64,000 nt of DNA from Trichoplax sp. H2 (Eukaryota): the NCBI GenBank assembly GCA_003344405.1, contig NOWV01000010.1:868001-932000 (forward strand). The letters run 5' to 3'. Of the stretch, positions 1 through 64,000 are shown one piece after another. The notes beneath the pieces were generated by a model, which was not told the DNA's origin, did not search any database, and saw nothing but the letters and a program-made list of their open reading frames with translations. The position numbers and the translations under genes are program-made. Each line of letters starts with the position of its first letter. The first letter of the stretch is position 1.

Positions 1-1322
1 ATCAACTGGCTGATTTTATCAAAGGTCGTTATTTTGTGTGTTGTACCATGAGCGGACTTGTGTAAAATTATACACCTTGAGTAATATATTTTTTCTTTGA
101 AATATAGTGGAATCTAGTGTCGCTGATTTACGATGGATTTTTAGTTTAATTGAAAAAGATCCCGTTCCGTTTATGAGGTATATTGCTCTGTTACTGTATT
201 TGTTATATTTTGTATACCAGTTCTCTCAATGTATGAGTTATCCGTACCATTACAGGCATTATGCATTGCAAGCCATCATCAGGAGTGCACCATTTTCAAA
301 TTTGAAAAGGACTACCTCTGCTTTAAATAATATTGAATTAGTAGAGCGATTATGGACTCTTATTGGGTAAAGTGACTACCTGTACCTTTTCTTCAACTTA
401 CACTTTTCCTTTTTCGTTGCTGATATTCATGGTATCTGAAATAAAGTGCATTTGTACTGAAATATTAAATTGTTCTATTTTTCTTCAAGCTTTGATACCA
501 AACATGACTGCAGGCTGCGATGTGATGCTATGGAGCTCTATACTGAATTATATGGTAGATCGACCCCAGATTGTATACCACCTATACTAAATAGTGTAAG
601 TTTAAGACAATTCGAATCCTTACAATAATATAATCCATCTCATTCGTGAACTTGTTCTATTATTGCAGCCTGGTGTCGTTATTGATTTGCAGAGAAGAAC
701 ATCTCGTCCTAGTATATCTCCATCCATGGTATAATACTGTACTATAGCTGTAATATATATTAAGTAATGGTGTAGATATAAAAGTGCACCTGCATAGGCG
801 TAAAATGTATCCGATTTGCTATAATCATGGAATGTTAACATTTTTTCTTCGATAGTCGTTTGATGACATATCATTTAAAGTATCTAAGCCATCAACACCG
901 CAAGCTGTAGCAAGTACGTCTCTGCTTAGACGATTACCATGGTTACTTTGACCAGCTACTGAATTTAATATTTTACTCTTCTATACCTATAGCACCAATA
1001 GGTCTTAACAGCGATGATGACGGAAGTAGTGTCGTATCCGGACAAGATGCATTGAAAGTAACAATTAAGGTAGGAATGATGCTTCTGGGTAATCACTACA
1101 TTAAAGTTTACTCTACTGATTTAGCATGACAAAGTCGATAACATATACTTCTATACCTAGCTGGGAGATAACACTTTTTCCGGAACAAGCATTGCGACCG
1201 AAAATATTAATCCTATTGGTAAACGACCAAGTTCGGATGATGTTAAAAGCCATAAGAAACATAAGCATAAACACAAAAAAAGTAGCAAACAATCGTCGCC
1301 ATTTTCCAATCCACAACACTGA
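1..1322 (+). CDS. TAF2: TFIID subunit 2, 3' part (5' end outside window); exons approx 1-24, 108-177, 257-366, 490-595, 669-728, 856-942, 993-1069, 1161-1322
   Basis: Spliced translation LRWIFSLIEKDPVPFMRHYALQAIIRSAPF..LNNIELVERLWTLI..FDTKHDCRLRCDAMELYTELYGRSTPDCIP resembles the TAF2 C-terminal region (DPVPYVRH..LVDQLW..HDWRLRC..LY..LFG..P.C.P). Last exon has the His/Lys tract HKKHKHKHKK and stops at TGA 1320-1322. Confidence 0.85.
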
Positions 1323-2009
1323 AAATGGAGTACGAAATTTTTATTTTGTATATTCAAACGAAGCCATGACTTTTTGACTAGAATATTGTCATTAAGTAGG
1401 CAATCGTAAACATCGATTTAAGAACAAGATTAATTAATGTACAATTATTGATATACAGAATCTACATCACCGAAATTTGTTGATATTAAATAAATAAATT
1501 ATAAATATGTACTAATATTATCCTTGAAATCAGCTGTATGCCAGATTTTAAATGTGAATTGTATTGAGATAGGATAAGCAAGTATGGTCACGAGAATAGT
1601 ATCTTTGTTCCGCGTTGTAGAACCTGTTATTCTAATAATATATATTATACAATATGTGAATTTAATAAAGTGAAAATCCGAACAAGAACTTAAATGTAGC
1701 TATATCTGATGACATAGTTTGTGCACTTCGGTAAACAAAGTGATAGATCGTCATACGAGAGTAAGAATAACACTGCCGGATTTTGCATAAGTATGCTTTC
1801 GATATTTATATTTTAATAACGTAATGGGGAACAATAACTCATCAAGTACAGGAATACATATAAATTCAATAGGAATGATTACACATTTATCAATTTTAAT
1901 TGCCTATCTGCGGAAGTATTCCTGTTATAGCAATATGATATTGTAGGATTCTAGAAATAGAATTACGTGGGTGGCAGGTGCAAATCGGATACTGATATAA
2001 TAATGGTGG

Positions 2010-5000
2010 CTAAACAAGATCGAGTAGTCTTCCAGAAGCTGAGACAAATTTTTCATGGCTGTATTCGTTGATTGGTAATGATGCGACGATGCCACCATCG
2101 TGAACAGGAGTGTCAGCTTGGCTATAATCAATTTGGTTGCCACTAAAAGAAGTCATTTTACCACCTAAAGACCTTAAAATGGCATTACCTGCACAAATAT
2201 CCCATTTTTTAATTTTAGTTGAATGGATATATAAATCAGCAATATTCTTTGCGATTGATAAGGTTTTATAACCAGCGCCGCCAGCGGGAGTAATACGAAC
2301 GTCTTGACCAAATGTTGTTTTGATAATCGTATTTACTTTACCTGAAAGTAGAAGATAAAAGTACGTGTGTATTCGGTTAATGTTAAATAGATTTAGTTGT
2401 ACTGTATTCTTATTCAAGGGTAAATAATCTACGTTTGTCTCCATATAACAAGATACAACATTAAATGTACTAGTTAGCTATTATAGTCAGTTTTCATACC
2501 AGCATGTGATCGTGACACCGTTACGTCTAGTGGCGTTGATTTCCTTCCCAATTTAGCGTAACTGATTAGATCTTTTGACCGACCGTGCCCAATCCAAGCC
2601 CAAACCGTATTTGATGTGAACGGATTATATATGACGCCAATAACAGGCTTCCCCTTGATGGCAACACAAACCATGACTGTTACAAATTGATGTAAATGTT
2701 CTATTGCCCAAGATTGGATTTATCAGCCATGGCATAAACAGAAGATTCGAATAGGAATAATAACGGAGTTAGCACAATGCAACTTATGGAAAAAACTGAT
2801 AATCATCATTTACAGCATATACATTTACTATTGTACAGTATTGTCTAATAAAGCAAACTTTATTGTTAATATTATTTTAGCAGATTCAGTCCGTATACTA
2901 TAGATGAGTGTATGCTGTAGTTAAAAAATGTATAAAAAATTATTGACCAATAGGTGGTAAGTTGAAACTTTCTAGATTTTAGCTTACGTTTACCTATATA
3001 TTCATGAGTCGCATCTAAAGGATCAACCCATACTGTAACTAAATCTTTAGGCACCGCAAGAAACTGACTAGACAGATGAGCTAACTCAGGCCTATTCAAA
3101 TTGGGATACTGAATTGAGTTAATTTTTTTAGCCAGTACTTTTGAGTCAAGTTGTTCTTCCGACACCACGCGTAATGAAGGCCAAACTATAGTTACGAAAG
3201 AATATCAGATAGTTATATTAAACCGTTATAAGAGCTGATCATTGCGAATATTTGATGCACTTAGGTTTAAGAAATACGATGATGGCAAATGAGGCCCAAA
3301 ACGGACAATATTATAAAATGGAAGCATGAAAAGCGTTAAAAACTACTCGTAATTACCCTGTATTTGTACAATAAAGAATGAAAGTAGATAATAGAAATAT
3401 CAAAGTGAATTTACTCATATATCTAATCATAAAATAGAAACAATTAAAAAGATCTAATTTTTGATTTTTACAGTATTCTAAACGTTCATATCAATTACTA
3501 TAGTAGCGAACAAACTTTTCGCTAGCCATAGGCTGATATAGAAAACATTAGGGTTATGCTACCAGTAGCACTGTAAGAGTGAGAATCTGACGGTCGTTCA
3601 ATACCTAATTCAAAGATACTAACTGATATTATTTACGTATTTATATGTTAGAATACTTTCATGAAAATGTTATTATAATTTTGAAAAAGCTAAAATATTA
3701 ATATTGAATATGCTATGGTTATGATGCCTGTGGTACAGGTAGCGTCAAAATCGAGCTGTAATTAAATATCAAATTCGAAGGTAATAACCGACGTTGTTTG
3801 CTTAATTATTAATTTTTCATGCATTAAAAATACTTTAATAGTTTTAATAAACGTTGTTCTAATTTCTTGAGTATCTATAATGAGAGGATTCGTCGTTAAT
3901 CGAATATCACTATTATGCTATAGTTCAACAGAACTATGCATTCTATATAGCTGAAAGCTTGCTTCGTGTTAGATAAATAGATTGATAAAATAGATCTATT
4001 CTTCGTATAGAAACAAGTGTACTACGTACAGTATCTTTGTAGGACTGGAAAATTATGGCTATTGATGATTGCTTGATTTGTCTACCAAAGTATTAACTGT
4101 AAATTATCTTTAACTCGTACGTATGATAACTTGAATGCTACTATAAAACTTAGTCAATATAGGGGTACAGTCGAAAGTCGAAAGCTATACGTATTCTAGT
4201 TATGATAACAATTAATTGATAGTGTATTAGTGCACTCCTTACAAAGTTGGCTACAGTAGAGTTAATGTAGTCACAAGGTAGTAGTGCTCAATAAACCTTA
4301 CTACTTTTAAAGTAATATTTGAATGGTAGTTGTGATTCTTATTCAGGCAACTGCGCTGTAGATATCGTACATTAATTTTATAGTCATGTACAGTACGTCC
4401 ACAGAGTTCTTTACATTTCCTTATAGAAAGTCTATCCATACCTTTGAATATCAATAACAAACTAAGTTAATACTGCTAATACAGACTGTTCACATGGCGA
4501 TAAGAACGACGTCGTTAATGTTAGTATATTAATTGTATACCATTAGCCGATCCCACACATTTAGTGAAAAGACTAACTTTGACATTGCTAAGCTACGAGT
4601 TGAGTCATTGTCAATGAATCACATTTTTGTTCTAATTCGGTAGATATAATTTTATACAACGTTGTAGATGTTCATCGGTATAAAATAGAGTGATGATGAA
4701 TGTGATTTTCCGCTATGACATTTATTTTCATTTCATTTTAACCCGATTAGATTACTGTATTGTTGGTGTGCAGCTTCCTTTTCAAAACTACTAGTATCGT
4801 GGCGCTACAGCTATCCATGATAATGTATCAAGTTTGATATTACTCTTATTATTACACTACAGTTCAAATCAATCAGAATATACCCTTTTTGAGGCCAGCG
4901 ACAATCTCTTGATTGGATCGTAGATCAGCATTCGTAACGACAGATTGATTGAGTTGGGTAACACTATTTTGTAGATAGATTTGGCGAACAGCTTGACCAC

Positions 5001-5286
5001 CACGTTGGGCCACTTCAATGGAAGCGGATAATAGCTCACTAATTTCAATTAAATGATCTAATTTAACGAAAGGTTTATGCTCGGGTAATGGTTCTTCGTA
5101 CTCTAATAGAAACCAAGAACGATTGATATAAATGTATTGATAAAGGAAACCGCTTATAATGGTTGAAACGATCAAGATGAGTAAAAGAGCTTGCCACCGT
5201 TTTAAACTGGCTAACCATGATCGAAATCGAAATAGCTGTTGCAAGATTCTTCTCTTCCAATCGATAGTTTGAAAAATAATTTGCAT
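2010..5286 (-). CDS. IMPAD1: Golgi-type 3'(2'),5'-bisphosphate nucleotidase (inositol monophosphatase family); exons approx 5286-4884, 3187-2993, 2700-2500, 2341-2010
   Basis: N-terminal hydrophobic anchor (ALLLILIVSTIISGFLY), VTNAD, VVSEE, WVDPLDAT metal-binding motif, TVMVCVAIKGKPVIGVI, VSRSH, PAGGAGYK, KKWDICAG; GT-AG introns. Confidence 0.92.
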
Positions 5287-6001
5287 GTTTACTGGTGTTA
5301 TTCTGTAGACATTCCCTTGTATTCTTAAGCTATATGTATTATTGATGCATGGATGGTAGAGAATTGTGTCACAGCTGAATGAAAACAAGCAAGTTTTGGA
5401 GTTGTTGGCCTGCCTTCAACTCGCTCCTTGCTTCTCCATGTAGTCACTTCGTCCTCTAGTCAAATATAGCATTATTCTCTAGTACAATTCCAACTGAAAT
5501 GAACTCTTGACTATTATCGTATTAATCGATCCAATAGCACAACTATCGCAACATGCCTATGGTCGTATCCATAAAGGTTAGAAAAGGAAAAAATCAGGTT
5601 GGTTGCTTTCCAGTATTGCAATATTCATTTACTACTTGACAGACCGGCTAAAATGGCTATCAACAACTTTGTCGCCAATCTTTTCCCTTGGATTATACTA
5701 GAGTTCCTTCTTGACCAGACTGGACATTGGACAGTGGACACTTGATTCGGACGGTCGGACATCTTCTTCTAAAGGTTTCTATTGGTGCTGTACAATATGT
5801 AGTCTGTACGAAACGTCTTGCCTAAGCAGATGCTGGATTTTGTCGCTCGCTTTCTAGTACTATTACTACATAAGTTCTGCTTGGAAGCAGTTCTACTGTA
5901 TAACGTCATTAATGCTTTTGAATTCATGGTACTGTAGTGATTAAGAAAAATAGACACACAAGATCCATTCTTACTCTACTGTAATAAATGATTTCAACAT
6001 G

Positions 6002-6435
6002 ATCGGGGTCTTCCTTGTTCTAGTAGAGTCTGGCCGTCCGAAGAGTATCCTTTCTTGTCCGTCCGGTCGTGGTTTGAATCAGTAACAGAGACACGCTATA
6101 GTGTACTGACCATCCATCATTCAATATCATCAGGGTCTTCCTTGTCCTAGTAGAGTCTGGCCGTCCGAAGAGTATCCTTTCTTGTCTGTCCGATCGTGCT
6201 TTGAATCAGTGACAGAGACACACTATAGTGTACTGACCATCCATCATTCAATATTATCGGGGTCTTCCTTGTTCTAGTAGAGTCTGGCCGTCCGAAGAGT
6301 ATCCTTTCTTGTCCGTCCGATCGTGGTTTGAATCAGTGACAGAGATACGATGTAGTGTACTGACCATCCATCATTCAAAATCATCGGGGTCTTCCTTGTT
6401 TTAGTAGAGTCTGGCCGTCCGAAGAGTGTCCTTTC
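6002..6435. repeat. 127-bp tandem repeat, about 3.4 near-identical copies
   Basis: Units start with ATC(G/A)GGGTCTTCCTTG at 6002, 6129, 6256 and 6383 (constant 127-bp spacing), with only scattered substitutions. Confidence 0.95.
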
Positions 6436-7353
6436 ACCTACGGTGGCCCAGAACTGTCATGGGGCACTCGGTCACTGGCTGGACAATACAGTCCAGTACG
6501 GTACGGTACGGCACTGAGATCGTTCTTCAGTTATTCATCTCAATGCACCAATCAAAAGTTAGCTCCAATGGAATCAGCCAATTAGCAGCATCGGGGATAA
6601 TTTAAATTTTAAAGCGATCCAACCCGTAACAGATCGAGAATATGACGGTATCCGCTATGAGTGGAGACCCTATTTGATACAGTAGACTAGATAAAAAGCT
6701 CGTGTATGCGACATGACTCTATCGCTGACACTCATGATTCCTGGCTATACCTGTGTTGCAAGTGCTCTCAACAGTCCATAGTATTCCATATAACCTACTT
6801 TACCCATCAGCCGCTACTTAAAAGCCTTTGCAATCCACTCCAACTTAATATTGACTAGGTCATCTTGGTCGGCTTAATCACCCCATTTCTTCCTCTAAAG
6901 TTCAGGAATTAACCTTCTGACTTTCTTGATCAGGTTGTAAACGATTACCAAGAGCAGTAGCAGGCGTTCAATCCTTTCCACTTGAATTACAGGTAAAAAA
7001 ATGGAATAATGATCGTAGGTCAAGTGTGGTAGTCATGGCGATATCAGTCGATTTACTTGTCAAACATTTGAATAATATGATAGCGACGATTCCATTAGTT
7101 AAACTACCATCATGGAGAAGAAATGAACAAAATAGGATTCTAAAATATTCTGTTGTCATAGAAAAGTATTCAGTATCACAGCATAAGACGAGTAATCAAT
7201 GAATACTTCATTTGTTGTACTGTATACCTTTCTCAAAATCATGATTGGAAGGGAAGAAAGAGATCATTGACCAAGCTTGCTCTTCCATCTTCAACCTTGC
7301 ATTCTATTGCAAATTAATCCATTGCTTATCTTGTTTTCTTATAGTGAGACAAA

Positions 7354-10300
7354 ATGAACGTGGAGAATTGTCCTAGGACGAACAACAATCGTTTAGCTGC
7401 TTATAAATCCAAAGCTAGTAAGGTTGATCGATCAGAAAAGGCAGCCATTGATCGCAAGAATCAACGTCACAAGTTATTAGATCAACGACGTCCTTTTATG
7501 CGAGTCGATGGCAACAAAGCACAAGATCAGGTTATGTGCGAAAAGAAGAAAAATCACGATAATGGTATAGCTCTATGAATAAGCTATTATCAAATTAGAA
7601 AATTATCATCGTATGATAACTGTATAGTCAAGCAGATAGACACACTTACATACTGTACACATGTATACTGGTACACAGTAATGGGATAGGCATATAACGT
7701 TGATGTAGACAACAGTCTCAACTTTTACCAATTTAGCTTTACCTCGAAATTTATAATACAATCACATCCTATTATTGACAGTCCTCAAATATCTTACTTA
7801 ATAAATTGATAAGGTACATAGAGTAAACGCAATGATAGACATACCTAGCGAATTGTCCATACTGGAGTACATGTACGTATACTATACAGTGCACTCTACT
7901 TTGCATGATTCAGTAAAAATAAATGCTTCATATTAAGTTTACTAATCATTCTCGGAAACAGAACTGTGTATACTTTCCACAAAATTCATAATACAACTAT
8001 TTATAAATTTACGGTATCGGAAATGTTTTTTCATGCAATGATAACCATTATAAAATTAAATACTTTAAATTACACATACACAAAGCAGTAAATCGTCATA
8101 ACCTTTCATCATAGTCTTGTTAGACTATAGAGAAATAACATGAATGGATGAACAGTTGTCAATTTATCTGTTATAGTGACAGAAATCGAGAATATTGAGG
8201 CAAGTAAATTTCGTCGACAACAACTACTTAAATGGAAAGAGAAAAAAGAACAGGAAAAGAAAAAGCAGCTACGTGAACTATCCAGAAAAAAACCATTTGT
8301 TGTACCTGTTGCATTAAATTACATCCGTCCAAAATATGTATCAGAAAGTAAGTGAATGACACATGAAATAGTACCAATATTCAGTAGATAGATGATTTAA
8401 TCATATATAATTCATCATCTTTGAAAGCATTTCATATGTGCGTCTTACTAAACCAGTATGCCAATAAACTTATTTTTTGCAATATACTGTACAGTAAACT
8501 CTACAATTATCAAGAATAAGCATACCTATTAATGCTTTACAAATCTAACTAAACCCGCTACAATATACTATACACTATAATCTCATTTAGCTAGGCCTAC
8601 AACAACAATATTCATTCTCATTTTCTATTATATTATTAGATGACGGAAATAAAATTTCCCAAGTAAATCACAACATATTCCAAAGTAAAATGAAATCCTC
8701 AACGAAAGAAAATGCAGATAAGCCTAGACGTATTACTAGGTCTAAAAGTAAAGCGATAGCAAGTAAAGCGACGACAAGTAAAGTGACGACAAAAACTGAT
8801 CAAGCCATGAAGAAAGTTGCAAATAAAAAACCCACTGCTCCTACTGTTAAAAATTTACGTAACAGAAAGATTGTTATACCGGGAAGTAAACCGAAAGAAC
8901 AGGATCCATCTATAAAACAACCTACTAAAACTCATCAACCAAATAAGGTTCTAATGATGATTGCTAATATTTTTATGATTGAATAATAATTTCTACTCCT
9001 GTGTTTCCCCCTCTTAACCCAGTCATTAATAATAGTTATTACTACCTATAGTTATAAGATAATAGGTAAAAATATCCAACTCTCTTTCTCTATATATCAG
9101 ATCATTTAATTATATGTATTTGAATTATTCGTACAGGTTCCTCAATTAGCGCCAAATAATTTTACCTTTCAACCACTCAATCTTAAGCTGCCCGATTTGC
9201 AGCCCTTTCAACCACTTTCACCAAATACGGCTGCAAGCTTCTTAGATCCATCTCCTGCACTACTAGCAAGCCCTACTCTGCTTAACAAGATGACTTTACC
9301 GACAGCTAGAGAGATTGGAATTAGTTTCTCTTCAGGTGGGATGATATTATCTTAATATTCAATAAAAATGCCTTCGTGTAGATCGTGGCTATTCAAATGC
9401 GAAGTAACTTCCTTGTTGCATAGAAGACATATTCACCCAAGAGATAAAATTTTGATCTAACTGTAACATTCCTATTTATAGATATAACGCGTAATGGCTC
9501 CAATGATAAAATGGCTGCTTCATCGCAAGAAGGTAATGATGGATAATAATAATAATTACGAAATCTACTCTCTAACATATAGTGACTAGAGCATCCATTT
9601 TGCACAACACCGTATACCATAAACTCTTATAGTACTACCTATGACTGAAGCTGTAATACGGTCTACACTATTACAATCTGGCTAATATAATTGAAGGTAT
9701 GGATATTGATATAATTTGCTATAGATTCAACCAATAATCAATCCAGTCAAGATACTATTTTAACACCACAAAAAGCACTGGATTTCTCCGCATGCGACGG
9801 TGAAAATCGTTTCCGTCGAAATGTTAATGCAGAGACACAACGATTAAACGATCTTTGTGATCATTGGAACCAGGTTAAAAGTGAATTAAATCTTGATGAC
9901 GAAGCCAGACTGGAAGACATCCGAGGGCAGATTGATAGTGCAGTAGGCCAAGCTCAATTACTTATAAACAAGAAATTTAAACAATTTCATCAATTGATAG
10001 ATAAGAGCTTACGAACTGAAACACCTCATAAAGCATTTGAATCGGATTTAGAAGGTTTTTGGGAAATGGTCTTTATTCAGGTAGAAAATTTAAATAATAA
10101 GTTTGGTGCTTTAAAAATTTTACAAGATTGTAATTGGGTCGATAATACGAAGCAAAAAACAAAAACTAAGAAAGGCAAAAAAGGGAATACAAAGAAGAAT
10201 AAGAAAACTCCAACACGTATTGCTAATAGCCGAAATAAATTAAGAGAATTTATAGCTGCTCAAAAACAAACTAAACCTTGTGAAAATGTTGAGGAACCTA

Positions 10301-11719
10301 TCTCACAAGGTAATGATCAGTCTGAAAATAATTTGGACAACAACAATATCAACAATGAGAATAATGAAAATAGAATGGTACTAAGATCAGTAACTAAAAA
10401 GATTCGATTTGCTGATGAGCTTCAATCTGGTAGAAACTTAATTATATCACCAACACCATCTAAACGACGAAGATCCTATCGGAAAACACCAGGTAGCAAT
10501 TCATCCAGAAGTTTTTCTATAACTCAAGAAACTTCAGAAAGTATGGAAGAGAATCAGGATGGTTCGCTGACAGATTCACCTTCTATAGTGCGATCTATAT
10601 TGAAGAAAACACCAGCAAACAAATCTACTGAGCTGTTAACTAAAGATGAAACAGCTATACCTTTAGAATCGCTAGCTGTAACTTTATTCACTGACGAAAA
10701 AGACGATATCGATCAAACTACAGATGCAATCAATGATATCTCGGACGGGCTACCCGAAGATTATTTTCAGCCAGCTAAGGCTGAAAATACTGATTCTTTA
10801 TCACCTCAATTAATAGATTTAAGTAATGGCATTGTATTACCGTTTGATACAATTAAACCTACTCAAATGGATAATAACTTAGAGGAATCCAGTGATGGTC
10901 TATTATTTAACGCATTTGGAGGCATTATGAATGGAAGCAGCAAAAGGAATAGTTACTACAAACAGATTGACGTAGATCTATTACAATTTTCGCCTGCTGT
11001 CACTCCAAGAAAATCAACTACCCCAAGAAAATCTCCGTGGCATCGAAGTTGTAAGCGTAATGCTATATTATAATATAAGCTATTTCAATAAATATAAGAT
11101 TTGTAGGTATTCTACTTACCATACCGTTCAATTAAATAACGTGTTTCACAAGTTCTTCATAGTGTATGCATATGTATATGTCCGTAGTATTGATAATTGA
11201 TGTTTATAAAATAACAGAATGTTTTTGATATCATGGTTAATATCATATTATTTTATAGCATCCAAGAATAAAGTAGAAGGTTCATTAGTGAAGCGTTATG
11301 CCTCTATCACGCCAAAGAAAGAAATGAAGTAAGTGTATCTAGTGTCAACTGATTGCCTGCTTACTTATTTATTTGCATTTCACGCTACTGAACTTCAGTA
11401 CCTTATAATACATTGAAGTTATTAATTTAGCAAGAATACACATTTAGATGTTAAATTTATGGTTATATTGATATAGCTTACTTAACTATGCAAAATATAC
11501 TTAATTTTTATTTAGGTAACTAGCATTTAATGTTTCATATTCATTTTTAGAGTTGAATTAGGTACCGATATCATCTTTACCCCTGTTATCCGATCTAAAA
11601 GGAATGAAAAGTCTGGTAGAAGAAGTGTTTCACAAATTGTAGTTGAAAAATTGCACGAATTACCAGAAGACATGGACTTTGGCATCCAAAGTAACAAGCA
11701 TTTAATTGACCTAAATTAG
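7354..11719 (+). CDS. DLGAP5: HURP/Mars-like mitotic spindle protein with GKAP domain; exons approx 7354-7564, 8177-8347, 8640-8947, 9137-9335, 9482-9532 (less certain), 9725-11050, 11259-11328, 11551-11719
   Basis: Basic N-terminus RRQQLLKWKEKKEQEKKKQ..KKPFVV, LAPNNFTFQP motif, GKAP domain (ETQRLNDLCDHW..IDSAVGQAQLLINKKFKQFHQLID..DLEGFWEMVFIQVENLNNKF..L..LQDCNW). Exon phases are compatible through TAG 11717-11719. Confidence 0.88.
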
Positions 11720-13056
11720 ATCTGGGTCGCTATCCATAATACTCTTACGTGATATCATACTACCAATTTTTGGTAATAAGCGTAGTATAACATGTATATT
11801 CCTACAACAATTTTTACTGTAAAATTATAACAACACTGTCTTCGTACAAGTATTTATAATTATACCATCCAGTAGCCTTACGTCCCTGTTAAGTCTATAT
11901 AAAATTTAATTAATTATAATTACCTGATTGCTTCTCGTATTAGAGAGCTATACCTATTATACTGTTTTACCTTAGATTACAGTATGTTATCTTAATTTAT
12001 CAATATTCTTTCCTTATCATAGATTTTACTGTATACACTTTAAAATTATGCTTACTTTCCCATAGTGTAATTGCCATCTTAGAGATGTACCAAGTTTTTC
12101 TACAATTGTAAGTGATAACGTTTATCGATTTAGATGTTGGAACATAAATCTATTATGTTACACTTATAATTAATTAATAAGCTGATATAGACAAGTGCGT
12201 TTTAGCGATAAAACAGGCGATAAAGCTATAGATCGTTTACTGATGTAATTTATGAGATCTCTGTATATATGTATTCTTACTTAAGTAGTGAAGTTAATGC
12301 ACAAACTGATAAGACGTTACATCTATAGAAATAATGAAATAGACAAATCAAGGCTAAGATAGGGCCTATTCGAATAGAGAGATTTCATATACACCGTGTA
12401 CGACTGTATGTGTGTGTGTTAAATAAAAACCGGTTACTCTTGACTTAGTAAGAAATGCTTACTGCTTGTACGCGTATATATGTGTAGCACCATTTGCATA
12501 TCCAAAATACGTTGTAGTTCATTCTAAGTTAACAAAGCTGTTATGCTTTACTACATTTATGTTAAGATTCTTAATTAATAAATTCTGAATTTATAAAAGA
12601 CACTAAATTTCATGATGGGTATTGCTGTCACTGTTCTTAGCTTCATTTCATGAATAGACCTAAAGCAGCAGAATAATAAATTAAATTAACTACAAGCAGT
12701 AATCACTATATTGCGCTGCTGTTTTACAATATCATCATCATCGACTTAGCCGATCATATAGAGCAGTAAGTGGTCGCAAGAATTGATACTACAAGTTACT
12801 AGATTAATAACGCCCATTGATGTAAATTTACATTAGTCAAGCACAAGATAAACTTATAAGGGACAAGAATAATCAAAGCAATATTCGTAAGCTGTATATG
12901 GAATCATAAAATACGATAGCCCAACTATCGACCATTTTACTGATCGTTTAGTCCTAGCTTTACTATTGAAGCATCAGTATCGCATGGTGACTATCGAGTA
13001 GATACGCATGCATCACATTCTCGACAGGTTTCATAACTGTACCTAGAATGCTTAAA

Positions 13057-13330
13057 GTAATACTATATGGGGAAAGTAGTCGATATCGCCTTCAACTCTA
13101 TTATTTAATCTATTCATCCGAAAACTATACTAGTAGTATAGTATAGTACCTATAATGCTTAAAATAATACTATGAGGGCAAGTAGTTAATAATCACCTCC
13201 CACCCATTATTTAATCTATTCATCTGAAAATGATACATACTGTATACCATATAGATTTGTAATCACTAAATATGACACCGTAGTAAATTATCGTAGTAGC
13301 TACCCATAATGCCAAAATAATACTCTAAGG
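13057..13330. repeat. Degenerate ~97-bp repeat, 2 clear copies plus a partial third
   Basis: AATGCTTAAA(G/A)TAATACTAT...AAGTAGT...ATTATTTAATCTATTCATC.GAAAA recurs at about 13057 and 13154. Confidence 0.7.
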
Positions 13331-14599
13331 TAAGAGGTTATTGATTATTACTTTAATCGTTTTCAATTCTGTCGCTTAATATATTTATATGAGAGCAATT
13401 ATGGTTTATGGATTTAGATTGCGCTATAAGATAAAATGATCTTTATTTAAACTGCCGTATTTGACTAATTTTACTATTTCGAGAGATATACGGAACATGG
13501 CAATGATATAAAAAATAAAGGAAAATGATTATTTTTAAATTGATTTAATTAAACGCCTTGTTAAACAGCACATTATCCTACTTATGTGCGTATCTTTCAT
13601 CGATTTTTAAACAATTATCCTACCACTCTGACTACTTTATCGAAGGATAGAAAGATAATTACTAGAAGAAAATCAACTTATCCAACCTTCTAATAATAAT
13701 TAATCGGCTAGAAAATAGAAATAATTTATCTTCATTTAATGCAGAATCAAGGTAGTTTTATAGTTTTCCATTTCAGGTTAATAATACAATACAAAGTAGG
13801 AAAAATTGATTTGGAATAGTGGTGCTGATTAATTGAATAACAGGAAGCCATATTTTTGGATATTGTCTATCAGTTATAAGCATAGGAAATAACAGGCTTG
13901 ATATGAGCATTAATTTACTCCCACGTACTCATGCAGAGTCAATAACAGGATAGGAGTGATCATAAAAGATTTCTCTCTCCCTATAATAATTGTTGACTTA
14001 TTAATTATGGTTCAAAGGCAAAAAGTTTTTTTTGTCTTCTTGACATTTTCTGTTTATCGAGTTGCAATGTTATAGTATGATGAGAGAGATATTTTTTAGT
14101 TTTCTATCGTGAACTTAAGAAAATATTTTTATCATTGTCGACAATACCATCAAGAGTTTAGCTTAGAAAATGATAGCCCATTTCGATGATGATATTACTC
14201 TTTACCTATAGTTGATAACGAAATTGGATCTGTTCTCAAAGATGGAATAAAAGACAGCACACGATAACCACCTTCAAAAACCATATTACTGTATTACTTT
14301 AAAGTAAATGATACTCTTTTTCAAAAGATAGAATTACTAGTTATTTCATTACTGCAAATACTATTGAATTTAAAGCTTATTAAATAATCATCTCTTTTGA
14401 AGGCGACATTACTGCTGATTCGCTCAACGATTAGTACAATCATAACATGCTTTCCATAAATAAGCAAAAGATAGCTGATATTAAAATTATTGTTACTGAT
14501 TGTGTCATATTTATCTAATAATTAATTCATTAAATCCTATACTTCCCCATTCAACTAGCAGCTGAAAGTATAAGCGATATTAAAATGACAATATTGTTA

Positions 14600-17100
14600 G
14601 CTGAATACCTGATGACTAATAGAATTGGGATTGGGCCTCCTAACGATAAATCAAGATAGTAAATAATGATTATTTATCAAAAAATATTAATATTACTAAT
14701 TATTACCGGTAGTCGATGACTAATGGAATTGAACAATAATCCTTGAGAGTAAATCAAAGTTGTAAACAGTGATTATTTATTTCCAAAGATGCTGCAATAT
14801 TACTAGTTATTACTAGCGGTCGATGACTAATGGAATTAAATAATAATCCTTGAGAGAAAATCAAAGTTGTAAACAGTAATCATTTTTTAAGGTGTCGTAA
14901 ACTAACTCTTTACTGGATAACTAATAATATCGAGTATTTCAGATATATCTTCTAAGGATGACTAAGTTAGTAAACAGTGATGCTTTCCCAAAATAGCATT
15001 ATCTCTTATTGATCTGATGACTAAGAAATCAAAGATTTTTCATAGAGTGAAGTAAGGTAGTAAACCCATTCATAGACGCTGCTACCGTTTATTCCTTTGA
15101 GAAATGCAATAAAAATTCGATATATTGACGAAAGAATCATTGAAGGCAAATAAATAATAGTTATTTTTTCTTCAAGATATTATTATTCATGACTTATTTA
15201 CTGAGTAATTACAAGGAAAATCAAACACATCTCTCAAAGTAAAATAACGTAGTTAACCCCTTCACAAATGCTGCTATCGGTTATTCAGTTGATAAATATA
15301 ATTAAAATATGATGTATTGGTGAAGAATCATTGAAGACAATAAATAATACTTATTTTTTTCATAAGACGGTATCATTTATGAATTATCTGATGACTGATA
15401 AATATATCATGAATTTGAATGTATTCTCTACGAAAATGAAGCAGTGTCTATGAAATCATTTTCAGAGACTGCAATATTATTAGTCATTTATCTGATGACT
15501 AGCGAAATTTCAATCTATCCTTCAATTAATAATACCGTATATGTTAAGTACCGTAGCAACCAATGCAATAGTATAAACACTTTAAAAGATAGTAGAATTA
15601 ATAATCACGTTTCTGAGAACTAGTCGAATTTCAATTTAATTAATTAACAATATCGTACATGTCAAGTAAGGACCAAAGTAATGATATGAACATTTTAAAA
15701 GATAGTAGCATTAATCATGTTCGTGAGAACTAGTAAAATTTCAATCTATCCCTTAATTAATAGTATGGTACATGTTAATTAGTAATGGCATAAATATCTT
15801 AAAAGACAGTAGAGTTAATAGTCATATTTGTGAGCACTAGCGAAATTTCAATCCATTCCTTAATTAATAACACGATATATACTAAGTAGAAATCAAAGCA
15901 ATGGCACAAATATTTTAAAAGACAGTAGAATTTATAGCCATGTTTATGAGGACTAGTGAAATTTCAATCTATCCCTGAATTAATAACACGGTACATGTTA
16001 AGCAGAAATTAAAGTAATGGTATAAACCATAGCGGAAAAGAAAAATCTTTCTGTATATCTATATTTAAAAACACTTTAAAAGACAGTAGAATTAATAGTC
16101 ATGTTTGTGAGCACTTGAAGAATTTTCAATCTATTCCTTAATTAATAATACGGTGCGTATCAAGTAGGAATCAAAGTAATGGTATAAACATTTTTAAAAG
16201 ATAGTAGAATTAATAACTATTCATCTGATGACTAATGAAATTGAATTTATCTCTTAAAAGAGAATCAAGGCGATAATATGGCTACTTTCGAGGATGGTAG
16301 TGTCGTTCGTCGTTCATTTGGAGCGATATTCGACTAGGTTAAAAACTAATTAAAATGAAACTAGAACGTATTCTTTCAGAAAGAATCAAGTAAGCCATGT
16401 AGAGATTTTAGAAGATAATTGACAATCATTTGTTAGAGCGATATTCGACTAATTTAATGAAAATGAGATTAAAATCTATCCCGTTAGAATTAATTGAGGT
16501 AAAGCTATAATCAATTTTGAAGATAATGGTATTATTAATCGTTTATCTCAGCGGTATTTGACCAGATTAAGAGCTAAGAAAATGAAAAATCTGCCCCTTA
16601 AAAGAATCAAGTGGAATAACTATTTTAGAGGATACCAATATTATTAATCGTTTATCCGGACGATATTGGATTAGATTAATAGTTAATACAGTTAAATCTA
16701 TCTTTTGAGATAGAATCAAGTAAGTAAAGTGATTATTATAGACGATAAAAGTATCCTTAATAGTTTATTAGAGCAGTATTCATTCATTTTAATGACGACA
16801 GAACTCCTCAAGAAAGGCTCAAACTAAGGAGATGGTCATTTTTGAAGAAAGTAGTGTTATGGAGCGTTTCAACGAGCAATATTCTACTACTTTAATGACC
16901 TGTAATATTAAATTTATCCCTCAAGAAGGAATCAACACGGCGATATCAAGAATTTTTAAAGATTATGGCTTAGCTATACCTGATGATTCATGAAATCTTT
17001 AAGAAGAAATCAAGGTAAGGATACATTACTATTGTAAAAAAATCTAGGCCTAATTATTTACTCAAGGCGAGAGAAATTATCTCTTGTAATTAAAAATCAA
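14600..17100. repeat. Degenerate tandem array of ~100-120 bp units; best-conserved core 15480-16260
   Basis: Core anchor CTAG..AA(A)TTTCAAT..A(T)CC.TAATTAATA...TTAAAAGA(T/C)AGTAG recurs at about 15499, 15620, 15730, 15837, 15953 and 16113. Flanking units share GATGACTA..GAAT and AATCAA(A)G. No ORF of 60 aa or more. Confidence 0.8.
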
Positions 17101-19099
17101 AGAATCCAAATAAAGATTACTTTCAAAAGTATTTTTATTCGTTATTTTGAATTGAAACTAAATATATTCAACAATGAGCGTTTTCAAAGACTGTTGGAGT
17201 ATCCATTAGCTCCTTCCTGCGGATGGAATCTTCTTGTAGTTAGAACGTACGGTAATTGAGTGATATCCTCTTTTAATAACGACTACACTTATGCGTGTCT
17301 GTAGAATAAAATTGTAAATAAAGACTGAATTTCCAGTTTAAGAGCGAAAATTGTCATATTTATTTGAGAATAAACAAGTTTTCAATTGTTTATAACTACT
17401 ACTACAACTACAAAATAAAAAGAAACTACGCAATGAATTCTAATCATGATCATATTGACATTTCCTGTCATGGGCATTGACCCTCAACATTAAAAATGCC
17501 ATTTGTAGAGAGTTTTCTCTTTGACTTGAGAGTATTTCTCCGAATTTAGCAGAGCTAGAAATGATCTCCTAAGGAAAAATACCCTATTCAGCATCAACTT
17601 TATTCATTGCGAATAACGGATTTAGTACATAATTTGTATAGTAACTGTTAACAGATAAGAAAAGATCAAGTTTGGAGTATTGTTATAAATTTTACTGGAA
17701 ATGAAAGATAGAAGAATGCTAAATTTCAGAGAAATAGCTGAAACAATCTTTATAAGATATTTTTATTGTCAAGAGCAGAATACTATTTCAAATAAAGTGA
17801 CAGTAATAAGTGTTGTATTATTATCACCAATAGTACAATAGAGATTATGTCAAGATGACAAAGTATACATTCTTGATCCATTTTCTGGATATTCCCCTTG
17901 TATCCTTTACTTTTATGATAATTCTATTGATCATGAATCCTTGTGGTAATGTAAACTACCGGTCAATCTGTCAAATTTCTGATGAGATCCCCTCCCTAAA
18001 AAAATTACATAAACACAACTATTAAATTGCAATTTAGTCATCATTTACAACAAGTACAATGGATGAAATAATGGACAGGATTGTAATATGGAATTGTGAA
18101 AAAATTGGGAGATAAAAAAATACATTTTAGGAATTTTACTACTATCAATTAGCATCAATTCGTGTTTAGCTCTCCTTCTGACCATTGTAAATTTGCTAAC
18201 TATTTCAAGATCGAGCTATTCTACTGTGGCTTATGACTCTTTTACTGTCATTCTTTAGGAATTGACTTTTAATGCTGATTCTTCGATACCTATACTAAGG
18301 CTACTTTCCTGTTCAAAGGAATGTTCTATTTGGGCTAGAATAAGCCGACATGATTTATTGGATTTTCATTGAAATAGCAAATACTTCTATGCTCTCATTC
18401 TCATGATCTCGTATATTACTATTCAAGCCCATTACCTCGCGATAAAGGTTCAATTTATCTGAAAATATGGTTATTGCTATCGAAAAGGATACTCATTGCC
18501 ACTAAACGGCTGGCAATTTATGATAGCAATTTCGACCCAGAGTATCTCTTATCCTTTTCTTCCTATTATTCAAGGCAGTACTATAGTTATAGTGCTCAAA
18601 CTAATAGTATCATTGAGTCTAAAAGGGGCCACAATGCTGATATAGAAGGTTGCTTTATATTCTACTTTCTATCTTGTCATCCAAGCTATTTAATACTATC
18701 TGTCATCTCCTTACAGATCTAAATTGTTTCAATCCCGGATGTCTATGCCAAGACATTTTGAGTTCATTAATAACTGCAAAGCTTGCTTTTAGTTGGCATT
18801 TTAGTTTTGTTTAGCTAAAAATTCGAGTGTATGTGACATATATATTATTTCGCCATCGAATTGCTTGAATACTTTCTAGACAGCAATTACAGTCTTGAAC
18901 AACGGATAACAAGGGCAGACTTGATTCAGGAGAAAAATAAATATTGTTTTTCTGTTTAAATTGAATTTTCTTTCCAACTCTTCTTTTTATAATAGTCGTG
19001 TAACATTCATTGTAGATAAAGTAATTTTTGTATGCTTGGTTAGCAATTGTAGGTTATCCACTGTTTTTCCATATCACCTATTCATCATTTGGCACTATT

Positions 19100-20550
19100 A
19101 ATTAATAAAATTAGTTCTCATTGACTTGAATCCTCTTTCCAATTTTTAAAAATCGACCTTAAATCCTACTCATAATTACTATGGAATGAATATAGGTTTC
19201 TATTGAATGGAGTTCTTATTTACTTCGATTTTTTTTCCACTTTTAAATCAGCATTATCCATGCTGGTCCTAATCAATAAGGAAGTAATATTGATTTTAAT
19301 AGATTAAGCATTTTATTTACTTTTACTTTATCCTCTTTCCACTTTTAAAATCGATACTGATCATAATCATCAAGAAATGATAACTAAATCCTAACCCTGG
19401 TACTGATTTTAAATGAATCTAGGTCTTATTTACTTTCTGCTCTCTTTCCAACTTTAAAAAAATCCACGTCATACATACACTGATCATAGTCCATTAAGGA
19501 TAGAATACTATTTTAATGAACTTAATTCTTATTTACTTTTACTTTCTTTCCATCTTTTAAAAATCGACGCCATACATGCAATGATCATAGACCTTCAAGG
19601 AATAATACCGATTTTAGTGACTATCATTTTTACCAACTTTTACCCTCATTACAAACTGTGATTATTATTGAAATTATTCCTTACTGATTTTATCATCATT
19701 CCGACTAATATAATTTAATAGTCAACGTTATACATACTGATTATAATCAGTAAGGAAACCTGCAATGGTAATTTCTTTCTCATTGACTTCTTTCCAACTT
19801 TTAAAAATCGATGTCATAAATACCAATCATTACAACGAAATAACAAAGGCTTTAATGAATTCAGTTCTTATTGACTTTTATCTTCTTTTCAACTTAAAAA
19901 AATCGAACTTAAAAACACTAATTAACCACTAATCAAAATTAATAAGAAAATACAAGAACTTTAATGAATTAAGCTCTCATTGACTTCTACCTTCTTTCCA
20001 ACCTTTAAAAAATCGACATTAAAACACTACCGGTAATTAACCACTAATCGAAATCAATAAGGAAATGACGAGAACTGTAATGGATTCAGTTCTTATTGAC
20101 TTCTACCTCCTTTCCAACATTAAAAACATCAGTTAACCATTAATCCTAATCAATAAGAAAATGACAAGAAGTGTACTGAATTCAGTTCTTATAAAGTTTT
20201 ACGTTTTTCCAACTCGTAAAAAATTAAGGTAAAAATATTCTAATTATAGTCAATAAGGAAATAAGACCAACTTAAAAGAATTCAATTCTTATTGACTGCT
20301 ACCTTTTTCCAACTTTTAAAAATCGACATTAACAATACTGATCATAGCCAATAAGTAAATAAGATCGACCATAGCGAATTCAGTTATCATTAACTTCTAC
20401 TTACTTTCCTACTTTACAAATTAATGTTAAAAACACCAATTACAATCAATAAGGACGTAATACTAACTTTAATGAATTCACTTCTGTTTGACTTTTACCG
20501 TCTTTCCAACGGTTAAAATCAACGTTATGCCATATTGATTATAGTCAATA
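19100..20550. repeat. Degenerate tandem array of ~99-bp units (about 13-14 copies) with an internal inverted repeat
   Basis: TTCCAAC(T)TTTAAAAATCGA anchor at about 19137, 19236, 19336, 19446, 19547, 19792, 19888, 19996, 20112, 20207, 20307, 20406 and 20504; many units carry TCAATAAG...CTTATTGA. Confidence 0.85.
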
Positions 20551-23500
20551 TAGAATGAACGCGGATTTCCTGGCACTTTCTTTTCTACGTGTATGTAATC
20601 CATTGACAATATATGCTAGATACTAAGAATTTAGTTAAATCAAAGAGCAATATAGGTTGATTTCTAACTCAGTATCATTCCATTCTTATAAGGAAACCAG
20701 AAAAATTTTTATGAACATTTTATGACTTAATGAAAGTAGCTTTACTTTATTGGAAAAAATCATGAAACTCTTTAAGATTCCTAGAGGGCAGAAGCAGATA
20801 TCCCTCGAATTGAATGAGGGCACTCGCCTATACAATATTGTTAAGATATCTATAAATGAATAAATAGCTTAGATTAATGAAAATGAAACATATATAATGC
20901 GATATTTGCCTGTGTTATTTCTCCGGCCATAGAAATGATAATAATTGTCAATCGTTACTAGTTACTTGACAATCTTACTTTAAATTATGGGTAAAAGTTG
21001 TAAGAAAGGCAGATTTAATTAATCCTGATGTAGCCATTTTTTCTTGTTATTTACACCATGATTGAATATAACATCTGTCGTTAAATGGACTGTTTATTCA
21101 AATAGTTGAATAAGGGCTTACTACTATGGAAGACTGATAATTTAGTAACAGATAGTAAAATGTTATATATAGACTGTATTCTATTGTAAAATTATAAATT
21201 ACTTTATCTTGTGAGATTGGATAATTGAATTTTTAATGGCTCAAGTAGACGGCTCAAGTAGACGAATACTTAATTGAAGTGGTTACAGCTACTTTGGAAA
21301 CTTTCTATACAGATTATATTTAACTCTAAAAATGATGAAACATCCCATACTTTATAACATTAACTGTATATAATATCAATGTCTTATACGAATTATCTGG
21401 ATACCTGGCAAAGTTAATCATTATCTCTATTCATGTTGTCTTCTTTATAATAATAATATTTAATCATCGACGTGTAATATACGCCAATTTTCTATGTAAC
21501 TTAGTCCTTTGAAATGGCTTACCACCTTCAGTGCTATATCTTTTTCTATTAAAATGCAGAGATTTCTACTGCAGGATTCATAACTAGAAAATATTCTTGA
21601 CACGGTTCATAGACATACTTTGTTTCATTTTATATTGTAATCTAAAGAAAAGAAAAATCAATCCTATACTATATTCGATATTTTGTACAGCATTAGACTA
21701 TTAGTATAAAAGAAAATCAATCTCATATTGTATTTGTTATTTTGTATATCGATAGACTATTAGATTGCAATTTTAAAATTTCAGTTACTTCTAAACAGGA
21801 CTAAAGATAAAAATGGGGTCATAAAACGTAATTGGACTAATTTATTCCATTTTCTCTTCCTCTATCTTAGAATTTTAAAAAATGTTGAAAAACAACTTAT
21901 AATAGAGGATATTATACTATAATGCTACTTTAGCCAACTTAATTTGTTAACTAACTCGCTAGTTCTATCTTGTTCTATAATGCCTAAACCGATAGAATAT
22001 TGAAGTAGAAAAATCTATAAATACCGTGATTACGAAATAGTCTACTGCATAGACAAACTGATTGATAGTGAAAAAATACTATAACTATTGTGGAGAATTT
22101 ACTGTATTTAGAGTATATTAATGAAAGACAACAATAAAGAGTATCAATATTAATAATAAATTATTTATCATATTTTGACTACTTTGGTATAGAACTCTTC
22201 CTAGTCTTTAAATTTATTAACATAAACAATTTAAAAATGAAGTTAGGGAAGGAAAAAATCTCTTAAATTATTTTAAAAAATCATTTAACGTCGTAGCCTA
22301 TCATCTGTAAGCAAGAGATATTTTAGATTCAGTTTTAGTGCCACTCTATTTCTCTAATTGAGAAGGATATCAATAAGATCATCATTTGTTATTGTGTAAA
22401 CAATTTATCTTCCTGCTTAAGTTTCCATTTACAAAAAGAAAATAAAAAACAACTTTTCCCTGTTAACTTTGTTCAAATTTCTGTCTTACTGTAAACTATA
22501 ATAATATGGTGAGGATTTCATTTTCAATCGTGATTGACATCCGTTAAAAAGCAAAAGTTGATGTTCATGTTTCTATATGATATTTTCTTCATGAATAATC
22601 CCATTTTTTAGCATAGTATATGACAATAGCTTCTGGAAGAGGTTGCACCTGTTATTCTCTTTCTATAGTTTAATTGAGATAATAATGTGACCAGATTAAA
22701 TCAAGCCTAACCATTGAATAATTTTAATAATACACTTCTTGACGTTTTGTTTATTTGCTACATCAGATCAATATTGATTTAAATTATCAGCGACGAATCT
22801 AAATTGGCTATTTTATTCCACCTGAGAAATTAACAATTTATAAATAAAAATTCAATCGTTTCCCATTTTTGATTGAATTAGTTAGACAATTTTATCGACA
22901 TTGAATTGTGCTTACAATATCTTTCAATTCTTATTGCGTAGACTATATAATGATAAAGTTGTCAAGGTAATCATCAGTTTAGACAGATTCAATTCAGTTG
23001 TCAAGTTATTCTTGGAAGATTGATGATAATAACATCATCAAATTTATCCATTTAGATACGATATTCAAAGTTAAGATTTGATTTCAACCATTCCATTGGC
23101 TACTATACCTTCATTAATTTATAAATAGGGCACCATTGCATTTATTTCTTTCAAATTTTTTCATCATAAAGATTGATACCTTGGTAGAAGAAAACTTCAT
23201 AAAAATTGTTAATGTAAACAAATTAATATTTACACCTTTGTTGGAGGAAAGAAGCTAATATTGGTTAAAAGTCTCCTTTACTACTTGTAGGTAAATACTG
23301 TACACGGTATACCTCTAACAATTTTATTTTAGTAGAATTCTATTACGAGTAATTCAGTTATTGCCTCAAAAAAACACCAGCGTAGAGAGAACGAAAATTC
23401 CTCCTAATAAAAATTTATTTACTACTGAATTCATCTATTAAGAAGAAAAGAATCACATTTTCCTAATCAGTTATAGCCCGTCGATATTTTACTTTACAAA

Positions 23501-23680
23501 TCAGCTTCTGCGACTACAATCTATTCTAACTCTATACTATAGCTGGATAATTGGCGCTATATTGAACGAAGAATTAAACTTAGATTGCAAGTATATTCGA
23601 GTGAAATAAAGAAACGCCTTACATCTTGAATTATATTATAGATAAAATTATAAGTTGGGTAAGATCAGTTACAGTTAGCT

Positions 23681-24028
23681 ATGACTTTGCCAAGCTTAAT
23701 TGATACACAACGCAATTATCATGGGTTAAATAGTCGACCGACAGGCAAAATCTATGACGGTATAAAAAAAAATCATAAACGACAGCAACGATACGAGGAG
23801 ATTTCTGTCAACGAAATTTCGCAATCAACTACCACCAAGTTGCCACCATTACAAGATCGGGTTTTAAAAGAATCAGAAAAAACCCTTAGTCTACCAGACA
23901 TTAATTTTAAAGTTAAAAATGAAACATTTCATATCAGTACTGCTGCTTATGTCTGGCTAATGAGGAAAGGTACACAAACATACGATCGAGCAAGTTCCAA
24001 TAACAAGGGCAGGCATCTATCAAGTTAG
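23681..24028 (+). CDS. Hypothetical small basic protein; may splice 23969/24029 to a last exon ending at 24087
   Basis: 115-codon ATG-started ORF in very AT-rich DNA with natural-looking composition and LPSL, LPPL and LPDI motifs; no family recognised. Confidence 0.45.
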   Translation: MTLPSLIDTQRNYHGLNSRPTGKIYDGIKKNHKRQQRYEEISVNEISQSTTTKLPPLQDRVLKESEKTLSLPDINFKVKNETFHISTAAYVWLMRKGTQTYDRASSNNKGRHLSS

Positions 24029-24571
24029 CATGCAATCGAATAAATGATGTCAAGTGTAGAATGGAAAGATTTCAGATGGCTTTGTAAGACCTACCGCTGT
24101 CAAGATATTGGAACTCAATACATAATATATCCCAATAATATTCAAGATGGATAAGGAAGTAAAAGTGATATTTATTATAATTAAAAGTGCCAACTACTGT
24201 ACATCGATATTTAGAATTGTCTCATACGTACGTAAAAACCGAAATTTTTTTATACAGTATTATATATTAACAAGTACAGTATATTGCGGCGAAAGCTTTA
24301 ACATGGCTTCATACAGCGCACTAAAATGACAATATTAAATGTACAGTCTATTTTAGTAGCACATAGCTGATCCTAGATTATATGCTATTCCACTTTAATA
24401 TTTTATCGACATTAATACATTAATTAATACTTAACTTAAATTGCAACATTTTGTTAATAATTATGTTTTTGGTATAACTATATCTAATGTGACTATCCTA
24501 CAAGTTAGAATAATAAAATCACATGTAAATTAGAACAAAGTATTCAGATTTAGGAGCACTTAATAGTCTAA

Positions 24572-27500
24572 TTATTCAGTAATTTCAACCAATGAATTAG
24601 ATAGGAATTCATCGATTTCATCATCAAGGGAATCGGCAGTTTTCGATAATATATCTTCATCTTTCGTAACTGTTCAAAGATGATTTATTGTAATATTACA
24701 TACCATAAACGATCAATATTAAAACAGTTAATTTTTTAATTGTTATAGCATTCCATCGAATTTAATAAAATAAAGAATAGTATTTTATATTATCAACCTG
24801 ATTTGGTTTCAGTTTCCGACGTGTTTGTAGTCGTATTTATGCGCCTAGCTGCAAAGCGGGTGTTTGGCCGATTTGCTCCTTGTACACGTTGACTTTCTTC
24901 AAAATATTCATTAGGATGATTTATAGAAAATCCAGCGTCCGAAACCTAAGACAATATTAGAATAGTTACATAAATATGGCAATTAGTTGAAAGAAATAAT
25001 CAATGTTGTTGAAAATAATAAAGAGACTACTTCGTATTTACATCGTTATACAACACTTACATTATGGACTAATTCGTAGTATCGAACACAGGCTAATTGG
25101 TAATGAGAACCTTTAGCTAATTCGGTTATCTAAAATAAGGCGATAAACGTTGTAAATTAACTTCAACATAAATCTAACTATACTAATACTTGCTTAATAT
25201 AATTATCAATAGTATTCTAACCTCTTTCGCACCCTCACTAGATAAACCATTCGACAGTAAACGTTGTCTTAATAAATCCGGATCGGTATGCCTAAAGGGG
25301 CAACCTAAACATTACAGATAATAGTGGTAGTTGAAAAATAGATGACGCCAGAATTTCATGGGAGATGTCATACACCTTCGGTTTATTACAGTTCATTTAT
25401 AACGGTTACGCTATACGTAATGTAGTCCTACAATATAATTTAAATTTCTACTACTAGATACATGCTTCTAGGGAGGGAATATCAAGATACGCGAAGCAAA
25501 TAGCATAAGAACAAGAAGTAGTATTCAGGCATAGCGTATCAAGAAATCAAGGTTTTCAGCTTACCATGATAATCGCGAGGTCCAGGAGGATTGGACATAA
25601 TTATCTTCATACAGCTAGGTTATAACGAGATTTATATTGATTTTTATTCAAATGGATATAAGAAGTGTAGTCGATTACCAATTTACCATAAGGCGATAAA
25701 ATTTGAAAGGATCAATATTTTAATATTAATGTAGTTGTTACATTGCGTATTTACCTGTATGGGGTATAGTTTGTACGTTTTCCTTCTTTACCATAATTGT
25801 GTCGTATATTATATGCATATTGTTTGTCAAACTGTAATATTACAGCACGTGTTAATGAAAATAATTCCATTTTGTACCAGTAATGTGAATATAATATTAA
25901 ATTTATTTATAGTGTCATAAAGAATTAGCAAACCTTGTCAGCATCTATATTTGGGCCTTTTGTAAACTCCTCTCGCCAAAATCGTAATGCTTCTTCCAGT
26001 GATAAACCGATACCCTACATAATTGTAAATATTCCAAAATATATTATATTCATTTCTAGAGTACATAAATATTCAGAATATACCTACTTTTAAAAATAGG
26101 CCATACTGCATCCTGCCACCATGAGTTAAATGGTGATTTTCTCGGAGTGATTCATGTAGTTGTTTCATGCATAAAGGAAAAGACTTTGCAGATAGCTGTT
26201 TAAAAATAGAGCACAAAGTGGCCAACAGATGAAAATCATGAGTAAACAAAAAATGTTTTTAAATAGTTAAAGGAATGTAATCCGACTTCCTAAGTCGAAT
26301 TATTAGCTCCGTAAACTTACTCCGTCAATATCTCCAGCCACTACTTGTCCACTTAGAGAAGGTTGTGCACTATAATCTTTACCTATATATTGACGACTAT
26401 TGAGTCGATAGAAAGATGGTTAATCTTTTACGAAATAGTTACTCGTGGTTAAAGTTTTAAAATCTACTATTTAGTTTAAATCAACAGGAAGGAATTTGAA
26501 AGATAAAGATTTACCTCAAATTGCTTAACTTTGGTAGTATTCTATCATCTTCTTCAAGGAATGGCAGAGCTTTAGAGGCCATCTAAGGGCGAAAGGTGTA
26601 ATTTAATATAACAAAGTTAAGTTACTTTATAAACTGTAATCCTTATTAATACTTACTGCTAAGGCGTGGGACAAATTAGCACGAAAAACGCTAATAACAA
26701 TTGTGACTAGGTCATCTCGAGGAACGTATGCTTGCCCCTGTAAAGATTTAATTTTGTATAAGCGGGCATTCACATACGTTATTTAGGATATGCTGTACAA
26801 GAGCAGAGAACAGTAAATGGATACCCACATTCTTTAAATAAATTTTTCTTAGCTTCACGAGGTCTAAAGCTTCGGTAAAAGGCACCTGATATAGTGCAAT
26901 AGTAAGTTATTTAAGAGCAAATTAAGGTTTAAAAAACTTTAGATTGTTACAGATCACAAACTGTGACTGTAAACAAAATTAATATAAAGTTGTAATTTAA
27001 AAAATCGATTCTAAAATTTTATTTTATCTAGTGTTAACATGACGAGACTGTAGGAATCTTAAATAATCCATATGTTTTGTCTCATATCATATATTGCGTA
27101 TCTACCTTATAATAATCTTTGCTTTCTACAGCTGCTCCATTCTGCATTGGATTACTGTGGATTAATTCTGTCCTAATGGACATTTTTTCATTTTCTGGAA
27201 TCTGCAATAAGGCCGGTTAAGTCTTGTGAACATGATACATTTGTGCAATTAGCAATTGCTACAACTAATTAGGTATAACGATATTTAGATAAATCTGTTA
27301 ATTTAGAATCAATGTACCAGATAAACAGACTTTACGGTGAAATAAATAAGCTACTGTAGCGAACGATCAATAGGTGGCATGGCATCACACTATAACTACG
27401 CGTAATATAGTGTAGTATTTTAAAGGTGAGAACAATATACTTAAATCATTAATAATTAAAATAGTGTATAAAATTTGAATTATTAATATTTGCTGCTAAA

Positions 27501-29670
27501 AGTTATTAGTAAACAAACTATTACCGGTGTATATTCCAGATTGTTGGCTTTCAAAAAACTGTCGATCCCACCAGCACTTTCTTGATTGAATCGATATCTA
27601 AAACGTATCGTATATCTAATTTAACTGATAGCTTAAATGGAAGCGATATTTCATTGCTAATCTAATATTATTATACTGTATTCAGAGGTACTGACTTGAA
27701 TAATTCCATTTCATGCATTAAGAACCAACGACGCAAATTCTCTCTATTAAACAGCAATGAAAGCTTTTAAAACCTTGTCAATTTTGTTGTAACGACACTA
27801 AGATAGATCCTTTCGCACGCCCAGATATATACAGTAGGATAATTTAGATAATAGTGGTCAGCAGTATTGTAGATAGTAAAATATGTATCTAAATATTCTA
27901 GTATTCCATAGGAATATACTCCAGTTAACACTATGTAATCAATATCGACACCGAATATATTCTGTTTACAACTATCACTATCTTAATTATAATATAAAGT
28001 ACATAGTGTAGACAATGTATGAGAGTAAATCATTTCTTGCAGGAAGTTTGACTGTCTGAAGTTAGAGTTGGTAGCAGAAATATAGATAAGTAATTTCTAT
28101 GGTCTTAACGTTTTACTAGGTGTAGATCGTGATCGGCAAAGCTTTCTATTTTGTGATATCAGCTCATTATTTCAACTAGCGAGAATATACAGTACTATCT
28201 CCATAACTCACTGTGTAATACTGCCATACTATCAGGAAAGAAATAACATTCAAATGATTGGAAAATATAGTCATATTTACATTTGAATATTTATATATAT
28301 CATATACTGTATTCTACTAACTGATGGGAGTTAAAAAGGTATTGATATAAACATTGCATTGTACATAAATTACTTGAAATTAAAGAAAACACTTACGATC
28401 TGCAATACGCGAGTCTGAGAATAAAATGAGAAATATGATCCTTTCTGATTTCCTGATTAATGGCGTCCGCATTATCTAGCTCCTAATTTTAAATTAAAGG
28501 AAAGAGATGAGTTTTATTCTTGTCAAGTCCGGCAACAATCCTGTCTTGTTTATTAAATAATATAAATACTGTTTCGTATTGCAGTCGTAAAACTTAGGTT
28601 ATTTAATAGATGATATATAGAGATAGGCATGGACTATATTCTCTACCGGATATGATAAGATGAGAAGGTAACATGATAAAAGATACGCTTAATACTGTAC
28701 AGTATATAGTTACTGGGCGTATATAAGTTGGTATCAAGGTTAAACCGAAATATTATCTATTCATAGTGTCGCCAAGAGTGCAAAATAACGTACTATACTA
28801 CGACTACTTTAGCATCAGTCATAGATAGAAAAGTATCGATTATACATAAATTAACGTTTAAGAGCGTAGCTTACATCATCATTTGTAAAGGTTTACAAAT
28901 GTACTTTTGGTTTAAGTTACAACTTTAACTTTTTAGGTTCAGACTGACCTGTCGAGCGACGTTAGGTAGAAAAGCTTTGTATAATTTCGTCATTTCTCGT
29001 TCATATTCAGGTGAATTCTTTTGATAACGAAGGAGAGCATTTTCTATTCCTTTCAGTACTTTAAAATTGAAACAGGTATTCATAGATTAAAGGACTCAAT
29101 AGCAGTCGAAAGTATTTATTTCAGAACAGATTATTTAGCATTGATGATATCAACATCAATGTACAATTTTCTTCTAAATCCAACATTTGCCAGAGCAGAG
29201 TTTGATTATACTGTAGTCTTGACAGTGTGAAGGATAAATCATTCCATCTGGGATAGTCTTAATCGCATATTAAGCTGATCACTATGCTATTACAGCTTTT
29301 GAAGAGTTATTGCTATCCAATCCTTCAAATGATCACTAACGTATGCTACTTTTAGGAAATAAATGAGTTTCAATATTCTATTTAGGATCGTAGAGGCCAA
29401 TCTTAGCATCCTGCTAATTTAATGTCATGGATGCAATTTGGCGGGAAAATTTGATCTGGAGGCGGTGATACCGACAACTGCAGTACTGCTTATTTTGCGC
29501 TATGTAACTTTAATGTTACCTTTCAATCGATCGATAGCAAATCTTTCGAAATCTTCTAGCGAGATATTGTCAATCGGCGGCTTAGAATAGAACTGTAAAG
29601 TATGAGTTGCTCTTATTTTAGTCTTGTGGAGACGATGATTTCTTCGATCGGTGTTGCTTGAAAACTGCAT
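24572..29670 (-). CDS. PRIM2: DNA primase large subunit (p58), about 18 exons
   Basis: [138 protein letters not shown]. The four Fe-S cluster cysteines are present; stop TAA at 24574-24572. Confidence 0.97.
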
Positions 29671-29744
29671 GATCTGCCATCCACCATCAAATCTTCATCT
29701 AATGACAGCACAGTCAATATGCTTCCAGTCTCCGGTGGTCTGTT

Positions 29745-29875
29745 GTACTGTACAGTACTGTACCGCCAGATACACTCTACTGTAAATACAGTACTGTAAT
29801 ACAGTATACAGTACTGTAGTCCAGTACAGTCCAGTACTACAGTACAGTGCAATGACTGAGAAAGTACTGTACACT
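29745..29875. repeat. ACTGT/ACAGT pentamer-rich simple repeat just upstream of the PRIM2 start
   Basis: GTACTGTACAGTACTGTAC...CAGTACTGTAATACAGTATACAGTACTGTAGTCCAGTACAGTCCAGTAC, 75-205 bp from the ATG. Confidence 0.85.
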
Positions 29876-30104
29876 ACACCAGTGTTTTGCAAGCTTTCCT
29901 TATTATTCACTCCGAAATCCAAAACTCCAATTTTTTAATTTTTTAACATCCCTTTCAATCCGAATCCAGAGACATGATTTTTTAAAATCGGACTCCAATC
30001 GGTATAGTCCTGTACATTGCATATTGGCTGAGCTTTGGCTCAAGTAGGATTCATACGGGTGACAATAGAATGCAGTACATTGATACTACCGTAGAGTCTT
30101 AACT

Positions 30105-30336
30105 AAAAATGATGTCACGGTACGATCGCGTCCTATTATAGGCAGCTAATGGTGACATCATTTTTGCTCGCAATTTCTTTAGTAAGACTAACAAACAGTA
30201 CATAGAAATTTAGCTAGGTACACGTACAGTCGGCTAGCTCGTACTGTACAGCCATAGTGGACGGCGCTTACAGTATACTGTATCATACTTTATGCAGTTT
30301 AGCATCGAGCAAAAACCGTGTCACCAATATCAGCCT
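30105..30336. repeat. Nested inverted repeats (MITE-like relic or hairpin)
   Basis: Perfect 14-bp pair AAAAATGATGTCAC (30105-30118) / GTGACATCATTTTT (30152-30165). Also 30140-30170 is the reverse complement of 30306-30336 at 25 of 31 positions. Confidence 0.7.
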
Positions 30337-32369
30337 AACGTACCTGTGTTTTTACTGTCTATGCTCAAGCGAGCAAATAAGTACCCTAATTAAAAGGTCT
30401 CAATTTATATTCCAGTCACAACAAATTTTACTAATGGAGCCCTCATATCAATTTAAAGTATACTTCCATAGTACAATACAGTATATATTAATGGATAGCT
30501 GTACACCACGTACGTATGCTTATGTAATATTGACATTATATTGTCGAACCACTACCGTAAATTGACCGCATTTGAGCTATTTTATTGATGGACTACTTGC
30601 AGCATGCAACTATAGACTGAGAGTAGAGCGTCATTGTATAGCAATAGTTGTATGACAAAATGTAAACTAGTCATCGCATTTACGGTAAACGAGTAAAACT
30701 TATATCGTATTTCCGTTCATATATCTACAATTTTAGTCCTTCAATAAATACAGTATAAATAATGAACAATTCAGACCCTATAATCTATTTTATAACAGGA
30801 TACAGTACAGTATATCATAGCATCATATGACTTTATCATGATGTAAGAAATAAGAACCTTAAGATTGAAACCACATCTAAAACATTAATGAATCACCCTA
30901 GCAGTTATTCTGATCAAAACGTTCAAATAATAGTAGAATTATTTCCTTTTTTTATTTTAGAAGTCAATCACAGTGTAATCATTGGTTACTATTTATTATA
31001 AGGATCAAACATCATCTGTAAATACCGGAAATCCCAGAATGTCATCGTAGCTTCCCGTAATGCGTAAATCATAATTCTAATTAAATATATTACATATACA
31101 GTATACGCGTACGTGTATGTGATATATACGAATATATCTTGATAAGTTAAAAATACATCAATACATGCACCTGAAATTATTATATTATTAATTAAAATCT
31201 CGCGAATAATTTGCTGTCGTATATGATACGTATACGTGTAAAATTGCCCTAAGCTAAACCATTCATAACTTATTATATAACGATATTAGATCTTAATTAT
31301 TCATTACGTAAAATGTTGGCTACACAAAACTATGAAAATTGATTTATAAGCAACTCTTGTAATGAATAGACTAAGTTACTTTACATGATTTCATAATCAA
31401 TTCTATAATTGTAAAGGTTTGCTATTAATGACAAACCGCTGTAATAAAGTCTTGCATACGATTATGTTACTTTAACAGCAATTAATCAGGGGTAATGTTG
31501 ATATTGCGATTTTTATAGTTTTAGTAAGTAGTACAATTGACAAACTGTATCGTTCACAGGCTATTTATGTCCATTTAGAGTTTGTATAAGTTAGAATTGG
31601 TGACGTCAAGCAGACAAAATCTTACCACCGGCCAAATCATTATGTATTGCAACGTATTATGGTAATAACACGATTAAAGTATTTGTAAATTGTTAAGATA
31701 GAATATAACAGCAAAACAAGACAGTAATATACACAATTAAAAGCCTTACATTCTTTCCAATATTACGAATAATACCAATTTCATTACGCTTATAAGGCTA
31801 AATCGTTCTGATTCAATAATATATTAGGTTATAATCCAAGTGTCAGAAATACTTCACGTACTAAGCTGATACAAAATTCAAATTGTGGAATACATCGCAG
31901 AGATGTAAGACAAATATTTCTCTTACTATTCCGTAACATGACCTCGTACTATACGTAGTTTTGAGTCAATTCGTTGGAAAAAGTTCTTGATCTGTTCAAA
32001 GTTTACATTGCACGCTTACTTGAGATATGATATTAATGCAGCAATTTGATAATAACATGAAAGTGATATTATCTTCATTTGCAATATATACTTTACTATA
32101 CAGTAACTAATTATATTATTATACTATGGAATCCTGTAATTTTCTTCCGTCGATTATACAAGTATTTTTTTGATGAATTAGATTTGATTGGTATAATATA
32201 GACATTGAGTTATTTTCTCTCTGATTCACTGCATATATATTTTTGCGGTAACATTAGATGCGTGGTATCCATTAATTGACCATTTACGACCTTTACTCAA
32301 GCATGGGGTAGTTTATAATACATTTATATTTTATGATAAATATATATATATATAAAAGACGTAGAGTAC

Positions 32370-35031
32370 TCATTGGCCTGCACAAATTAAACACTGCCCT
32401 CCAGTATTACTAGTGCAAGGAAAGTGGCTATACGCACCACAAGTAATACAAGCTGTCATGCCTTTTAATTCACATTTACAGGTTTTAGGAATATTATAAG
32501 TGCGACGAATATGGATGTCGTTAGTAGGAGGCAGATTACTCGCTGCTACACTACTATTTGTAACTTCTTCCTCAGGTAATGGGGTTGTTGTTAGAAATTT
32601 TTCCTTAGAAATATTTACATCATCCGGTTTTAAGTCGGATTTTTTCTTATCTGCTTGCTTCTTTTTACCTTTTCCCTTAAAATCAGCTAATTCCTTAGAT
32701 TGCCTTGTACGCTTAGGCGATTGTTTCTTTTTCTCTTGATTTTTGGATATACTAGTATTATCAATATTTTTGTTCTTTCTTTTCTTTGATATGGCGCCTT
32801 TAGTAGTGGTAGTGGCAGAATTATCAGTAGTGTCCATCTTATCCTTAAGTAATGGATCTGTAAGGCAAGGGGTTGTTAAAGGATTTTGATTGCAGTCTTT
32901 ATCATATTCTTTCTTTAGGCTATATACAACACCAACCATAATTGCAAGGTCAATGTATTTTTCAAGAAAGTAGAATTTTCAAAGTTTTATAATCGAGCTA
33001 ATTACCTATCGCCCCAAGACATCTCGAAATTTTCCTTCTGTAGTTCATACAATGATAGAAACTGTTGTTACTAACTTACAAGTACATTAAAACAATGCTA
33101 AAGTATATACCATATATAATATATATATGTCATTAGGGCATCAATTTCGCATTTTGTTATTAAAATTAAGAGTAGTTATTACAATATAATCAATTAATAA
33201 ATTAACTAACCTTCCAAGGATCAAGTTTAGCCATTTTTTTCGCCTGCTGTTTGACTTTTGCTTTTGTTTTAGGCGTAAATTCACCTAGAATCAGTTGAAG
33301 ATGACAGTAGCAAAAACATAAATAAAATTTTATATTATCAAAATGTTAATTGCAAAGTTTCTAACGTGAAGTATTAGTACGATAATAAAAAAGATAAATT
33401 GTTATTTCTAAAACATTTTCGTTGCCATGATAGTGATTAACACTTTCGTCCCTACCTTCAGATAGTTTTAGTCTCCATTCTAAACAAGCACTATTAAAGA
33501 ATTCATTGGATAAACAAGATGACGATAACCTAAATTAATGATTCCAGTATTAGTTACTTATATTAATTGATCGGTTAAATCAGTTCCTATTATTTTAGAT
33601 TAGTAAGCAGGTAGGCTCTTGCGGATCTGCCAACCTTAATTGATTGTTCTGAGTTACTTCACGGTCAACCTCGGGTAGCAATTTTAAAAGTTGATATTGA
33701 TGGGTTAATGGTAATTTTTCAAACGTGGCTTCGCTAATTATGCCCTAAGTTATTTAATATTATATGGAATTTCATGATTGTTACATAAACTAGCAATCTC
33801 TATACAGCAGTAGGAAATAATTCCCAATTTACAGTAAGGTAATAGCTATGTATTAGTTAAATACTTTGTTAATAATGAAGTTAAGATTTAATCCTTTTCG
33901 CTTACCTTTAAATCAGTATGGACGAGGATAGAACTAGGAGTTTCTAAGTCTATAGAACCATTAGATAGACGTTTCAGTTGTACAGCTATGTGAAAAAATT
34001 AAAGTGGAAATCGATAAATAGCTAAAATTGATAAAAAATTTACATCAACCAGATAGTGTACAAAATATCCCTACCAGGGCTAGCGCCTTTCTTCGTTCTC
34101 TGCAAAATTAAGTATATTAATTATCCAAAAGGCAATAAAATACATCAATTTTAGGTTTTTAATTTTTATTTAGTAGTATACGAAAGAACAGTTAAAGCAT
34201 TACATCCGACAACTAAGTCAGCTCTATTTACCGGTTTATTGGATCTCTTTGGCGTAGGTTTAATAGTAAGAGGATTAGAAAGTACAGGTTCAGGTATATC
34301 GGATGTAGCTATAATTGATTAGTTGTCAAATGCAATTAATAAAATATAGTTCAGAAATGTTAGTTAGCTAAGGTAAATAATAGTAATCTTCAAAAAATAA
34401 CGTCTTACTAGGATTAACTTTCTCTGATGTATGCTGAATAATATCTTCAAATCCTTTACGATTGCTGTTGGATTTATCTTTCGTTACGGAAGTATTTTTG
34501 ATTAAATGCTTTCCGTGTGTTTTCTTGTGGGTCAATTTCTTTGATGATTTTTTATTTCTTTGCTTCTTTTTCTTACAGGTGTTAGCCTGATGCATTTCTT
34601 TTATGACCATATCAGCTAAATTATTTAACTCTTTATCGATTTCCATTTTCTTCTTGGACCGTGGGATAAATTTATTGCATAATAAAATTCAGAATATAAA
34701 GGTACATGTAATTTTTAAAAATATAAGTTGATGACTTATTTCTTAAGATCGCAGAAGGTTACAACTTGATAGCGTTGATATTATTTGAGTGATGATACGA
34801 GTCAGCCTATTCAATATGCACTGTACACGTCTACTACCAACTGTACGGTGAATGATACTGTTATCTTTATCGATTTTCGGTCTAAAATATGCTTAATTAC
34901 ATATTTATACTTGTTGAAGTCTATAGGGACATCGCAGTATCGCTAGGTCATGACGTATGATTTTTATTTACCTCAGAGGATTTCTCAGATTTGTTAACTG
35001 AGGCGGTAGGATGATTATTGACGTCCGTCAT
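32370..35031 (-). CDS. ASXL: Additional sex combs-like protein (DEUBAD domain plus C-terminal atypical PHD), 10 coding exons, about 445 aa
   Basis: LKRLSNGSIDLETPSSILVHTDLKGIISEATFEKLPLTHQYQLLKLLPEVDR..LSNEFFNSACLEWRLKLSEGEFTP..LDPWKKENFEMSWG (DEUBAD); C-terminal CKCELKGMTACITCGAYSHFPC..CLIC. Exon phases match. The ATG at 35031 is the most upstream start I can support. Confidence 0.9.
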
Positions 35032-38000
35032 AATCTCTATAATTTATTCGCATCTGGGAAATTATCAGTGATAAGAACATGAGAAAATATTTGCATGGAA
35101 ACGTTTCGATGCCGATCTACACTATTTCTTGAGAACAATTTCTTACTTCTACAATACAGGATAATAAATGGATACATAAAGTAAATTTCATTCAATCTAC
35201 GTGCATAACAGCTGCGCAATGACTGGATTCCTTTTATATCATTTATCATCACGCGAGTGATGGATGATATATTAACTGCAAGCTATTTTAAGACTAGCGA
35301 GTAGATTTGGTATTGTGCAATAGTTTCACTTTCAAATTCATAGCAAGGTATAATATACGTATACGTTTTAAGCATTCATTCATTATCTGTTTACAGCAAC
35401 TCAGTAAGAAGTGTTGGAACTTCCGAAGGTTTGATCATGGACACGTAAAACGCGTACTCTTCTTCCACTACAGTGCTGTAAAGTAGTGCAAAAATACTGT
35501 ACTATCCTGTACTAGTAGGTACAGTATGTATCGCTACCACAAGGCAGAGTCACAAAGGTAAAAAAATTTTCTTTTTTTGGCCTCTGCTAGGATCACTGCT
35601 ACTACCTATGGTGGCTACTACTGTATACTGTACATTCCCATAGTACAGTGTCGACGTACTCGAATTTTTTATTTCTAATTTAACTGGTCTATAGTTCCCT
35701 TGTAGATCAACTCGTTCTCTTTCCATTGGTATAAAATTTAAAATTTGTTGAAGAAAGCACAAACAATTTAATACATTTGCTTTGGCAAACACCATAGAAA
35801 TTTGCCCGTCCACCGTGTACATAAAAAGAAGAAAGAACTGCAGTACAATGTACGGTACTAAATACTCTATGCTGTACTGTAAATGAAATGAATACCTGCT
35901 GACAGGCTGCAGTAAGAACACAGTAGGCTAAGATTATCGTGAGTGCCTTTCTAAATTTATCGGGGCACTACATGATTAAGACGTGTATAAAGAGTCTACG
36001 GTTGATAGATTAGTTGAAATTGATAGATATTATCGGAAAGTACTACACACTCATGCACTCATAGTGTGCTATAAATATCTGTGGAAGTAAAGTAATGCAT
36101 TGTTAAGCGTGTGTATCAGCCAAATGGTTAGCAAAGATGGAATTCTTCATCGCTATCGTATTCAACCCTCCAGCATTGACTAATCATGTTACATGTACAG
36201 TAGAATGTGACTATGTGTTAAGTAGATAGTGATTTGATAAAAGTTGTCTCTCAATTCACGTGCTATGAAAACACTTAGACTGTTACAGTAGTTTAGATAA
36301 ATATAATAATCAGATAATTTGAGGAATATAGTACTTGTCGACACAGTTCTATTCCAAAAATACACCACAACCATGGTCTAGAGCAGCATAGTAAAGTAGC
36401 AAAACCCCTGATACGATACATAACTCATACATGAAATTATTACTGTATTGTACCTCGAAAGCTGCCATGACTCGATCTCAATCTGAATCTAGTCTATTCG
36501 TCCATTAGTTTCTAATTTCATACTGCAAGCCTCTGTGAGTTTCAAATATAGAGTTTTACGACTTGGTACACTGTCGAATTATCGCAGGTTGGGTACAGAT
36601 ATTTATAATTTAGCTGTATAGTACGAGTATTGACAATTCAAGCAGTTTTCAGTTCGTCAAGCTAGTAATAAGCTTGAATAAATCCAAATCGGTAAGACAA
36701 TTTCAGATACACTGTATGGATCCAGTATACAGTACGGTATTACATGCATTTTCCTATTTGACTTTTCGACTCCAGTAGTCATTCGAGCGCTACTGTTTGA
36801 TGACTGATATTGTGTAAACATATTAATATTAGCAGTGGAACTACAGTATGAATACTGTGGATTCTATCGATTTGGATCTGGCAATCGATTGGCATTTTTT
36901 AGAATTCAAGAATTGCATTTAATGGAGTCATGTCTCTACAGTACATCTTATAATAATAGTACTTTAACAAGTATTGACTAGAGAAGTGGCGTATTTTAAG
37001 TCAATGTGTAGGAGTTGTTGTAATCTCCAAAACTTTGAGTGGAAAAAACGATCGATGCAGTATTGCATTTTTAACTTTATGACTGACTGTCAGAAAAATG
37101 TACAGCAGAATGGAGTGGGAATTGACTGATCCAATACTTTTGTATATTCCATATACTACATGTACGCGTATATTAGTGAATTTTCACCTAGACTGGAGTG
37201 AATTATCACTGTATTTTCCATTCAGTCTCAAGCTAGCTTCAGCTATCTTACTCCATTTCGCTAGTCTGGCATAGAAATGATTCAAGTCAACAGGCAAATA
37301 GGGAAATTTGCACTCCACTAAGCACAATTGTAGGGTAAGTGTTTATGATCAACATTGTTTTTGGATGATCCTACTGTACTACAGAATAGACTGGATCGCA
37401 GATATTTCAAGTCTGTTGATTGAATCTATCCTACCGACTATAAGAAATTGTCAATAAGCATTGGCTTTTTGAAATGGAATGTATATCCTCAGATGGGACC
37501 CATGATTGTAGAATGCATTGTACCGTCATGTTGTTGGTATGAACACTTTGCAAGCGCGAGGATGGTGAGTGTGCTGAATGTACACTTGTACAGTACTCAG
37601 TGCCAAAAAACAAACAAGAAACAACTGCCAATGAAGCTAGACTGAAGGACAACTAAATCAATCATGGTGGTTGTTCACTACGAAGGCAATAGGATATGAT
37701 GTCCATACAGTAAAAGATGGAAGATAGATATGATTGTACACTTAGGTTACTTACCTTTCAATGTAAAACGTTGGCTGACGAACGCATGGAGTGGCTCTCC
37801 TTCAATTTTTGATTAGTACAACCCCACAGTTTCGATCGGATCGTCAAATGACCAAAGCAACTTCCATCAAAGTACACAAAAAAGGTGATTTTCGAGGTTA
37901 AACTGGTCAGGTCATCCACCCATACTGTACTGTACAACTAGGCAGACACCTGGTTGTCATGACTCTTCTGGACACAGTACTATCCAGTAGAAGTCGCTGA

Positions 38001-38054
38001 TACTGGTACAGTGCGGTAATGGTGAACCACAGGCGGCCCCTAAAAATGTTCTTG

Positions 38055-38290
38055 CAGTCCAGTCCGATCCAGTCCAGCCCGGCCCGAACCAATCCAGTCC
38101 GAACCAGTCCAGTACTGTATTCGTAGTGTGGTCGTTGGATGAAACGGTACGATACCGCAATGTACTGTAGCTAATTTGTACTACACAGTACTGTACAGTA
38201 CAGTACATACTTGAGAGAGCGGACTTGCCGTGCGCTAAGAATAAGGCAGACTACTGTACTGTACTGTATGATCCACACCACAACTGTACA
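38055..38290. repeat. Pentamer arrays (CAGTC)n and (ACTGT/ACAGT)n upstream of a probable non-coding first exon of ASXL
   Basis: CAGTCCAGTCCGATCCAGTCCAGCCCGGCCCGAACCAATCCAGTCC and ACAGTACTGTACAGTACAGTAC; strong minus-strand donor AAG|GTAAGT near 37755. Confidence 0.75.
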
Positions 38291-38727
38291 TTGTACTCCA
38301 TTAATACCTGGTGCTGATCGAAAGCAAGAGAGTAATAGCAACTACCCAATATTTGCAATATAGGTACTGTACAGAAGCATCGTTAATTGAAGGTTGTCAT
38401 TCCATTTTTCTACTGTTACAATCAGGCAAAGACGGAAAGAACCAATTTATATCAAATTCTTGAATTTCAGCAACTTGAGTAGTCTGTTAAATACTCTGTT
38501 GCACCTGTTGTCGGCCCGTTTCCGTCCGTCTTCATCTTTCAAGCATTCCTATAAAGACTCAGTATTGTAGCATCAAGAGTCCTGGAGTCCTTGAGAATGT
38601 ACCCTGTACAGTACCGTATATAACTCCATATTGTTGAGATGCGAAATGGACAGATTCAAGTATCTTGCGCTGTACTGTACTGTAGAGTGCAGTACCTGAT
38701 GATGTGTACAGGCTCAGTCACTAGTCC

Positions 38728-40853
38728 ATATATATATATATATATATAACAATATTCTAGATAGACGTTTACATTTACTATCGAAGGGCCGAAAGACTCT
38801 TTCCACCACAGCTTGTGATAATTCATTCATTTTCATTTTTAGAAGTTATACAGTACACGATACAGTATCCATCATGCATTGCAGTACAGTTTCTCCAATA
38901 GAAAGTGTCACTCCATATTCCTACAGTACAGTAGTACGATGGCACTGTACAGTACATTGTACAGTATTTTAAGAGCTCTTATACAGTACAGTACTGTACT
39001 GTACAGTACATACTGATACAGTACAGTACTGTACTGTACACATTTGGCATGATACAGTACAGTACAGTATACAGTACAGTACATTGTACAGCTGTCGTAC
39101 TGTACACTGTGAGTTTTGACGACAATCGTCTTGTACAGTACATGTACACTATCCACATTTGCCATGATACAGTATACTGTACTGTACATTGTACAACAGT
39201 CGTACTGTACACTGTGACGACAATCGTCTTGTACGGTGGCATATACAGTACTGGACCGGACAGGACGGACTGAATTCCTAAGATGTATTTTAAGAGCTCT
39301 TCTACACATTATTGAGTAACTGGACCGTGCCCATAGCAGAGTGCCTAAGACCGGTCAGCGCATACTGTATGTATCATATTGGAGTAGAGCAAAACACTGC
39401 GCCCATAGTAAAGTCGCTTGAATAATTTGCGTTTTACTCCATGTCCAAATTGAAGTTAAGCCCAATCAAACTGCCTTCAACAGTGACAAGTTGCTTTCAA
39501 TGAGGTCAGTAAGAATAAAGTAAAGCTCTTTCTATTACGGTGCATTGGCTTAACATGAAAGTTGACACTGGCCATGTACTTAGTAGTACTTGGAAGTTTT
39601 GTAAGCTTCAAGTAGGAACGAGAGTGCCAGTGTCAATGGTGTCCACTTGAGGGAAGGTCATGTGGTACTGCCTAGTAGAATTGTTCACACTGTAGTAAAG
39701 ATCAATCATCATTTCTCATCCATAATCAATANNNNNNNNNNNNNNNNNNNNATATATATATATATATATATAACAATATTCTAGATAGACGTTTACATTT
39801 ACTATCGAAGGGCCGAAAGACTCTTTCCACGACAGCTTGTGATAATGCATTCATTTTCATTTTTAGAAGTACACTGTACAGTACAGTGTACAGTACACGA
39901 TGAAAGCGTCACTCCATATTCCTACAGTACAGTACAGTAGTACGATGGCACTGTACAGTACTGTACTGTACTATTGAGTGTACAGTACAGTACTGTACAT
40001 TGTATTTTAAGAGCTCTTATACTGTACTGTACAGTACTGTACAGTAGTACGATGGCACTGTACTGTCCTATTGAGTGTACAGTACAGTACATTGTATTTT
40101 AAGAGCTCTTATACTGTACTGTACTGTACAGTACTGTACACTGTGAGTTTTGACGACAATCGTCTTGTACTGTACAGTACAGTACTGTAGTGCTGTAGAC
40201 GTCGAGCGATTGGACGTCCAACGGACGTTCGGTATGTACAGTACTGTACAGTACGTTCGTTGTCAGATCGGACGTCGACGAACTGTACTGTACAGTACAG
40301 TACAGTGTACAGTGTACAGTACGTATAGTACAGTGTACTGTATACAGTCAGTTTGTACTGTACACTGTGACGACAATCGTCTCGTACGGTGGCATACTGT
40401 ATCCAGTACTGGACTGGACAGGACGGACTGAATTCCTAAAGTGTATTCCTAAAGTGTAAAGAGCTCTTAAGACCGGTCAGCGCATACTGTATGTATCATA
40501 TTGGAGTAGAGCAAAACACTGCGCCCATAGTGAAGTCGCTCGAATAATTTGCGTTTTACTCCATGTCCAAATTAAAGTTAAGCCCAATCAAACTGCCTTC
40601 AACAGTGACAAGTTGCTTTCAATGAGGTCAGTAAGAATAAAGTAAAGCTCTTTCTATTACGGTGCATTGGCTTAACATGAAAGTTGACACTGGCCATGTA
40701 CTTAGTAGTACTTGGAAGTTTTGTAAGCTTCAAGTAGGAACGAGAGTGCCAGTGTCAATGGTGTCCACTTGAGGGAAGGTCATGTGGTACTGCCTAGTAG
40801 AATTGTTCACACTGTAGTAAAGATCAATCATCATTTCTCATCCATAATCAATA
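38728..40853. repeat. ~1 kb segment present twice (38728-39731 and 39752-40853) on either side of a 20-N gap (39732-39751); contains TACTGTACAG-type satellite
   Basis: Both copies begin (TA)nACAATATTCTAGATAGACG and end CATTTCTCATCCATAATCAATA. The 3' ~380 bp are nearly identical, while the satellite-rich middles differ. Confidence 0.92.
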
Positions 40854-43800
40854 TTTTGGATCGTATTTCGCTTTGGAGATAGCATCAATCTTCATTTTAC
40901 TGTATCCTTGATTGCAACGTATGCCATCAAGTATCATGACTGCATTTTGGTGGATTGTTATTGGATAGTTTGTTTTGTAATGGCAACAATCCTAGCTCAA
41001 GAACTTGTATAGTCTACACGTAGTGAGTTATCTTGGTTTTTGATGCCGTATTCTATCGTCGAACGGAATTATCTCCTTTCGCAGTATACATCTCTATGCC
41101 TCAAGGGGAACAAGTTTGGACTAATTTGCTTCAAGACAGGTTACCCATATTATTATTTTTATCCCAATTTACTGTCCAGTCCGAAGATAAAATCAAGCAT
41201 CAATGTCACTATACCACATCGATAAGATGGATCTATCCGTCACTTTGATTCAATACTTGTAGAAGCGACACATGTAGTAGTAGTCATCACGACGATATGA
41301 CAAACGTTGATTAATGGATGAATTACTATTTTACTAATTTACAATTGTCCAATAATGCCCATCAGTAAGCAATGAATGGACAATATCCAGTCACTCGATA
41401 AACTATGCATCTTATTTTAAAAGGTCCTGTAATACGTAGGCCATGTCCAGTCGAAATTGTAATCCAATTTATTAAAGTACTGGTTATGTTGGACAATTGG
41501 GGCAAATTACAACTGAGAATGAACTAGGAGCAAGAGTACTGTACTACAGGATCGACTCATTAGCATGCTATTGAATTGTACGCCGGATAATAGATACGCC
41601 CTTCACTAAAAATGACTAGCCAGAGTCTTGCTACTTGTCTAGACTTTCTTGTTCATTTATTACATTAATAATAGTTATGAATTACTTGCTTGTATAGCAC
41701 TGATATGCAACCTAGAAAGATCTTGATATTCTGTAGCTTACAATACGGGCATTCATTAATAAAGTCATGCACTCTACTTGACAAGGATTGGTAATACGGC
41801 AGGTACTCTTCTTAAGTACTGTACATGAACAGAAAACGTGTCTTTTAGCCTAATAACGATATCAAATTGAAAGAATTCAATCGATTCATCAATTCACCAA
41901 TTAACATAATTTAATTTGATAGAATACATTCGTCCATATTCCCGAATTTTTTTTCTTGATAATATCATCCGTATTTAGACTATTCTCTCAAAAAGACTAA
42001 TGAATGAATGACTTTTAATTTCATTGACACGTGTTAACTTGTCATTATTTATAATTATTGGAAACTTCCAATTTCTCTCTTGCAACTATAAAACAATATT
42101 GTATTCCTTTGCTAGTCAATCATAAGGATTACTAATGATCGTAATGATTATCACTCAGATGAGTAAAAAAATGAACAAATTGAACTGATGAAATCTTGCA
42201 AATTGATGCTACACGAGCTACTATGAAAAATTGACAGGCATGACAACAGAATCTGCCCATCAGAACCTTTTTTCTTTCTTCTATCGACTCTGTGGTGTAC
42301 AGTACAATCAAAATTGGTAGAGATTCCATATAGATTCTGTTCAGATGGTTGTTTATAACAATATAAAACAGATTAAATGCTATAGTGTAATTGAGCTATC
42401 CAACGCTACATATACTCGTATATCCACTACACCTAATAATAATGATATAATGAGACACGGAAGCTTTTAAGATGTATTGGCACTTCAGAATTGGTCTATT
42501 TCTACAAACAATGCAAGGTCTAAATGGCCACTGTTGTTTTCAATGTGAATAATAATTACGACATAGTTCGAGCTCAAAAAATCCATTTCAACAAGCAATA
42601 CAACAGATGGAATAATCGAAGTCATCTTTGTTTATCAGTGTGAAGACTTGAAAAATATTATCTTTATTTAGTTTATGTTAGGATTATTTGGTTGTAATAA
42701 ACATCCGTTAGTAAGGTCAGTCCGTCTCCAATACTAAGGCTAGTCAATATTAATTAAGAAGAAGAAGAAATAAAAATAATTTCTATCATCGCAGCAGTAT
42801 TGACATGACAGATAGACGAACAGTTAATCGGCCATTGAAATATCCTGCCACGCGTACAATCAACTCCGTTCTAAATCATAAAATCTCGCCATCAAAATGG
42901 AAAGAGCTATTGTTAATCTGTATGGAATATGGTATTAAGTGTAAAACCATTCTAGAAAGATTGGCCACATCTGGTGATAAATCGATCTTTACAATTTTTA
43001 ATACCACATCACAACTACATCAATATACACAATAACTGCATGTTTGCTCAGCTAGCCCTAAAATCGCGACTTATTTTTATTCGTTTATTGTTATTTTTAT
43101 TTTTTATTACAAAATAATGAGAGAATACCGAAATTGGTGAAACATCCTTAATAAAGAGATCTTTCAATCAATGACTGCCATAGTACCGTACGCATGATCC
43201 AGGATATCACATGAATCCTTATTTACCCTGGGATAAAAATAAAATAATCAAAGAGACACGTAATCATCGTAGCCATGTGTCCTACTTAGTTTATCAATAG
43301 TAATCTACTATCAAACAAATTCAATCCGCTAATAATAGCTAAAGATATACCCTAACATCCTATACTTACAAACAAAGTATACGCTGCATACGTACCAGTA
43401 TATATATATATGTTGCATAGACGTTTGTATATCACTCTTTCATTAAAATCCATCAAAAAATTGAAAACAATCGAGTAAGCATCGCGAATGTTAAGGTATG
43501 ACACGATTCTTCTCGTTATCTTCTAGTTCAATTACTTCGATGCTTGCTTAAAAAAATTCGGATGTAGGTATTTTCTAATATACAACCTCAGTTGATACGA
43601 TGTTTATCGATATCAAAATATCATCAATTAGGGCAAGCAATATATTCGTACTATTTTACGCTATGGATATGATGAATCTTCTGTCCAAAAAATTTTAGCT
43701 CAGATTTTCTAGTTTTAGAAATATCAGTGTTGTTCAATTCAATACTGAATATTATTATATTATACATGCAGCATGTTCTTGAACGGGTTAAAGTGAAGCA

Positions 43801-44073
43801 TGTCATCTTGATAGTGATCTGGTATTGCAAAAGATATGACAAGACCTTGTTTAATACCTTCTTGTTCGTATTTTTACCATTTGATTATATTTAGTAAAAA
43901 TTGTCGAAATATTCATCTTAATTAATATTCTGTAGTATCCTTGATTTTTTGCCATAAAGTAGCATCCATTATAATTATCTTCCAATTTTATTATTATGTG
44001 CGTTATGTTTTCACTAAAATATAGTTTTTCTATTTTTTATACTAACAAAACTATGCAATTCTGATTTGATTAA

Positions 44074-47870
<3,797 letters not shown>

Positions 47871-50573
47871 GCTATTATGGCTATGTCATGGCAGTCTTTG
47901 ATCCATCTCACTATCACTGCGTTATCATTACTTTAGCATTGATAATAAAATATACAGTACTCTATAGCGAAGACATATATGCGTATATTAATTAGAATTG
48001 TATAATCAAATAATTATTTAACGTAATAAACAAAAATACTATAGGAAATATTTTAATGCAGTTGATTATTTTTACTAGAATATATCTTACTGTTTCGATA
48101 TGACCCTAATATGATACGAATAGCATTTATTTTAATTGTTCAAGTTTAAATCGCATTTAGCTGAATGATTACATTTTTAATGCAAGCGATTGTTATCGAA
48201 TCTGATTTAGTTTAGATAATCCATTTTAAAATATATATATATATATTAAAAGCTTTACCTATCTGAAGGGTAAAAGGTATACAACAAATTATCTGAAGCA
48301 TGCGATATTGTACCAAATATATCCTGAACGTCATATTCGCTATGAAATTTATATAATAGTAACGTCAATGTTACGCTTCATTTACCATCATTAATATCCA
48401 TGTAACTATTTAACTAACCACTAATCGGATTTGCACACTTGGTTGTGCATTGCGATAATAAAGTACATTATCGTAGCAAGACCATATTCAAACTTATTTC
48501 CAACTTCTGTTTTAATTATATTATATCTAATTTTGTCAATATCGATCAAATTGCTGAATATTTTTTATTGACAATATTTACGTATAAGGTTGCTCTAACT
48601 AATCAATAAAATAACTGGTGGCTAAAACATTAAAAAGAAAAATGAGTAGATTCTGTTAGTGTAAGTTCTTATTTATAAGAATACACGTATATGGCACAAC
48701 TTTGCATACCTAGTTGGTGGGTATCCATTGCTGTATATGATACTCCGATTCAGTTACTGTATTTATTACTGAAGTATTAGCGTTCAACTTGTATCATGAC
48801 CAATTGATCATGGCCTCCAGACCACATTAACCATTGAATCGAAGCTAGTGATGAAGGACACTCTGTGTATCTACAATCTACATCATCTTAACGAGCTTTA
48901 ACGTGCAATTTTTATTCATTAACGATTCAGTACGTGATAATACAGATTAAGATTATTGTACTATTGTAGCCTTTAGTAGATTTTATAACGAATATCCGCA
49001 TGCACAGTGTAGGGATGTCCTCATAAAGTGTGGGCACTTACGAAGATATTTTAACACTACATCATAGTTTACTGCCCTAAGTACAGAATAATTAATTATA
49101 ATGATCTGTAGGATGGAAACAGTTGCTGAATTGCATATATTAAAAACTTAGAAAGTACAGTGTCGCTTCCAATTAAGTGCTATGTATACTGAGTGCAATA
49201 CCGCAAAAGGAGAGATAAAAAGGTACTTTTTATTCCTCATTTAAGAGATTACAAAAGCAATAAGGATCTAAACACAGTAACATAATATAATTTATAAGGA
49301 TCTTCACTACTGGTTATCCACAGCAAGTGTTGTATGCCATTTGCAAGGCTACAACCTCAAGCAAAAAATACGCCAGGCATGGCACCCTTCCTATAAGATT
49401 GCATGAAGATCAAACAGTTAGTGATCCTGCTCGAAGGTATGAAAATGACTTCAGGCTATACAATACTACTTTACAGTCTATAATTAAAAGAATGAGAGCT
49501 ATCATTATTGTTTTTATTAAAGGGGTACAAGGCTTTCGTTCTGTTAAGGCGGATGAAGTCCCATTCCCAAATGGAAATACATAACTACGGAGGTAATTTT
49601 CAATTATAATTAAAAGAATCATTCATTTACTATATACTGTAGTATGTATGACAGTAGATTGGTGGCTATGATTACAATAGTTTCTGAAAAATGCCTACCC
49701 AAAGTGCAAGAGTACTAGCGTATCATCAATATCATAATCGTAAACATTGAACAATTTGTCACAGGAGGAGATATTTCCATTAGAGACTACAGTATATCGT
49801 ATGCAACTGTGGGTAAAACTTTTACTACAATTATATCGTAATTACAGGCCATAGCTTACTAGACTTACTCAGTTAAGTTTAGTAATCCAAGAAGACCATA
49901 ATTAAACACTGGGTATTGAAGATGACTTTACAACTGAATGGAACCAAAATGTGTTGAAGCAGTAGGAAAATATTCTATACAGATGGACAGTTGTCTTACT
50001 GAATAATTAATTAATTATCGAGCAAGGAAAATCAAGGCATAGGGAAATGCGATGATCTTCAAATGAAGATGACGATCATTTGCTAATCATTTAAAGCGAC
50101 GTAGCAAGTACAAATTTGCTTGTTGCCTTGCTTCAATAAAGTTGAAGTGTCTACAGTACTGTATGCTGTATTGGATAAAGTAGTTTTACAGGAGACTGGA
50201 TAAACAAGGTGGTGCGCTGCACACTCGTCCTGTACATTGAGTAAAAGTTGACTGTTGTGTTTAGTTGTTTTCGTACTAAAAAGACATTTGTTGTATAGTA
50301 AAGCCAGTATAATTTTAATAATGATATAGATCCAATTTTTAGTATAGTATGGAAATATTAAGGCGTTGGTGCCAACAGTATCTTATTATGCTGAAAAAGA
50401 TCCATTTGGCTGTTGCTCTCTCTATACACTGTACTAAACCGCTCCACGAATAGTGTATTTTGTATGCAGACGTCTTGCATCTGTTGACTAAACTACAAGT
50501 TATCTGCCGTATGTAGTCAAATAACAACTTACCTAGTAATTTTAAGCCGAACTGACGATAAAACGAATTAGTT

Positions 50574-50780
50574 TTAAGCATCTCTTTCTTTCTCCAACTT
50601 TAATGCTTCATCATTAGCATTGTAATTCTTATAAAAATTTTCGTAATTCCTAATTCTTGGCACTTGCACCGTATAACGGAAAACAAGTCCGCCAACCAGT
50701 CCAACTCCAATAGCGACAAATATGTCACGAAGGACTTCCGTTCGGAATAGATAACGAAGTTGTGGCTTGGCTGCTGACAT
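50574..50780 (-). CDS. COX6C: Cytochrome c oxidase subunit 6C; single coding exon with a probable 5'UTR intron at about 50783-50873
   Basis: 68 aa: KPQLR..L, one TM segment (IFVAIGVGLVGGLVF), then PR..YENFYKNYN, matching the COX6C pattern. Acceptor TTTGCAG lies 2 nt before the ATG. Confidence 0.85.
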   Translation of the reverse strand: MSAAKPQLRYLFRTEVLRDIFVAIGVGLVGGLVFRYTVQVPRIRNYENFYKNYNANDEALKLEKERDA

Positions 50781-50954
50781 AGCTGCAAAATATCAATAGA
50801 ATAAAAGTCAAGATTAGTGTCCTGTATTGAAACTTTGACACCATATAATCCATGTAATATTGCTATACTGACTTGTTTTTACCGATGCCGATTTGATATC
50901 TGAAGAAGAAAAAACAGTATGGCGGTTGCAAGTTAATCGAACGCGATTGGAGCC

Positions 50955-51200
50955 GTAACAGTACAGTACGCTATTAAGCTTGTCCTGTGGCTACAGTGTA
51001 CAGTACATTGGGTTGTACAAGTACTGTACACTGTAGACAATTTTCACAATAGATTGTCACGTGTCTCATCGAGGGTCTCTACTGTACTGTACTGTACTGT
51101 ACAGTGTACAGTACTGTAGGCAATGAACTACTGTACTGTACTGTACTGTACTGTACAAGAAGAAGACCCGGACCGGACTGATCACTGCCTCAGGCGGACG
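50955..51200. repeat. ACTGT pentamer arrays plus GGAC motifs upstream of COX6C
   Basis: TACTGTACTGTACTGTACTGTACAGTGTACAGTACTG, (TACTG)5, CCGGACCGGAC, GGCGGACGGAC. Confidence 0.85.
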
Positions 51201-52226
51201 GACATTTTGCCCAAATGTGGAGAAATGACTACGGTACTTAGCAATGCTAAAGGACCTTCCATGTCTGCTTTTTCTAAATCGCTGATATTAATTTAAAGAA
51301 CATTTATGATCTTATATAACTGTTTCCAAGCAGATAGTAACAGGTAATAAAGATTCAATGTAATATTGCTTAATTGAGAAAAATCAGTCCATTCAGCACT
51401 GTACTGTACAGTATTTTGACAGCCCAGCTCGATTTTGTCAGCAGATGCAAATAGGACGGCATACTGTATGTACAGTAATATATAATAATAATATGACTGC
51501 ACTTTACTGTACACTGTAATAATAATTTTGATATATTCAGGTTTCAAGCAGAACTTTGTTTGGATTCAGTGGAATATTACTTAATTTAGAAAAGTATGCA
51601 AATTATGGAATCGAGCATCGGCAAACTGACGCAATACTCGTAACTAATAACTTACAGTACTGTATTGCGTACAGTTAGAATCTCTTACTGTTAGGCTTTT
51701 CTTATACTGTAGCTCAGATTTTCATCAGGTGCAATTATGCAAAACACATTCACATATTAAAAGACGAGTACACAACAGTATTCATTTGCGTTTAATTCAT
51801 AAAAATGTTTAATATTAGAATATAATTCGATCGCTATTAATACAGTTTCAGAAAATGCAAATTAATACTAAATGGCAGCAGGGCACATTTTAAGGAAATA
51901 CTCCTACAATACGAATATGACGGTGATAACCTATAATGTATATTGCAATTAGAATTGACATATACAGTACATGGAGAACAGGTTTATAGTCCAGTGAATA
52001 GTGCCGTGATAGATCAGATAGAAATATAATTTGACCCAATCTGCAGTATATTGATGTCTATCGAAATCATTCATAGATCGTTATAAAACAGAATTTTAAG
52101 AAAATAGCTCTCATTACTTAAAAATATAAAATTAACTAATTAATCCATTTGAACTGAATTCGAAAAGATTTAAAAAATAATTTTGCTTCAAGGAATGGTC
52201 AAGTACTCAAAGCAGTTTGAAACCTT

Positions 52227-55480
<3,254 letters not shown>

Positions 55481-56684
55481 TCAGGAAGAATCTGACTAAG
55501 TTACGATTCTCACGTTATTTTAATACCTCTAATTTTGACCCCTAGCTAAAAGCTCATTCAGTACAGTACCTGTGGATACCAAATGTGCGCCATAGTGACA
55601 GTGATTGATACAACAGCCTCAGCAGACGAGGACGGGAGGAATGCAAATGCAAATGCAAATGTCGGATTATGACGTCAAAAGTTCACCTTTGACACTGCAT
55701 CTGAATAGCACTTCAGAACCTACTCTCTACAGTACAGTACTGTTCAACAGGCGTAAATCTAGGTCTATTTATTATGCAAACTGCACCGCATCAAAAAGAA
55801 CCTCTTGACAATGCTCTCCCCTCCCAAAATTTCCACGAATTTTCAGCCATGCTGTAAAGAGAACTGGCTCCCACACGTACAGTGCTGTGCATACATACTG
55901 TACTACATACCAGTGCCCATTACACAGTACCCTAATGTAAAAGTAAACAGTACATAGATTTTCGGAAGCATGGTACGGTGAGCCAAAAGGACCCCAAATT
56001 TGGGCTACTGCTGCATGGACACTGAGAACTCCCTATGCTTCGGATACGGAATAATGTACAGTACTGTACACTCGAAATAGAAGGTCTCTAGTACTGTGTA
56101 CAGTACAGTACACGATGGATTACAATACTGTACAGTACAGTGTACAACAGTCATTCGATCATGTGCATTCAGCACAGATATGCAGTTAGCAGTCAATAAT
56201 AATTATAATCAATTATAATCAAGACTGTATAATCAGTTTTATTGATGTATGTGTTATGGCCAGGTGGATTGGCTACTAATCCGTATTCAGAACTGCACTC
56301 CACTGCATTGATTATTTTTCAACGACATTAAATCCTCATTATTATGAATATCGTAATCTATGAAAATTTCAAGATTTTTTCAAATTGACAGTGTTGTAAT
56401 ATCCAAAAAATACAGCGACGAAAGTACTATAAATATGCATAATTAATCATTACTTGAATGCATATTAATCAATTAATTACTTATTATCTCTTTATATATT
56501 GTACTGTACGTGTATTGCCATTAATTACTGTAGTAATCATAGAGATATAACATTTTAGGTTTTTTCTATGGTAACAATTATAATAATATCAGTATCATCT
56601 CATATACATCGTATAATGCACAGTACAATACTACATTAATACTGAGATTATATCTTACAGTATATACTGTAGTATACACTTTAA

Positions 56685-59600
56685 CTACGATATGATTACC
56701 CGGCTTTGTAGATGAGAATGAAGCGGCTTCACCCTTTGCTTACGCGATAATCCTAATCGAAGGGGTTTTGAAGACTGCCAAGGACGAAGTTTTGCTATAT
56801 CATTTTGCTTATTCTCAATTATGCCTATTAAAAATCATTATTGTTATACTGTGATGAGAGATTCAGTTTGTCGATTTTAAGTAAAGAAAACGTAAAATTA
56901 CAGGACTGTTCACATATTTAATTATATTACAATACATGTAGATGTAATTATACAATACATATATATATATACTCGTATAGCACCTTGTTGCGAGGAATGA
57001 AGGAAAGTTGGGGTTGCTCCTGGCGCCTAATAATATAGTTATTAAATCCAGAAGTGATTTCAGTACGTCATTGACCATTCAGCAATCACAGCAATGATGC
57101 GCAATTTTATTGCAAAATTTTGAAATATAACGTTACTATTATGTTTTAGAATTGATTTTACAGTAATCTATTTCATACGCATTTATAGTAAAGTACCTCT
57201 TTTATATTGGATACGGAGGTACAAAGGTCTGAGGAGCTACTTAATCGCAGGGTTGATAAGTGATCAGTTGTAGACTGATAGTTGAAATACTTCTCAGGAT
57301 TTGTCAAGTCAGGAGTTTCACTCATAGGATTCAACTTACGAGTAGAAATTTTCTGTTTACTCATATCAGAAATATAACTGTATTGAACATCCTCAATTTC
57401 ACTGACATAATCAGCATCACTATCAGCACCATCACTATCGATATTGCTATCATAAACTTTTCGACGTTTATTGTCATAATTACTGTTTTCATTTTCGTAA
57501 CCACTATCGGATTCACTGTATTGACTTAATTCCGAATTATAGCTTATTTCGTGATTGCTATCTAACGAACTGTCTTCTGACGCTTCATCGTAATCGGTTA
57601 AGATTGACGGAATTGATGACTTTAAGCAAATATTCGGTTGAATGCTGTTTGTAACGCTCTCAGGGATACCATTACCTGATTGGAGTGTGATTAAATTGTT
57701 GGTGAAACTTTGATACGTATCCGGACGTAGTTCGTTAATTTCGTAATCAATTTTTTTATCTCTGTCATCTGCCTCAGTCCATTGACCCAAGAAACTAGGC
57801 GGCATTTCAAATGTCTTAGCCTTGTGTTCAAGAAGATATTCATCATCATTTTTCGAGCGTGCAGCGGCTTGTTTATTGCGATTGCCACAAGGCGCAAGGC
57901 TGTAAATTTTATTAATAATTTTGGTATTAATTTTAAATTTAGGATTAATTTGAGCATTTACTTTCAAAATTGCCAAACAATGACCAAGATGGCAGTATTG
58001 GATAATTTTATCGACATGACCATAGCATGTAGTGAAGAATTCTCTCTTTAAGTCCTGTACTAGTAGACGAGTAAATATCTCGCTCGATGCGTATCGATTG
58101 TTCGCCTCTGCTTCATAAGTGAAATTCATAGAGCAACTAAAATGATGGTCCTTTACTCTACTATCTGCTACCGATCGTGTATCTAATGTACGATTTAAAA
58201 ATTGATTAATGTTAGTCACTATCAGTAATATGATACAATAAATCTACTATGTTATCAGCACATCCTAGTATTTTGCTGCAAAGAAGTTGAAGCAACATTT
58301 ACCAGCTGTGCTTAATTTCAGCTTCTTGTGATGAGAGCTAGGATGAGTGGCGAAGAGGCTAGCATTATCAACTTGTTTTCTTTTATGATTTAAGCAAGCA
58401 AACGTCGGACTGATTGTAGATTGATCAATGTAATCCTTTAAGTGATGTGTTATACTGGTAGCTCGATAATAGTTGGTTATCAGAGTACAGAGTAAATATA
58501 GTATCTTATCGTGATTCCATGTGTTAGTTGAGTTGGTTGGATATATATCATAGTTAGCACCATAAGAAGTAATCCAAATGTTAATCTTCTCTAGATTTAA
58601 CCCACTGACTGTGTTTTGATATGTTGCAGTGATGACTTTATACTGCAAGAGATAATCATTAAATCTTTTAAATACAACATATTCAAAGTGACTTAGTTCT
58701 TGGAATGAAGCAGGAAGTAATACATGTCCGACATCGGAGAACTTATCATCCGGGACACTCCTCAGAGACTTCAAGGGATAATCTAGGCACTCCATAAAGG
58801 CTCTTGAGGAGCAATACATCCTCCTGTCGCTACTGAATCTTATAATTTCAGAATTAGATGCATTTATTATTGACTGTGGAAGACTGAAACTGAGTTTGGT
58901 AGTAATAAACCGAAAAGGCCCATGATTATAACCGGCTTTAGTGAATGAGTTCTTTAGTTTAATAGCTATACAGGTTTTTGTTAATATCCGAGATTTTGTT
59001 CGTTTTTGCATAATCATAAAATGCTTGACGATATCTTTGCTACTGTTTCCATTGCGTCGTGCTATTGGTCTCATATTTTGGTGCTTATCAGATAGCGGTA
59101 TAAGAGTTCTCATGCGTCTTAAACGAGCTTGATTCTTTGGATGCCATGCGAGTAGTATCTTACTTTTGAGATAGAGGCTGATATTTTCCCTTGAACTCTT
59201 GATGGTTACCAATACATTCGTTTGTAGAGTCTTCTTGCACCTTAAAAGAAAACAATTTACAACATGGTCATCAATTTAATAAAAGGGTTTAAAATAATGA
59301 TGTTATAATTACAACATAATGTATGCTGTACTTATCATCCGAAAGTGTAGCTACGCGACTTATTCCATTTCTTGATAGACATAAACTTATACTTAATAAA
59401 TCTCTCAACGGATTCCATAGGATATCATGTCGAATTCCTAATTTTATTAGTAAAAATTTTGAAGGATTTCTATATGATAAATAACTAAAGGTGGACTATA
59501 CCACAAAAAGTTAACATTTTATCTGAATCTTTCAAAACAGTTATCAATATACCTCTGATTTAAAAGCAACTTGAAATTAATAGAAGCATATGCTAGATGT

Positions 59601-59786
59601 CTATTTACCGTTAATAATAACAGTCCCATCTGATGAAAACTGATGATTCCAACAAATTTTCTTAGAATTGCTGGATATAATGCTGAGCTCTTTCTTCGTA
59701 TTATTATTTGCGTTACAAATGGAATTATCGGGTAGATTATCTAATAAAAGATGTCCAAATCTTTTAATCCAACTGTTATGTAATGG
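56685..59786 (-). CDS. Multi-exon protein of at least 808 aa with a C-terminal RAD51-interaction-type motif (RAD51AP1/RAD51AP2-like); exons 59786-59609, 59437-59332, 59240-58303, 58218-57197, 57026-56984, 56824-56685; start codon not located
   Basis: Six exons join in frame across GT-AG introns (phases 1,2,1,0,1) and link the 315-aa and 348-aa ORFs. Acidic Ser/Asp-rich region; last exon GIIENKQNDIAKLRPWQSSKPLRLGLSRKQRVKPLHSHLQSRVIIS*. Confidence 0.72.
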
Positions 59787-60844
59787 CTAAATTAAAATAT
59801 ATTAGAATATTATATGCACATATAACTTTCATCTACATATTGGATCTCATAAATGGCCTAGCTATTGCTGAAGAATGGGTTTAGGAATTAGGAAGGTGGA
59901 GGTCAAAATCTTGAGATAATAAATACTGCACTAATGTCACGATCAGGTGAAATCAGTAAGCCTAAAACTTGTTTAATTCTGTATATGCAGTTTGGCTCAT
60001 CATGGTACGTACTAGTACAAATTTTAAGAGACTATTCAAAATTGAAACTTTATAAACGAAGAATTTTCATTGAATTTATTATTAAGATACGGTCTAAAAT
60101 TGTATGTGTACCAAGTGTTGCTATTTTGAAGATACGATTTAGATTGGAGCTATTCATATAAGAAGTTTCCCTGTATTGCTGACGGTACAACTTAAATTGT
60201 GTATACACAGAGGTAATTCGTTAGGATCCGTGATTACCATTAAATGATCAGTTGTATTCTCACGAACAGGATTGAATTCATTCAAGTTTAAACTAATTAT
60301 TCCGATATCTTATAGTGATTCTTTTGATGAGCTAAATATAATATGCTATCAAATAATATGATGACTAAAATAACTGAAAAATTATAATTATATAATCAAT
60401 AAATCGACATTTAAATCTTTAGAGCCCACCTGTTATCTGACCTTCAATATTACTTTCCGTAGCGACAAGTATCAAAACTCGTATCCTTTTATTAGAGTAG
60501 GAATAGGAATAGGAATATCCACTAGAAAAAATGTATTATTTCAAGATATTTTACTTTCTTTAATTTAAAGTTAAGCTATTTAAGATCATTTTATAAAGTT
60601 TTAAGTACATTTTCACTGTTGAATATATTTTAAATATCGATTAAACGTTTATTCTAGGCTATCGAAGATAATTTGCCATAATTACTCCATAACCACTAAG
60701 CAAAATTATTGACGAAGTAGAATTTTGCAATTTTGATCTTGATATTCTATATAAAATTGCCACTATTATTACATAATAGTCTGCTATACCTTATGTTCTT
60801 AATGGATTTCATGATACTTGGTCGTTTTTTCTTTTCTTGTCTTT

Positions 60845-61464
60845 GAAAATATGAGTTCTGGTTGAGAATTAAAAATTCTTCACTGTAAGTTGAAAATTTT
60901 CACTGGTCTTTCTTGCATCCGTAGAAAATTTTCTTTGAGTTATTATAGTCTTGTCCAAAATTTTTCATTTCAACGTGATGCGATTCAATTCCTGAGGTGA
61001 AATAACTGCGACTGTAGGACATGGCGAATGAATCATAGCAGTCGTTGTGATGTTGATCACGTTCTACAGCACCACGATTTACCACGCAGTCGCTAACTAC
61101 GACGACAATTTTAATCATGCTATGCTGAATGATCTGCTATGTCATTTAAAGATAGATTTACTCGGTTTCCTCGAAAATATAAGTTCTGGTTGGAAATTAA
61201 AAATTCTTCACTGTAAGTTGAAAATTTTCTCTGAGTTATTATAGTCTTGTCCCAAATTTTTCATTTCAACGTGATGCGATTCAATTCCTGAGGTGAAACA
61301 ACTGCGACTGTAGGACATGGCGAATGAATCATAGCAGTCGTTGTGATATTGATCACGTTCTACAGTACCACGATTTACCACGCAGTCGCTAACTACGACG
61401 ACAATTTTAATCATGCTATGCTGAATGATCTGCTATGTAATTTAAGGATAGATTTACTCGGTTT
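60845..61464. repeat. Recent direct tandem duplication (60845-61168 and 61173-61464)
   Basis: Near-identical copies offset by 328 bp at the start and 296 bp at the end. Copy 1 has 32 extra bp bounded by a repeated GAAAATTTTC. Confidence 0.93.
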
Positions 61465-62370
61465 AAATACTGAATTATTCTATTTGCTGATAGTATGATT
61501 ATATAGAATCGTCTGCTTTAAATGCATATGCTATAATGATCTGTTCTGTAATTAATTTTTAAGACGGATTTACCCAGTTCGCATTCTAGATTATTATGTT
61601 TGTTGTAGCATGTATAGGACATTGATTTTAAGAATAACATACTGAAATGATCTACTATGTGGTTTTTAGAATAAATTGACTAGTTTACATTCTGAGTAAT
61701 TACCAGTATTAATAGCACAATTATAGGATTGTTGGTTTTAAAGTGCTATACTGCAATGATCTGCGATGTAATTTTAGGATAGATTTATTGCGTTGCCGAT
61801 AGCAATTATATGATTATCGATTTCAATAAAGCACGCTGAAGCTATCTACTGTACTATGTGATTTTAGAATACATTTACTACTTCACACGCTGAGCTATTA
61901 CCTGTACCAATAGCACGATGATAGTATCGCTAACTTTAAACTTATATGCTAAAATGATCTGTTATAGAAATTTAGGATAGGTTTACTTACTTCACACACT
62001 GAATTATTATATTTATCGATGATACAATGATAGGATTATCCATTTTAAATTGAAATACTAAAATGATCTGCTGTATAATTTAAGGATAGATTTCCTCGAT
62101 TCGTAAACCATATCATTATTTTGATCCATAATATGATACAGGATTGTTGATTTTGCAATGACACACTAAAGTAACATACAGTACTATGTAATTTTTAGAA
62201 TGGATTTTACTTAATTCACTTATTAGATTATTACGTTTACCTATAACATGATTATGGAACTGTCGATTTTAAAGTAGCATGTCAAAATATTGTACTATGC
62301 AAAGTTTTAACCTAAGCGTAGGCAGCTTATATAACTGAATCATTACATTTTTGGATAGTATGATTTTTAG
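61425..62370. repeat. Degenerate tandem array of ~105-110 bp units
   Basis: ATGATCT(G)CT(A)TGTAATTT(T)AGGATAGATTTAC-like anchor at about 61426, 61536, 61647, 61756, 61850, 61954, 62063 and 62180. Confidence 0.8.
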
Positions 62371-63765
62371 AATTTCTTTTTATTAATAAAACAGTTATCT
62401 ACAAAAAGAATTTGTAATGTTAATAAGTTATGTTTCTAACATTTGTTTCCATGAAAGTAGAAACCTTTTACTGCACGTATCTTATCGTACAATAGTTACA
62501 ATTTATATATATACAGATATTGTCATACCGTAGATATCAGATTAGATATAATTTGAAGTCAATCTTGTATCTGCTTGCTTAATTGAGAATAGAGAGGAAT
62601 AGATGGGTTCTGCAATTTCTACAGCGTTGTTAACATTGAACGTCATAAATATAGCAATATTTGACATGGAATAAAATGATATACTAAAGCAGCATTACAA
62701 GCAGGATAGTGTGTTATGTTAATAGAAGTTTAGATTTCATTTGTAAATACTTTGTAGTTTTAGGAATAGTTGTATCTCCTTGTTATAATTATTGTTGTAG
62801 GATACCATATTTATTGTTCTGTTGTAATTGTATTACTCTAATTGTGTATTATACTGCGTTACGACTATACTTTATGCTGTATATTTATGGGATGTAATCC
62901 TTTTACGGACTAAATGTAGCGGTTATGTGTATATTACGCATCTGTCAGTGCTCAGATATAGATATACAACTTATTGTTGGGATGTAATAGTAATACTAAT
63001 AAAATATTATAAACTTTAACTTTTTTACAATTTATACCCAATTAAGACTTACAGTTATAAAGGTTTGAATACGAGTGTATCTAGGAAGGTAACTACCTAG
63101 GCTTCGATTTTAATGTGACGCACAAACATTTAGTATTATGAATAAACATTTCTTGGCTGCTTTAAGATCTTTTCTTAAAATTTCAATGTATTTATTTATT
63201 AAATCTTATAGTAATAGTTGTGAAGATATTATCAGATTATTGTTGAAACAGTATCGGTAATAATAATTTACAATACATGTGAGATAACAATTCGTCATAG
63301 ATTATTTTAGCATCTACGCGTGAGGTGCTAAATCTGCTGATAACACAAATTTTAAATACTATTAATTTATTTCTTAATATTACTACAGAGTGATACAAAT
63401 ATTTGTTACCGACGAAATCGCTTAAGTACTTTAGGTCAACATAACTGAAACCAATTACTAAGTATATTTTGTCAATATCGAACGGAGTAAAATTCTATAA
63501 TTACGAAAGTAATTACAGTTAAAATGTTACTTGCAAAACATAGTACCAATGTGGAGTTATATTAAAGATACCTTTTTAAGGTATAAAATGACATTTAGGA
63601 GTATACGTTCACAATATTAATCTATCATCTCATGATATATAATCGTATCACTCACTAATATTATAGCATCGTATTATCATAACATATCCGCTATTTAGTT
63701 TAAGCAAGTATTACGCAAAGATATGATGGTAGCGTAGCAGTAGTATGATAGCTTAATAGTATCAT

Positions 63766-64000
63766 TTAATCAACTTCTTCGATAGTTGGTTCACAACCAG
63801 CATTCTCGGCTTTCTTACTATATTCACTCGAGCTTCCCGAATTGTTTGGAGCACCGCTCTGATGGATTTTTGACATTATCGGCATACACACTTTTTCCAA
63901 TTCTTGACGTTGATATTCAAACTCATCTACTTCAGCCATCTGGTTCTTGTCTAACCAAGTTAATGTCTCATTACATTTATTCAAAACGGCGGTTCTGTCT
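63766..64000 (-). CDS. HSP70: Cytosolic HSP70, C-terminal end (gene continues beyond window)
   Basis: [39 protein letters not shown]...PTIEEVD*: lid region plus the cytosolic EEVD motif. Confidence 0.95.

What the first reader, a model, noticed from the sequence alone, without database searches (positions are those of the whole stretch)
56685..59786. Hidden last exon makes two orphan ORFs a RAD51AP2-like gene
Seen: the 348-aa ORF has a phase-0 donor at 57197/57196 (GAG|GTACTT). A 43-nt exon (57026-56984) and a 140-nt exon (56824-56685), neither in the ORF track, continue the frame to IAKLRPWQSSKPLRLGLSRKQRVKPLHSHL. Known (from memory): RAD51AP1 and RAD51AP2 bind RAD51 through a C-terminal R(L/I)GLSR..R(V/I)K.LH motif, and RAD51AP2 is a long, poorly conserved, meiosis-specific protein first described as vertebrate-specific. 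Inference: the length (over 800 aa), the otherwise unrecognisable sequence and the RP....PLR lead-in fit RAD51AP2 better than the shorter RAD51AP1. This would be a meiotic recombination cofactor in an apparently early-branching invertebrate. Caveats: the motif is short and the donor of the 43-nt exon (GTGCTA) is weak.
Basis: partly seen in the sequence, partly recalled or inferred. Interest (0 to 1): 0.85.

Follow-up and report, generated by a model that had tools for sequence, protein, structure and literature searches.

The report
Placozoan gene with RAD51-binding tail
A long, fast-evolving Trichoplax gene ends in the same short RAD51-docking peptide that human RAD51AP1 and RAD51AP2 use, so this recombination-helper motif is far older than vertebrates, although the gene model itself is already public as a 'hypothetical protein'.

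Summary
On the minus strand, the donor at 57197/57196, the 43-nt exon 57026-56984 and the last exon 56824-56685 are as described. One spliced RNA contig joins exactly these junctions.

The last exon scores above Pfam's cut-off for RAD51_interact (PF15696: 38 bits, cut-off 25, E 1.9e-9). The residues shown critical in human RAD51AP1 and RAD51AP2 are all present.

The exons are not hidden everywhere. Window exons 59786-56685 translate letter for letter into residues 13-804 of the GenBank protein RDD46174.1, 'hypothetical protein TrispH2_001474, partial' of Trichoplax sp. H2. The T. adhaerens reference model TRIADDRAFT_57931 is truncated and lacks the motif.

The other roughly 760 residues match nothing: no Pfam family, no relative among 1.84 billion representatives, no confident fold.

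The RAD51AP2 assignment is only partly supported. Length, an orphan body, no WVPP-type DMC1 site and the motif's flanks lean towards RAD51AP2. The motif core is closer to human RAD51AP1 (13 of 15 identical). I read it as a long-form RAD51AP-family protein of unresolved orthology. No data bear on a meiotic role. It is a new member of a known kind, of moderate interest.

The parts
61379..61414 (-). Annotated first coding exon (12 codons, starts with ATG, GT donor). Uncertain: an identical second candidate lies at 61083-61118, and both sit inside a 296-bp tandem repeat.
   Evidence: two exact matches, both followed by GTAAAT; repeat 60924-61464, period 296, 1.8 copies, 97% matches; Trichoplax sp. 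H2 model starts with these 12 residues. No RNA evidence.
59609..59786 (-). It has no in-frame ATG. The T. adhaerens model uses an internal acceptor at 59740 instead.
59332..59437 (-). Exon 3 (106 nt)
   Evidence: 100% match to P0002 residues 72-107
58303..59240 (-). Exon 4 (938 nt), within the 336-aa open frame 58265-59275. It includes a strongly basic stretch, P0002 residues about 121-220 (58901-59200), with net charge +8 to +9 per 40 residues.
57197..58182 (-). Exon 5 (986 nt), within the 356-aa open frame 57173-58243. It includes an acidic, serine-rich stretch, P0002 residues about 541-700 (57341-57820), with net charge down to -7 per 40 residues, and a KRRK cluster.
   Evidence: RNA contigs of run X12 cover 57730-58154 and the X11 contig covers 57196-57273.
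56984..57026 (-). Exon 6, a 43-nt micro-exon
   Evidence: both of its junctions are in RNA contig record 8 of run X11; it is present in P0002
56685..56824 (-). Exon 7, the last coding exon (140 nt; 46 codons after the split codon, then stop TAG at 56687-56685). It encodes the whole RAD51-interacting motif.
56718..56762 (-). Core RAD51-interacting motif: LRLGLSR (Site-M of human RAD51AP1), two residues, then RVKPLH (holding the Site-C Leu-His). This is P0002 residues 784-798.
   Evidence: PF15696, 38 bits, E 1.9e-9. Alignment to PDB 9qnc_B. Unique in the window. No variant in the three runs that cover it. Site names from PMC12704761.
56300..56684 (-). 3' untranslated region, at least this long. 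The RNA contig runs past the end of the laid stretch.
   Evidence: record 8 covers 56300-56823 and has about 50 more letters beyond 56300

Best explanation
This is one minus-strand, seven-exon gene of a placozoan. Its sequence is identical to Trichoplax sp. H2 TrispH2_001474. It encodes a protein of about 808 residues that is fast-evolving and mostly unstructured or unrecognisable. The short last exon carries a RAD51AP-type RAD51-interacting motif.

Shown here: the exon structure at the 3' end, the Pfam membership of the motif, the presence of every residue known to be critical, and the lack of any other recognisable domain.

Inferred mechanism: the C-terminal peptide docks on RAD51 as the human RAD51AP1 peptide does. 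[quoted passage not shown] The Leu-His of KPLH (Site-C) would act as a surface anchor. This would tether the rest of the protein to RAD51 filaments, where it would stabilise filaments or joint molecules. The rest includes a basic, possibly DNA-binding stretch and an acidic, serine-rich stretch.

By family it belongs to the RAD51_interact motif group (RAD51AP1/RAD51AP2). By architecture it is the long, RAD51AP2-like form. I do not assign it as an orthologue of either vertebrate gene. It looks like an undifferentiated or early-diverged form: the core matches RAD51AP1 and the flanks resemble RAD51AP2.
For: - Motif: PF15696 scores 38 bits on the last-exon frame and 32.3 bits on the full protein, against a cut-off of 25.
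- Closest solved structure: the best PDB match is the RAD51AP1 C-terminal peptide in 9qnc_B, E 0.0042, with 14 of 24 aligned residues identical and 13 of 15 in the core.
- Critical residues: R, L, L and H of human RAD51AP1 (R316, L319, L328, H329) and of RAD51AP2 (L1134, L1143, H1144) are all present (paper passages, compared). Site-M LRLGLSR is identical, and the Site-C Leu-His is present (passages of PMC12704761).
- Position and exon: the motif sits at the extreme C-terminus, 10 residues before the stop, inside a short last exon. Kovalenko et al. state the same arrangement for both human genes.
- Splicing: one RNA contig confirms both junctions.
- Gene model: the window is identical to public model P0002 over residues 13-804.
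- Constraint: 19 of the 26 variant places seen in other runs fall in the coding sequence. Of these, 13 change the protein and 6 do not, and none touches the 15-residue core.
- Body: no relatives and no confident fold.
Against: - RAD51 binding was not tested.
- The motif is short.
- RNA evidence is one low-depth contig from one run for the last three exons, plus fragments within exon 5. The junctions of exons 1-5 rest on gene prediction only, and the two public models disagree with each other at the 5' end.
- The single-sequence structure models are too poor to show that the body is disordered rather than simply unmodelled.
Confidence: 0.75

Rival explanations
1. It is a true orthologue of vertebrate RAD51AP2: a long, RAD51-only, meiosis-specific recombination cofactor that existed before placozoans and bilaterians split.
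For: - About 808 aa with a body that has no relatives. [quoted passage not shown]
- No [FW]xPP DMC1 site. Mouse RAD51AP2 co-precipitates RAD51 but not DMC1.
- The lead-in SKPL resembles SRPI, which is needed for RAD51 binding by RAD51AP2. H-L after the LH resembles Y-L-K.
- The gene has large exons, then a small penultimate exon, then a short motif exon. Human RAD51AP2 has three exons.
- The C-terminus is basic: 5 K, 5 R, 3 H, 1 D and 1 E in the last 59 residues. The human protein has 7 R, 5 K, 3 H and 1 acidic residue in its last 55.
Against: - The core is closer to human RAD51AP1, 13 of 15 identical, than human RAD51AP2 is to RAD51AP1, 11 of 16.
- The S of SKPL is T in runs X1, X4 and X11.
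- The flank evidence amounts to about four positions, and I placed SRPI by residue numbering, not from a sequence I saw.
- There is no body similarity to anything in a library of 1.84 billion representatives.
- There are no expression data tied to meiosis. The only transcript evidence comes from a bulk metatranscriptomic library.
Confidence: 0.25
2. It is the placozoan orthologue of RAD51AP1, a general homologous-recombination factor, whose body has expanded and diverged beyond recognition.
For: - The core motif is 13 of 15 identical to human RAD51AP1 and Site-M is identical.
- RAD51AP1 is itself described as largely intrinsically disordered, with separate DNA-binding stretches. This protein has a basic stretch and low model confidence.
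- RAD51AP1 is named in an invertebrate, a sea cucumber.
Against: - It is more than twice the length of RAD51AP1 (335-352 aa).
- It has no WVPP or other [FW]xPP motif.
- A phmmer search of the full protein against PDB matched only the C-terminal peptide. The full-length human RAD51AP1 chain 9qn8_B did not reach E 10.
Confidence: 0.1
3. The public model merges too much. The real RAD51-motif protein starts inside exon 5 and is about 370 residues long, close to RAD51AP1 in size. The upstream 336-aa frame would then belong to another gene or to an untranslated or alternative region.
For: RNA contigs cover only 57730-58154 and 57273 onwards to the 3' end. No RNA was seen across the 58302-58183 intron or further upstream. 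Exons 2 and 3 have no in-frame ATG. The 5' exons differ between the two public models.
Against: - The 336-aa and 356-aa frames are adjacent on the same strand. A canonical GT..AG intron of 120 nt joins them in frame.
- Both independent public models join them.
- They are the only frames of 110 aa or more in 24 kb.
Confidence: 0.08
4. The motif is a chance or convergent look-alike and does not bind RAD51.
For: The motif is short. A similar stretch in human RAD54 proved not to be required for RAD51 binding.
Against: The Pfam E-value is 1.9e-9, above the curated cut-off. No shuffled window, 0 of 200, held the strict pattern. The position at the C-terminus, the dedicated short last exon and all critical residues agree with the known family. 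The core is invariant while flanking residues vary.
Confidence: 0.03

Closest known systems
Trichoplax sp. H2 hypothetical protein TrispH2_001474, partial (GenBank RDD46174.1; P0002), and T. adhaerens TRIADDRAFT_57931 (XP_002114284.1; P0001)
   Same: This is the same gene. Window exons 59786-56685 translate identically to P0002 residues 13-804. P0001 is the T. adhaerens counterpart: 14 mismatches over the aligned part, plus gaps caused by different 5' exons.
   Different: P0002 stops four codons short of the true stop and is unnamed. P0001 ends early inside exon 5, with four residues that P0002 and the window do not have at that point, and it lacks the last 200 or so residues, including the motif. 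Neither record names RAD51.
Vertebrate RAD51AP2 (human 1159 aa; Kovalenko et al. 2006, PMC1636435; Sci Adv 2022, PMC8754306)
   Same: Both are long proteins with no recognisable domain apart from a C-terminal RAD51-interacting motif encoded by a short last exon. Both have a basic C-terminus. The lead-in is of the S-[KR]-P-[LI] type, and there is an aromatic-like residue followed by Leu after the LH. Neither has a known DMC1-binding P-motif.
   Different: No similarity of the body could be shown. The core motif is nearer to RAD51AP1. Meiosis-specific expression is unknown here. This gene has seven exons against three. I saw no RAD51AP2 sequence, only residues named in paper text.
Human RAD51AP1 (335/352 aa; cryo-EM with RAD51 filaments, PDB 9qnc and 9qn8; PMC12704761)
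   Same: Site-M LRLGLSR is identical and the Site-C Leu-His is present. The core is 13 of 15 identical. The presumed docking mode on RAD51 is the same. Both proteins have largely low-complexity bodies with basic stretches.
   Different: This protein is 2.3 times longer. It has no Site-N (KxxKWVPP) and therefore no predicted DMC1 site. There is no alignable body. The flanks of the motif differ: NQSL against SKPL before it, and P-N-A-T against S-H-L-Q after the LH.
RAD54 N-terminal stretch with 50% similarity to the motif (Kovalenko et al. 2006)
   Same: It is a short basic motif of similar pattern in a RAD51 partner.
   Different: It is internal rather than C-terminal, it is not required for RAD51 binding, and RAD54 has a helicase-like ATPase core. 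No such domain is found here.

Membership tests
RAD51_interact motif proteins (Pfam PF15696: RAD51AP1 and RAD51AP2) | Score at or above Pfam's gathering cut-off (25 bits) | tested here: met
   38 bits, E 1.9e-9, on the last-exon frame. 32.3 bits, E 1.1e-7, on the 804-aa protein.
RAD51_interact motif proteins (Pfam PF15696: RAD51AP1 and RAD51AP2) | Residues whose mutation abolishes RAD51 binding: the Arg and second Leu of RLGL, and the Leu-His of KPLH | tested here: met
   All are present. Mutational data come from PMC1636435 passages and PMC12704761 passages.
RAD51_interact motif proteins (Pfam PF15696: RAD51AP1 and RAD51AP2) | Motif at the extreme C-terminus, wholly encoded by a short last exon | tested here: met
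   The 140-nt last exon holds the motif, and the His lies 10 residues before the stop. The exon's junction is confirmed by RNA. The rule for both human genes is stated in PMC1636435.
RAD51_interact motif proteins (Pfam PF15696: RAD51AP1 and RAD51AP2) | Physical binding to RAD51 | not testable with these tools
RAD51AP1 | Site-N / WVPP P-motif upstream of the RAD51 site, which binds DMC1 | tested here: not met
   There is no [FW]xPP anywhere in P0002. The only Trp near the motif lies in R-P-W-Q, six residues before LRLGLSR.
RAD51AP1 | Body alignable to RAD51AP1 (about 335-352 aa) | tested here: not met
   The protein is about 808 aa. In a phmmer search of P0002 against PDB, only the 41-aa C-terminal peptide matched; the full-length chain 9qn8_B did not reach E 10.
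RAD51AP2 | Long protein with no other recognisable domain or relative | tested here: met
   About 808 aa. PF15696 is the only Pfam hit. The phmmer search found only the query itself among 1.84 billion representatives. Atlas model pLDDT is 0.30 and the AlphaFold2 mean pLDDT is 31.7.
RAD51AP2 | RAD51AP2-type flanks of the motif: SRPI before R-x-G-L and Y-L-K after L-H-x | tested here: inconclusive
   Here the flanks are SKPL and H-L-Q: S, P and L identical, and K/R, L/I, H/Y similar. I placed SRPI by residue numbering from paper text. The S is T in three other runs. No RAD51AP2 sequence was seen.
RAD51AP2 | Sequence similarity of the body to vertebrate RAD51AP2 | tested here: not met
   The phmmer search with P0001 (body residues up to exon 5) found no protein other than itself. 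I cannot confirm that vertebrate RAD51AP2 is in that unnamed library. The protein is poorly conserved even among mammals.
RAD51AP2 | Expression restricted to meiotic cells | not testable with these tools
   The only transcript evidence is contigs from two bulk RNA libraries. No tissue or stage information is available.

The most novel reading that the evidence does not exclude
The long RAD51AP2-type cofactor predates vertebrates and was already present in the common ancestor of placozoans and bilaterians. Its features are a RAD51-only tail, no DMC1 P-motif and a body that evolves too fast to recognise. The RAD51AP1/RAD51AP2 split would then be ancient. The gene would also be a usable marker for the still unobserved meiosis of placozoans.
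Probability: 0.2. Interest if true: 0.55.

Novelty: new member of a known kind. Interest (0 to 1): 0.35.

Why it matters
Reviews and the founding paper call RAD51AP1 and RAD51AP2 vertebrate-specific (passages of PMC3401455; abstract and passages of PMC1636435). A placozoan gene with an intact Site-M and Site-C shows that this RAD51-docking peptide goes back at least to the placozoan-bilaterian ancestor. The peptide is almost unchanged while the rest of the protein has diverged beyond recognition.

That gives a natural experiment on which parts of these proteins matter. It also gives a simple system, with a single long-form gene seen so far, for asking what the non-motif body does.

On the practical side, the T. 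adhaerens reference model for this gene is truncated and should be corrected, and the Trichoplax sp. H2 entry could be named.

The gain is limited. The gene model is public, and any routine Pfam scan of it would flag the motif.

Tried and rejected
- Own-genome search: no genome is held for this window, so I could not look for a second RAD51_interact gene in the same genome.
- Word-index protein searches:
  - The last-exon frame, searched against longer proteins, gave 13 candidates and none significant. It missed P0002 because that protein is a non-representative member of P0001's cluster.
  - The 336-aa exon at near lengths gave 759 candidates and none significant.
- Exhaustive phmmer search with P0001 found only P0001 itself. 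P0001 lacks the C-terminal motif, so this search could not retrieve RAD51AP1 or RAD51AP2 through the motif.
- ESM Atlas:
  - The last-exon peptide gave no usable hit.
  - The body of P0002 gave no feature hit, and the best structural TM by query was 0.32, mostly to bacterial TPR proteins. I regard these as meaningless, since the Atlas model has pLDDT 0.30.
- AlphaFold2 on P0002 without an alignment gave mean pLDDT 31.7, with 0 residues at 70 or above. I therefore ran no fold search.
An archaeal stand-in would not have been informative.
- Earlier findings of this scan held nothing for this genome, this sequence or these gene names. The eight notes listed concern archaeal Rad51-like proteins and do not bear on this gene.
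- Literature:
  - 'RAD51AP1' with 'cnidaria' found 0 papers.
  - 'RAD51_interact' found 0 papers.
  - 'Trichoplax' with 'meiosis' and 'DMC1' found 1 paper, on synaptonemal complex proteins, which I did not read.
  - A six-term search listed 20 papers, and none of them held RAD51AP1.
  - PMC4787752 has no passage on invertebrate orthologues.
- Read laying: a joint 56979 to 59704 in run X1 (side 21 letters, 'between: not known') and the 23-25-letter pieces of long X1 contigs are short matches in AT-rich sequence. I set them aside. X11 and X12 lack cover over most of the gene, and this says nothing about expression.
- A sub-threshold Pfam hit of the last-exon frame to the SBD lectin domain (12 bits, cut-off 20, E 0.27) was dismissed.
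Full report
**What is in the sequence**

- The donor is GAG|GTACTT at 57197/57196.
- The 43-nt exon is 57026-56984, with acceptor TTAG|GCG and donor AAG|GTGCTA.
- The last exon is 56824-56685, with acceptor AATAG|GC.
- Read in phase, it ends in the quoted peptide, then QSRVIIS and a TAG stop at 56687-56685.

The two large frames are 57173-58243 (356 aa stop to stop, 349 aa up to the donor) and 58265-59275 (336 aa). They are the only frames of 110 aa or more in 40000-64000, 2 of 2. The DNA there is about 33% G+C.

**Transcript evidence**

Four runs were laid on 56300-60850, and all four gave placements.
- Run X11 is a metatranscriptomic RNA-Seq library. It holds one 694-nt contig (depth 5.68) lying on 57273-57196, 57025-56983 and 56823-56300.
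- Both joints read CT..AC on the + strand with the cut shifted by one. That is GT..AG on the minus strand, at exactly 57197|57026 and 56984|56824.
- X1 and X4 cover the introns without a break, as genomic DNA would.
- X12 (RNA) covers only 57730-58154, inside exon 5.

No RNA was seen across the more upstream junctions.

**The motif**

I scanned five frames against Pfam.
- Only the last-exon frame matched: PF15696 RAD51_interact, 38 bits against a cut-off of 25, E 1.9e-9. A sub-threshold hit to a lectin domain was dismissed.
- Against PDB, the best match is the human RAD51AP1 C-terminal peptide of 9qnc_B (E 0.0042). Of 24 aligned residues 14 are identical, and 13 of the 15 from LRLGLSR to KPLH.
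- The strict pattern occurs once in the six-frame translation of the window. It gave no hit in any of 200 shuffled windows.

**Whose gene it is**

- The 349-aa exon finds one protein, T. adhaerens TRIADDRAFT_57931 (P0001, 615 aa), at 96% identity over 45% of the query.
- Its 90% cluster holds a second member, RDD46174.1, 'hypothetical protein TrispH2_001474, partial [Trichoplax sp. H2]' (P0002, 804 aa).
- Joined in a script, window exons 59786-59609, 59437-59332, 59240-58303, 58182-57197, 57026-56984 and 56824-56685 give 796 residues. These are identical to P0002 residues 13-804, plus four more residues and the stop.

The window is therefore this placozoan gene. The 'hidden' exons are hidden only in the T. 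adhaerens reference model. That model leaves exon 5 early, ends in four residues that P0002 and the window do not have at that point, and uses different 5' exons.

The first 12 codons of P0002 have two identical candidate sites, 61414-61379 and 61118-61083, inside a 296-bp tandem repeat. Exons 2 and 3 have no in-frame ATG. The 5' end therefore stays open.

**The rest of the protein**

- PF15696 is the only Pfam hit on P0002.
- The 336-aa exon has no relatives at near lengths: 759 candidates, none significant.
- An exhaustive phmmer search with P0001 against 1.84 billion representatives returns only P0001 itself.
- P0002 against PDB matches only the RAD51AP1 C-terminal peptide, not the full-length human chain.
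- The ESM Atlas model has pLDDT 0.30. An AlphaFold2 run without an alignment gives mean pLDDT 31.7, with no residue at 70 or above. I ran no fold search on such a model.
- By composition, residues about 121-220 are strongly basic, about 541-700 are acidic and serine-rich, and the last 40 or so are basic. There is no [FW]xPP motif.
- 26 variant places were seen in other runs. Of these, 19 fall in the coding sequence: 13 change the protein and 6 do not. None touches the 15-residue core, although two lie just upstream in the last exon. The body evolves fast and the core does not.

**How it most likely works**

These points come from passages I read, not whole papers.
- In PMC1636435, mutations R316A, L319Q, L328A and H329A in RAD51AP1 strongly reduce RAD51 binding, as do L1134Q, L1143A and H1144A in RAD51AP2. 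In each human gene a short C-terminal exon encodes the whole RAD51-interacting region.
[quoted passage not shown] The Leu-His (Site-C) sits in a shallow surface groove as a recruitment anchor. An upstream KxxKWVPP (Site-N) is the DMC1 site.

Here Site-M is identical, the Site-C Leu-His is present, and Site-N is absent. I infer that the tail docks on RAD51 filaments in the same way and tethers the body there. The body carries a basic stretch that may bind DNA. The binding itself and any effect on recombination are inferred, not shown.

**RAD51AP1 or RAD51AP2?**

For RAD51AP2:
- the length and the orphan body;
- the lack of a DMC1 P-motif, given that mouse RAD51AP2 co-precipitates RAD51 but not DMC1;
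- the gene layout;
- the flanks of the motif.

On the flanks, the text of PMC8754306 says that SRPI (mouse residues 955-958) is conserved in mammals and needed for RAD51 binding. It also reports the human variant p.R1131Lfs, which removes the last 29 residues. Combined with L1134 of PMC1636435, this places SRPI directly before R-x-G-L. That placement is my inference from residue numbering. Here the four residues are SKPL, and human RAD51AP1 has NQSL. After L-H-x, RAD51AP2 has Y-L-K. Here it is H-L-Q, and human RAD51AP1 has N-A-T.

Against RAD51AP2:
- The core is 13 of 15 identical to human RAD51AP1, while the two human proteins share 11 of 16.
- The S of SKPL is T in X1, X4 and X11.
- I could not obtain any RAD51AP2 sequence.

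A core like RAD51AP1 with flanks like RAD51AP2 is what an undifferentiated or early-diverged form would show. I therefore file the gene under the motif family and call it RAD51AP2-like in architecture only.

**What is known**

- Reviews and the founding paper call both proteins vertebrate-specific.
- One open paper names RAD51AP1 in a sea cucumber.
- My searches found no paper linking RAD51AP1 with cnidarians. None of the 20 papers listed by a six-term search that included Trichoplax and placozoa held RAD51AP1.
- No paper held the Pfam family name.
- These searches cover open-access text only. Supplements were closed.

**Verdict**

The RAD51-partner reading is well supported. The RAD51AP2 label and the meiotic role are not established. 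The gene model is already public, and a routine domain scan would reveal the motif. This is a new member of a known kind, of moderate interest for the antiquity of the motif and as a correction to the T. adhaerens reference annotation.

Noticed in passing
window 60924-61464: A 296-bp unit is repeated 1.8 times at 97% identity. Each copy holds an open frame of about 75 aa on the minus strand, and each includes the 12 codons that the Trichoplax sp. H2 model uses as its first exon. The annotated start codon of the gene is therefore duplicated, and its true site is ambiguous.
   Followed up: partly
window 60422-60502 and 60792-60857 (minus strand): The T. adhaerens reference model TRIADDRAFT_57931 uses two small 5' exons here that the Trichoplax sp. 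H2 model omits. It also uses an internal acceptor at 59740 instead of 59786. No RNA evidence was available to choose between the models.
   Followed up: partly
window 56685-59786 (coding exons): Among the variants seen in other runs, 13 change the protein and 6 do not. That is a high share of protein-changing differences and suggests weak constraint on the body of the protein. The 15-residue motif core carries none.
   Followed up: yes
window 56771 and 56795 (last exon): Two protein-changing variants lie just upstream of the motif core: Ser to Thr at the residue before K-P-L, in X1, X4 and X11, and Ala to Thr eight residues earlier, in X4 and X11. The lead-in used to argue for RAD51AP2 is therefore itself variable among placozoan strains.
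   Followed up: yes
window 40000-57000 and 60000-64000: Apart from this gene there is no open frame of 110 aa or more in 24 kb on either strand. Neighbouring genes, if any, have only short exons, and I did not annotate them.
   Followed up: no
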